Source of the DNA: Gekko japonicus
Taxonomy: Eukaryota
Assembly: GCF_001447785.1 (NCBI RefSeq)
Contig: NW_015176458.1
Coordinates: 1,612,216 to 1,675,223, forward strand
Direction of reading: 5' to 3'
Length of the DNA stretch: 63,008 bases
Shown: positions 1 through 63,008 of the stretch, piece by piece
Layout: every line of letters begins with the position of its first letter
How positions within the stretch are numbered: the stretch's first letter is position 1
Program-made: the position numbers and the translations under genes
Notes under the pieces: model-generated
Told to the model about the DNA's origin: nothing
Database searches by the model: none
What the model saw: the letters and a program-made list of their open reading frames with translations, nothing else

Positions 1-1083
1 AGGGTGCTCAAAGTGATTGGTCCAAGGCAATGAGCTTCATGGCAAATGGGGAATTTGAGCTCAGATCTCCCTGTTCTAGTAGGAACGCGTCTATTCTGTA
101 ACGCCCATTTCAAAGGATGTCCCACCATTCAAAAGACATCCAGGTGGTGACTAGAGAATGTGAGTTTTCAATTGCAGGCAACCCAGATTAAACTGTGAGG
201 CATCAGATTATAAACATTCCGGCACCAGGTTAAAATCAATGACATTCATATTGGAATAGGAACAGGGAAACCTAGTTTGAAATCTTCATTACTCATTCAG
301 GGTCCTTGGCCACTCATTCTCAGTCTTATCTATCCCACAATGCTGTTGTGAGGGTAAAACAGAGATCAAATGATATTTTCCATAAAAACCTAATCGAATG
401 TAGGCTGACAGCTGAGTGGATGATTCTTTAGCTACACTGGAAAGCACCAGGAATGGGGTAGAAAAACCTGGGATCTATCCATTGTTGAAAACAACTAGTC
501 GATCCCAAGAGATTTGTTTTAAGATCTGACACCCCCTTCAATGCTATGTTGATAAATTGCCATTATCCCTAGCACCATCAAGCCAGCATCAGATTTAGCT
601 GGTGATGGATTGGCTAAATAGTAGGAACAGGCTATTTTCACACAAAATAGCCCCCCTACTGCTTCTATTTATCTACTGCCCACTTAGCATGATTACAGTT
701 TTCCATTTGCAAGCCTGTTACCTAGTCCATGTACTTTGAGATTCCACTATCAACCAAACAGGTGAATTGCGAGATTTTTAAACCTGTTTATTTGAGAAAG
801 AAACTGTCACAACCAGTTTACACATACCCCTGCTTCAAAGAACCAGGACAGGCTACTATGAGATAAATGGAGATAGTACAAAGCACTAGACAAGAACCTT
901 CAGCAATATATAATTGGGATGAGGTCTCAGGCAATGAATCATTTTTCTATCTGTATGATTTTCTCTTGCCCTTCTGCCAAGGAGCTCAGGGCGGCACATG
1001 TGCTTCTCTGCCCCTTCCCATTTTGTCTGCACACAGCAGCCCTGTAAGGTAGGTTAGACTCAAAATGAGGGACTGGCCCAAGG

Positions 1084-1281
1084 TAGGATTGGCAAGTCCA
1101 GGTTGGGAAATTCATGGAGATTTGGTGTTGGAGCCTGAGGAGGGACTTCAGCAGGGTATAAGGCCATAGAGTCCACCCTGCAAGGCAACTATTTTTCTCC
1201 AGGAGAACTGATTTCTATAGCATGGGGATCAGTTGTGATTCTAGGAGTTATCCAGACCTCACCTGGAGATTGGCAACCCTA
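1084..1281. mobile_element. TAGGGTTGCCA-TIR MITE (hAT-like) inserted in a CORE-SINE-like repeat
   Basis: Ends taggattggca / tggcaacccta. The same family occurs at ~21880-22096, 44877-45508, 45640-45850, 56500-56750 and 58522-58768. Confidence 0.8.
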
Positions 1282-1428
1282 CCTCGAGGTGGTCTGATCA
1301 TGTCTGAGTGGGGATTTCCACTCTGATCCCTGCACTTTGTCACTCTAATCACTACCACACTAGATGTCATGCTTCATGGAATGACAGGTGTATAACTAGC
1401 TTATAAGTGTTACTAGCCAGTATCCTAA

Positions 1429-1568
1429 ACATAAGAACATAAGATAAGCCAATGTTGGATCAGGCCAATGGCCCATCCAGTCCAACACTCTGTCACACAC
1501 TGGCCAAAAATATCGGGTGCCATCAGGAGGTTCACCAGTGGGGCCAGAACTCCAGAAGCCCTCCCACC
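1429..1568 (-). mobile_element. CR1 LINE 3' end
   Basis: acataagaacataag tail followed by ggatcaggccaatggcccatccagtccaacac. Confidence 0.85.
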
Positions 1569-1943
1569 TCAGGCGGAGGAAATTTATCCCCCCTTGTGGG
1601 TCTTCCTCCAACTTAAGTGGCTCTTCCATCACAGGAGCAGCCGTTTAAACTGAAGGAAGTCACCTTAGGTTGGAGAAAGGCTTCAGACTAAGTGGCAGGA
1701 TACAGGCCACACTATCACCTGTGAAATGCTGGAGACCATGAACTCCATGCCCCTTTTTGATGAGGACATGCTTGTTGTCAAATCCCATCTTGAGTCAAAA
1801 CAGCCCTAGAGCATACCTGGGCTTCCATCAACCCAGTATATCAATTTTCTGCCACATTAAGAACCTTGACCTCCCACAATAGGTTTACTTATTCCTTTAA
1901 CAAAAGGCTTGTTTGTTTAAGAGTAGCGTTAAGAAAAAGCTCT

Positions 1944-2687
1944 ACCTGTTGAGAGCTAAAAGAGAGAACCCCACAGGTCACTTCAGAGTGCTTTACTACT
2001 CTTCAGTTATTGCTGAGTCAGAAAGTTGGCGAGAAAAGTATCAATGGTCCCGATCACATGCAGAAGAAACAGCATGAGAGGTACACCTGCCGGGCGGATT
2101 TTAAAGGAGCGATCACACAGGAACATCTGGCAAGCATCCCGCACCCGTCGGCAACCCGTTGCACTCCGCTGAAGGCGCAGAGTTAAAAAATACCTGGGAA
2201 AGTGCAGTATCAAATGGGTTGCGACGGGCCACAGACGGAGTTTCCCATGTGATCACTCCAGCATGCTCTGATTGTGTCACTGATCCCTCAATGAAGCGTG
2301 CCAGAAACACACGGTGAACCACCTGTTGAGAGTTAAAAGACAGAACCCCACAGGTCACTTCAGTGTGCTTTACTACTCTTCAGTTATTGCTGAGTCAGAA
2401 AGGTGGCAAGAAAAGTATCAATCCCGATCACACGCAGAAGAAGCCGCATGAGAGGTACACCTGCTGGGCGGATTTTAAAGGAGCAATGACACGAGAACAT
2501 CTGGCAAGCATCCCGCACCCGTCGGCAACCCGTCGCATTCCGCTGAAGACGCGGAGTTAAAAAATACCTGGGAAAGTGCAGTATCAAATGGGTTGCGACA
2601 GGCCACAGACGGAGTTTCCCATGTGATCACTCCAGTATGCTCTGATTGTGTCACTGATTCCTCAATGAAGCGTACCAGAAACACGTG
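1944..2687. repeat. 377-bp tandem duplication
   Basis: Units start at 1944 and 2321. By eye they differ by ~23 substitutions and a 3-bp indel. Confidence 0.95.
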
Positions 2688-2856
2688 GCAAAGAATAAAC
2701 CCCAATTTACCCGCCGCTGCATCTGATCGTGCAGTGGCGAGTCAAATTACTGTGACACAAATAGGCTTGCTTCCCCCCTCCTGGCATTTTCTGGCACATA
2801 TGACAGGGACCAGTGGTAGTCAATGCATATTTTATGGTTTGTCACACGTGAAGGCC
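2046..2856. mobile_element. Harbinger-like MITE of the same family, left part duplicated
   Basis: Starts ggtcccgatcacatg and shares catctggcaagcatcccgcacccgtcggcaaccc with the 19942-20392 element. Confidence 0.6.
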
Positions 2857-5800
2857 ACACCAGAGATCCAGTGCGATGAGAGGAAAAGGACTATAATTTC
2901 CAGGGAATAACGTTTAAGGGATTTCCCACAATTCCCAGCATAAACTAAAGAAGAAGTGTAGAAGATGAAGAGTACATTTTTATATCTTGCTCTTCTCTAC
3001 CTTCCCTCCCTCTCCCCACAACAGGCACCTTGTGATGTAAGCTGGTCTGAGAGAGTTCTGAGAACTATGACTGGCCCAAGGACATCTAGCAGGGTTCATG
3101 TGGAGGAGGAGGGGGGAATCAAACCCAGTTCTCCAGATTAGAGCCTGCCACTCTTAACCACTACACCATGCTCGTATATTCCAGTGAACTCCCACCATCC
3201 AGGGACTCTCACCAACAGGATGATACTGTTGTCCATATATTGGCAGAGACAGGATGATCAATACTGCATGGGTATTCTCATATGTGTACAGAGTGGGGGA
3301 TGCATGGAACACAAAGGCCTAATTTTGTTAAGGAAAATTCCAACTGCTCCTGTAGCACTATAATGTGCCCCAGAACAGTTTGGGAACTGCTGCAGTGGGA
3401 CTTCACAATCTACGGGTGAAGTCAGGAAACTTGGGGGGGGGATATGCTTTCTACATGTAACGCCACCAACATCCGGCCCCATCCTTGATCTAGGGCAAGG
3501 AAGGGCTGTATTGATGCTTTTTCCCTTCCTTTCTTGCACATAATGCTGTTTCTTTGTGCTCCTTTTAACAGTGATCCAATAGGTACATCGGCCAACTTTT
3601 CAAATCACAATTTATTCACGGATTGCCATCAGTACTCTGGTATATTCAAAAAAGGGGGAGGGGCTTGTGCTTACTAAAAGGGAAAAGGCCTTGAACGACT
3701 ACATCCTGCTGGAGTGGAGGTTAAGTGCATGGCTTGTCTCTGCAGCCTTGCCCGGGTTGCCTCCTGCGGACTCCAAGAGCAAAATATGCATCTGTTGTTG
3801 CATTGCTGCCTGAGAACTGTATTTCAACCCAGTTACTTTGGAGCATGTGCCAGAATCCCACTGACCAATGAAGGCCTCCACCTGCACAGGTGCCAAGCCA
3901 GCACATATGCACACTCTGACCTAGCTGCATTGAAATGATGCATGGCCTGCCCAGTCAAGGCATGATCTAAATAAACTAGTAAATCCCAAACACGTGTCAA
4001 CACAGTGATTATTCGGCCAGCCGCCATGCTGACTGCCACCACCATGCAGATGCAAAACCGAACTATTTATTTTATTTACATTATTTATAGTCCACCTCTC
4101 TCCCTTGAACTCAGGGTGGATTACACAGAGTGGGACGCAATCAATCAGGATGGGACGCAATCAATGAACAATGCAATAGGATTTGCATTGTAGAACCAAC
4201 TAGAAGTCTAAAACCAGAACTGAAGCAAAACATTAGTGTTAACATGATGAAAACATGAAAAACATGATGAAAAAAATTCATAAATGATGAAAAAACGCAT
4301 AGCAGAACCCTCGTTTCAGTGAGCTATACACCCTAGTATAGACTGCAGTCCCTCGCATGCTGTTACTTTTGAACTTTGAGCAAATCATTGAGGCAATCAT
4401 ATGAGAAGCTCAGACTGAAAGGGAAAGCTCAGACTGAAAGGGAACAGGCATTGTGACTAAGGTAACACCTGTTTAGAAAACATCAATCCGTCCCTGTGGG
4501 CCGCATTTTAAGCAGGAGTCTCCACACATTTTTTTAAAACTAAGTTCTTCCATTTGAGGATTTAGCATTTCCTTCCTCATCTGAATGATTTCCTTTTGAC
4601 TGGTCACTCAACACACACACTGTCCAAGATTCAAACGGTTAGCAGATATAATTTGTTAAATGAGCGCATTCTTTTCTTTTTTTTAAGAGAGAATTTCTAA
4701 ACCATAGATACAAAAGAGAATGTCAAGTGAAGAAAGAAAAGAAAGGCCCGACCTGCTGAATGACTGTCAAGTGTTTTACATGTCTGTGCAATGCGGGTAA
4801 GCAAGCTCAGTGGCTCCCGGTGCCAATGGCTGCCCTGGCGACGTCAAACGAGCATACAAATGGGAGCAGAAATCTTGGCCAGTTAAGCCCTTTGGAATAG
4901 GAATCCTGCTGTGTTGCCACAGGGTGACTGAAAGTTATGCGCTCCGAGATGCACTTTGTTCTCCTAGCTAGCAAAAGTATGCAGGTTACATAACCAGGCC
5001 AAGGCTAAAATGCATGAGAGGGGCACGGAAACAGATTCCTTGGTTGTCTTGAAGGCTCCACAATGTCAGAATGTGAGTTAACAAGTGCTCATTGTAATTG
5101 TCACCATTCACTCTTCTAAACGCTTCTGAGGCAGAGTATAAGGCCTAGTCTACACATCACAACCACTAACTCTAGCTTTTGCTGGGCATTGCCCTCAAAT
5201 CTCCAGGAACTTCCCAAGCTGGAGTTGGCAAAACTTCTACAGAGATCGTTTTCCCTGAAGGAAATGGCAGCTTCAGGGTGAGCAGGCTAAATCAATGGCA
5301 TCACATTCCCCTCTTCAAACTAAGCCCTCCTCAGGTACCACTCCCTCACCTCCAGGAATTTACCAAGCCGGATTAGGCAAGCTTAACATTCGGGATTTAA
5401 CAACGGCAAACAATGCCTTCTGTTTTCTGGGCCAGCCTCCTTTCCTTTCCGTTGTTGCTTGCCATGGCAGGGAAGAGATTCAGTGCAAGGTTGGATCCTA
5501 TCAACTTTTCCAGAAAGAGGAGGGTTCATCTTACCCAGTTGTCCTCTTCCTTGTAGCCCTGTTCTGTGTGGCTTTTTGTCCACAGTCCCCAACATATTCT
5601 TTTTGGTGGTCAAAAGAAACCACTTGTCACGCTTAAACCAATGGAACAAGTAAAAAGATCTAAACTCAAAGTTTGAAGTTCCAAATTTTTATCTCAATAC
5701 AAAATCAGCTCCAGAGAGCTCAATACAAAATCAGCAGTAATAGAAAAAAGTTATTGGGACTCAATCAGCCGTTTGTGTATCCTGCAATTCAAACTCATGA

Positions 5801-5920
5801 CTCTGCAAACGTCATGGAGTCAGACCTTTAAAGGGCCTTTACCTTGGCTCAGGCTTGGTCATGATAGATAATGGTGATTTCTCTACCAGTTGACCACACA
5901 CTCGATCCATGTCTTGCCAG

Positions 5921-6783
5921 TGGGGGCGTGAAAAAAATGGTATTTTTCAGGTTTGGGTATATTGAATCTCAAAAATATTGGTATTTTCCGATATTACCAA
6001 ATCCCAATAGCAGTATGGTATTCAGATTCAGGATTTTCCAGAAATCTCAAAAAAAATTGGCTCCATTTTATTTTATGGGGGCCATTATAGTCAACGGGGA
6101 ATCGATCTGGGAGTATCTGGGGTTCTGGGAGGCTATTTTTTTTTTTAGGCAGAGGCACCAAATTTGCAGCATTTATTTATTTATTTGATTTGTACCCCGC
6201 CGTCCCCACCAAGGCAGGCTCAGGGCGGCAACCATAAAAATTGCAACAGATAAAACAATATAAATGTCTGCATAAAACACAACATAGTTACTGAAAACAG
6301 TTTGTATGACGATGGCGGTACAGTAGTAGCAGCATACATAATGAACATATAGCTGCTAGTTCCTCTCCTCAACCCCCCCCCCAAAAAAAAAAGTTTCAAA
6401 ATGATTGGACCAGAATTTCCCATTCTGTGGGCCCCCAAAGAAGGTCCTCCCATGCTTCATTGGTTTCAATGAAGGGGGGGAAAGGTGTTTAAAGGGATCG
6501 TGGTCTTTTTTTGTAGCTTAGCTTTCTTTAAATGCCTTCTCCAAGCTTTGAGTTCATCTGCAAGGCATTGAAAGGAACTTAAATCCCTTTGAATGCCCTT
6601 TAAATTCTACTATCTGGCGGTCCCAAAAAACCCAAATATTTTTGGGATTTGGGGGGTTTGGCTATTTCGGATTGCTGAAAAAATACCCAAATCTATATTC
6701 GGCTGAAAGAATAGCCGGAAAATACCAATAAGGTATTTTTCGGCTATTTTTTCAGCTTGGATATAGCCAGATTGTCACCCCTA
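5921..6783. mobile_element. hAT-type MITE (TAGGGGTG-type ends) with a nested LINE 3' tail at ~6171-6335
   Basis: Ends tgggggcgtg / tcaccccta with TSD cttgccag/cttgccaa. The internal insert starts with (attt)n and is flanked by gcagcat. Confidence 0.75.
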
Positions 6784-7303
6784 CTTGCCAACCCCATGAT
6801 AAAGGCCAAGCCCCATCCCATTCACCTCCTAGCTTAGCCAGCTCTAGTTCCTGCCACAATTCATTTTTATCTGATTCTTATAAATAACGAGGTGAACTTG
6901 TTGAAAACCAGCCCCAAACTCAAGACTCATTTCTAATCTTTGTATATTGGTCCTTCACTTAAGATATTTTCTGATGTGTTGCATCCTCAAATTACTCCCC
7001 GTTCTCCAGCCTTCATGAATTCATTTGTTCTGGTAGATGGTGGAGTCAACCTGAGAACTGAATTATGACTATTCCGTCTGTCTCAAAACAGTTAAATAAC
7101 CCGACAGCTTACTCAAATCTTGCTAGTTCAAACAGACTTGGGTTAATTTTCCTCTCTTAAAATAAATTCAGTGTTTCAGTGGTTTGTTTTCTGCTCCCTG
7201 TGCTCGGCGGGCTTTTTTTTTTAATTGGCTTTCTGTTTGTAGAGAGTATGGAGAGAAGGCCAGCATGGTCTAGCCCAATCTCATCAGATCTCAGAAGCTA
7301 AGC

Positions 7304-7587
7304 TACAAGCATGGATGGCTTCAAGAGGGAATTAGATAAACATATGGAGCAGAGGTCCATCAGTGGCTATTAGCCACAAGGTATAGATAGGAACTCTCAG
7401 TCTGGGGCAAGTGATGCTCTGTATTCTTGGTGCTTGGGGGGGACAACAACAGTGGGAGGGCTTCTAGTGTCCTGGCCCCACTGCTGGACCTACTGATGGC
7501 ACCTGGTATTTTTGGCCACTGTGTGACAGAATGTTGGACTGGATGGGCCTTTGGCCTGATCCAGCATTGGCGTCTCTTATGTTCTTA
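7304..7587 (+). mobile_element. CR1 LINE 3' end
   Basis: gttggactggatgggcc...ggcctgatccagca...tcttatgttctta. The same family occurs at 1429-1568 (-), 34372-34530 (+) and 49938-50289 (-). Confidence 0.88.
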
Positions 7588-7706
7588 GGTTCAGCACTTG
7601 GATGGGAGACCACCAAGGAAGACTCTGCAGCAGAAGGCAATGGCAAACCACCTCTCGCTTCCCTTGAAAGCCCCTTGCTGTGGTCACCATAAATTGGCTG
7701 CAGTTC

Positions 7707-8039
7707 AAGAACATAAGAAGAACCCTCCTGGATCAGACCACTGGACCATCTAGTCCAGAATTCTGTCTCACACAGTGGCCAACCAGTTCCTCTAGATTAC
7801 CAACAACAAGACATAGAGGCTGAAGCCTTCCCCTTATGTTGCCTCCTGGCACCGGGTTGAGTGCCTTTGAAGGCAGAGGTTCCCTTAATCACCTTGGGTA
7901 GCATAGCCTCTGACAGACCTATTCTCCATGAATTTGTCTAATTCCCTTTTAAAGCTGTTTATTCCTGAGGCCATCACTACATCCTTTGGCTGCAAATTCC
8001 ACATTTTAATAACATACAGTATAAGGAAGTATTTCCTTT
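7707..8039 (-). mobile_element. CR1 LINE 3' end
   Basis: aagaacataagaag tail, ctggatcagacc...ccatctagtccag and aagtatttccttt. Confidence 0.85.
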
Positions 8040-10535
8040 TGATGGCACTTTATAAATACACACATTACTGGGGAGCAGAATGAAACCAAGCTCTAGGAGA
8101 AATTCCTGCTAGAGGACTGTATAATCCCCATGTGACTTTCCTAGATTTGTAATCTGCTCTCCTAGCTTCCCAGCTGTTTTTCTCCCCAGCTCTCTGGACA
8201 TTTCACAAAGCCCATCAGTCATCCATGAGACCAGTTGGAGGATGCTTGCCACATGTCAATGGAGTTCATTCTGAGAGAGTGTGTTTGCTGCTCTCTTGTG
8301 CACTACTGGGGGGAAATAGCCCACAGCATGCGGACGTGGCCTTCTGACTTACATTGGTTTAGCAGAAGGAGGATTGTTTCAGGAGGTGAAGGAATAAAGA
8401 TCTGTTTGAACAGGAATGTACAAGCCTTCAATTCACAGCAAACTCTTTATCAGGCGGCATCAAAGTTTAACATATGTCAGAAACTTATAAATCATTCTTT
8501 GTAGCTGTGTTATCCCCACAGAAACATGGATGTAAACATCATAGTGAGTTTATTTGCTTAATTAATACATTCATGAACAATAGATGAGAAGCAAGGATTC
8601 ACCCTCTCCAGCTCTTAAGATGCCCCAGGGAAACTGATAATTTATTTATTGACTTTATTTGTACCCCAAATTTCTCCCCAAATGGGCCCCAAAGCACTCT
8701 CCTCCATTTTATCCTCACAACAACCCTGTGAGGTAGGTTAGACTGAGTGCATGTGACTGGTCCAAGGTCACCCAACAAGCTTCCATGGCAGAGTAAGGAT
8801 TCGAACATGGTTCTCCCAAGTTCCTAGTCTGACACTCCAACCCCTACACCACATTGGTTCTCAGAAGTGGATTAAAACTGTGACAGTAATAATATACTGT
8901 TCAGTTCCTGGTAATCAGCTATACTTTGACTGGGGGGAGCCAGGATTATTCAGCTGTGAAGCTCACCTGGTGATAGGCCAATTGTTGTCTCTCAGCCTAA
9001 CCTACCTCAGAGCTGTTTTGAGGAGAAAATGGAGGAAATGAAACTCTTGAATTCCTTGGGGAAAGGATACGATAAAACTGTGGGTGAGGATACAGGTGTA
9101 ATGGCTTCTGGATACCAAGGCTGCATTTAGCTCTCATGGATAATAGCTGTAGATATAGTTGTCCTCCATGAATTTGTTTAACCTTTGTATTCCACCACCC
9201 CAGAGTTCATCAACATTACCCATCAGTACAAATTATAAAACAAAGCAAGGGGAGAAGAGGGTGATGATTGTGTATGTTTTCTCAGAGGTGTCTCACTTAT
9301 GTTTGACTACCAGAAATTGGGTTCTTCTCTCCATTCCAGTACAAGATCTTTCATAAACAGCTGCTTTGACAGCCAGAGAGGGAAATGTATAAAGATTGGG
9401 TTGTTATTTATAAACCAAATCAATCAAAATACTCTTCAGTGCCAAAGAACAGTACACATTTCATAACAGGGGGAAAAGTCACAACTGACATACTTACATG
9501 GAATTATATTCTTCCAAAACAAATGAGACTCGTTCTCAATTAATACTAAATATGTATTTTTGAGAAATAAGAAATCAAGATGACATTTCCAAGGAACGTC
9601 TGGTTAGAGCTGTAAATGAGGAGATGCCCTTACTGGCACAACTAGTCTTTAAAGTCCTGGAAACAAGGACTTCATTAGGACCAATGTGCCATTACAAAGT
9701 TCTTGTGGCTGCTATGAGGACTCCGGATCACTTATGCATTGGGAGTTCTGTCCTTCCCATGCACATGTGGACCCAAGTGGGGCCACTGCACCTAGAGAGA
9801 GCTAACATGCAAGTTTTCCAACAGGAGTCGGTTATGCATTGGGGAAATGGCACAGAAGGGGGAGGCTGAAGCACCTTCTCCGCACATGTCACAGTCCCAA
9901 TCCAAACTGGGTCCCGACATACCTGAGAAACATGAGATCCCTGGTGTGTCTGTGATCCAGAGTCCTTGTGGAAGCCACGAGAACCATGTAATGTGCACAT
10001 CAGCCTGTCGACATGAAATATGGGAAATCCATAAACAAATCTCCTGCTATTTTACCTGTGCGAATCGCCATGGTGGGCAATTCAGTACGGGGCTGCAGCC
10101 TGGGTTGGAGGTTAGCCCTTCCCCCTTGCTTTAGCTCAGTCTCTCCAGTGTTTGCTATCTATGCTGCCAAAAAAGCACAGGGGGCACTTTATATATTCCC
10201 TTGCAAATTCTCCCAGGTGAACAGCGCCTCCGGGGGTGGGGTGGGGGCTGAGTTTGCAAAACAGCATGGGGGCAGGATCTACCCCTTCCCTGCACACTAT
10301 GACTTTGATCTGAATCAAAGAAATGCTCCTTCCCCTGTGGAGTTACTACAAGCAGTTTAAAAACAAACCTGAGATCTGTTCATAGATCTCCCATTAACCC
10401 TTAGCACACATTCTGTCTGTGTGTGATGGGAGGCTGACAATCCCATTTATCAGAAGTGCACCAGTTGCGATACACATGGTCACCATGTTGTCTAAACCTG
10501 GGCACCACACACTTTTTGTATGTGCCTACATGCTT

Positions 10536-10683
10536 GGAGCTGCGGTGGCTCAAGTGGTTAAGACGCTGAACTGCAGGCTGTGGAAGGTCAGTAGTTCAGC
10601 AGTTCGAGACCCAGGGTGCCGCAAGACGGAGTGAGCTCCCGTCTCTAGTTCCAGCTCCTTCCAACCTAGCAGTTCGAAAGCAT
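10536..10683 (+). mobile_element. Sauria SINE 5' half (tRNA-derived head)
   Basis: ggagctgcggtggctcaagtggttaagacgctg (A box), gttcgagacc (B box) and gtgagctcccg...ccaacctagcagttcgaaagcat match the Sauria SINE consensus as I recall it. Confidence 0.85.
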
Positions 10684-11424
10684 TGTTATTGTGTATGTTA
10701 AAAATAATTTTAAAAATTGAATAAAAAAAGAAGTGCACCACTCGCGATACACATGGTCACCATGTTGTCTGAACATGAGCACCACACACTTTTTGTATGT
10801 GCCTACATCCCAGGTATACATTAAACGGCCACCGGATCTTCCAGGGTTCTGCTTCACATATATATGCAAAATATGGGTGGTGCTCCATTCAGACAACATG
10901 GCGACTGTGTAAATCAGGCATGGGTGGACATAGCTACAAGCTGTACAAGTAGAAATTCTTTGTCAGGTTTAGCTGAGCACCACAACAGTAAATGTTTTGC
11001 ACTTACTTGTTTTTTGTTTTATTTACTTCACTAGGAGTAAAGCAATACAATGAGCTCTAGAAAGATGTGATGTGTAACAAATGCATAGGCTGGAAGCAGG
11101 TGAAGTACATAGTAGCGGTGTGTAATAGAAAGATACAAATGTGGAAGTGAAGTCTCACATACCTGGTCAACAATGCTTTCTCTGGAGGGAGCCACTTAAA
11201 GCCAATGCATTCGTTACCCATCACATATTTCTGGAGCTCGGTGTTTTGCTTTTACCACAGGCTTTACTGCTAGTTATAGATAAGGAGAGAGGTTATAGGT
11301 TTTTAAATAGAAAAGATCAGAAGTCTGTCTGTCAAACGACATTTCAGGCCCCATTGGGGGTTTTCCCGCACAATGAGACACAATGACAGCAGGGGAAGGG
11401 CTGAGAAGCTCTTTGCAGAGGAGC

Positions 11425-12257
11425 GTGTGAATTTGGCCACCCCCAGTGAGGAAAGGTATTGATTTCCAAAATGGTATGAGGAACTGTAGCAGCAACTTAT
11501 CCTGCCCTGGCCTGGTCCATTTAGGGTGTGGTAAGGAGGAGGAGAATGGGACCGATCCCCGTGCACCCCGAAGCTCATAAACACAACTGCTGAGAGAAAT
11601 GGTCCTTCCTCTCAGCATTAGCAGAGTGACTTTCTCTGCCATGGCGACTGATCCAGAGCCCTCCCTCCCGGCCCAGATGCCGCAGGCCGGCCCAGCACTG
11701 ACCCCTCCCATTCAAGCCCTCCCTCAGGGACGGGTAATCTTCACCCAGGACTGGCGGGCTATCAACCCAGCGGCGGCCAGAAGGCTGACCATTCCCCTTT
11801 GAGCCCATCACCAGCAGCAGCAGCAGTGCAAAGGTGGGGAGGGAGTGGCAACCGCCACTCTGGCTCTTCTGCTGAGGGAAGGCCAGGTGAGTGAGCGAGT
11901 CCTTCTTGGCCCCGCGGCCCGAGCAACCCGCTACTGCTGGTGCCTCCTGGCCTGGTCTCACCCATTGAGTGAGGAAGTTGACCAAGGCGGCTTCCTCCTC
12001 TCGGGCTTGGTGGGAAAGAGCTGCAGGCTGGTCCCCTTGGAGCCCCAAGGCTGCTCTCGGCTGCCAGCTGCCCTCCCTCAGGCACCGGCATGGTCAGCCT
12101 CAGCCTCCTCACTGTCCACCGTCACCTCCCACCACACTGAGGCTGAGACGCTGCTTTTGTGGGTGGGAGTAACCCAACGCAGCCAGTGGCTAGGGATAGC
12201 TTCCGAGTGGCAGTTCATGCAGCCAACTGATTTTGGCACACATAGAACTCTGCCACA
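11425..12257. mobile_element. GC-rich LTR-like repeat (boundaries uncertain)
   Basis: Abrupt GC-rich block with overlapping low-complexity ORFs and TG/CA candidate ends. I found no matching TSD. Confidence 0.3.
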
Positions 12258-12264
12258 CAAAAAC

Positions 12265-13045
12265 AGGATTATATATAAGGACAGGATAGTCTGCCTTTCT
12301 CACTGAGACTCAATACAGATTACACAGCATCTCAATACAATCAGTAGGGTGAGACATCTAATAAGCAATGTAATAGGACTAGAAATAACAGCAGTCTGAA
12401 ACAAAACATAAAGTATTAGACAATGCAGAAAATGGTACCTAATAAGCATAAATGCAAGCACTGAGAACAGGATAATACAAACTATAATACATACTATACA
12501 CAGTGAACACAGTGAACACATGAAGCTGCCTTATACTGAATCGGACCCTTGGTCCATCAAAGTCAGTATCGTCTACTCATCCCAGCATTGGCTCTCCAGG
12601 GTCTCAGGCCGAGGTCTTTCACATCACCTCCTACCTGATCCCTTTAACTAGGGATGCCGGGAATTGAACCTGGGACTATAAAAGTGGTATAGTTCCTAGT
12701 CCCATTTCTTTTTATACAAGTGCCCTCCTGGACCAGTTTCTTATCATTTATCCCCATTATCTTTATATGAAAAGCCCTCCCGAACAATTTGGTTTCTCAC
12801 GGTTTGCAGAATGGTAGCACTGTGGGAGCCCTCTTGACCTCCCCGGGCAGGCCATTCCACAAGGTAGGGGCCACAATACAGCATGCAGCTGGACAGGCAG
12901 TCAACATTCTTGGCCATTTGAGGGGTGACACCCACAGAAAGCCCAATTCAGATGGAGCTGTAGTGGTGGAGCACAGTCACGAAGGGCTATGTATGTGATG
13001 GCCAGGACCTTGAACCGAAGCGGGATGATGGCAGTCTTGCAGGGA
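12265..13045 (-). mobile_element. L2-like 3' region with a nested Squam2-like SINE (12510-12676)
   Basis: ggcaggccattccacaaggtaggggccac is typical of the L2 3' region on the minus strand. A related tail lies at ~4063-4360. Confidence 0.65.
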
Positions 13046-14076
13046 GTGACTCTGGGCATCATATAATGCAAGAAGAGCAGAAAACATAAGTGATACAAGT
13101 CTATGTGCTTCCTACTGTGATACTTCTATTGAGACTTCTAGTAAATAGATCCAAGTTGGAAAGACTGCAGAAGGCTATTTCAGAGATGGTAATGCTTTGA
13201 TATAATCAACAAGCGATTGATCGCGGGTGGGGTCAAGCTGGCTCTTGTTCCTCCATTCTGGTTAGCTTCTTCACAGTGGCTGTAAGGGATGACTCCCTTC
13301 CATTCAAACACTCATTGCTGATGCAAATTCAGTGTAAACTTTCCTTAACTCCCCCAAGTAAAATCAAGGCCTCCTGAAACCTGTGAAGGATGTTCTTTGC
13401 ACTACGATGAGGTCAGGATTTTGTGCCTTGCAAGTTGTGAACTTTCACGATCAGGCCCCACATCAAGCTGGTATTGCCATGACAGAGCCGGGGGCAGACT
13501 GACTTGGGAGGATATGTGAGCTGACTTTTTAATGTTCTCTGGGTTTGAAATTAAAGATAGAATGGGAAGGGGCAAAAAGCTTCCCGCTGGAGCACGTTAA
13601 CTCTCTGTGGGAGGTCAGAATGAAGAGGGGGAAAAGCTCATAGAGCAGAAGGAAAAAGGCTTCGCAGGAAGTAGCAGCTTTTTCTGCGTTAACTCACCAC
13701 CCAGCCTTGAATAATAATTGTCTAACTTGGAAAATATGAACACTGATAAAGTGGGTTCCAAAAAAGGGGGAAAGAGATTCTCTTCCCTAATCTTCCACAG
13801 TATGGACTGGCTCCAGAGAAGGAAGCTGATAGGTGCTGGTTCCCAGTAATTCCAGTCCAAAGGCATGACCATTAAGTGGTCAACCAGAAAGTTCAGGAAC
13901 TGGACTTTCCTTGACTTTTCTTACCATTGCAAAAACTTCTAGGGCTTTAATGCGCTGTTTTTATTTCCAGATTTCCAAGTTCTGCCATAGGTTCTCCCAA
14001 AATGGGATGCAACAGCTCTTATCTGTTTTCCCCCAACCATGCTAATTAATTGCAATAGAAATATTACTGTCACAAC

Positions 14077-14435
14077 TAAGGATGAGCACATGAAGCGAAC
14101 CATGAACTGATATGTCAGTTCACGAAGTGAACCAGTTTATATCAGTTTGTAAACCATTTAAAGTTTAAACCCATGCTTTCTGCTCCGGCTGGCTTTTCAC
14201 AGGGAGCAGAAAGCAGGGGTTTCCAAACAGCTGAGTGATGGGGCTGAGCCATTTAAACCAAACACCTGTTTAAACCAAGCAGCTGTTTAGATCCTGCTTC
14301 CTGCACTTCACAAACTACCATGACCTGCATCAAAATTCATGGAAGTTCTTCAGTTCATGAACATTGCTTCACAAACTATAGCCAGCCAAATTCATGACAA
14401 ACTTTAGTTTGTCAGCCAGTTCGTGCTCATCCCTA
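14077..14435. mobile_element. hAT MITE (TAGGGATG-type TIR)
   Basis: Ends taaggatgagcac / gtgctcatcccta with a perfect 8-bp TSD gtcacaac (14069-14076, 14436-14443). Confidence 0.9.
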
Positions 14436-14645
14436 GTCACAACTGACTATTGTTTTCAGTGATGAACACACAAGATAGCCATGATTTTCAGATGAGGGGC
14501 TAACGATGCAGAGATTTCAGAAGCTCTGTTTTGCAAGCTTTTCCAGTATGTTTTCAGTGACTTGTGTGAGGAGCTCAGTTACTACCATGAGATAAACAGC
14601 TTGCTCTCTTCTTGCTCTTTGCAATGTGAAATGAGGCTTTAGCAG

Positions 14646-17161
14646 TAGAGATGGGCATAAAATGCATGATGAGCCAAACTTTGCCCAGTTTGCAGCTCAC
14701 AAGCCAAGGTTCATCAGTCACATGTTTCCCGAACAAATCTCCAAGCTTTAGGGTGTCACTCAGAGCAGCTCAGAAAACAAAACCCACCCACAAAGGCTGG
14801 CATGAAAATGCTAAGTAAAGATGAAGGTGGCAATGTTTTCTAGCATTGAAAACATGAACATAGACCCTCAAAGCTTGATAGGCAATGCTGCCTGCCAATA
14901 ACAGAGTTCCCACTGCTTGCAATGGGAGGGGATGATGTATATAAGTGTCAGATGAGCACGCATTCCCTTTGTTGGCAGGGGGTGGTACTTTGGGAGGGAG
15001 AGGGTGTATTAGCATGCAAAAGAGCTTTGCTGGTGGGCATGTAGGGCTTGCTTATCTAGCCTACTCAGTCAGGGGCTGCGTAGCTTAGCTTTGCCCTGGG
15101 TTCCTCTGTGTCACAATTCAGTTTTTGTTTGTTTGGTGCAAAGGGTGGGAAAATTGGGACTGAATTACTCTTTCAGAAAGCAAGCATTTTGGTTTAGCAG
15201 GAGTTTGCTGTTGTCTGCTTTCTTGGGGGTTTCCCTTCCCTTTTCTTTTCATTTTGTCCCTGCCCCACACACTTTGAGTTGCAGTGGAGAAATTGATCTT
15301 TGGGATTGGGGGGGGGTGTTCAACTCAGTTCTCTGCCATTTTATCCCCTCATCACATATTGGGATGTGTCCAGAGACTTCCTGGGGTCACCTTCCCCACC
15401 AGATTTTCTGGGGTGACCATTCCTGCCAGTTCTCCCTTTCCAAAGCTCCACCACAGACCCATTGTCTTTGGGTGGAGCTTTGTGTGTCAGCTCATCTCCA
15501 TGCACCCGGCCTGCCTTGTGGGACTTGTTCCATCCTTGGCGGCTGGTTTGGAGGGACTTCAGTGCCCAGCTCTCCACGCCTGAGTTGAAACCTCCCCCAA
15601 CTGACCTGCTTCTCCTCAGGGGGGGACATTGATCAGTGCCAGTCTGCCTGCTGCCCTGCCTGCCTGTCTCCCTCTCTGACAACTGACCCACCTGGGCAGT
15701 GGTTGGGTTGGGTGCTTGCGTAGTCCCATGTTTGGCACCATGAGAGGGCATGGCAGGGATCATGCTCATGGCTGTGAGAGGATGCCATGTATTCCCCCAG
15801 TGCCAGTGGTTGTGGGCCATGCGCACAGCCTCCTCTCCCATCAGCACCCTCCCCTAGCACATAATCAGGGCTCTCAGTGCACACCTCCCCTGTTCCATCC
15901 ACGTCCGTGGAGCTAGTCTCAAATGCTGCTCAAGAGTTTCAGCATTGCCGCCTAAACTTCAGCGACAAACTCTGTTTGGAAGGGAGGATAGTGACAGCAG
16001 TGACTTGGAGGGTGATGGTGGTGATAATGCGTCCTCCCCTTCCACACCCAAAGATTCCCAACTCCATGCTGCTCACACTCCTATCGGTATGCCCCCATCT
16101 AGTGCTCCAATGCCCTTCCAGGAAGTGGTTGTGCCTCCCACCTGCTCCAACCATGGGCATGGGGACACAGTTCCACTACGTGGCATGGAAACAATTCCAC
16201 ACCCTGGTGCAAGGTGTGCCGTGCCTGTGTCCAGAGGAGCTGGGACCCAAAACATTTGTCCAGCACCATACTGATGAGACACTGACAGCTGAAGGGTTCT
16301 CATACACTGATGGGAGGAAGAAGAGGCCTGCGTGACCCACTCAGCAGGGAGAGGCCGGGGGGGGAGAGCCGGCCACTCCAAGAGGGGCTCTGGTGCTGTG
16401 GTCAGGACTACAAGGCAACCCACCCTCCAACAGGTCATGCTTATGGGGACACCGCCAGTGCCAGGTAAAAGGGCAAGGGGGAGGGCTCGAAACGATCAAC
16501 CGTCTCATCAGAATGATGATCGCCATGGCTGGTCAACCATTCTCCCTCATGGAGGACGTGGACTTTTGCTGCTGATGCACCATGTGGCTGCCCGGTACAC
16601 AGTCCTAACTCATCCCCCCAAGTCCAATCCACATGTAACTTGTAGGGCATGTGGGGGGCATCCTATGGAGGAGCACCATGAGTTTGATGCCCATAGCTCA
16701 CACAGGGTCCATTCCAGACACTCCTGAAACCGTGCCCAACATATCCCCAAAAAGCACTTTCCTGGGGGCACCTTGTTTGGGAGTCTGTAACTCAAACCCT
16801 CCAAGTCCAAAACACATGTAACTGGTAGGGCATGTTGGGGGAGGGCATCCTGGGGAGGTATGCCATGAGTCTGATGCCCCTGGCTCACATAGGGTCCATT
16901 CTATACACTCCTGAAGCCACACCAGACATGTCCTCAAAAAGCACTTTCATGGGGGCACCTTGTTTGGGGTTCTGTAACTCAGACCTCCATGTCCAAACGT
17001 CACTAAATTTGGTGGGCAGGTAGAAGAGAGTCAGATGAAGATTCCCTGTGATTTTGGAGCCTGTCCTGAGGTTTGTGAACCAGTTCAGTTTGCGAACTGG
17101 GCTTTTGAGGTTCAGGTTCACAAACTGGTTCAGGACACACCCCAGTTCATGCCCACCTTGA
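14646..17161 (+). mobile_element. Internally deleted hAT DNA transposon with decayed BED-finger (ZBED-like) transposase
   Basis: TIR-like ends tagagatgggca / gttcatgcccaccttga match the TAGGGATGGGCAC MITE family in this window. There is a BED-finger remnant at 16180-16285 (AWKQF..ARC..VSRG..DPKHLSSTILMRH), the hAT motif INRLIRMMIAMAGQPFSLMEDVDF/LLMHHVAARYTV at 16480-16610, and subterminal ~183-bp repeats. Confidence 0.75.
16619..16990. repeat. Two ~183-bp tandem units (subterminal repeat of the hAT element)
   Basis: ccaagtccaa...gggggcaccttgtttggg..ctgtaactca is repeated at 16619 and 16801, and a third unit starts near 16987. Confidence 0.9.
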
Positions 17162-17623
17162 CTTAGACGGTTTTAATTAACTGCATTGCTCTGAATTCTA
17201 TTGCTCAGAAGAAATCCAGATAAAATATTTTAAATGAATAAATAAAACAATTACAATTATTTTATTATTAACAATTAACTGACCTTTTCCAAGCATACAA
17301 TACAATCAATAATACAGATAATTTATAGTATATGTACATGCTTGGTTAACAAAAAATCTACTCTTCATCATTCCTGCACCATAAGAACAAAAACAGTGTT
17401 TTGAATTTACTTGTAACTACTTTCAAGGATTGCTGATGGCAAAATATTACAATGTGCTATTGTCAAAGCTCTCCTATCTTTTGGTAAAGTTGTGATTTTT
17501 AAAGATCCTGCACACTTCTGAAGTACTGAGGAGTTTAGACCTAAAATTAAAATGAACAAAATCTATGCACCAATAGGGTTGCCCGAAGGACTGGAGAAAA
17601 ATGTCATGCCCCATTAATAGATG

Positions 17624-17780
17624 CAGGGCTTTTTCTTTCTGGGGGAAAGTTCTGGAACCTCTTTGACCAAATTCTTTTTAAAATGTTTAAAAGTTCATGA
17701 GTTTTCAGTATACAGATTGACACATTGATTTCCCTGTTGAGAGTTCCGGCTCCTCTTTTTCAACAACAAAAAAAGCCCTG
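17624..17780. mobile_element. hAT MITE (CAGGGCTTTTT TIR)
   Basis: cagggctttt ... aaaagccctg with a perfect 8-bp TSD aatagatg. Confidence 0.9.
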
Positions 17781-19767
17781 AATAGATGCTTAACCCAAGA
17801 GAGGGGTCTTCTTGGTGATGGCACCAAAACTGTGGTAATTGCCCCCCTCGGGTATTCATCCTCGAGTGGATGAAGAGGTGGTGGTTGTGCTAGTTCTGTG
17901 CATATGCCAGAGCTAGGTATAGTCAGAGTATGAAGGACAGACCTGCATCTCCAAACAAAATGTTACACATATGGTGGAAATTGGGTACAATGGAGCTATG
18001 CCAGCAAGACTTGGTTGGATATAGCTCCATTGTACTTATCCACTGCATGTTTACTGGTGTATGTCTTTCTTCACACTGCATGATGTTAATTGTGGGAAGC
18101 ACAGCAACCATGGCTGCTTTCAGAGTAAGAAATAGAGTTGCCAGCCATGGCTTGGCCTGGCAACCAGCAGGACATGGGGAGCAGGGAGATGGGCGGCTAC
18201 TCTCAGCATCATTGAGACATCTCTTCCAAGGAATACCATAGTGTTTCCAGAAATTCCTAGAGAGGGCTGATGTTTCCCCCAGAAGTAACATCATGCTGTT
18301 GGGCCAACAGCCATTTTTTTTCTGTTGTTTATTTTATTCCTTTCTCCACTCAGAAGGGTATACAAGTCAAAACCAAAAACACCAGAGCAGGCTGTATAAA
18401 ACCGTTATGTCAGGTTTCTCCACTCAGAAGGGTATACAAGTCATAAAACCGTTACGTCAAGTCTAAATGATTGTTGTGATGTTTTGTAATTTTGTCATTT
18501 AGACTTGATGTACGGGTTTTATACAGCCTATTCTGGTGTTTTTGGTTTTGACTTGTCTATCCTATACACCAGGTCTATTGTTGTTTTTGCCATTCAGAAG
18601 GGTGGCAGGAAATGGGAGCAGGAGGAGGTTTATGAGCAAATAAATTGACATTTCTTCTTTTTTTCTGGAGGTCACAGTGGCTTGTGTGAGGGCACAGGAA
18701 AGATGACATACACCAAACATATATATTTAATGGATGTTAATGTATCAGTATTGTACTGAAAGCACTGGCCGTTCCATGATGATATCTACTACATTGTTTG
18801 CACTAGCCAAGTAATTGTTCATGACTGCAGTTCAAAGCTCCACAAATCTCTGAAGGGCATGTGATGCTCTCTGCAAGAAGGAGTGCTCAGTCGTTAAGTT
18901 ATAATCTTTGCATGCATCCCTATTGCTCAGGGGAACATGGTGCAACATAGAAAAGGGTACACGAAGCCCCTGCTTTCTCAGGATTTTGCATGTGCATCAG
19001 CGCCCCCATAACACAATGAACTGGAGCGAAGCTCAGATAAGCCTTCCCATACACAAACTGTCTCACAAAAATTGTTTTTGTAATCGGCAAGATTTTTCTT
19101 CCCTCATGGAAAGCCAACAGTAATTTCATGCAACCAAATTTGGAGTTGTTTTCTACTGATGACATTCAAATTAAGAACACTAAGCAAAAGCAGATGCTCC
19201 CTTTCAACTTGAAACAAATGTAAGTCATAAAGTTAATCATACATAACCAATGTTGGACTCCTTGTTACATATTTGAAAATTAAAACATTAATGTTAGCTA
19301 AATTTCTGTTGAACCATCTTGAGAAATGCAGTCAGCAAAGATAATGTTGCTCCTTATTTGTTTAGACCACCCAGAGTAGCACAGCTATATCTTTTCACAC
19401 TATTTAAATCTGTATCTTTTATGATGTGTGTTTCCAAATAACATTACAGCACATGAAGCTTTGCCCAGTGGCAAATATGTACTGTTTTAGATCTGGGTGG
19501 TCTGGCTTCCCAAAGACTATTGGCTAGGTGTGAATATCCAGGGCTAGTCCATAACTTCATTTATCTGACTGCAGCTGCAGGTGGTGTGCTATGCTATTCT
19601 TTTTAATGGAAAGTGAGGCAGGACTGCAAACATATTAGAGAGGCAGGACTATCTAGACAAGGGTCAGCAGACCCACATATCTACAAAACAACCAGAGTGT
19701 GGGTTTGGGTGGTTCCTACAGAGAAGATGGCCAGTGGGGTACATTGGTTAGACTATTGAACTAAGGC

Positions 19768-19940
19768 AGCTGGGAAAGAGGAAGACCTAACACAAGATGG
19801 ACAGACTCAATCAATCCAGGAAGCCAGGGCCCTCAGTTTGCAAGACTTGAGCAAAGCTGTTCACAATAGGATGTTTTGGAGATCATTAAGCATAGGTTCG
19901 CCATAAGTCAGATGTCATTGACAGCACTTATCACACACAC
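19768..19940 (+). mobile_element. RTE LINE 3' end
   Basis: Decayed RGRPNTRWTDSI..EARALSLQDLSKAV...FWRSL..RFAISQ with a (ca)n tail. Confidence 0.8.
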
Positions 19941-19941
19941 A

Positions 19942-20392
19942 GGTCCCGGTCACACTAGTGAGATAATCTGGGGGCGAAGCGAGGCCTTTTGCTCCGGAGC
20001 AAATTGAAGTGCAGTATCGCGATCAGACGTTTCCCCCAAGGCTCCGTGCACATGCCCTCAGCTGCGATCACACGTTGATGGTGAAGCGTGGCAAAGAAGG
20101 GCAAGGCGGTTCAGGAGACCGCGTTTGTGTGCATGCACAGTTCTGTGTTTGCGTGCATACCACTGGATGTGACGGATACCGGTGCTTCCGCGATCTGACG
20201 CCCACCCGCGCCCCGCGTTTTCCAGAAACTAGTGCACTTTCCCTGGTATCTTTTAACTCCGCTTCTTCGGCTGGGCAATATGGGTTGCTGACGGGTGCGG
20301 GACACTTGCCAGATGTTTTCGTGTGATCGCACCCATAAAATCTGCCCTGCATTCATCCCTATCATGTGGCTAATTCTGTGTGTGACTGGACC
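19942..20392. mobile_element. Non-autonomous DNA transposon (PIF/Harbinger-like TIR)
   Basis: Ends ggtcccggtcacac / gtgtgactggacc. Internal 20228-20348 is the reverse complement of 2091-2207. Confidence 0.7.
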
Positions 20393-21879
20393 CACATTGA
20401 ACTAAGATCCATCTTTAAATCCCTGCTGTGCTGTGAAGTTCACTGGATGACCTTGGACTTACCTAATAGCATTGTTGTGAGTATTCAGTGGGGGAAAGGT
20501 GAGAACCAGGGATCATTTCATAGAAAAAGAGATGCAGGAGCTCATTAGCATAATTTATTTGCATATGCCACACCCCCTGACATCACCGGAAGTGCGTCAG
20601 AAGGCAACACCCAGTGCTCAGGCGCCACTGGACTGTTTTGGATTGCTAGCTATTGGGGGGGGGGGACATGCAGATCTGTCCTCGCAGAGGAGGGAGAGCT
20701 TGTACCTGAATAAAACTTGGTCTTAAAGGTGCCACTGGACTGTTTTGGACTGGGGGGCCAGGGGGGGCTCTGCAACTTACATGGCTGCTTCTTGCTCTGC
20801 CTGAGGGCTGCTGGGAGCAGGGGGTGGGGCTTGTTGCATGTGCCTGCCCCCTGGGCTCTTTATTGCCAGAGCTCTGCTCCTGTGCACTCCTGCAGGAAAT
20901 GACCCCTGGTGAGAACCATATCCACTACTCTGTATCTTGGAGGGAGGGCAGATAAAAATGTGATAGGGAAATGTCTTTAGGTGACTCACAGTGTAATCCT
21001 AGACAGTCTGTAATCCTGTCAGTCAAGCAAACCAAAAGGAAAAATCAGACGCCAGGCCCAAATGATCAGTCATTGTCTCTCTGCATAGGTGGAAATCCAT
21101 CCACAGAGCTCCAATTCATAAATCCACTATCACTGGTTCTTGGAGGACAATGGGATTGCTTTCCCTCAAAAAATGAGGGAGGAAGAGGCCAGCTATGTTG
21201 AAAGGTGATGGGAATCCATGGAATGCAGAAGTGTGAAAGCATCATGATAATTAAGGCTTAACTGCTTCGAGGATTGAATTTATCTTTGATTAAAGTTAAA
21301 TCCACTTGCATATTGCCACAATCTGTGTGTGTGTGTGTGTGATGGTGATCCCAGCAAGGGGCTTTCAAGGTAATTAAGAAGTGGAGTTGGTTTGCCATTC
21401 CTTTTCTACAGAGCCTTCCTTGGTGGTTTCCCTTCCAAGTACCGATCCTGCTTAGCTTCCAAGATCTGATGAGATTGGGATATAGCATCCAGCCTTCCCT
21501 CCTCCATAATCAATATGGAAATAGTTGGTTTGTTTTAAGTAAAAGGTTACTTCCCATTCTGTCTAAAATTCACTGAGGTTCTTTGCCCTCTATATACCAA
21601 TGAAAGAATGTCTATTTATTAACCGTCTGCCTTTAAACCAGTTAATCAGTTGCTTGACTCCATAAATAAATGTGTGTAGTACTCTGCCTTTAAACCAGTT
21701 AATCAGTTGCTGAGTTGACTCCATAAATAAATGTGTGTAGTGCAAGTTTAGTTTAGCTGTAGATCACCTTCGTTTACTTATTCACTTACAGACCAATCCT
21801 AAAACAGGTCTACTCAGAAGTAATTCCCATTTTATTCAGTGGGGCTTAATCCCAATAAAGCATTCTTAGTAGTTCTGCT

Positions 21880-22096
21880 GGGGTTGCCAACCTTCAGGTG
21901 GAGCCTAGAGATCTCCCAGAATTACAACTGATCTCTAGAAGAGAGAAATCAGTTCCCCTGGGGGGGAAATGGTTGCTTTGGAGGGTGGACTCTATGGCAT
22001 TATACTCCAGAGAGGTTCCTTCCCTCTCCAATGTCTCCCTTCCAAGCTTGACTTCCAAGTCTCCAGGAATTTCCCAACTCAGAGTTGGCAACCCTA
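21880..22096. mobile_element. TAGGGTTGCCA-TIR MITE
   Basis: ggggttgccaacc ... gttggcaacccta with the family's internal gagatctcccagaattacaactgatctc. Confidence 0.85.
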
Positions 22097-22819
22097 AGTG
22101 CAGCTATTGCTTCTTCCCTCGCACACACAAGAGTTGGCAACCCTAAGTGCAGCTATTGACTCTTCCTTCACACACACACATTGGGGTAATAGCAAGTACA
22201 GAGGGTGGATTTGAGCAGTGAGACACCAATAAGCCATGTATATTCTGATGTCAGTCCTCAAAGAATGTTGTCTATCAAAGGCTGTGGGAGTTACATGAGC
22301 CCATGAAGCACATCCAGTTCCCACAGTCTGCACATCAATCTCTAGCCAATAGTCATCTTCTTGTACCCACCAGCAAGGCCTATGAGGAAAGCAGCAAGCT
22401 GATTTAGGCTAGTCTTCAAAGCATCTGTTTTGGTATTAATGCAGCCAATGGGGAGCTATAGGAACTCCTACAGAGATGCCCCTTAATGTAAGTGTTACAA
22501 TGGCATCAAATCAATATACCTAATTCTCAACATCACCTTATCTGTGGATACTTAAATCCAGAAATTGGGGCCATGGACAAACAAGATGGATCTTCCTACA
22601 CACCTGAGAAAAGGCCCAGGTCTGCAGAAAAACCTAATAAGTTGGAAGTGACTTGATAGCAGTTAACACATAATAGACACACATGTGTGTTATGTGTTGT
22701 GCCATCAAGTCACTTCTAATTTATGGTGACCCTTTGAATTAATGACATCTAATGTATGTAGGGGGTTAAAAGCAGCCAAAATGCTAGAAGCAGTGCTTGA
22801 GACTCTAAGAAACAAATAC

Positions 22820-23205
22820 TAGGGATGGGCACAAACCACATTTTTGTGGTTCATGTCAGTTCATGGTTCATGGCCGAACCACAAACTGATACAAACTGGG
22901 AGTTTGGTTCACAGTGGTTCATGACCCCTCCTTTCTGCTCCCTGCCACTTTTCACAGGGAGCAGAAAGCAGGGATTTAAATGACTCTGAATCATTTAAAA
23001 CTGTGGGAGCAGAAAGTGCTCCCACACTGCTTAGCTTCGAGCCATTTAAATCTCTACTTTTGGCTCTTCATGAACTGCCATGAACCATCATGAATTGCCT
23101 TAAAATTAGTGGAAGTTCATGGTTTGTGAACTTCGGTTCGTGAACCATGAACTGGCCAAAATTCATCACAAACTATGTTTGCGAGCTAGTTCGTGTCCAT
23201 CCCTA
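22820..23205. mobile_element. hAT MITE, same family as 14077-14435
   Basis: Ends tagggatgggcac / gtgtccatcccta, shared internal ttttcacagggagcagaaagcaggg, and an imperfect TSD acaaatac/acaaaacc. Confidence 0.88.
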
Positions 23206-23992
23206 ACAAAACCCTCAGTGACCATTGGCAGACAACCTGAACAGAATTTGAACCTTCAAATTTGAACCTTTCTGTCAGTAAAAGGCAGGGGAGAGGAATC
23301 AGGACCTTTTTCAGGGTTGTTTTGGCCATTGAGGGAGGGCTCGTGAGGGGGAGAGGCCTGTGGTTCACTACCACCTGACTTGCATTGCTCACCCTGGACT
23401 GGCTGCTCGCTACTGTTCACTAGCAGACCAGCCCCCAAAAGTCAGTGTGGTATATTGGTTGGACTTTCAGATTAGGATCTGGGAGATATCGGTTCAAATC
23501 ACCACTCAACCACCCACTCCCAGGGTGGGCCACACAGACACTCTCTGCCTAACCTTCTTCAGAGGGTCGTTGTGAGAGTAAAACAGAAAAGAGAGGAATG
23601 ATGTAAGCTGCTTGGGGCCCCATTGTAGGAAAATGTGGGATGTATATATAAAGCAAATAAATAATATAGGTGAAGATGGGGGCAGTTAGTTGGTGGGCGA
23701 GAAAGAGAAGGAAACAGGGAATATTGAGGATATGGGGACTGCTAGGAGGAGATAAATAGTGCTATACAGGTGAACATGAGGTGCTCCCAACAAGTCCTTG
23801 CACATTCCCTCCATTGTAAGTGGGCCCAGCTCCATTGGCCAGGCTGGCACGGCACTACTGTGCCATACTTTTCTTGGAGAAAAGTTACCAGGGACAAGGA
23901 AGGAGAGAAAGCTAGAGTTGGCTGGTGGGTGGAAAGGAGAGATGGAAGCAAGAAAAAGGGAGAGGCTATTGGGCCTTTCAGGAAAGGGAAAG

Positions 23993-24009
23993 NNNNNNNN
24001 NNNNNNNNN
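23993..24009. other. Assembly gap (17 N)
   Basis: N run. Confidence 1.
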
Positions 24010-24816
24010 GGAAAGAGGAAATAGCAAGGGAGGGGAAAATAAAAGGCTCCCCACAAGTCCTTTATGGTTCCCCTCTTGTAACTCTATAATATACACAACT
24101 TATTAAGAACAAGAAGAAGAATGGTTCGGGGGGGACTTATCCAAAAATGAATAAAACATAAAAATCTGTGTTATACAGGCTACCGATCTGTAGCTAAGGC
24201 ACAAATTAGCTCCTCTTTGCCCTGATTGTTGAATTCCACAAAGCCTTCAGCATCTCTGGTCCTCCTGGGTCAAAGAGTCTAAGCTGCAATTCGCATTTTT
24301 CTGCTCTGATATGCATGCTTGGATTGTCAGAGAGTGCAGCCAGGAGAGTGAGGCAGCAGCTACTGGAGTGCAAGGAGGGTGTGCTTGCTTTTCTGTTTTT
24401 TTAAACCACTTGAGGACCATGCCTGGGAAGAATTTGATTATGTATGCTCATCTTAATGGGATGTGGCACACAGTGCCATGGGGTTATTATTTCTCAGGGG
24501 GGAAAGCTTGGTATGAACAAGCTCTTTGTGCTGACTGTAGACTCCAAGTGCCTGGTGATTTTTCCAGTCCAGTTTTGTTGAATGCCGTCGCTTTCCCAAA
24601 TGACTTGCTGATTCATAATAAAGCCATGGTCTGTCTTTCTGGTGCCTAAACGGTGGACTGAGAATATTCTCTGTTTCAATTCAGAGCTGTTTTATTGGGC
24701 ACAGAAGTCACATAACGGAATTCCACAACTGCTTGAGCGCTGTAGTTATTATATTCCAAGCTGCTGCTCGGGACTTGGGAGCCAGCAGTCTCAGCCAGCA
24801 AAATTTAGGATGTCTC

Positions 24817-27800
24817 TTAAAAGACTCCAACATCGTTGTCATCGTGATCATCATCATAAACCCTAAGTGGTTAACTAGACTAATTAGCTATAGCTGTAGC
24901 TGGACAATTGCTGGCAGTCAATCTAATCTGTAAGGGGAAATTTTAATCACTGTTGTCAATGACGTTGCTTTTATGTGAAGCTATTTTGTTTTCCTGATAT
25001 TGTAATAAGTAATAAAAAGCAAACATTCTCAAGATGGCCTCTCATTTTAACAAAGAGCAGTAGCTTTTGTTTTTAAAAAGTTACTTCAATATTTTCCAAA
25101 ATGCCCCCCTACAGAGATGTTGCACAATAAATTGACTTCTGTTGATTTTACTGTTTTAAGTGAATTTCATTGTTATTTTACTGGCTTTTTATCGGTTTTA
25201 TTGTGCGTGGGGGACTTTTGAGGACTGTCTTGGGATCAGAGGGTTGCCAGCTTCCATGTGGAGCATAGTGATCTGGAATCACAACCAATACACCCTCTAA
25301 GCTGTGGAATCTTGTGAGCAAAAATTCTACTTTGTGAGCTACTGGCATTGAAGTTGTGAGCGAGTGATTTGGTTACTGCATAAATTAGTTTGCTCTGGAG
25401 CCATCCTTCCTGAGCTTAGTCAAAAATGTGTGAGCTGGGGGCTAAAAAACTGAGCTAGCTCACACTAACTCAGCTTAGAGGGAACACTGATCACAATACA
25501 GATTGGCTCACCAGGAGAGAGAGCCAGTTTGGTGTAGTGGTTAAGTGCACGGTTAAGTGGTGTAGTGGTTAAGTACACAGACTCTAATCTGGGAGAACCG
25601 GGTTTGATTCCCCATTCCTCCACATGCAGCTGCTGGATGACCTTGGGCAAGCCATATTTCTGTCAGAGCTGTTCTTGAAGGAGCACTCTTTGAAAAAGCT
25701 CTCTTAGCCCTACCTATCCCTTTCTTGTAATAATAGTTTTTATTATTTTAAACAAAAGAAATAGACAGACAAACATACATACATGAGAGTAATAATAGCA
25801 ATATTATATCTCTTAAACTACCTCATACACATATGTGTAATTGCAGACCTGTTAAACACTACACTATTTTTTAATATTTAAGCGCTGTCAAAAACATTTC
25901 TATAAATCCAGATTTAAGTATATCTTAAAATTTCATAATCACATAAATCTATAATTTTTGCAACTCTATAGATTAACAAAACATGTTCCTTCTATTTGAG
26001 CATTGTCTAAGCATTCTACAATAATCTTCTACAAGATACATTTAGATATTAACTAAATTTATACAATTCCCTAAATTCATAGTCAAATTATTTTCTCATT
26101 CTATTTGTTCTAATTATTTTAACATCACAAAAAAAATTCTCTAGCCTACTCAGCCTTGCTTACACATTTTAAAATAATATTCTGCTTAATAAAGTTTTTA
26201 AAGCATATTCCCTAATCAATCTACCCCAATTACATAAGCTCTTGGGATCCTTAAACCAATCTTGTTTATATAACACCTTTTATATTAGATTAAAACTTTG
26301 ATACCCTTTATAAGTTTACAATCTATGCAAATCTCTGTTATAAGCCTTACCTAAATATGAGTTAAAGTTTTTAAACATACTTCTCTAACTAATCTTATTC
26401 AAATAAACATTCATAAGTGTTCTCTAGACCAAATGTTTATACAGTTTATTCTTTTATAATTTATATAATCTGTTATAACACTTTCTAAAACACTTAAAAT
26501 TAATCTTCCCTTGAATATTTTTAATATGGGCTATAGTTTTGTAAATGTATAGAAAAACAAGCTCAATTATGACCAATGTTAATCAGTTACACATATATAA
26601 AGATTCCCTCGACCAATTTTATAATTTGCAGTTATATTAAAAGACTCCAACATCGTTGTCATCGTGATCATCATCATAAACCCTAAGTGGTTAACTAGAC
26701 TAATTAGCTATAGCTGTAGCTGGACAATTGCTGGCAGTCAATCTAATCCGTGAGGGGAAATTTTAATCACTGTTGTCTATGACGTTGCTTTTCTGTGAAG
26801 CTATTTTGTTTTCCTGATGTTATTGTAATAAGTAATAAAAAGCAAACATTCTCAAGATGGCCTCTCATTTTAACAAAGAGCAGTAGCTTTTGTTTTTAAA
26901 AAGTTACTTCAATATTTTCCAAAATGCCCCCCTACAGAGATGTTGCACAATAAATTGACTTCTGTTGATTTTACTGTTTTAAGTGAATTTCATTGTTATT
27001 TTACTGGCTTTTTATCGGTTTTATTGTGCGTGGGGGACTTTTGAGGACTGTCTTGGGATCAGAGGGTTGCCAGCTTCCATGTGGAGCATAGTGATCTGGA
27101 ATCACAACCAATGCACCCTCTAAGCTGTGGAGTCTTGTAAGCAAAAATTCTACTTTGTGAGCTACTGACATTGAAGTTGTGAGCGAGTGATTTGGTTACT
27201 GCATAAATTAGTTTGCTCTGGAGCCATCCTTCCTGAGCTAAGTAAAAAATGTGTGAGCTGGGGGCTAAAAAACTGAGCTAGCTCACACTAACTCAGCTTA
27301 GAGGGAACACTGATCACACTACAGATTGGCTCACCAGAAGAGAGAGCCAGTTTGGTGTAGTGGTTAAGTGCACGGTTAAGTGGTGTAGTGGTTAAGTACA
27401 CAGACTCTAATCTGGGAGAACCGGGTTTGATTCCCCATTCCTCCACATGCAGCTGCTGGATGACCTTGGGCAAGCCATATTTCTGTCAGAGCTGTTCTTG
27501 AAGGAGCACTCTTTGAAAAAGCTCTCTTAGCCCTACCTATCCCTTTCTTGTAATAATAGTTTTTATTATTTTAAACAAAAGAAATAGACAGACAAACATA
27601 CATACATGAGAGTAATAATAGCAATATTATATCTCTTAAACTACCTCATACACATATGTGTAATTGCAGACCTGTTAAACACTACACTATTTTTTAATAT
27701 TTAAGCGCTGTCAAAAACATTTCTATAAATCCAGATTTAAGTATATCTTAAAATTTCATAATCACATAAATCTATAATTTTTGCAACTCTATAGATTAAC

Positions 27801-28465
27801 AAAACATGTTCCTTCTATTTGAGCATTGTCTAAGCATTCTACAATAATCTTCTACAAGATACATTTAGATATTAACTAAATTTATACAATTCCCTAAATT
27901 CATAGTCAAATTATTTTCTCATTCTATTTGTTCTAATTATTTTAACATCACAAAAAAAATTCTCTAGCCTACTCAGCCTTGCTTACACATTTTAAAATAA
28001 TATTCTGCTTAATAAAGTTTTTAAAGCATATTCCCTAATCAATCTACCCCAATTACATAAGCTCTTGGGATCCTTAAACCAATCTTGTTTATATAACACC
28101 TTTTATATTAGATTAAAACTTTGATACCCTTTATAAGTTTACAATCTATGCAAATCTCTGTTATAAGCCTTACCTAAATATGAGTTAAAGTTTTTAAACA
28201 TACTTCTCTAACTAATCTTATTCAAATAAACATTCATAAGTGTTCTCTAGACCAAATGTTTATACAGTTTATTCTTTTATAATTTATATAATCTGTTATA
28301 ACACTTTCTAAAACACTTAAAATTAATCTTCCCTTGAATATTTTTAATATGGGCTATAGTTTTGTAAATGTATAGAAAAACAAGCTCAATTATGACCAAT
28401 GTTAATCAGTTACACATATATAAAGATTCCCTCGACCAATTTTATAATTTGCAGTTATATATTAA
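24817..28465. repeat. ~1.82-kb tandem duplication
   Basis: aagactccaacatcg... begins at 24821 and 26641. Identical ORFs are offset by 1823 bp (25465 vs 27288). Confidence 0.97.
25286..25489. mobile_element. hAT MITE, same family as 57212-57417 (duplicated at 27109-27312)
   Basis: TIRs are present with TSD atcacaac/atcacaat. Confidence 0.9.
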
Positions 28466-28466
28466 C
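27542..28466 (-). mobile_element. AT-rich retroposed insert (probable L1-type 3' UTR), duplicated at 25719-26640
   Basis: It interrupts a Squam3-like SINE with TSD acctatc and has a minus-strand AATAAA near its left end. No ORF is present. Confidence 0.65.
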
Positions 28467-28870
28467 ACCTATCTCACAGGGTGTCTGTTGTGGGGAGGAG
28501 AAGGGGAAAGTGTTTGTAAGCTGCTCTGAGGCTCCAAGTGAAGGGGGGGTATAAATCCAATCTGTTCTTCTCCTTCTTCTTTTTCTTCAGGAGGAAACAA
28601 CAGCTTTAGAAAGTGGCATTATACCCTGCCAATGTCCCTCCTCAAACCCCATCCTCCCCAGGCTCCACCCAAAATCTCCCAGAGCTTCCAAAACTGGAGT
28701 TGGTGCCCCTACTCGGGCAGTTTTGAGTTGCTTCTTGTCATCATGGTTTATTGTCTGCTCCTTCTTTGACTAAGGTGTGTTCTGCAAAAGCCTGGACTTG
28801 GGCTTTTTCAAACAATCTCCTGGAAGAGGTCAGAGGAGCTGCTCCCCTCCTGGTTGTTCAGCAAGGCCAT

Positions 28871-28938
28871 GTTGTTGTTGTTGTTCAGTCACACAGTTGA
28901 GTCCAACTCTTTGTGACCATAGAACATAGACCATAGAA
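28871..28938 (-). mobile_element. Very short BovB-type 3' tail
   Basis: (gtt)n cagtcacacagttgagtccaactctttgtgacc, flanked by TSD caaggccat. Confidence 0.75.
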
Positions 28939-29164
28939 CAAGGCCATAAAACAGAATTATATAAAAAAAAAGTTTGTGGCCATCTGAGTTGGGACAAAGC
29001 TGTGCATGAGTTGCTTTTAGACTGATGTCTTCAAATATAGTTTAAATGCTCTCCATCTTTATTGTTTAAATGTTTGGTTTTTGGTATCACTTTGACTAAA
29101 TAGCGTTTTAACATATTATTATAAGTTATTTGCCTTGTATCGTGAGTTTGTCAGGAAAAAGGAG

Positions 29165-29368
29165 AGGAGCCACGGCTCAGTGCTAGAGTATCTGCTTGGC
29201 ACGCAAAAGGTCCTAAATTCAATCCCTGGCACCTCCAGTTAAAAAGATCAGAACGCTGGTGATGTGGAAGACCTCTGTCACCTTGGAATGCTGCTGCCAG
29301 TCTGAGTCAACAACATTGTCCTTGATGGACCAGTGGTCTGATTCAGTATAAGGCAGTTTCACGTGTTC
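29165..29368 (+). mobile_element. Squam2-like tRNA-derived SINE
   Basis: ggctcagtgctagag...ttcaatccctggca...gatggaccagtggtctgattcagtataaggcag. Other copies lie at 12510-12676, 40115-40300 and 50430-50625 (all minus). Confidence 0.8.
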
Positions 29369-29876
29369 AAAAAGGGAAGCATATAAATACTGCAAAGAAG
29401 TCACTCCTGCTCCCACAATGCCAACTGCTAAAAGACCCAAAAGTTTCCTTCTGGGTTGTAAATACATAGGTGCCATAAAGACTTTATACAGTATCTGAAT
29501 GGGTGAACTCTACTGTGCCATCCTAAACAGAATTAATCCTTCTAAGACCATTGACGTCCCTGGGCTTAGAAGGGTGTAACTCTGCTTAGGACAGCACTGC
29601 TAGCCCTCTGCAAGTTAGTCCCTGAAGCCCCAGCCACATAAAATAGGGAATTCCCTGTACATACGCTAAATCATGTTAGTAGTTAGATTTCCTAGCCATA
29701 TTTACAACTTCATCCTATCATTTTCTAGATAGGGGCAGCTGCTTTTAGTATCCAGTACTACAGGGTCCCCAGCCGTCACAAGGGTACCAATTGTGCCCTT
29801 ATACCAGCACCAAAATCTGCCCCCTCCAGCAGCCCAGAGCAAATGTTTGCATTCCAAACCCAAGTTAGTGTAAAGA

Positions 29877-31396
29877 TTTTTTTTCAAATTAAATTTTATT
29901 AATTTCAAAATCTTACAAATTAATTACAAGCTTTTTTACTACGAGAAATAGAATTAACATTCTTTAATAGTAATCTACTACAAGTTGCCAACTCTATTCT
30001 GCTTCTACTTCATTTGTAAATTATAGTCATTGATTAAATCTAATAGAACTTGGCACGCCTAAATAAATATTTCTGCCTCTCAAAATTACTCCAGTACAAA
30101 CGCAAGTATAAACTCTATTTCCCATAATTTTCCTTATATCTTTTTGAGCAATGTTTTGTTAAGTCTCCTTATATTTATAACCATATGTTCTGTATATATT
30201 TCATTTCAAAATTTATATTATAGGATGAATTACTATAAAGTAAAATAGAAAGAAAGAAAAGAAATATATTACTCCGTTTCATTACTCTACTCTCTTAAAA
30301 TCTTTACTATAATTATATTCTTCTTCTTAAACTGGAGCTCTTCTAATCGGCGTTCCCTCCCACTGGGACTCCGGAGCGGTTCCAAAGAACCCATTGGGGA
30401 GGTGTGTGGGGGGGAATCCCATCGGCCTTTCCTGCGTGATCCTCTACACTTTATATTCCAGACTGCTTTATTTGGGGAAAAGATAGAGGGTAAAAGAAAG
30501 AAAGAAAAAGTAACACTATAGCTGCAATCTCCTCCAATGTAATTCTTTACAGTCTTGTGGTATGTTCCTCTTCTTCTGGTTACCAGTTCTTGGTTTCCTA
30601 TCCCGAATCTGATTCCAGCACCTTCAGAAGCTCTTCACCAGAACTTAGATCATGGGCTGTGTATATGTGTCCTCGGTGTGTAATCGATATATATCCGAGT
30701 GGAAGCCAACGGTACCTGTAGTTCTTCTCTGCAAGCTTTCGTGCAATTGGATGCATATTTTTCCAGGCATTTAGTATTTCAAAAGGAATATCTGGATACA
30801 GCTGGACCAAAGTAAGTGTCCTCAAGCTTCAAGACCTCTGTTCTTCCTGGCAATTTCCAAAAGGTTCCGCTTAGTCTGTGTATCCTTAAGTTCTGCCACG
30901 ATATCAGGTATCAGTGCTGGCAAGCCCGTTTGGGGAGGATTTAAATGGAAAACATTGTTTACCACTGGCCCCAGAAGCTGTATAATTCCCTCTAACCACT
31001 CATTTAAAGCAACAGTAAGGTCCTTGTTTAAATCAAAGTTCAGAGAAATTCCATGAAATTTTACTTTGGTTTCCCGTGATTTGATTTCTAACAACATTAG
31101 CTTGCTTTTTGCCCATCCTTCAAATGTTTTCAAACCAGCTATTTCTTTAGAGTTCTTTTGCATGCTGGCAACCGCTGGCTCCGCCTTCACATGTACATCC
31201 AGTAACATTTTGTTAACTTCATCCAATTGGAGGGGTTCTTACCACCTTTTGATCCCTTAGCCTTCCCCATTGTTTTGGTAAAGCTGTGATATTTAAATTG
31301 CAGTCTTTAAAAAATTTTAATTCTTTTGTAGGAGCTCTACGAGGAGGCAGTGTTGGGTGCGACTGCGCAGTCCTGCTGTCGCTCCGCGCCCCCCCC
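29877..31396 (-). mobile_element. ORF1-only L1 derivative (HAL1-like)
   Basis: On the minus strand: G-run 5' end at 31396, L1 ORF1p-like frames (30822-31226 coiled coil/RRM; 30598-30825 VQLYPDIPFEIL...YRYRW C-terminal domain), an AT-rich 3' region, AATAAA (29895-29900) and A8 (29877-29884). No ORF2 motifs lie between ORF1 and the tail. Confidence 0.75.
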
Positions 31397-31699
31397 AGTG
31401 TATACTCTTGATGGCAAAATCAAGTGTACTCCTACCTAATGCCTAAAATGGCCATTGTTCCTATTTCCAAATGGGAAAAAATGCACCTAGATCCTCAGGA
31501 TAAGATCATTACACTCTCTATGTACAGTAAACTAAAAGTTAATGATATAAAGCGGAGTCCTTTTAACCCAACATGTGCAATTGTTGTTTGAAATAATGAA
31601 CCACTTCTGTGCATAAACAAAACACTTCGATCTCAGGGTATTATTCCTGAGCTAAGTTTCTGATGAAAACACCTCATAGGATTTCATAAGCTCTTGTTG

Positions 31700-32159
31700 C
31701 TTTGTCACGAGCACGCCACCACTGTCTCTCTAACCGTCTAAGCCTTTGCTTCATCAGCCTCAGCTCCTGGGTATACCAAGGAGCCAGCCTAGTGCGCAGG
31801 CACAGAGGGTGTCTGGGAGCGATGTCGTCGATGGCTGTTGAGAGTCAGTTTTGCCAGTCCTAGAGTAGCTCATCTAATGAGCTGCCAGAGGGCATGGGGT
31901 CCCGCAGAGCCATCTGAAGTTGCACTGGGTCCATTTGGCTCCGCGGGCAAGCTAAAATACGCTCGCCACCCAAACAGGGTAGGGGTGGCACATTCACTCG
32001 GGCCCTCAGGGCATGGTGTTCTGACCATGGAACTGCCGTAGCAGTAATCCGGGCCACTGTAACCCCCACCGCGAAGATCAAATGAAGCATGTGACTAGTT
32101 TGGTGAGTGGGGGCCGTTACATATTGGGAGAGTACCAGCGCTGCCATGGACGACATCAA
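31700..32159 (-). mobile_element. L2 LINE ORF2 fragment (endonuclease C-terminal region)
   Basis: LSQYVTAPTHQTSHMLHLIF...PWSEH resembles the L2/CR1-group PTH..GHTLDL...SDH motifs. Confidence 0.8.
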
Positions 32160-32605
32160 GTCCGTTCTTTAGAGTTCTTTTGCATGCCATCAACCGCTGT
32201 CTCTGCCTTCGCATGTACATCCAGTAACTTTTTGTTAACTTCATCCAACTTATTAATAATAGGAGTAATGCTGTTTCTTATCTCTTCTTTTAAGTCTTGT
32301 TTGAGGTCTGTAAGCATCTCCTGTAAATGCTTTTTAGTTAAAGAGTCTTCTCTTTTCCTTTTACTTGCCCGAGCTTCTGCTTCTTCCATTTCCAACAGGA
32401 GGGGGAGAGTTTTTCTCCAAAGAATGTTGGCTTTCTTGCATTGCTCTAGGCATTGGTTTGGAGGGATTCTTACCACCTTTTGATCCCTTAGCCTTTCCCA
32501 TTGTTTTTGTAAAGCTGTGATATTTAAATTGCACTCCTTTTTTATTTTAATTCTTTTGTAGGTGCTCGACATGGAAGCAGTGTTGGGTGTGACTGTGCAG
32601 TCTCA
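32160..32605 (-). mobile_element. 5' fragment of the same L1/HAL1-type family (ORF1 N-terminus)
   Basis: ORF 32156-32572 (MSSTYKRIK...LDEVNKKLLDVHAKAETAV) aligns by eye with 31145-31370 and contains ~210 bp that the other copy lacks. Confidence 0.8.
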
Positions 32606-33092
32606 TTGAGGAAAGGATACAGCCAATGGTTTTTGGCCCATTTGCCTGGGGCAGGATCTAGAATTAGCTGCAGGACAGACGGTCATCTTTTCACTGCAGC
32701 AACTCGATCCTTAAAACAGGGTTAGCCATTGGGCATGTGGATGAGAAGTCAATGGCCAAGATTTATTTAATATGTCTCTGTTGTTTCTGGTGTGGAAAAT
32801 GTTTGCTCCCACTTTTTGATATACATGCTTGCAGATTCATTTGGGGTGATCAAAAGAAAAGGGTTTTTTAAAGTATTGTCCTGTAGAAACTGCTGGGAAA
32901 TTTTTATTTATTTATTTTTGGATTTAAATCCCGCCCTCCCCGAAGGGCGAAATTGGTTTTCATAGTGCTAGTGCTTTTCATTTTAATTTTGTGCAAAGGT
33001 CGCAATTCTGTACTTAACAGCCAAGGACTGGCCCCAGTGTAGACAAGTAACTCCATGCAGCAGCTACCATTTTGGACCAGCCATATAGCACA

Positions 33093-33695
33093 GATGGAGG
33101 GTGGTGAGCAGTGGGGTACTGCATGGATCTGTACTGGGTCCGATGCTTTTAGACTTGTTCATTAATGATTTGGAGTTGGGAGTAAGCAGTGAAGTGGCTA
33201 AATTTGCGGATGACATGAAATTGTTCAGGGTGGTGAAAACCAGGGGGGATTGTGAGGCACTCCAAAGGGATCTTTTGAGGATGGGCGAGTGGGTGACAAC
33301 ATGGCAAATGGAGTTCAATCTGGCCAAGTGCAAAGTGATGCACATTGGGGCCAAAAATCCTAACTATTAATACACATTGATGGGGTCCAAACTGGCAGAG
33401 ACTGACCAAGAGAGAGATCTTGGAGTCATAGTAGATAACTCACTGAAAATGTCAAGACAGTGTGCAACTGCAATAAAAAAGGCCAACGCTATGCTGGGGA
33501 TTATTAGGAAGGGAATTGAAAACAAATCAGCCAGTATCATAATGCCCCTGTATAAATTAATGGTGTGACCTCATTTGGAATACTGTGTACAGTTCTTGTC
33601 ACCACACCTCAAAAAAGATATTATAGCATTGGAAAAAGTGCAGAAAAGGGCAACTCGAATGATAAAAGGGTTGGAACACTTTCCCTATGAAGAAA
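33093..33695 (+). mobile_element. CR1 LINE reverse transcriptase fragment (runs into gap)
   Basis: SGVLHGSVLGPMLL..FINDLE...KFADDMKL...LQRDL...W...FN..KCKVMHIG, ERDLGV and [15 protein letters not shown] are typical CR1 ORF2 motifs. In-frame stops are present. Confidence 0.95.
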
Positions 33696-34100
33696 NNNNN
33701 NNNNNNNNNNNNNNNNNNNNNNNNNNNNNNNNNNNNNNNNNNNNNNNNNNNNNNNNNNNNNNNNNNNNNNNNNNNNNNNNNNNNNNNNNNNNNNNNNNNN
33801 NNNNNNNNNNNNNNNNNNNNNNNNNNNNNNNNNNNNNNNNNNNNNNNNNNNNNNNNNNNNNNNNNNNNNNNNNNNNNNNNNNNNNNNNNNNNNNNNNNNN
33901 NNNNNNNNNNNNNNNNNNNNNNNNNNNNNNNNNNNNNNNNNNNNNNNNNNNNNNNNNNNNNNNNNNNNNNNNNNNNNNNNNNNNNNNNNNNNNNNNNNNN
34001 NNNNNNNNNNNNNNNNNNNNNNNNNNNNNNNNNNNNNNNNNNNNNNNNNNNNNNNNNNNNNNNNNNNNNNNNNNNNNNNNNNNNNNNNNNNNNNNNNNNN
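33696..34100. other. Assembly gap (405 N)
   Basis: N run. Confidence 1.
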
Positions 34101-34195
34101 TCAGAGGATGGCAGAAGACAGGAAGGCCTGGCATGATCTGGTCCATGGGGTCACGAAGAATCGGACTCGACTGTGCGACTGAACAACAACAACAA
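34101..34195 (+). mobile_element. RTE-BovB LINE 3' end
   Basis: ggtccatggggtcacgaagaatcggactcgactg followed by a (caa)n tail. Confidence 0.88.
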
Positions 34196-34550
34196 AAAGC
34201 TCACAGTATTTTAGCCTCCGGGTCACACATTTTTGTCTTAGCTCAAGAAGGATGACTCCAGAGCAAACTAATTTATGCAGTAGCCAAATCACTCGCTCAC
34301 AAATTTAATGCCAGTAGCTCACAAAGCAGAATTTTTGCTCATAAGACTCCACAGCTTAGAGGGAGCATTGCTTGGGGGAGGCAACAGTGGGAGGGCTTCT
34401 AGGGTCCTGGCCCCACTGATGGACCTCCTGATGGCACCTGGTATTTTTTGCCACTGTGTGACAGAGTGTTGGACTGGATGGGCCATTGGCCTGATCCAAC
34501 ATTGGCTTCTCTTATGTTGTTGTGTTCTAGGTTTGCAGGAAATAATACTT

Positions 34551-34807
34551 AAAAAAAACTAATTGGAGGCAAACAAAACAATGACAGCAACGTCACCCTG
34601 ACATGGATGGTCTAGGCTAGCCAAATTTTTTCAGACATTGGAATCGAAGCATGGTCAGCCCTGGTTAGTACTTGGATGGAAAAAAACTAATTGGAGGCAA
34701 ACAAAACAATGACAGCAACGTCACCCTGACATGGATGGTCTAGGCTAGCCAAATTTTTTCAGACATTGGAATCGAAGCATGGTCAGCCCTGGTTAGTACT
34801 TGGATGG
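34551..34807. repeat. 128-bp tandem duplication, identical by eye
   Basis: aaaaaactaattggaggc...gtacttggatgg occurs twice. Confidence 0.95.
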
Positions 34808-34912
34808 GAGACCACCAAGGAAGTCCAGGGTTGGTACATACCTCTGAACATCTCTTGCCTTGAAAACCCCATGAGGGGTTGCCATAAGTTGGCTGCGACT
34901 TGATGGCACTTT
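34730..34912 (+). mobile_element. 5S-derived SINE with RTE-type tail
   Basis: tggttagtacttggatgggagaccacc (5S box C region) and cttgccttgaaaacccc...gccataagttggctgcgacttgatggcac. Related pieces lie at 21325-21500 (-) and 59865-59953 (-). Confidence 0.82.
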
Positions 34913-36223
34913 CCATCAATAGCAACTTCAGTGCTATTTATCTCTGAAGGAAGGGAAAGATGGGCAAAGAAGATTGGTGGATGCTCATTTAATGAGAGGG
35001 TCATAGATAGAGGAGGAGGAGAAGTAGTAGTGGTAGTAGTAGTAGTAGTAGTTGCCCAATGTCCCCCAAAACCTGGATGCACCAACAGGCAAGATCAGAT
35101 ATCAAGCTGATAATTGAAATGTTAAACACTTTCCCCTTTTATAATAATGGGATTTTTCTTGAGAGCTTGACCCTGTCTCAAATATCTAAGTTTTGTTGTT
35201 CCAAATTCTGATGAGTGTACAAGCAAGGGAAGGTTGCAGTCTATTGTCTGAGCTTCATTTTCCTGAAGTTGTAAATTCAGAGTGGAATCAAATAACCCAT
35301 ATGTTTTGTAAAGATGACTCAAATAAATTGAGTGTTCTTTAGCTTGGAAAAATGAGAACTTCTTTTGAAAAAAATAACCCAAAGTACATTTGGGAATTTA
35401 ACACTGATCAGTCTGATGGAAAAAGGGAGGGGGGTTGACTCCAGCTGTTACCAGCAGTCTTGGCACTGGAAAGTGTCTCTAATCCAACTGTTGCAGAGTG
35501 GAAAAGTCTGAGTAGCGGCACAGAGCTATCCCACACCGGATGGAACTCCCAACTGCCCCTCATCTTATCAACTGCTCTGCCTCAGTCTTTTCAATACTGC
35601 AACAGCAAATAGGGTTTCCTTGCATTCCTCTTGCCCTGCTCTGACATTCCAGATTTATCCATTCATATATTTTGGGATGCTTTGTGCACTGCATCCCCCC
35701 TCCCCCAACTATACCTCTAAAAATATAAAAGTAGAATGTCACAAAAGAGTGACTGGAAACACATATCAAGGAAGTACGCTTAAGAAGCAGAAGGTGGCTG
35801 GGGCTCTCTAACTGGTGTATATTTGGCAACTCCCTTTTGTAGCTGCTAAATGCATAAACTACCATTAGCTATTTATTTATTTGGGGGTGGAGGATTTCCC
35901 CTAAGCCAGTTCTTTTCTGAGATACTTGCTGTGCAATCCTATGCAGAGTTATTGCAGTCCACACACATTGATTTCAATGGACAGAGACTGGAGTCACTTT
36001 GCATAGGATCGCACTGTGCACTGTGCCCTCTAGCATGCACTGAGTGAAACATGTACAATGAAGTGAGAGCAAAAAAGAAAGAAAGAAAAGAAGGGGAACA
36101 AAAAACTTTACCCCAAAAAATTGAATTAAGAACCAGGAAGGTTAAATGAATACAAGTCTGAGGTCCAATTCCTAAAAATAATAAACGTGAAACAGAAATA
36201 TATAAATAGTACAAAATTTTAAG

Positions 36224-36499
36224 AAGAAGAAGAAGAGATTAGATTTATACCCCGCCCTTCACTACCCAAAGGTGTCTCAGAACGGCTTACAAACTCCTTT
36301 CCCTTCCCCTCCCCACAACAAACACCCTGTGAGGTAGGTGGGGCTGAGAGAACTCTTGACAGAAACTGCTCTTTTTCAAGAACAGCTGTGCCAGAGTTAT
36401 GGCTTGCCCAAGGTCATCCAGCCAGGTGCAAGTGGAGGAGGGGGGAATCAAACCCGGTTCTCCCAGATTAGAGTCCGAGCACTTAACCACTACACCAAA
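36224..36499 (-). mobile_element. Squam3-like tRNA/CORE SINE
   Basis: Minus strand reads tttggtgtagtggttaag...ccgggtttgattcccc...tgaccttgggc...cacctacctcacaggg with a (ttc)n tail. Related copies lie at 2985-3172, 8645-8862, 23440-23665, 25517-25718, 27340-28587, 42597-43140, 52385-52607 and 59955-60046. Confidence 0.85.
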
Positions 36500-36983
36500 C
36501 ATGTCTTTATTACAAGATAATTTAAAACAGTTATGGGCCCATCTATAGCCTCGATACAAGATAAAATCGTTCAATGTTCAGAATTGAAACCTAATGTAAC
36601 CTGACGTGTTTGGCCTAACTGGCCTTCTTTAGTGGTCGAGCACAGATAGTACACTTAGGCTCCATACTGCAATAATAATACAAATAGTTAATCAATGTAG
36701 GACCAAAAAGGAGTTCCGTTGAAAAGGAAAGGGGGGAAAAAATAACAAATTTCCCTGGAAGGCCAGTGAACACTGCACAGAGGGCAAGGCACTCCCCAGA
36801 TGTAGGTTCCTAGCACTGGTATTCAGACTTCCTCTGAATGTGGCATTTTAGCTAGTACCCATTGATGGATCTGTCTTATATAAATTTGTCTAATCACCTT
36901 TTAAAGACATCTGTGCTTCTGGCCATCACTCTGTCCATTGGCCATGAGTTCCACCATTTAATTGCTTGTTGCATATATATAAG

Positions 36984-37777
36984 TGTCAGGCTCTGGGATG
37001 CCCCCAGGCCATGTGAACCCGCTTGCCGTGATGACGGAGGATGTAGGAGGGAAGCAAGTACCTCAGATTCAGAAGGAAGGGGGAGTTGCGCCACTCCCCG
37101 AATCACCTTCCTCAGGTTTACAGCCACACTCCCTTCTCTCTAGACCGTCACACTAGCTGCCTCCGAAATCCTCCCCGGTACTGCTCCGCTTCCCTCCTTA
37201 TATCCCTCTTTCCCCCTGTTAGTGACACACCCCTTTCTGTTCTCCTGGATCCTATTGCCTCTTCCCTGTGCCCATCACCATTTCTCTCATTTCTATGGTG
37301 TATTCTCCCTTGCATCCCACCTCCCTCCATCTCCCCGTGTTGCCTGTCCTGAGCGTGGGCGTGCAGGGGAGTGCCCACTTCCTGTGAGAATGAGGGGCCT
37401 GATGCCAGCTGTCTCGGCGTCTCCCTACACTTGCTGATGGGTAAGGCTGGAACTCTCCACTTGTCCCTCCCTCTAGAGCGTACCCGTCCCACTTTCGTTG
37501 GCTGCTGTGGGAGGGAGTCCGCGGTGGACCCTTTCCCTGGCCCCGTCTCTTCTGGACCCCTCCTCCCTCGGGCTCTCTGTTGTGGCTGGAGGAGGGGGTT
37601 GAGGTCTCCCAGGCCTTCGGGCTGTCCTCCCATGGCCCCGTAGCTGCCACCTCTGTCACCCTCTGAGCCCTCCACCCCTGGAGCTGCGTCATCTGGGGCT
37701 CATCGAGAGCCCAGCGCGGGTCACGCCAGTCCCACCGCAGCGGCCTGTGAGGCCGTGGAGGAGCCCGTGGCGGGACA
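36984..37777 (-). mobile_element. Solo LTR (Gypsy-like), 794 bp, inserted into a CR1 3' fragment
   Basis: TG...CA termini (tgtcagg ... gggaca), perfect 5-bp TSD ataag (36979-36983, 37778-37782), and a minus-strand TATA-like gggatataagg near 37200. Confidence 0.85.
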
Positions 37778-38282
37778 ATAAGTATGGGGTTTTTTTTGTC
37801 CCTTCAGAATCCACTGTTGTCTGAGTTCTAGTATCACGCATTTCCAAGCAGGTCTTCCATTCATTTGTATTGAGGTATGAGCTCAAACAGTGCACCATCT
37901 GCACTGAAGACATAAAGCGGAGGTAAGGTATTAACTAGAGCCAAGGTTGGAGCTATCAAGTAACGCACATGCATCTGAGAATCAGGGAACTGCATCTCCT
38001 ACAAACCCATCCTGTCCCTATACATTTAGGCAGGTTGCTTGTACCAATATTAGTTCTTCAATAGCTATATTGTTGACAGAAATCACTAGGAAATTAATTT
38101 AAACTGTATAATTGGCCTGTTAAAGACTGTATCCTTGGCACTCTGTATTCGAGTAGAAAAATAGCTACCCCAGTGTGTCAGGATTGTTGAAATATTTCCC
38201 TCTCATTTTTCCTACTGATCTTATCCTGTTCAATATCACTCTTGGCAGCTACCTTGGTGCCATTTTTCTTTAAATGCATTGT

Positions 38283-38700
38283 TGCTGGCTATGTAATCCA
38301 GCTCTCTGTTGGACTGCCTTTAAGGACAATTCAGAAGCTTTGGCAAGTTTAAAACGTAGCAGTGAAATCTTGGATGAATTATTGGACACGTATTTCACCT
38401 GTGTTAAAGGAGTTGTGTTGGCTACTGGTTAGTTTTTGGGCTTCATTCAAAGTGCTTGTTGTATCTAGAGCATTTAAAGGAGCACTGCCCTTGCCAGTTA
38501 ACTGAAGTCATCATCTGAAACCCTGCTCTGGGTGCCACCATTGTCTGAAATTCGGTGGGTCACATGGTCCTCCTGTAGTGGATCCTCCATCATGGAATAC
38601 CCTCCCCACAGATGTTCAGCTGGTGTTCTATGCGCTAATTTTCTGGCAACTGTACTAGTTAGATTATGTTCAATGCAAATTTTAGATGTAGTTATTGGTT
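38283..38700 (+). mobile_element. Old L2 LINE ORF2 3' fragment
   Basis: Decayed equivalent of LDYCN..L.GLPL..IQKL...QN.A...ISPVLKEL.WL.V......FKVL. Confidence 0.75.
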
Positions 38701-39009
38701 TGGTTTGGTTTTGACAGAGAAAATGAATGGGATCGAAATTACTAAAACTAGATAAAGAGAGAGAGAGATCACACAGCTAGCCAGGGTAGTGACATGTGAC
38801 CAATAAGATTTCGCTACATGACATCATAAAGCTAAATCAGAGTGGGGCAATGTTTTATGCCCTCATTCTTGGCCAAGATTTTTACTTTGTTTTGCACCTT
38901 TTGGCTTCTATTTCAAGAAGGCTATAAGTTACGACCTTGGGTTCTTTCTTTTTGTCCTGAAGCAACCTTTCTCTCCTCCCTTTCCCTCTTCTTTTTTTTA
39001 ATATTAAAC

Positions 39010-39135
39010 ATCCAACCTTGATGAAGAGTTCTGAGGCATTTGAAATTTTGCTTATTACCTTGCAATAATTTGGTTGGTACTAACGAAAAGGGATGATACT
39101 GCTGCAGTTTTTTAAATGAGCCAACATGGCTACTT
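39010..39135 (+). mobile_element. Penelope-like pseudo-LTR remnant
   Basis: ttgatgaagagttctg...ttgaaa...ttggttggtactaa...ccaacatggctac resembles squamate Penelope termini. A similar piece lies at ~20690-20750. Confidence 0.5.
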
Positions 39136-41556
39136 CAAATCTGTGTTTTATTATTGTTTGTATAAATGGTACATAGGACATCTGAAAGCTCTGGTTTGGC
39201 AAACACACAACCAACGTTAGTAAGAGAGTGAGTAAATTTAGTAATGGGACTGCACATAAATGCTTTAGGGTGAATTAAAAGATTTTTACAGGAACAACCC
39301 AAACTTTTCACCTCTTCTCAAGAAACTATTTGAGCGTCTCCAGGTGTGTGACTGCTAGATTAAGACCTAGGTAAGTCAGAATGTTTTCCATTTCTCTTAA
39401 TTCTTAAATCTTTCAAACTAAACACTAAAAATGAATTTTTCAAAACAAGCTCCTGTCATAAGTAAGTGTGCCAGAAGCTATGGAGTTTGCAGTTATTCAC
39501 AAGTGAAGTACAATCCCATATGAAATGGACCCTTTCCCCCTTCCTTTGGGCATTAAGTGAGTCTGAAAAGAACACTCATAACTCTTAAACATGGAAGTGG
39601 TGAATAATTCCCACAAAGCCTCTTTATCAGATTGAACTAACAACCCTTCCCAATTTAGAATACGAATGGATTATGGCATTCAGAAAATGTGAAAAACAGA
39701 GCAGTCAGCTTCCCATATGACTTTAACGTCTGTGCAATCTGTTTCCAAGAATACCCGGACTGGGCAGTTCTGCATACCGGATCTAAAGGTACTGGGGCTA
39801 GGCATTTGGAATCACACCCTAAATTGAACTTATTTGTTGGTTCATGAGGAACAAGATTTAGGGAGGGTGCTGCTGATCACAGAATTAAGAGGCAAAGGGA
39901 CCATCTGAAACCCTATGTATTCAGCCGGCTAGTGGTGGAATCCTCTTCCAGGACGAAGTCTTCCCTGAGTGGAAGAGGAATCTGTAGTAGATTCACAGGA
40001 TCTGTTGGGTCTGTGAGAAATTTAAGGAGAAATTGCTGAGGTGAATAAGAGAAGGATAGATCTGGGGAACCACAGGACCATTTCAGGTTGGAAAGTGCAT
40101 GAAGTTGCATTATAATGAATCAGACCATTGGTCTATCAAGGTCACTATTGTCTTCTCTGGTGGGCAAAAGCTCTCTAGGGGCTCTGGCAGAGGTCCTTCT
40201 ACATAATCTACTACATAATCCTTTTAGCTGGAGATGCTGTGTGCTGAACCAGGGACCTTCTGCATGCCAAGTAGATTCTCTACCACTAAGCCACAGCCCC
40301 ACCTGGATTCTCTACCACTAAGCCACAGCCCCACTCAAACAGCATGGGGGAAAGACTGGTTAAACCCTCTCTCTTCTTCTAACACAGCAACCCTTAGCTA
40401 AATCACATCCTCGAATAACTGTTGCTTACAAAGGGGGGGGGATCTTTCGGAGATGGAACTCCCAGCATCTCATCCTGTTTGACCCTGAGTCAGAAGCAGT
40501 CCAAGTTGTGGTTTTTGGACAGACTGTACAAAACTCAAATCACTTATTAACTGTGTATGCTTTCCATGCCCAATTATAATCAGAACTTCTTTCCAAGGCT
40601 TCACTACTGCAGACTATTTTTGTGTGTGTGTGACTGATAATATTTATGGAAGGAAAACAGAGGAAGATAGGCAAAGAATTCCTCAAGGGAAGTCAGGGTT
40701 GTTGCTTTTTTTAACATACTTCAGTTTTTGCACAGAGCTTTCTAAAGACAATGCTTCATGAACTGGTTTTATATATATCCACAGATAAGCTTTTCAAAAT
40801 ACAGTTCTGCTTCACAATCCTAAACTCACTTAATTTAAAGAAAGGGTCCATACAACTAAGAAGTTGAAATTTTCTACTAGGAAAAACAGGAGAAAGGGAC
40901 TGCTTTTTGCCCACTAAAGACTATGCTAGAGGCATGGGGACCTCTCATGAAAAGGGTCATCTAGGATGGGGCTGTATAGAGAAGGAGAATCAGGTGAAAT
41001 CAAGTGGAAATCCTTGGTTTCTTGATCAAGTGGAAACTAATAGGATCCAGTCCAATCAAACTAGTCCAAGATATGTTCTCTGTATTCAGAAGAGATTGGT
41101 TGTCTGTAGCATCTTGCTAAATGGATTTAACCAAATATCATCTACAAAAGTGTAGTGAAACGGTCATCAAAATCCATCTTTGGTCTCATTTATTTCAATA
41201 GTACACATTTCCAAGTAAGTGCACAATTAGGATTCCAGAACTGATTAGTGATGGTTATAACATTTGTGAATAATGAATTAATAATATGAGTTTTCATTAC
41301 TCATAATACTTGTTTTTATTATTAATTGGTCACGCTTACCCTAAAACTCTTATTCCGTTAGTAATTAACAAGATATATTTTGAACTGATGTCCTACTTTT
41401 TGCAACTGTGGCATTCAGCAGATTGGGCAGAAGAGGCTCACTGCGCTGTAGTCAATTGCCTATGTTCTGCACAGGATCACTTTAATCTCATATCACACTC
41501 AACTGTCCTTTCTTATTTTTAGCTGAAATTGATTTGAGTTATTTTTTAATACAGAA

Positions 41557-42314
41557 GATGCATTCAGACACGCCGTTTTATCTGGTGTCGTCAAGCTTTA
41601 GAAACGGATTTTATATGCACGATCACACAGTCAACATCTGCCTCCCGTCCCCAGCCATTGGTTTCCGGCTCAAAACTGCTTTAACCCAGAGTATTTTGTT
41701 ACTAGGTCCCAAAGTGGTGTTTTCTCAGCTCTCCAGTTTAAAGCCACATTTTTCCCCTGTGCGATTGCTCCTCCAGTGTCAAGCCACTTCTGGTTTAAAC
41801 CCCCTCCCTGCTCGAAAGCTGCCCAAGGCTTCCGCTTTTCACCTGCCATTTTTTAATGCATTGGCAGTGTGCACATAGGTGGAGCTCTGCCACCGCGTTT
41901 AGAAAACCAACATTTAAACGGTCACTTGTTTTAGAGTTTAGATGAGTTTGGGATCTCACGGAGGTCATTTTTGGATCAAACTTTTAAAGGGAAGTCTTTT
42001 GTTGGAGGGGTTGGATTGAGTCACTCTGGTGGTTCTGCACATGCGCCATGATAGTTTCGCCCACCCATTTTACGGAGGGTCACCTATGCGCATGCACAAA
42101 CTGAGAAAAAAATAAAAAACCCACTGATGCACGCTCCCGCACATCAGTAGTGTAGACGCCGGGGAGCGATGTGACTGTGCTGTGAGGCGGGATAAGGGAG
42201 GTAAGTGTGATCATGATTATCCAGATCAAATATAATCCGGTTAGAACCAGAGAGTTTAACCCGCTCTCAGCATGCCGTCTGACCGCACCCAGAGTGTTCC
42301 GTCTGCAGTGCAGC
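41557..42314. mobile_element. CpG-rich non-autonomous DNA transposon (Harbinger-like ends)
   Basis: Ends gatgcattcagac / gtctgcagtgcagc, with locally elevated CpG. Confidence 0.5.
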
Positions 42315-44967
42315 AAACTAGTCATCATCATAGCATTGCAGTTCCCTCCCCACCCACAATACCATTCGCAATCACCATTGCAGGAAACATTAAGTGGTAA
42401 TTTAGAACTCTCAGCAAAAAAAAAAGTTTGTCCATGGAGGACATTCATAATTAGCATCCCAAGATAAAAGGGATGTTGATACCAAAGGTGAACAAGAGAC
42501 ACTCCAATCTCTCATAGACTTGAAGTCCCTTTCCAATTACCTCTGAAAGATCACTGCAAGATAATGCTCATTTGTTGGTGTTATAGATACTATAACACCA
42601 GTTTTCTGTAGTGGTTAGGAGTGTGGACTCTGATCTGGGAGAACCGGGTTTGAATCTGTAGTGTCCACTGACCGCCACCGGAGTCCAGCGCACACGCCTG
42701 AGCTTCAGTCCAGGACAACAATGGGGACTAGGATTCTAGTCCCTCCACTGGGGGAACCAATGGACTGAGTTAGCGAGAGCTAGCTGACAGTTTTTTAGCC
42801 TCCAGCTCACACATTTTTCTCTTGGCTCAGGAAGGATGGCTCCAGAGCAAACTAATTTATGCAGTAACCAAAGCGCTCACTCACAACTTTAATGCCAGTA
42901 GCTCATAAAGTAGAATTTTTGCTCACAAGACTCCACAGCTTAGAGGGAGCATTGGTCCCCACTCCTCCACATGCAGCTGCTGGTGTGACCTTGGGTCAGT
43001 TACAAGTTCTTTTGGAGCTGTTCTCTCGCAAACAGTCCTTGAAAGGGCTCTCTCAGCCCCACCTACCTCACAGGGTGTCTGTTGGCTCTGAGACTCCTTT
43101 GGGTAGTGAAGGGCAGAGTACAAATCTAATCTCTTCTTCTCTTTTTCTTCTTACCATCTTTCATTAGGATGATGGTTTACTTGTAGTCTAGGATGACTGG
43201 CCAGTGCTTCATCAATGATGCTTGATAGCTAGTAATCTCTCTTCACCATTTGCAATACGATACATTCTGATGCTTGAAGAACATGATGCCCTTCCAGCTA
43301 AATGAACCAGTTTGCAGTCTGAATCTGGAGAGAACCAAAAGAGGAACCCTGAGAGTGCCGTGAATCTGGTGAACTGAAGTTGTCTTGACATATAGTAGCT
43401 TTCCTTGGAGACCTAGTGCAGGTACAACAGCTGTGCTGTCCACTTATAGGACTGTGTGTGCCTCCACAATGCTCTTCGTATATTTGTGAAGAAAGCAAAA
43501 ACTACAGACACCATAAGTGTCCAGTGCCCTCTTCTTCAAAGGAAAGAAAACCCAGTAACGAATAAACAGGGAATTCTCACTGTTCATGGAAGTGAGACAA
43601 GAATAGTAACAATACCTCTTGGATAATAACTGTGAGTGTAAGAAGCAGCTTTATTACGACTCAGACCATTGGTCCCACAGATTGCAGAAGAGGTGCCCTG
43701 TACCCTGTGGGTTGGATCAAACTAATTTTTATACTGATGAATAACGAAGAAGGGAATACAGGAGAATACAGGAGAGGCACCCTTTGACCATGACAAAGGT
43801 CATGCATGGACAAAAGTCATGTGCAACAGGGGCTCAGATTTGGAAGGAAGCTGGGTGACATGGAATGAAAAAGTTGGCTAGCTGTATTACCCTATATTAT
43901 GATGGTTTATTCTGTAGATCAAACCTTCATTGATACTATTTAAACTCGAATAGCTGGTATGGGGATTTAAAAATATATATCATGTCTGATTAAAGAGGTG
44001 CCTTTCTGGAAGTACCTTAATTTCACTGGGTTTAAAAAAAAAAAACTTCACCATATGACAAAATGCTTGCTGTCAGGTTGGACGCTGGCTTATTCTTTTT
44101 GTCCATTCTTCCTAGTTGTAAATCTTTTAAATTGCATATTGCCAATTAAGAGAAATTCTAAAAAACGCAAATTGAGATACCAGAAACCAGAAAAGAATGC
44201 TGTTGGCAGAGACCCCAGATATTCTATGTGTGTGCCGGTCCGTCTCTGGTGATTTAATCGTAACCGTTCCAGAAGGTTTAAGGAAAGTTTTTCATGGACA
44301 TCATGCGGCAAACAGCAGAGGAGAAGCAGCAGCCTGGGAAAGAGCTGGGGCCCAGTTCAGTCACCTCTCTTCTAACTCCTGTGAATAATCTTGGGCTCGA
44401 TTAATTCCATAGAGTTTCTTGCTCCCTTGGTTTCTTGATGGGAATGTTGTTTTTAAAATTTGTGTTTTACACAGCTTCGGTGCCTGCCTTCTCTCCTCCC
44501 CAGTGGCTTTAAAGTTGCTTATTCACTTATGCATGCGTTTAATTTCTAATCTGCATCTTTCCTTTCCCTCCTTAGGGTGGGAAGCAACATTTCAGGTACA
44601 CGCATTCCGGGAAAGAGTGAACTGATGCCTTCATACCTAGGGCTGCGGTTATAATGGAGTATTCAAAATGTATCCCCTGTCAAATGCCCATAAAATAGTT
44701 TCTGCATTTTTGCAAATTCGTCCTAACTATATTCAAAATGGGACTGTTAAAGCTACACATCTTCCTCTCCCTCCCTCTCCCTCTCGTTTTCCTTCACACA
44801 CACACACACACAGAGGCATGAATCCAACCATCGGTGGGCTTCATGGATTTCACCATTTCCACTTCCTATGGTACCTAGGGTTACCAACTGTCATTTGGGG
44901 CTTGGATATCTCCTAGAACTACTACTGATCTTCAGACTACAGAAAGCAGTTCCCCTGGAGAAAATGG

Positions 44968-45375
44968 TGCTGGAAATATGTGTGTGTTGCAAGGTCTAAT
45001 TCAGTCATTATAGGGTTAATCTGCTTTACCTTGTGTGCTATTGTTTAGACTGACCTGGAAGGGAAACCTGGCTCAGAGCCAATGATAACAAAGCCCACGA
45101 AATCTAAGTGTATTTATTCACAATCATTGGTTAATGCATTCAGGTGACTTCCTTCTAGGGGTCAAGAAGAAGAAGAATCTCCATTACAGTTGTTGTAGAC
45201 TGTGTGGTCAAAGTGTAAACATGTAGTCTTCGGTGTCTCTGTTATTTTGTAGGTTTCCCTGTGTATCCTTCCCTTAGAAATATTTTCACACAGAAAGAGA
45301 TGCCTCCTCTCCAGTGAAGCAAAGATCTATTGCAATCTCTGAATATCTAAATATTTTTGCCTATTTTTTCCAACA
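44968..45375 (-). mobile_element. Solo LTR, 408 bp, splitting a TAGGGTTGCCA MITE
   Basis: Termini tgctggaaa / tttccaaca, perfect 5-bp TSD aatgg, minus-strand AATAAA near 45113. The host MITE resumes in register at 45376. Confidence 0.82.
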
Positions 45376-48300
45376 AATGGCTGCCTTGGAGGTTGCACTC
45401 TGCAGCATTATATACTCTGCTGAGGTCCCTCCCCTCTCCAAATCCTGCCCCCCTCAGGCTCTACCCCCAAATCTTCAGAAATGTTCCAACCTGGAATTGG
45501 CAATCCTAACTTCAGCCCACTAAATTCCCTTCATGTTGAGTCAGCAGAACTTCACAGGGTAAAGGGGGAGTCTGCCGGAGCATGGGGTTTTTTTTCCAGA
45601 AATTGCTGCCTCCTCTTCCACAAACAGAAAAGTTATGTCCAATGTCTGCCAATCTCCAGGTGGTGCCTGGAGATCTCCTGGAATTACAACTAGTGGGCTA
45701 CAGAGATCAGTTTCCCTGGAGCAAATGGCTGCTTTAGAAGGTAGGGTCTATGTCATTATATGCCACTGAGGTCCCTCCCCTCCCTAAACCCATCCCTCCC
45801 CAAGCTCTACCTCCAAAATTTCCAGGGGTTTCACAACCCAGAGCTAGCTGTAATGACACTATTGCACTATAGGTGCACAGATGCAACTGGAGATGAGACT
45901 TAATAAGGCACCATGTATTTTCAAAAATTACCTTGAAGATTCAGCACTTACTGCTGCAATCAGCAATGAAACATGTTATTCCTGTTTGTAGTTCAGGCTT
46001 AGCTCCTCCTATGTCCTCAAGATAAAAATAGCAACTGTCTATCCTACTGAATCACAGAGCTGCAAAACTGCTGCAAATCTTCATGCATCCTGAAATTGTG
46101 CCCTTGATTCACCCATAAGCTAGTTCTAAGCAAAGCTCTGGGCCAGATACACTACCTCCTTGTGTGACAAACCAACACGAAGAACTATTTACAGCAATGT
46201 AAAATACTGCATTATTGTTTTTTAAAGAAGAATTTTAAAATCCTTGTGCTTGACTGGAGCTATAAGAATATTAGAGGAGAATAGACTCTAGGTGGAGAGG
46301 AGAGGTTCATATTTGTGGACGAGCCACCAAAATGCCCTTTCTTCCTTATCTATCTGTACAGATGCAGAGGTCTCATTCATGGTTTCTTTGCACAATGGAG
46401 GAAGCAGCAAAAGAGAAATTGAAACAATTACTGCATCATGCTTTAGCTGTAACATCCTAAGGGAGCAATTGGGTATCTCCATGTAGGAAAGGGTATGAGC
46501 TCCAGATGTGGAAATGGCCTGGGCGAGGAGGCATCACACATTGCAAACATCACACAGAGGCTGCTAGAAATGGCCTCTGTTTGATGACCAAGTGATGAAA
46601 CCCAATGTGGTGTTAGAAATGTGACAAGACATCTGGGGTTGAAATCCTTGCTTATCCACAAAATGCACCAGGTGACCTTGGGCCATTCACTGTCTCAACT
46701 CACAGGATGGCTGTGGGGATAAAAGTGGGGGGGAGGCCACGTGTGTCACGTGAGCCCTTTGGTGGTGGGATTAAATGTTAATCATGACTGAGAAACATGC
46801 AGCAGAGATTCTCAATGCTTGGTCCTGCCTAGTGTGGCTTCTATGCAAACAAGCAGCCAGCAGCCAACTAACACAAATATTAGAGTTGAGCTGGCATCGT
46901 TCCATGGTAGGTACAAGAATTCTGATTACTGGTGCTGTTGCATTATGGGTGCTACATATATGCCATACAATGGCAGTCACTGTGTGATATTCATAACCAG
47001 CGATCCAGGTATTACACATCTACTTACAGAGCGAACAGCAGGCTCCATTTTTGTATACTGCGGGGGGTGGGGGAACAGGAAGTACAAGTCACTTCCACAT
47101 CCTCTTTTGTAAATTCTGCAAAGGCTTCCTTTTTCACAGGTTCCTGTTGCATATGAAAGAGTCCTCAGGCATCCTATTGATTGTATCATCTTTGTTCTTA
47201 ATGCATCTGCCAGTCCAGTTTCTTTTTGGAGTAATATGCTGCTTCCTAGCTGTAATGAAGAAGAAAATGGGATATTTTATAGCTCTCACCTCTGACAAAT
47301 TCATGCCATAATGTCTCCTTCTAAATATATATATATATATTACAATTACAGGTTAATAACCTTGCCAGAAACGATACTAGGGCCATGCATGAGTTGTTGG
47401 GTTTAATAAAACTGTCAACTTGGGAAACCGTAAGCATGCCAATGCATATTTACCCATTTGGTTCTTTCCAAAGAGTAAGCTCTTTCTAAAAGATGCATTT
47501 CTAAAGTTCAGCCATGTTGAACCAAATCTAAAGACAAGAGGGAAACATTTATATAAGGAAAAGCATCAGCCGGTGGGGGGGATATTGTTGACATATTTTT
47601 TAAAAAATCTCCAGGCATAGTTAAGCTTCTCCCACAATTGAATAGGCCAACTTGAAACTCCAACATCAGACTTTAAAAAAAAAAAATCTGATTTGTTCTA
47701 CCAATTAAAATTTTAGGATGCATTTGAAATTTAAAATTTTTTCCCAGCTGAATTTTCAAGTTATTGACAAAAGATGCAAGGTTTCTCAGAGATGCTCACT
47801 CGCACTTTATTCTCCGTATCTTTTTTGCCTGCCTTCTTTTTTATGGCATTCATATTTTATTTTAGATTTAAAATTTTAGGCTGCTTTTCAGCCACAAGCG
47901 ACTTACAATAAAATATCATAACATGTCATTAAAATGCCCATATCCAAAACATTTCAATTTTCTTTCCTAGTTGTTCTTCCTTTTCACTCTTGTTGCTATA
48001 AAAAGAGGTAAAGGAGAAATGTATCCAAGTACATCCTGGATAACAAACAAACGCCAAAGTAAAAAAGAACAACACTGACAAGCATAACACCAGAAAAGGT
48101 CAATATATATGATATATTTCTAATAGTACTGGCATATTGGGTAAATTTAATTCCCGAATTAGGACTGAGCCAAGCAGCTGAAGCCAATTTTTGTGGCTCT
48201 AAATTTGGGCTTTCTAAGAAGCGAAAAGATTTCATTTTACATCTGTTTGCACAAACAGCAGGGGGGGGGGGAATCAGACAGAGGGGGAGGGGCTGTCCAC

Positions 48301-49937
48301 ATGTTTTAAGAAAGGGGGGTCGCACCTTCTCAGTTCTATCCAGAGCACACTGGAAGATTTACTCATAGTTCCTCTCCTGGAGGATTTTTCATATAAGACG
48401 GTACAACTTCTATATTGCTAGTACAAGAGGAATCAAACAGGACATCTATGGCTGCGGTCACACACACTAAATAATTCACTTTCAGGGCACTTTACTACTG
48501 GATTTTACTGTGTGAATGAGTTGACGGGTGTGAAGTGCATTGAAAGTGTGTGTGACCACAGTGTATGACTCCTCCCTCTCCTAAAAGTATACATGTGGGA
48601 CTTTGATGAGAACAAAACAGCAGCTCTTCCTGAGTACCCTTCTTCCCAGATTAGGTCTGAATGATGGGTTACCGGGATATGCGGTGGAACAGCCCCACTG
48701 ACCCACGAGGGCTGCTCCAATCGGCTCTCCAAGATGTCTAGGTGCTCAGTAACTATTCTAAGTCCCTGCCTGTTGACGTTCTGCTCTCCAGGCCTGCCTG
48801 ACCCTTGAGGGGTTTCCTCTCTCATTTCTTCTTTGGTAAACTGCCACCAATTGGTTGTTTCAGGAATTACCTGCCAACACACCAGTGCTCCCATCTTCCC
48901 CACCATGTTCCTATTCTAAGGCTCAGCCTAGTGCCTGCGTCTCCTGTTACCCAGTGACTATGTACCATGGGGATGGCTTACCACTCTTGCACACGCTTGG
49001 GGAATTAGTAGTCTAACAACTAACTGCCTTCCTTCCCCGGTGCCAGTTTTGAATAGAGTGTTTGAAAGGTGGAGGTCGCTGCGTTGTGGAGAACAGCATT
49101 TAAAATAGTACAGGGTTTGTTAAAAATGAAATTTCCACATACATACTTTCTGCAAATCAATGGACTGATAAAAGAAAGGTGCAAAGATCCATCCTTCACT
49201 CTATGAATTCCATAGCTGATCTTATTCTAAGGCAGGCTCTTTAATTGAGAAATTCAGTTTCTTAAAAGTGTCCCATTACCTCAGAGTATTTCTCTACGCA
49301 GTCAGCCCTTGGCCTCTTCCATGTGGCAATGGCGACCAACCAGATGGAGCCCTAGTGTGAGAGTCCCTTCCTCCAGAAAGGATCAGCCAAAATGAATCCT
49401 CTACTTTTATGCCAAAGGATTTTATCTCTTATGCTTTCCCACCCTTCCCTGAAATCTCCAGGAAGATACAATCAAGCCCCTCAACTCCCTATGTCCCTTT
49501 TACACGTCAGATTCCAGTCAAGACGTGAGCTTGTCTCCAGCCAGGATGTCCATTAGCATTTCCAAAGATTTATGGTTGATACTTGGAATGATACTTGGAA
49601 GCAATTTACTTCCCCCCTTCTGGCATGTCTTCTGTAAGGAAAGGGGGGGGACTTTAAAAATTGAAAGTGGGGGTTGTGTCAAGCCCAGTCTGCAAAATAA
49701 AATGCATTTCTCCACAGTGTAATTTTCAGAAATTCGTTGTAAACCAGCAAAAATGCTCAGCTAAGAGTCATTCAAACTACCCAGGACTTGGCTGATGGAG
49801 AGTGGGTAGAACATTCCACATGCCTCAAGAAGGTGGCTTGTATCCATCCTACCATACCACTGAACTGAGCCCCAACGTGGGCTGGAGGAATACTTCATAT
49901 TTAGCTAAGTGGAATGGCAGGATAGAAGCTGGTATGT

Positions 49938-50289
49938 TCATAAGCACATAAGACTCACCAATGTTGGATCAGGCCAAAGGCCCATCCAGTCCAACACTCT
50001 GTGTCACACAGTGGCCAGAAATACCAGTGCCATCAGGAGGTCCAGCAGTGGGGCCAGGACATTAGAAGCCCTCCCACTGTTGACCCCCCCCAAGCACCAA
50101 GAAGACAAAGCATCACTTGCCCCAGAGCCCCTATCTATACCATGTGGCTAATAGCCACTGATGGACCTCTGCTCCATATGCTTATCTAATTCCCTCTTGA
50201 AGCCGTCCATGCTTGTAGCCACCACCACTTCCTGTGGCAGTGAATTCCAAGTGTTAATCACTCTTTGGGTGAAGAAGTACTTCCTTTTC
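49938..50289 (-). mobile_element. CR1 LINE 3' end
   Basis: Near reverse complement of 7304-7587. Confidence 0.88.
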
Positions 50290-52121
50290 ATGCCTTCCCT
50301 TCAAACATCCTACCCATCCCAAGTTAATTTATTGATCGTTGGACAGTCACTGAGATACGTGCAAGAGCACACAGCATGCCAATGTATTGTTTGTGTCCAC
50401 TAATCATATGTATGGAACTGGCACGTGAATGAACATGAACACATGCAGTTGCCTTCTACTGAGTCAGACCATCGGGCTATCAAGATGAATATTGTCTGAT
50501 CCGGCATCAGCTCTCCAGGGCCTCATCTAGAGGTCTTTCACCATCACCTCCTACCTGATCCTTTTAAATTGAGAAGTCAGGAATTGGACCTTATGCATTC
50601 AAATAAGGTGCTCCACCACTGACCCGGTCACACATAATTTGTAGCGCAGTGGGGGGGTTGTGGTTTGTGCCTTTAGGGACACCGACACAAAATTTCAAAG
50701 AACTGAAAAGTATTGGGAAGAACAAACCTTAGAGCATTCGAATCTACTCATTAAAATGATCTTCTTCTAAGGTTTCACATCTAGATACCTAAATTCTCCT
50801 CATGCTGTTGATTGTTATATTATAGATACACTGGGTTTTTTAATGTATCATTTGAGAACTATTTTGATTAGTATTTTATCAATGACTCTTTAAAAGAAAT
50901 GTCATTAGCCACCTCAAAAGCTGAGGGGGGTGTTCGGGCTGATGAATCCAAATAGGACAAACCAAAACACAAAACCCTGGAGCACTTCTGGAAAAAAATC
51001 ATTCTCCTTATGTGTTATCCGCACATTACTCTGTCGCTCCCAACAGGAAATATTGTCAAGCTACAATGGCCATGCCCTTCAGCTTCACAGGGGCAGAAAA
51101 CAGAGGGCAATTTGTGGCAAGGAAATGGTGGCCCATGTGGGAAACAATGGTGCTGCTGTCCTGGCAAGATTTATTTAGGGGAAATTATAGCGAGAAGCAA
51201 AAAGACTCAATAACTCTTAAGCCTGTCATGCTTGTGTCATACGTAGCCGCATTGTACCATGGAGCCGCAATCTGCTGTTTTGTAAACTGAGCTGTCAAAC
51301 ACTTGTTATTTTAAAGCTGGAATTTGTCAGGCTCCCCTGACAACCCAACAGCCCCAGCTCGGAGCCTGATTCATGGCCGACTCTGAGACAGAGGAAGTTC
51401 GTGTCTGCTGTAATCTAAACACCATGTAAATGGAACATAGAAGCAGCGCTGAAAGAAGAAAATAGGCTAAGCCCAATAAACTCAGAGCACTAACCCTCAA
51501 GAAGAAGTGGTCATGTAGAACTTCTGGAGCAGACCAAACGAAAGACCACTCCAGAATGCATGTTTGTAGAAATCTACTCAGGGCATCTGTTTGATGTTTG
51601 TAGAAATCTACTCAGGGCATCTAACAGTTCGTTTTAAAAGTTCAAACCCAGTTTTGACAAAGTGTATTCTCTTGCCATTTACTTCCAAGGCGGCCCACTG
51701 GGGTTAGCAATTTTAGGATTGCAGCCTTCAACATAATGAAACAACATCCCACATCTGTACTCTCTGCCACATCTGTATTTTCCATTTTAATCATAAATGC
51801 AGCCCAGTGCATACTGGTGGTATTTTTTTAAAGGTATGTATGGTCATTAATGTCATACAAAATGTTTTCCAGGTTTTCCTATTTCTCTGTTGGAAAGCAA
51901 AACAGAGGTGCATATTCATTCTAACTTGCAGAGAATCTATACTTGTTTCAAAACAATTTGCTATTATTATTATTTCACATTAGTGCAGTGCTATCGATGC
52001 TGAAAGTGCTTCACACACACGATCCTGTTTTAAAACTTACAACAACCCTACAGGTTAGGCCAGTCTTATTGTAAGAATGACCTTTAAATAATAATCAAAT
52101 TGCTGATTATATAGTGAATAG

Positions 52122-52319
52122 AGTAAAGGTAAAGGTTCCCTTGCTCGAAAGCCGGTCGAATCCAACTCTAGGGTTGCGGTGCTCATCTCCATTTCAAAGC
52201 CGAAGAGCCAGCGCTGTCCGAAGACGTTTCCGTGGTCATATGGCCGGCATGACTAAACACCAAGGTGCACGGAACGCTGTTACCTTCCCACTGAAGTGGT
52301 ACCTATTTATCTACTTGCA
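52122..52319 (-). mobile_element. Sauria SINE 3' half
   Basis: (acctt t)n-type tail seen as gtaaaggtaaagg on the plus strand, and ggtacctatttatctac. Confidence 0.85.
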
Positions 52320-52737
52320 ATGAACTAATCTTTTTTTAATGAAAATAGTGGCAACCACTATTCAACATTCATTACTGACACTTTATTTACTTCGTTGATT
52401 CCCCATCTTTCTCCCCAAAAAACATCCAATGTGGCATGCATTGTTCTGCTCTTCTCTATTTTATCCCCACAACAACCTTGTGAAATAGGCTAGGCTAAGA
52501 GTGTGTGACTGGCCCAAGGTCAGCCAGCAAGATTCCATAACAGAGCAGTGACTCGAACCTGGGTCTCCCAGATCCTGTTCTGACAACCTAACTGCTATGC
52601 CACACTGGAAGTATCTCAGAACAAAGTATGTGACATTTGGTTGTAGATCACAGATGAAAACAAGGTCCTGCCCCCAAAGTAAGCAATCCAATCAGGGTGG
52701 GTGCAGCTCACTCCCAACTCTTAGTGACTTTGCAAAG

Positions 52738-53275
52738 ATAGAATCATAGGATCATAGAGTTGGAAGGGACCACCAGGTCTAACCCACTGCACAATGCAGA
52801 AAATTCACGACTGCCTCCCCCCACAACCCAGTGACCCCTTCTCTACGGTCAAAAGGTGCCCCCCCCAAAAAAACCCTCCAGGATCCCTGGCCAAACTGGT
52901 CTGGAGAAAATTGTTTCCTGACCCCAAAGTGGTGCTTGGCATTTCCCTGAGCGTGTAAGAAAGGGCCACGAGAACCAAGCATTGATGCAACCCTTCCTGC
53001 CCTCCCTCTCATGATCTGCCTAAGGTCACAGAATCAGCATTGCTGTCCGATGGCCATCTAGCCTCTGTTTGAAAACCTCCAAAGAAGGAGAGCCCACCAC
53101 TTCCCAAGGAAGCCTGTTCCACTGGGGAACCACTCTGTCAGGAAGTTCTTCTTAATGCTTAGCCAAAAACTCTTTTGATTTAATTTCACCCCGTTGGTTC
53201 TGGTCTGGGGCAGCAGTAAACAACTCCGCACCATCCTCTGTATGACAGCCCTTCAAGTACTTGAAGATGGTTATG
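52738..53275 (-). mobile_element. CR1 LINE 3' end (ATAGAATC-tail subfamily)
   Basis: atagaatcataggatcatagagttggaagggacc...gttccactg...gtcaggaagttcttc...gacagcccttcaagtacttgaag. Confidence 0.88.
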
Positions 53276-56200
53276 AATCTGACCATTCTACCTGTAAGGA
53301 GAAACAATTACTTTTCATAGACCACTGACAATCCTAAGTCCTTACTGAGTCCAAATCTGCCAGGGTCAAATTTGCATAATTAAGCATAATAATTAAGCAT
53401 AATTGAACTTAGTAGAGTCTTCCCGCACAACTAGTCTGTTTTAAGTATATTAATGAATGTACAGAGAAGTGAAAATGCTGTCCTGTTAGCTAATTTTGTT
53501 TCTGGAGATCCATACATCTATATGTAAGTCTTGCTATACTTGTCTTAAATCTTTATTTAAAGTGCTTGTGAAAGCAAGCCTGCAATTGTGATCATCCCTC
53601 CAGCTAGCCTACCAACTGAATTTATTTATACAGCGATCTCCAACCTGGCTAAAAGAAGGTGGATGCTGCTTTCTATCCAACTCTGTCTAGACAATGTGAG
53701 AGGAAGGGAAAGTTCCCCTAATTAGATCTCAAGACCCCAAGGCATTAGATCATACTTCCAAGGAACACAACGCTTGAAATTTTAGAATCAGAGTTTAAAT
53801 TCATACACACAGAGTCCCAGACAAATATAATCAAGGAGATTACAGTGAAATTAACACAATGCCTTTGGGAAAGCTTGTGAATCAATTGTATGGAAGGTGA
53901 TTCAACCTGCCATATTATGGGACTTGAGGTTAAAATTTAAAAGCAGAAACAATCTCTTATTTTATATCTCGCGAGTACTTAAAATGCTTGTCATGGGATC
54001 TATGAAATGTTCTGCGAAAACTCAGAACCTCAAGGTTCAGTGGATAGGGGGCTAGGTGCAAACTACTGCTGTTGTATTTGCTGACCTTGAATATGCCCAG
54101 CGACTGCCAGTTCAAATGTAGGTGGCTGTATTTGCTTACATTTATTGGTTATTACCATTTCATTGCTTTTGGGAAAGCCTGATGATTTCCTGTATGTCTC
54201 CCTGCATTGTGGGTCTTGCGATTTGAAGACCACATTAAGCAGTGAATCATAAGCCTTCATATCTGTCACAAGAAAGAAGCTAGTTTGCTGCTAATCATAA
54301 TTTGGAGTTAAGTAGTTAAAATATCTGGAGAACATAGATAATTTGGCACAAAGTGTTCAAATATTGCAAAACGTGCATGTGGCTTGAGAATGTGGAAATC
54401 CTAATCATGTATGTTCAATGTAAGCATGACACAAACACAGACTTACATGGCAGATTTCAAAAATAGCCACCAGATCAGGGTTTAGAAGTGACAAGTTGAA
54501 ACACTAAATGTGAATTCTGGGTTTTGCCAAAGCTATTGGTAACTTTGGATAATACCCTTTCCTCAGAGGAACATTTACTTCTCAGTAGCTTTCCTCCCTC
54601 CCGAATATTTCATTCCTCACCCATGACTGTGAAAACATATAATTGAAAATGATTGAAGAACCGTTTAGAATCTTGTAGTAAATGAATGACTATTAATTGT
54701 AATGAGTATTGCCACCTCTCTCTGACCTCCAGATGTTCCAAAGCAGAGTTGCGAAACTGGACTTCATGGAATAAAGTAGTGTGAAGTTCATTTTTTGCAG
54801 TTTTAATAACATAGACTATAGCATGCAAGCCACTTTTCATTCATTGTACGTGTGTATCACATTTCATTCTTTGTCATATTGTAATTCAGATATCAATAAT
54901 ACAAACACCATTGAAAACAGAATAATTTAGAAAGGATGTGTTTTTCTACTTTCCTACATAATAATGAGAGTGTATTAAAACAAGTACAGAATGTTATTTT
55001 GAAACACTAGAAGTCAAATACACACAGTGCATACAGTATTCCTTTTAAACTCCCATTCTTGAAACTCCGTACAGTATTCCTTTTAAACTCCCATTCTTAA
55101 AATCTAGATCACTTCTTAACAATAGAGAGAATATGCCAAAATGTTTCTCTCTTGGGTACAGGTTTTTCTCTCTCTTGCAATTCTTGCAGTATTGGGAAGA
55201 TAAGGTAATAAAGATTTCAGTATCATATATTACATTTAATTCTACTCTTCCTCCAGAAGAGTTTAGAGTTAGGATTACTTGGATGTTCCTGCCTTGATTT
55301 TATCCTTACTCCTGAAGTAGTTAAGTATGAAAGAAACAGGTTAAAAGTCACCCATTGGACTTCATTGATGAGAGATTTGAACATTTTCTCTCTTCTAAGG
55401 TATTTTAACAATAACACCACACTTTAGGATGTGGTCCTTCACATACCAAAATAAAAAAGGAGAGCTTGGAGTAGCATCATCCAAAATATTTTTCACCACC
55501 AGAATGATTCATGCTGGCCCCTTTCAGACAGCCTTTGTAATCCATTTTAGCAGCTGGTTGCTAATGGATTTTTGTGTCCTTTCAGACACATCCGTTTTGG
55601 TTCCTGGCTGCTGACTTTTTTTTTTTAACCTTTTCATACAAGGTGCCTGTATCCAGTTCAGAAAGTGAGGGTGAGATTTTTAAAACACACACACACAAAC
55701 CTCCTTCTTCCATTTTCTGGTCTTCTCTGCACTTCTGAATCATTATACTGTGGTGTTTGAAAGTAACTGGCTGCTAGCAGAACTTATTTACTTGTTCATA
55801 CAAACCCACTTGCATCCCATTGGCGAAGCATGCCCGAGTCATTGTTGACATAAACGGCTTTCTTCCATTTTCAACTCCTTTGTTGCACTTCTGAATCACT
55901 GTGGTGTGCTGTTTGAAATGACCGTAGCACTACCTGCAGTGCCACTTTCCCCCCTGCCCTTTTTTGCCGGGTGCATGATCTTCTTCAGCCTTTTTTTTTT
56001 TTGAACAGTTCTAATTGCCACTTTTCCCCCTGCCCTTTTTTGCCGGGTGCACGATCTTCTTCAGCCTTTTTTTTTAAACAGTTCTACTGGGAGTGCTAAA
56101 GTGCTAAACCAATATACCACTTCAATGCCTAGCAGCACCATAGGCATGCATTGACTCAGGATCTCAAGTGCTGAATTGATACAATGCAATCGATCACGGC

Positions 56201-57211
56201 TGTTGTCATCTGGGAACAAGAAGAGAGAAGTTGCTCATTGGGCAGCAGGTGCTCAGTGATTCATGTGACAAACATCCTGATGTTAACCCATCCATGCCCA
56301 AAAGTGATTGGCTGCAAAGTGACTTTCAGGACAGGAGAAGCAGCGTAGACTATCACACTCTGGTTTTTCAGTGGGTTAAAGAAAGGCTGCTTGGATTTTT
56401 TAAATGCCCATTGCATCTTCCAGTCCTGCATCTTCACCATTGCATCTTCCAGCCCTGCAAACAGACACCAGGTTTCCACCTGTATCCAAGTCTCCCTGAA
56501 TTACAGATGTCAGCCTCCAGGTGGGACCTGGGGATTGCCTGGATTTACCACTCAGCTCCAGACTGCAGAGAGCAGTTCCCTGGAGAAAAGGGATGTTTTG
56601 GAGGGTGCACTCTGTATGGCATTGTACGCCACTGAGGTCCCTGTCCTCCCCAGGCTCCATCCCCAGGTCTCCATGAGTTCTCCAACCTGGAGCTGGCAAC
56701 CCTACCCCCCACCCCTACCCGTCTCTAGCCAGAAAGGACACGGCAACCCTTCCAGGCCCACCAGAGTGTTATCAGACCTGAGTTGCAATGAGAGCGCGCA
56801 AATGCAAGAGAACCAGAAAATATTGAGTTGTAAATACAAGATGAAATTTTATTATAGTGCATAAAAGGAAAAGATAACATGCCCCCAAGCCTCACACAAA
56901 TGAAACTTCCCCACTTCTCCCCACTGCTCCCCCTCTTCATCCTCATTCCATTCCCCGCTGGGTACTTCTCCTTCCCCTCATCACCGCCACTTTCTGGATC
57001 CCTCCCCCAACTCTCCTGCTGCCACTTTCTCCTCAAGGCTCACTTGTATGGGTTGCTCGAGGGCCCCATAATGCCGACTGTGATGCCGTGATACCTCAGA
57101 GAGAATTTGTCTCTTTAACTTTTGGGGTGAGGGTTTAAACTCCCCCCCTTTTTATTTTTGGATTTTTCTACATGTTAGAAACATTTCTCCTTTACGCAAA
57201 TGGCCCCATGG

Positions 57212-57417
57212 CAATGCTCCCTCTAAGCTGTAGAGTCATGTGAGCAAAAAATCTACTTTGTGAGCTACAGGCATTAAAGTTGTGAGCAAGCCATTTGGCT
57301 ACTGCATAACTTAGTTTGCTCTGGAGCCATCCTTCCTGAGCCAAGACAAAAATGTGTGAGCCAGAGGCTAAAAGACTGTGAGCTAACTCACACTAACTCA
57401 GCTTAGAGAGAACACTG
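57212..57417. mobile_element. hAT MITE (CAGTGTTCCCTCTAAGCTG-type TIR)
   Basis: TIRs caatgctccctctaagctg / cagcttagagagaacactg with a perfect 8-bp TSD ccccatgg. The same family occurs at 25286-25489, 27109-27312, 34196-34370 and 42767-42954. Confidence 0.92.
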
Positions 57418-58521
57418 CCCCATGGTATGGGGGTTTTTGGTCCACATTCTGGGTCCAAATTCAGAATTATATATGTTATTTACATATAATGTATAATGCT
57501 GACATTGTCACAGAAATAATGTTGGGAAAATCTGCAAGGAAACAAAAAAAAATGGTTTGAAAGAACTACAGTTTGCCCCAGCGAAAGCAAAATAGAGATT
57601 TTTTTCCCAATTAAAGTAAGAGATCAGAAATGCAAAATCATCTGTAATCTCCTTTTCAGTATTTGAGGGCTCCTAGTAACTGCAGATGGAGAGAAGAAGA
57701 TTTTTCTCACCCAGATCTACAATTGTCAGCCAGCCAGCTTGTTGCTCACTCTCTCTTATTTTTTAATCGCATCTGTATTTTCTTCCTTCCAGTGCTGGAA
57801 CACAATTAAAACACTCTGAATAAGCAGTTGTCTGCTTATAGCATGATCCCAAGCAAAGTTACATCCTTTTAAGCACATTGACTTCAATAGACTTAGAAGG
57901 GCATCAGTCTACTTAAGACTGCACAGTTACTGTCCCTGCAGCAAGGCTAGCCAGCCCCCAAGATCCCATCACTTGGGGGGAAATGTCATGCTGCAAGTTC
58001 ACATCAGGCTCCTGCCACTTTAACAGAGCCTTTGGAACATGCCCGTTTGTAGGTATTTTCCCCACTGTAGAGAAGAAAGGCCCTTAATAACCATGAAGTT
58101 TTCCAAAAAATCTCAAACCCTCAAATGTAAACACATTCTGAAGTCAAAAACTAAAAACTATGTTTTGGGACATGTTTTGAATTGTCTAAGAGCTTGATTT
58201 CAGGTTAGCAGAAGTAAATAAGCAACGACAACATCGTCAAATGCCCAAAGCAAACAATTCCCTTGGCGACAAATTTGTGTACTGGGGAGCTTACTCCAGA
58301 CAGAGCAGAAAGATCTAGAATTCTTGGTGGAGCAATAGGATCATCACCATAACAGTTCCACCATTTCTGTTGCACATGGATAACCCCGTAAGAGCTGAGA
58401 GAGTCTGAGAGAATCTTCAGATTATACACCCATCTTCATCTATAAAACGGAGACAGCTATAAAGGATCCCTCAGAATCCTGGAGCTAGCAGGGAGAAAAA
58501 CTGGTACAACCTCCCCCCTCC

Positions 58522-58768
58522 CTAGGGTTGCCAGGTCCCCCCTGGCCACCAGCACAGGAATGGAGGTGGGTAAGGTTGCCAGATGCAGGCTGAGAAACTC
58601 CTGGGGATTTGGGGGTGGAGCCTGGGAAGGTCAGGGACTTTAGTGGGGTACAATGCCATAGACTCCACCCTCCAAACATCCATTTTCTCCAGCGGGACTG
58701 ATCTCTGTAGTCTGGAGATGAGTTGTGATTCCGTGGGATCTCCAGGTCCCACCGGGATGCTGGCATCC
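58522..58768. mobile_element. TAGGGTTGCCA-TIR MITE
   Basis: Starts tagggttgccagg and carries the family's internal sequence in reverse orientation. Confidence 0.8.
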
Positions 58769-60563
58769 TCCTCACATACACACACAATCACTAGTAGAGT
58801 AAACTGAGCTAAATCCAAATATACAGCTAACTAGGCGTTTGGCCCAGTGATGCTTTGGTACATGATAGAATTAATGACAATAGTGGGTTAGATTTTGATC
58901 GTTGACCACAGCATCTTATGGGGGGGAAGAGAGAGGCCTAGCCAGACGTGTTCTAATCATCATACCCTTATTTTCCTATGACTTTATGTTTTGCGATATT
59001 ACATTATCTCTGTCTCTTCTTTCCTTATGTTTCAACTTTTTTGAAGACAGATATCCAGCATCAGTTGCATTAAAAAACATGATCTATATAACTTCTGATT
59101 GATTTTTCTGGTGAACCGGGAATGCTACAGCAGCGTCAGGTTCAAGAAACTTGATAGGTATTTTCTGCTAGAGTTAAACAGTTGTTTTCAATCTGCATAA
59201 TTACAGATAATTAGGGTCCTTTGGGAAATAGACACCATTCACTGAAGCCCTGTTGGCTTTCCTACACTCCTATATGTTGGTCACAGGATATGCATCACTT
59301 TAAATCCACGAACAATGGCCAACATTATAATTTGCATTTGCTACTTAATGCCCATTCTCCATTCACTTTGCAAGGCCCCTAAATGCATATTTTGAAATCA
59401 CTCTAATGAATAAAGCAGAATAGGATGGCAAATTACAACTAAATCTCACTAGGAGAGTTTAAAGCCCATCTTTTTTTGTTTAGTTACTCCAATGGCTGGA
59501 GTAATTGGATGATAGCTGTAGGGCACCCATTTGGTCTATAATTAGGTTATTTCTTCCTCATCCCCTCTGTGTGTGTATAATTACAAATTAATTTGAAATC
59601 CCACTGTGAGAAAAAATCAACATAATATCACAGAGAGGGAAAAAACAAGAGCAATAGGACATTTTAAAAAATGTATTGTTAGTGCTCATGTCAAAATATT
59701 CACTTGGGCCAAAAGTCATATCCATGCTGGCTTCAATTCTCATATTTTTATTCTTCCATACATTTTTTTCTCTGACAATGGCCTTTATTCTTTATTCACT
59801 GAAATGCCAATAAGAACCGTAAAAGCCATTATAGTATGATGGACAGAGTATTCAACTGGAGAGTGTTGTGTGTATGTAAAGTGCCATTAAGTCACAGCCG
59901 ATTTACGGCGACCTCGTAGAGTTTTCAAGGCAAGAGATATTCAGAAGTGGTTTGAAGAAGAAGAGAGGAGGAGATTGAATTTATACCCCACCCTTCACTA
60001 CCCCAAGGAGTCTCAGAGAGGCTTACAATATTCTTCCCCTTCCCTTTGATTGATTGTGGGATTTTATGGCAGTGGTTGAATCTGCCTTTGCATTTTTAAA
60101 TCAGTTTCATGCTGCTGTGATGCCGTCTTTCTCTATGCTTGTTTGAACATTGTTTGGAGAAGATTCACTTAAAGCAGTGCAAAGGCACAATGACAGTGGA
60201 GCCGTCACGAGAGGGTGATAAACATATGCAGATATGCAAAAGTATGCTAGCACTGTTGAGATGTGAAAACGAAAGCAAATGTAGATAGCTTTTTTGAAGA
60301 CAGAGTCAGAAGGCTGGGAAACTGGTGGGAAAGACAAATGCAGATTCGACCAGTATCCAGACCGCATGCCACTTTCACTTTGTCTGACCTCTTGGTTTTA
60401 TGGTTACTGTCTGCATAGATTTATGGCCCTTTTAAGGCTATTCAGGGGTGATTTTGCAGTCAGTACGGCATTAGCCTGGGGTATCTGAATGTGGTTTTGA
60501 GCTGCATCTTTTTCTGTTCCAGTGTGGGTTTGGTACAACAACGGAGCAAATGCTAGATGCAGA

Positions 60564-61823
60564 ATGGGCCTCCCCCTCCTCTGTTCTATCAGAGTTTATT
60601 CTTCTTTAGTAAAGTGAGAATTAAATGATATGCTAAAGCTAATGATAAAAACTGTAATCTTTACTATCAATGTTGTAAAAGAAATAGGTGACTTCCTGGA
60701 GAAAGTCTCCTCTTTAATGAGCAGCCTTGGCAAAAAGGAGGCAATGACTTCTCATAACAATTATACTGACCTAGCTGCAAGCCGCTCAAAAGCTTTGCCG
60801 AGGAAAAGTAATCCAGCTCCAATGCCTTCCTCTGGTTTCCAACAGCCCAGGCAGCTAAAGGCTGACAGGGGTAAAAAGACATGGAGGCATGATGGAACGT
60901 GTGCCCTTACTTTGCAATTACACAAAATTTGCTTATCCATTTGTCATTATAAAGGACACCAAATAAATTGGTCTACCAAGAACCAAGTAACTAGGCACTT
61001 AAACTGTATTCTAAAGAAACTGCCTTCATTTGTTGACTTAATTTCACTTGAAGTTTTAAAACGTTCCAGCCAAATAGAAAGAATTGTGCTTCTTTTCAAA
61101 ACGAAGAAAGTCCCACTGTTTCCGCTGAACCACCGACAGTTTTTAAGGAAATCTGGAGTATTTCCAACTAGAGTGCTTCAAAATAACAAGGTCTCTCCCC
61201 TCCTTGCAAACCTCTCCTATAGGCCCTGTGTGCCAGAGACAGACAGAAAGACGGCTCTGGCAAAGACATCACTGTCAGGGTCCTTTATGAAACCTGCCCC
61301 AACTATAAGGTCGGAACAAATATCTACTCCACTCACAAGGGCCCCGTACCTAGAAATATTCTGTGGAAAAGGGGCTATTGACATCTTGTGCTGGCCTTTC
61401 AAAGGGAGATCAATCAGAGATTGTGGTCAGGCTAGAAGAGCTTACAGGTCAACTTCAAGGCCTGGCTAAGCAAATTGATTTTTCTGAACTAAATTGGGCA
61501 AGATCGACCAAAGAGGCTTGGAGGAGCCTTCCTCCAATGTTATGGAACAGAGTACATCTGGAGGAGAGGAAGAGATGACTTCACCATCTGCTGACCTCCC
61601 CTACATACTGGTCTTACCAAACGATGAGGAAGACAGAATCTTTAAGCTTACACACTTGACAGCACCATCGGAACCTCTAATGCAAATGCCTGATGACCAA
61701 ACATCTGAACCTCCACTCTTATCAACATCCTTGGCCTCTAACAATAGACTTCTTCAAAGAGCAAATGGATGTGTATTTGATGATAGCAGAAAAATTCTGG
61801 ACAATATTGAAATAGAGGATTGA
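60564..61823 (+). pseudogene. LINE ORF1, decayed
   Basis: ORF 60630-61469 and ORF 61494-61823 share a frame and are bridged by a shifted segment (61363-61578, coiled-coil-like IVVRLEELTGQLQGL). An in-frame upstream ATG at 60564 is followed by a TGA at 60615. The ORF ends ...NIEIED* immediately before ORF2. Confidence 0.7.
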
Positions 61824-63008
61824 CAATTATCAACACACCCATTTAGAATAATTTCATGGAATGTTGCAGGATGGTTTCGTTGTTTAACTAACTCACCAGA
61901 TAATCCTTTCCTTCATCAGAAATGTGATATTTTAGCAATTCAAGAGACATGGACAGAGCAAGAAATTACCCTACAAGGTTTTAATACTTACTTGTTGAAA
62001 GCTAAAGGAGGAAAGGGTCCGGGAAGGTTGAAAGGTGGTCTGGCAATATTAATCTCAGCCTCTCTGGAGTTTAAATGTATAGAGAAACCCCCCCTTGACT
62101 CAAGAGCTATGACAATAGTTCTGCATAGTAAAACAAAGAGTCTGATTTTAATAATTGTCTATATTCCTCCTCTTTCACTAAAAGTCCAATTAGATGAAGC
62201 TTGGAGCTCCCTAGAGAGTTATATAGTAAATCTAATTGTGGAGCATCTGGAGGCCAATGTTTTACTTCTTGAAGATTTTAATGCTCACCTTGGCCCAGGT
62301 GATCCAAGTCTGGAATTTAAATATAAGGAATTTTTTAGTAACTCGTACGACTCTTATAAATTTTCTCCTCTTCCTAGGTGTTTTAAGGATTCCACTTCAA
62401 ATGTTGCAGGTTTATATCTAGCCAAAATGGCCTATAAATTGGGTCTGTACATTTTAAATGGTACTTTCTTGGAATATTATCCGGCTGAGTTTACCTATAT
62501 GTTGGGTCAGAGACTTAGCACTATTGATTATATGTTAGCATGCACTTCTCTATTACCTCTAATAACTAACTTTAAGGTGCTTCCATTTTTTTATAGTGAC
62601 CAATTCCCACTCTTCGTCCAATTTAAGTTTCCTTCTTTATTTCAAACCACTTCCCTTCAGCCTTTACATGAAGGTTCCCAGGTATTAGGTCGTAGGGTGA
62701 GATGGTCTCCCCAGATGCAAGCAAAACTCAGAAAAGTAATTGAGGCTAAAAGTTCCCAAATTTCCAAAATTACCTACCAGGAATTTAACATACAGAGTGA
62801 CCTTCTTACATGTTATAATAGATTTGTCCAGGATTTTAAAACTATTCTATGTGAAACCAGATGCAAGCAAAACTCAGAAAAGTAATTGAGGCTAATGGTT
62901 CCCAAATTTTCAAAACTATTTATCAGGAATTTAACATACAGAGTGACCTTCTTACATGTTACAATAGAATTGTCCAGGATTTTAAAACTATTCTATGTGA
63001 ACCTAAAG
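61824..63008 (+). pseudogene. LINE ORF2 N-terminal apurinic-like endonuclease domain
   Basis: Translation from 61824 reads QLSTHPFRIISWNVAG...DILAIQETW...GRLKGGLAILI...VYIPP...LLEDFNAHLG...ILNG...EFTY...STIDY...SDQFPL. These are EEP/APE motifs, with GDFN decayed to EDFN and SDH to SDQ. A 146-bp internal duplication near 62857 causes a frameshift. Confidence 0.92.

What the first reader, a model, noticed from the sequence alone, without database searches (positions are those of the whole stretch)
61801..62000. LINE ORF1 and ORF2 are in frame and joined by a TGA-CAA-TTA leaky stop: candidate programmed readthrough
Seen: ORF1 ends ...GAG GAT TGA (61821-61823). The next codons CAA TTA TCA ACA... 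continue in the same frame into QLSTHPFRIISWNVAG...LAIQETW, the first endonuclease motifs. There is no in-frame ATG until ~62109, downstream of two catalytic motifs, so AUG re-initiation would give a truncated enzyme. Established: stop followed by CARYYA (CAA-UUA) is the tobacco mosaic virus-type readthrough context, UGA-C is the leakiest stop, and L1 uses a separate ORF2 with re-initiation instead. Inference: this family makes a low-abundance ORF1-ORF2 fusion by stop suppression, like gag-pol readthrough in gammaretroviruses. I do not know of this being documented for a reptile LINE, but I cannot search the literature.
Basis: partly seen in the sequence, partly recalled or inferred. Interest (0 to 1): 0.9.

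Follow-up and report, generated by a model that had tools for sequence, protein, structure and literature searches.

The report
Leaky stop joins lizard LINE genes
A large group of jumping genes in this reptile-like genome keeps its two genes in one reading frame, separated by a single 'leaky' stop codon, which suggests they make their enzyme by occasionally reading through the stop, a trick known from viruses.

Summary
Observation confirmed and much more general than reported. TGA-CAA-TTA at 61821-61829 ends ORF1 in frame with the endonuclease; the first ATG is at 62109. 17 of 19 other copies keep TGA (2 read GGA). In the same genome, 30 of 37 diverged lineages of this LINE clade (median endonuclease identity 35%) have an in-frame TGA-C 8-24 codons before the first catalytic motif; all 7 fully intact elements do, while 0 of 9 ORF2 terminal stops are TGA-C. 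The next codon is mostly CUA, CUG, CAA or CGG, the known readthrough contexts; 25 of 30 lineages have no Met before the motif. CARYYA itself is not conserved (3 of 30), and no 3' stem was found. Three metagenome contigs with a newt-like endonuclease show the same TGA-CU junction. Best reading (0.75): programmed UGA readthrough giving a minor ORF1-ORF2 fusion. Main rival: L1-type AUG-independent re-initiation. No translation data exist; RNA reads were too few. Ten literature searches found no non-LTR case; Repbase/Dfam notes were not searchable. An earlier scan note reports an in-frame stop in an unrelated dinoflagellate LINE (not checked here).

The parts
60618..61820 (+). ORF1 remnant of the LINE, 5'-truncated (lacks the N-terminal PIP-like box); coiled coil + RRM-like region; two private indels (61357, ~61486-61492)
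   Evidence: Copy matches begin at 60618; ORF1 profile hit 60618-61223 in the phase of the stop; indels private; fold of intact relatives
61764..61820 (+). Conserved last ~19 residues of ORF1 (NG[CS][VI]F.D...L..I...D) abutting the stop
   Evidence: Alignment A1; 21 outside ORF1 homologues matched to the profile end carry it in 20 cases, 12 of 21 end in Asp
61821..61823 (+). In-frame TGA, candidate readthrough codon
   Evidence: 17 of 19 other copies TGA; TGA-C in 30 of 37 lineages
61824..61829 (+). 3' context CAATTA (CARYYA); only the first C is clade-wide
   Evidence: 16 of 19 copies CARYYA; 3 of 30 lineages CARYYA, next codon CTA/CTG/CAA/CGG in 27 of 30
61824..62885 (+). ORF2 frame: APE-type endonuclease (SWN 61854-61862, QETW 61941-61952), no start codon before the catalytic motifs; this copy has Q for the otherwise conserved His of the SDH motif
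62109..62111 (+). First in-frame ATG (codon 96), past two catalytic motifs
62711..63001 (+). 145-bp tandem duplication (94% alike) just before an assembly gap that hides the RT region

Best explanation
The window holds a decayed, 5'-truncated copy of a two-ORF non-LTR retrotransposon (APE endonuclease, RT, C-terminal CCHC; RTEX-like). Its whole clade expresses ORF2 by programmed stop-codon readthrough. Ribosomes start at the ORF1 AUG; most stop at UGA and release ORF1p (PIP-like box, coiled coil, RRM); a few percent insert an amino acid by near-cognate tRNA because the 3' bases (C-UA, C-UG, C-GG or C-AA-YYA) weaken termination, and go on through a short variable linker into endonuclease and RT. 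The result is abundant ORF1p plus a minor ORF1-ORF2 fusion, setting the ratio as Gag to Gag-Pol. Shown here: frame, stop identity, context, absence of start codons, conservation over deep divergence. Inferred: that readthrough happens, its rate, the inserted residue, whether the fusion stays whole or is cleaved.
For: Seven fully intact elements (ORF1 432-585 aa from Met, ORF2 1113-1136 aa, ORF2 identity 33-49%) all have one in-frame TGA-C between the ORFs. ORF1 stop is TGA-C in 9 of 9 lineages with intact ORF2, their ORF2 stops in 0 of 9 (Fisher p 4e-5). From the ORF1 side: of 68 distinct contexts, 34 have ORF1 open to within 120 nt of the endonuclease Trp; 30 of 34 end in the ORF2 phase, all at TGA, 29 TGA-C; the 34 prematurely broken ones scatter 12/13/9 over phases. 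69 of 90 distinct junction contexts and 30 of 37 lineages are TGA-C against 4.9% TGAC among 1629 off-frame stops. Linker length takes 12 different values (8-24 codons) yet stays in frame. Next codon CTA 12, CTG 5, CAA 5, CGG 5, CTC 2, CTT 1; CTA/CAA/CGG 22 of 30 vs 22.5% background; all 5 Arg codons are CGG. These are the published type I/II motifs (PMC3159437); UGA-CUA alone gives 1.5% and UGA-CARYYA ~15% in an OPRL1 context in HEK293T cells (PMC4132726). 25 of 30 lineages lack a Met before the first catalytic Asn; in L216 and L220 the first Met is residue 184 and 238. Three metagenome contigs with 27-30% endonuclease identity (nearest named relative a newt protein) have Asp-TGA-CTA/CTG/CTC with in-frame upstream ORFs of 492, 86 (open end) and 460 codons.
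Against: No protein, ribosome or reporter data. No conserved 3' structure: 3 of 24 downstream 120-nt windows had z below -2, the window's was +0.2; no consensus fold and no synonymous-site peak after the stop. Lineages share ancestry, so the p-values overstate independence; for mixed clusters I took a TGA-C member as representative; the ORF1 profile was built from 10 of the tested elements. 7 of 37 clusters lack TGA-C (single or paired old, truncated or shifted copies; two, L139 and L211, read stop-ATG). 5 of 30 lineages and all three metagenome contigs have a Met before the endonuclease motif. No natural ORF1-ORF2 single-ORF relative was found (weak searches). In the LTR element Tca2 an in-frame UGA junction alone gave no readthrough in yeast reporters (PMC2194720 abstract).
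Confidence: 0.75

Rival explanations
1. Termination-coupled, AUG-independent re-initiation as proposed for mammalian L1: the ribosome ends ORF1 and restarts on the next codons, giving a separate ORF2p; UGA-C would favour slow termination or poor recycling.
For: L1 ORF2 is made by termination/re-initiation and any codon can serve as first codon (PMC4859970 passage; PMC5972666 passage). CTG follows the stop in 5 of 30 lineages and ATA/ATT codons precede the SWN motif.
Against: CTA, CAA and CGG (22 of 30) are not near-cognate starts but are the known readthrough codons; re-initiation does not need a fixed stop identity or a fixed phase over 12 linker lengths; 25 of 30 lineages never gained an ATG.
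Confidence: 0.13
2. ORF2 is made from a separate RNA (internal promoter near the junction, or splicing in which TGAC acts as branch point and a 5' exon supplies the AUG).
For: TGAC resembles a branch-point core (recalled consensus); Tca2 has a minor junction promoter (PMC2194720).
Against: 3 of 30 lineages (L102/L103, L206, L228) have no AG at all between stop and endonuclease Trp and acceptor-like YAG positions vary freely; a separate RNA still lacks an ATG and does not explain the fixed phase with ORF1.
Confidence: 0.06
3. The UGA is recoded by another route: selenocysteine insertion or A-to-I editing (UGA to UGI, read as Trp).
For: The stop is always UGA.
Against: No SECIS family matched 7 intact elements with flanks down to E 1; no duplex around the stop as editing would need; the 3' codon bias matches near-cognate readthrough.
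Confidence: 0.03
4. Chance or decay: a nonsense mutation in one long ORF, or an incidental in-frame stop with no function.
For: Two copies (L006, L013) read GGA and L006 is open across the junction.
Against: Majority codon is TGA; all intact, identical-copy young families carry it; conservation over 33-49% ORF2 identity against 0 of 9 for ORF2 stops.
Confidence: 0.02

Closest known systems
Type II stop-codon readthrough (alphavirus nsP3/nsP4, tobravirus replicase; vertebrate UGA-CUAG genes such as AQP4, OPRL1)
   Same: UGA followed by CUA or CGG (17 of 30 lineages), polymerase placed after the stop (PMC3159437, PMC4132726; passages read)
   Different: No 3' stem-loop detected; lineages switch among CUA, CUG, CGG and CAA; host is a non-LTR retrotransposon
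Type I readthrough (tobacco mosaic virus UAG-CAR-YYA)
   Same: CAATTA after the stop in the window's family
   Different: Stop is UGA; CARYYA in only 3 of 30 lineages
In-frame gag/pol or pol/env stops of MuLV, Tca2 and SIRE1 (LTR retroelements)
   Same: Structural ORF and enzyme ORF in one frame with one stop; ratio control (PMC2194720 abstract and passages)
   Different: LTR elements with a protease and, for MuLV, UAG plus pseudoknot; here no LTR-type domains were found by Pfam and no pseudoknot-like signal was seen
Mammalian L1 and silkworm SART1 ORF2 translation
   Same: Bicistronic non-LTR element with abundant coiled-coil/RRM ORF1p and scarce EN-RT-CCHC ORF2p
   Different: L1 has a 63-nt spacer and re-initiates, SART1 uses an overlapping stop-start (PMC5972666 passage); here ORF2 has no AUG and abuts one leaky stop
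RTEX (RTE-X) clade LINEs, incl. mammalian fossils L4/L5
   Same: Two ORFs, APE endonuclease, RT, C-terminal CCHC, tandem-repeat tails (features recalled; L4/L5 = RTEX from PMC5753468 passage)
   Different: No labelled RTEX sequence was available; no esterase in ORF1, which some RTEX carry (PMC3905857 passage); no readthrough report found

Membership tests
APE-type non-LTR retrotransposon (LINE) | ORF2 with N-terminal APE endonuclease | tested here: met
   PF03372 in window and relatives; APE1 matches
APE-type non-LTR retrotransposon (LINE) | Reverse transcriptase of non-LTR type | tested here: met
   PF00078 E 1e-35 in intact relatives; nearest solved structures L1 ORF2p and R2. The window copy's RT lies in an assembly gap
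APE-type non-LTR retrotransposon (LINE) | Nucleic-acid-binding ORF1, 5' truncation, simple-repeat 3' tail | tested here: met
   Model with long helix 79-114 and confident RRM-like fold 156-248; truncated copies; short tandem tails after AATAAA
RTEX clade | RT groups with labelled RTEX references | not testable with these tools
   No labelled RTEX sequence available; the clade (SH-aLRT 99) sits in a 58-row group (94) apart from rows I label RTE/BovB, L1 and CR1/L2-like from recall (quick tree)
RTEX clade | C-terminal CCHC zinc finger in ORF2 (recalled feature, shared with other clades) | tested here: met
   8 of 9 intact ORF2 match the pattern
RTEX clade | SGNH esterase in ORF1 (some members only) | tested here: not met
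   No Pfam esterase in 3 intact ORF1; model shows RRM instead. Not universal in RTEX, so not decisive
L1 clade | L1-type ORF1p RRM-CTD, AUG-led ORF2 after a spacer, poly-A tail | tested here: not met
   No spacer or AUG, repeat tails, apart from L1-like rows in the tree; RRM match to L1 ORF1p 2w7a Z 6.6, rmsd 3.3, 81 aligned is tied with many RRMs
Type II readthrough cassette | UGA followed by CUA or CGG | tested here: met
   17 of 30 lineages; the window's own family has CAA
Type II readthrough cassette | 3' stem-loop 8-9 nt after the stop | tested here: inconclusive
   None found by z-score, consensus folding or synonymous conservation; lineage-specific or long-range pairings are not excluded
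Type I readthrough cassette | CARYYA after the stop | tested here: met
   Window family 16 of 19 copies; only 3 of 30 lineages; stop is UGA, not the usual UAG
Programmed readthrough (any type) | Extended protein or above-background reporter readthrough | not testable with these tools
   Needs reporter, proteomics or ribosome profiling

The most novel reading that the evidence does not exclude
An old, still active clade of vertebrate LINEs (dozens of lineages in lizards, probably also amphibians) makes its endonuclease-RT only as a Gag-Pol-like ORF1-ORF2 readthrough fusion, a translation strategy not described for non-LTR retrotransposons. The fusion would tether the enzyme to its own particle through the ORF1 coiled coil and bring the PCNA-binding-type box, which here sits at the ORF1 N-terminus and is absent from ORF2, to the enzyme; lineages have moved freely between the type I and type II viral motifs, giving a natural allelic series of readthrough signals.
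Probability: 0.55. Interest if true: 0.85.

Novelty: new variant of a known kind. Interest (0 to 1): 0.74.

Why it matters
How LINEs make a small amount of ORF2 from a bicistronic RNA is a long-standing question, answered so far by re-initiation (L1, SART1). A clade that uses stop-codon readthrough would add a third route, convergent with retroviral Gag-Pol, and implies that a covalent ORF1-EN-RT fusion can carry out target-primed reverse transcription. Young, intact, multi-copy families make it directly testable. It also offers about 30 independently tuned vertebrate readthrough contexts, and it means annotations that start these ORF2 proteins at an internal Met truncate the endonuclease.

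Tried and rejected
Copy-specific nonsense mutation: rejected. Clade-wide CARYYA: rejected. Downstream stem: not found in 24 representatives by shuffle z-score, nor by consensus folding of 9 lineages or synonymous identity in 40-codon windows (first window 0.56, mean 0.53). SECIS or other Rfam family: none near gathering score. Expression: no RNA holder listed on record; laying 3 raw RNA runs and 1 contig set on L092 gave 84, 7, 8 reads and 21 contigs, no joints and no listed change at the stop, too thin to count for or against splicing, editing or expression. Fused single-ORF relatives: none among 5989 long candidates or the best 150 of 213 ORF1 homologues (longest 670 aa), weak evidence. Viral contigs: no relative. 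Atlas search on ORF1: no hit at 0.9. Of 48 metagenome loci, 42 had an upstream in-frame stop; 8 were TGA-C, only 3 of them with a long or open-ended in-frame upstream ORF; most others belong to other clades with an early Met. Literature: 10 searches listed no report of readthrough between ORF1 and ORF2 of a non-LTR element; four papers were not held (a clade-classification paper, Alisch 2006, Kojima 2005, Havecker 2003), so they are known only through reviews. No supplements were read. Further old lineages could not be fetched, so their junctions are unchecked.

Full report
Observation. The window reads GAG GAT TGA CAA TTA at 61815-61829. The frame after the TGA is open for 353 codons and encodes an APE-type endonuclease. 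The first ATG is codon 96 (62109), after the SWN and QETW motifs; the Asn of the first motif is the homologue, by my alignment from recall, of the L1 residue whose N14A change abolishes endonuclease activity (PMC1965478, passages). The copy is decayed: it starts at 60618, differs by 2.8% from the family majority, has two private indels in ORF1 that cancel in phase, and runs into an assembly gap after a 145-bp duplication.

Copies of the same family. Of 40 matches in the genome 30 were fetched; 19 other places cover the triplet: 17 TGA, 2 GGA (L006, L013). The hexamer is CAATTA in 14, CAGTTA in 2, other in 3 of 19. A genome-wide pattern with NNN at the stop gave 8 TGA and 1 GGA of 9. No subfamily has an ATG before the motifs; sister subfamilies have one at codon 69 and a single copy at codon 10. 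So the stop is ancestral, but within one family that is only shared descent.

The clade. Protein searches of the genome with the endonuclease and with ORF1 each scored 150 places; I fetched a subset, chosen for diversity and long open frames. Seven elements have both ORFs intact: L092 (553/1129 aa, TGA-CTG), L099 (432/1115, CTA), L103 (480/1116, CAA), L215 (433/1136, CTA), L216 (450/1117, CTC), L217 (585/1123, CTA), L223 (505/1113, CAA); their ORF2s are 33-49% identical. Many have identical copies, so they were active recently. Of 136 loci with a junction call, 122 had the Trp-Asn motif in frame within 35 codons (14 truncated or shifted loci dropped); they give 90 distinct contexts, 69 TGA-C, and 38 clusters at 65% identity, one a duplicate, so 30 of 37 lineages have TGA-C (median pairwise identity 35%; a TGA-C member was taken where a cluster was mixed). 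The 7 others are single or paired old copies, several visibly truncated or shifted; L139 and L211 read stop-ATG, and L139 has TGACTG one base out of phase. Background TGAC among 1629 off-frame stops is 4.9%. Control within elements: ORF1 stop TGA-C in 9 of 9, ORF2 stop in 0 of 9. Test from the ORF1 side: 34 of 68 distinct contexts stay open to within 120 nt of the Trp; 30 of these end in the ORF2 phase, all at TGA, 29 with C next; the 34 broken earlier scatter evenly (the profile was built from 10 of the elements, and several rows belong to one family).

Shape of the signal. The linker from stop to Trp takes 12 lengths from 8 to 24 codons, always in frame. The next codon is CTA 12, CTG 5, CAA 5, CGG 5, CTC 2, CTT 1; positions beyond +6 are free; CARYYA occurs in 3 of 30. 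CTA/CAA/CGG make up 22 of 30 against 22.5% expected (lineages are not independent). These are the type I (CAR-YYA) and type II (UGA-CUA, UGA-CGG) motifs (PMC3159437, passages). In HEK293T reporters UGA-CUA alone gave 1.5% and CARYYA about 15% in the OPRL1 context, equally with UGA or UAG (PMC4132726, abstract and passages). 25 of 30 lineages have no Met before the Trp; in L216 and L220 the first Met is residue 184 and 238. Three lineages have no AG in the linker, which argues against a splice acceptor. No 3' structure was detected and no SECIS. One element (L104) joins an L092-type ORF1 (93.5%) to an L220-type ORF2 (82%) exactly at the TGA-CT, keeping frame and stop.

Beyond this genome. Named relatives of ORF2 come from Podarcis and Anolis, consistent with a lizard host, which I did not determine. 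Among 48 metagenome loci, L237, L238 and L240 form a separate branch whose nearest named protein is from a newt; all three read Asp-TGA-CT(A/G/C) with in-frame upstream ORFs of 492, 86 (open) and 460 codons, but have long linkers (115-176 codons) that contain a Met. L234 has an in-frame TAG-G, a 316-codon upstream ORF and no Met until residue 401 of ORF2. Other relatives (L232, L233) have an early Met. The strategy is therefore probably old but not universal in the wider group.

What the element is. ORF2 = endonuclease, RT, CCHC finger. ORF1 = basic N-terminus, Q-x-x-[ILM]-x-x-[FY]-[FV] box, coiled coil, RRM-like domain (pLDDT about 90 there; Foldseek E 8e-5; best VIA Z 7.3, rmsd 3.1, 84 aligned, tied among RRMs), a helical hairpin and a conserved last 19 residues. 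The box resembles a PCNA-binding PIP box (recalled consensus); it is seen in the 8 lineages aligned and 41 of 150 outside homologues, many of which are fragments, and the strict pattern is absent from 9 of 9 ORF2s. The quick RT tree puts the clade apart from rows I label RTE/BovB, L1 and CR1/L2-like from recall. RTEX-like is the best label; membership is untested for want of references.

Mechanism. Most likely (0.75) programmed readthrough: fixed stop identity, fixed phase over changing linker lengths, a 3' codon drawn from the known readthrough set and the absence of start codons are together what a fusion product predicts. The real rival is L1-type re-initiation, in which any codon can be first (PMC4859970, passage; PMC5972666, passages); it explains the missing ATG but not the stop and context bias (0.13). 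Tca2 is a caution: its in-frame UGA junction alone gave no reporter readthrough (PMC2194720, abstract and passages). RNA reads were too few to test splicing or editing. Nothing here shows translation.

Novelty. Readthrough is known for viruses, MuLV, SIRE1 and possibly Tca2. Ten full-text searches (listings, plus passages of PMC5009743, PMC5753468, PMC3905857, PMC9004415) gave no non-LTR case. Subscription papers, Repbase Reports and Dfam notes were out of reach, and a curator may have noted it. The scan's own index held one similar note on an unrelated dinoflagellate LINE and nothing for this genome or sequence. Verdict: real, clade-wide, new variant of a known kind; interest 0.74.

Noticed in passing
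L092:1857-1943, L099, L103, L215, L216, L217, L223, L228 (ORF1 N-termini): A PIP-box-like motif (KQTKIDDFF and variants) is conserved near the ORF1 N-terminus in the 8 lineages aligned and 41 of 150 outside homologues, while the strict pattern is absent from 9 of 9 ORF2s.
   Followed up: partly
L104:2600-4400: Chimeric element: ORF1 end 93.5% like the L092 lineage, ORF2 82% like the L220 lineage, crossover at the TGA-CT itself. One place only.
   Followed up: partly
L006 and L013 (window position 61821): Two copies from different subfamilies both read GGA for TGA and share 8 derived letters incl. a 1-nt deletion at 62336; either a mosaic or a short-lived sense-codon lineage. Unexplained.
   Followed up: partly
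L234:802-5187: Metagenome LINE with a 316-codon ORF1, in-frame TAG-GCC and a 1145-codon ORF2 whose first Met is residue 401; a second candidate for readthrough or non-AUG start with a different context.
   Followed up: partly
window 62711-62855 and 62857-63001: 145-bp tandem duplication at 94% identity next to an assembly gap; may be a real duplication or an assembly artefact.
   Followed up: no
L031:7640-9502: A 620-codon open RT frame of an RTE/BovB-like element (label recalled) lies about 6 kb beyond the window end.
   Followed up: no
L097/L157, L003, L122: Copies with the 5' part inverted or palindromic (ORF1 hit on the opposite strand; one upstream window folds at z -14), as in twin-priming inversions known from L1.
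   Followed up: no
window 61764-61820 and homologues: The last ~19 residues of ORF1 are conserved across lineages though the preceding 100-200 are not; could be a docking or cleavage site or a nascent-peptide aid to readthrough. Missing in some lineages (L092, L103) that keep TGA-C.
   Followed up: partly
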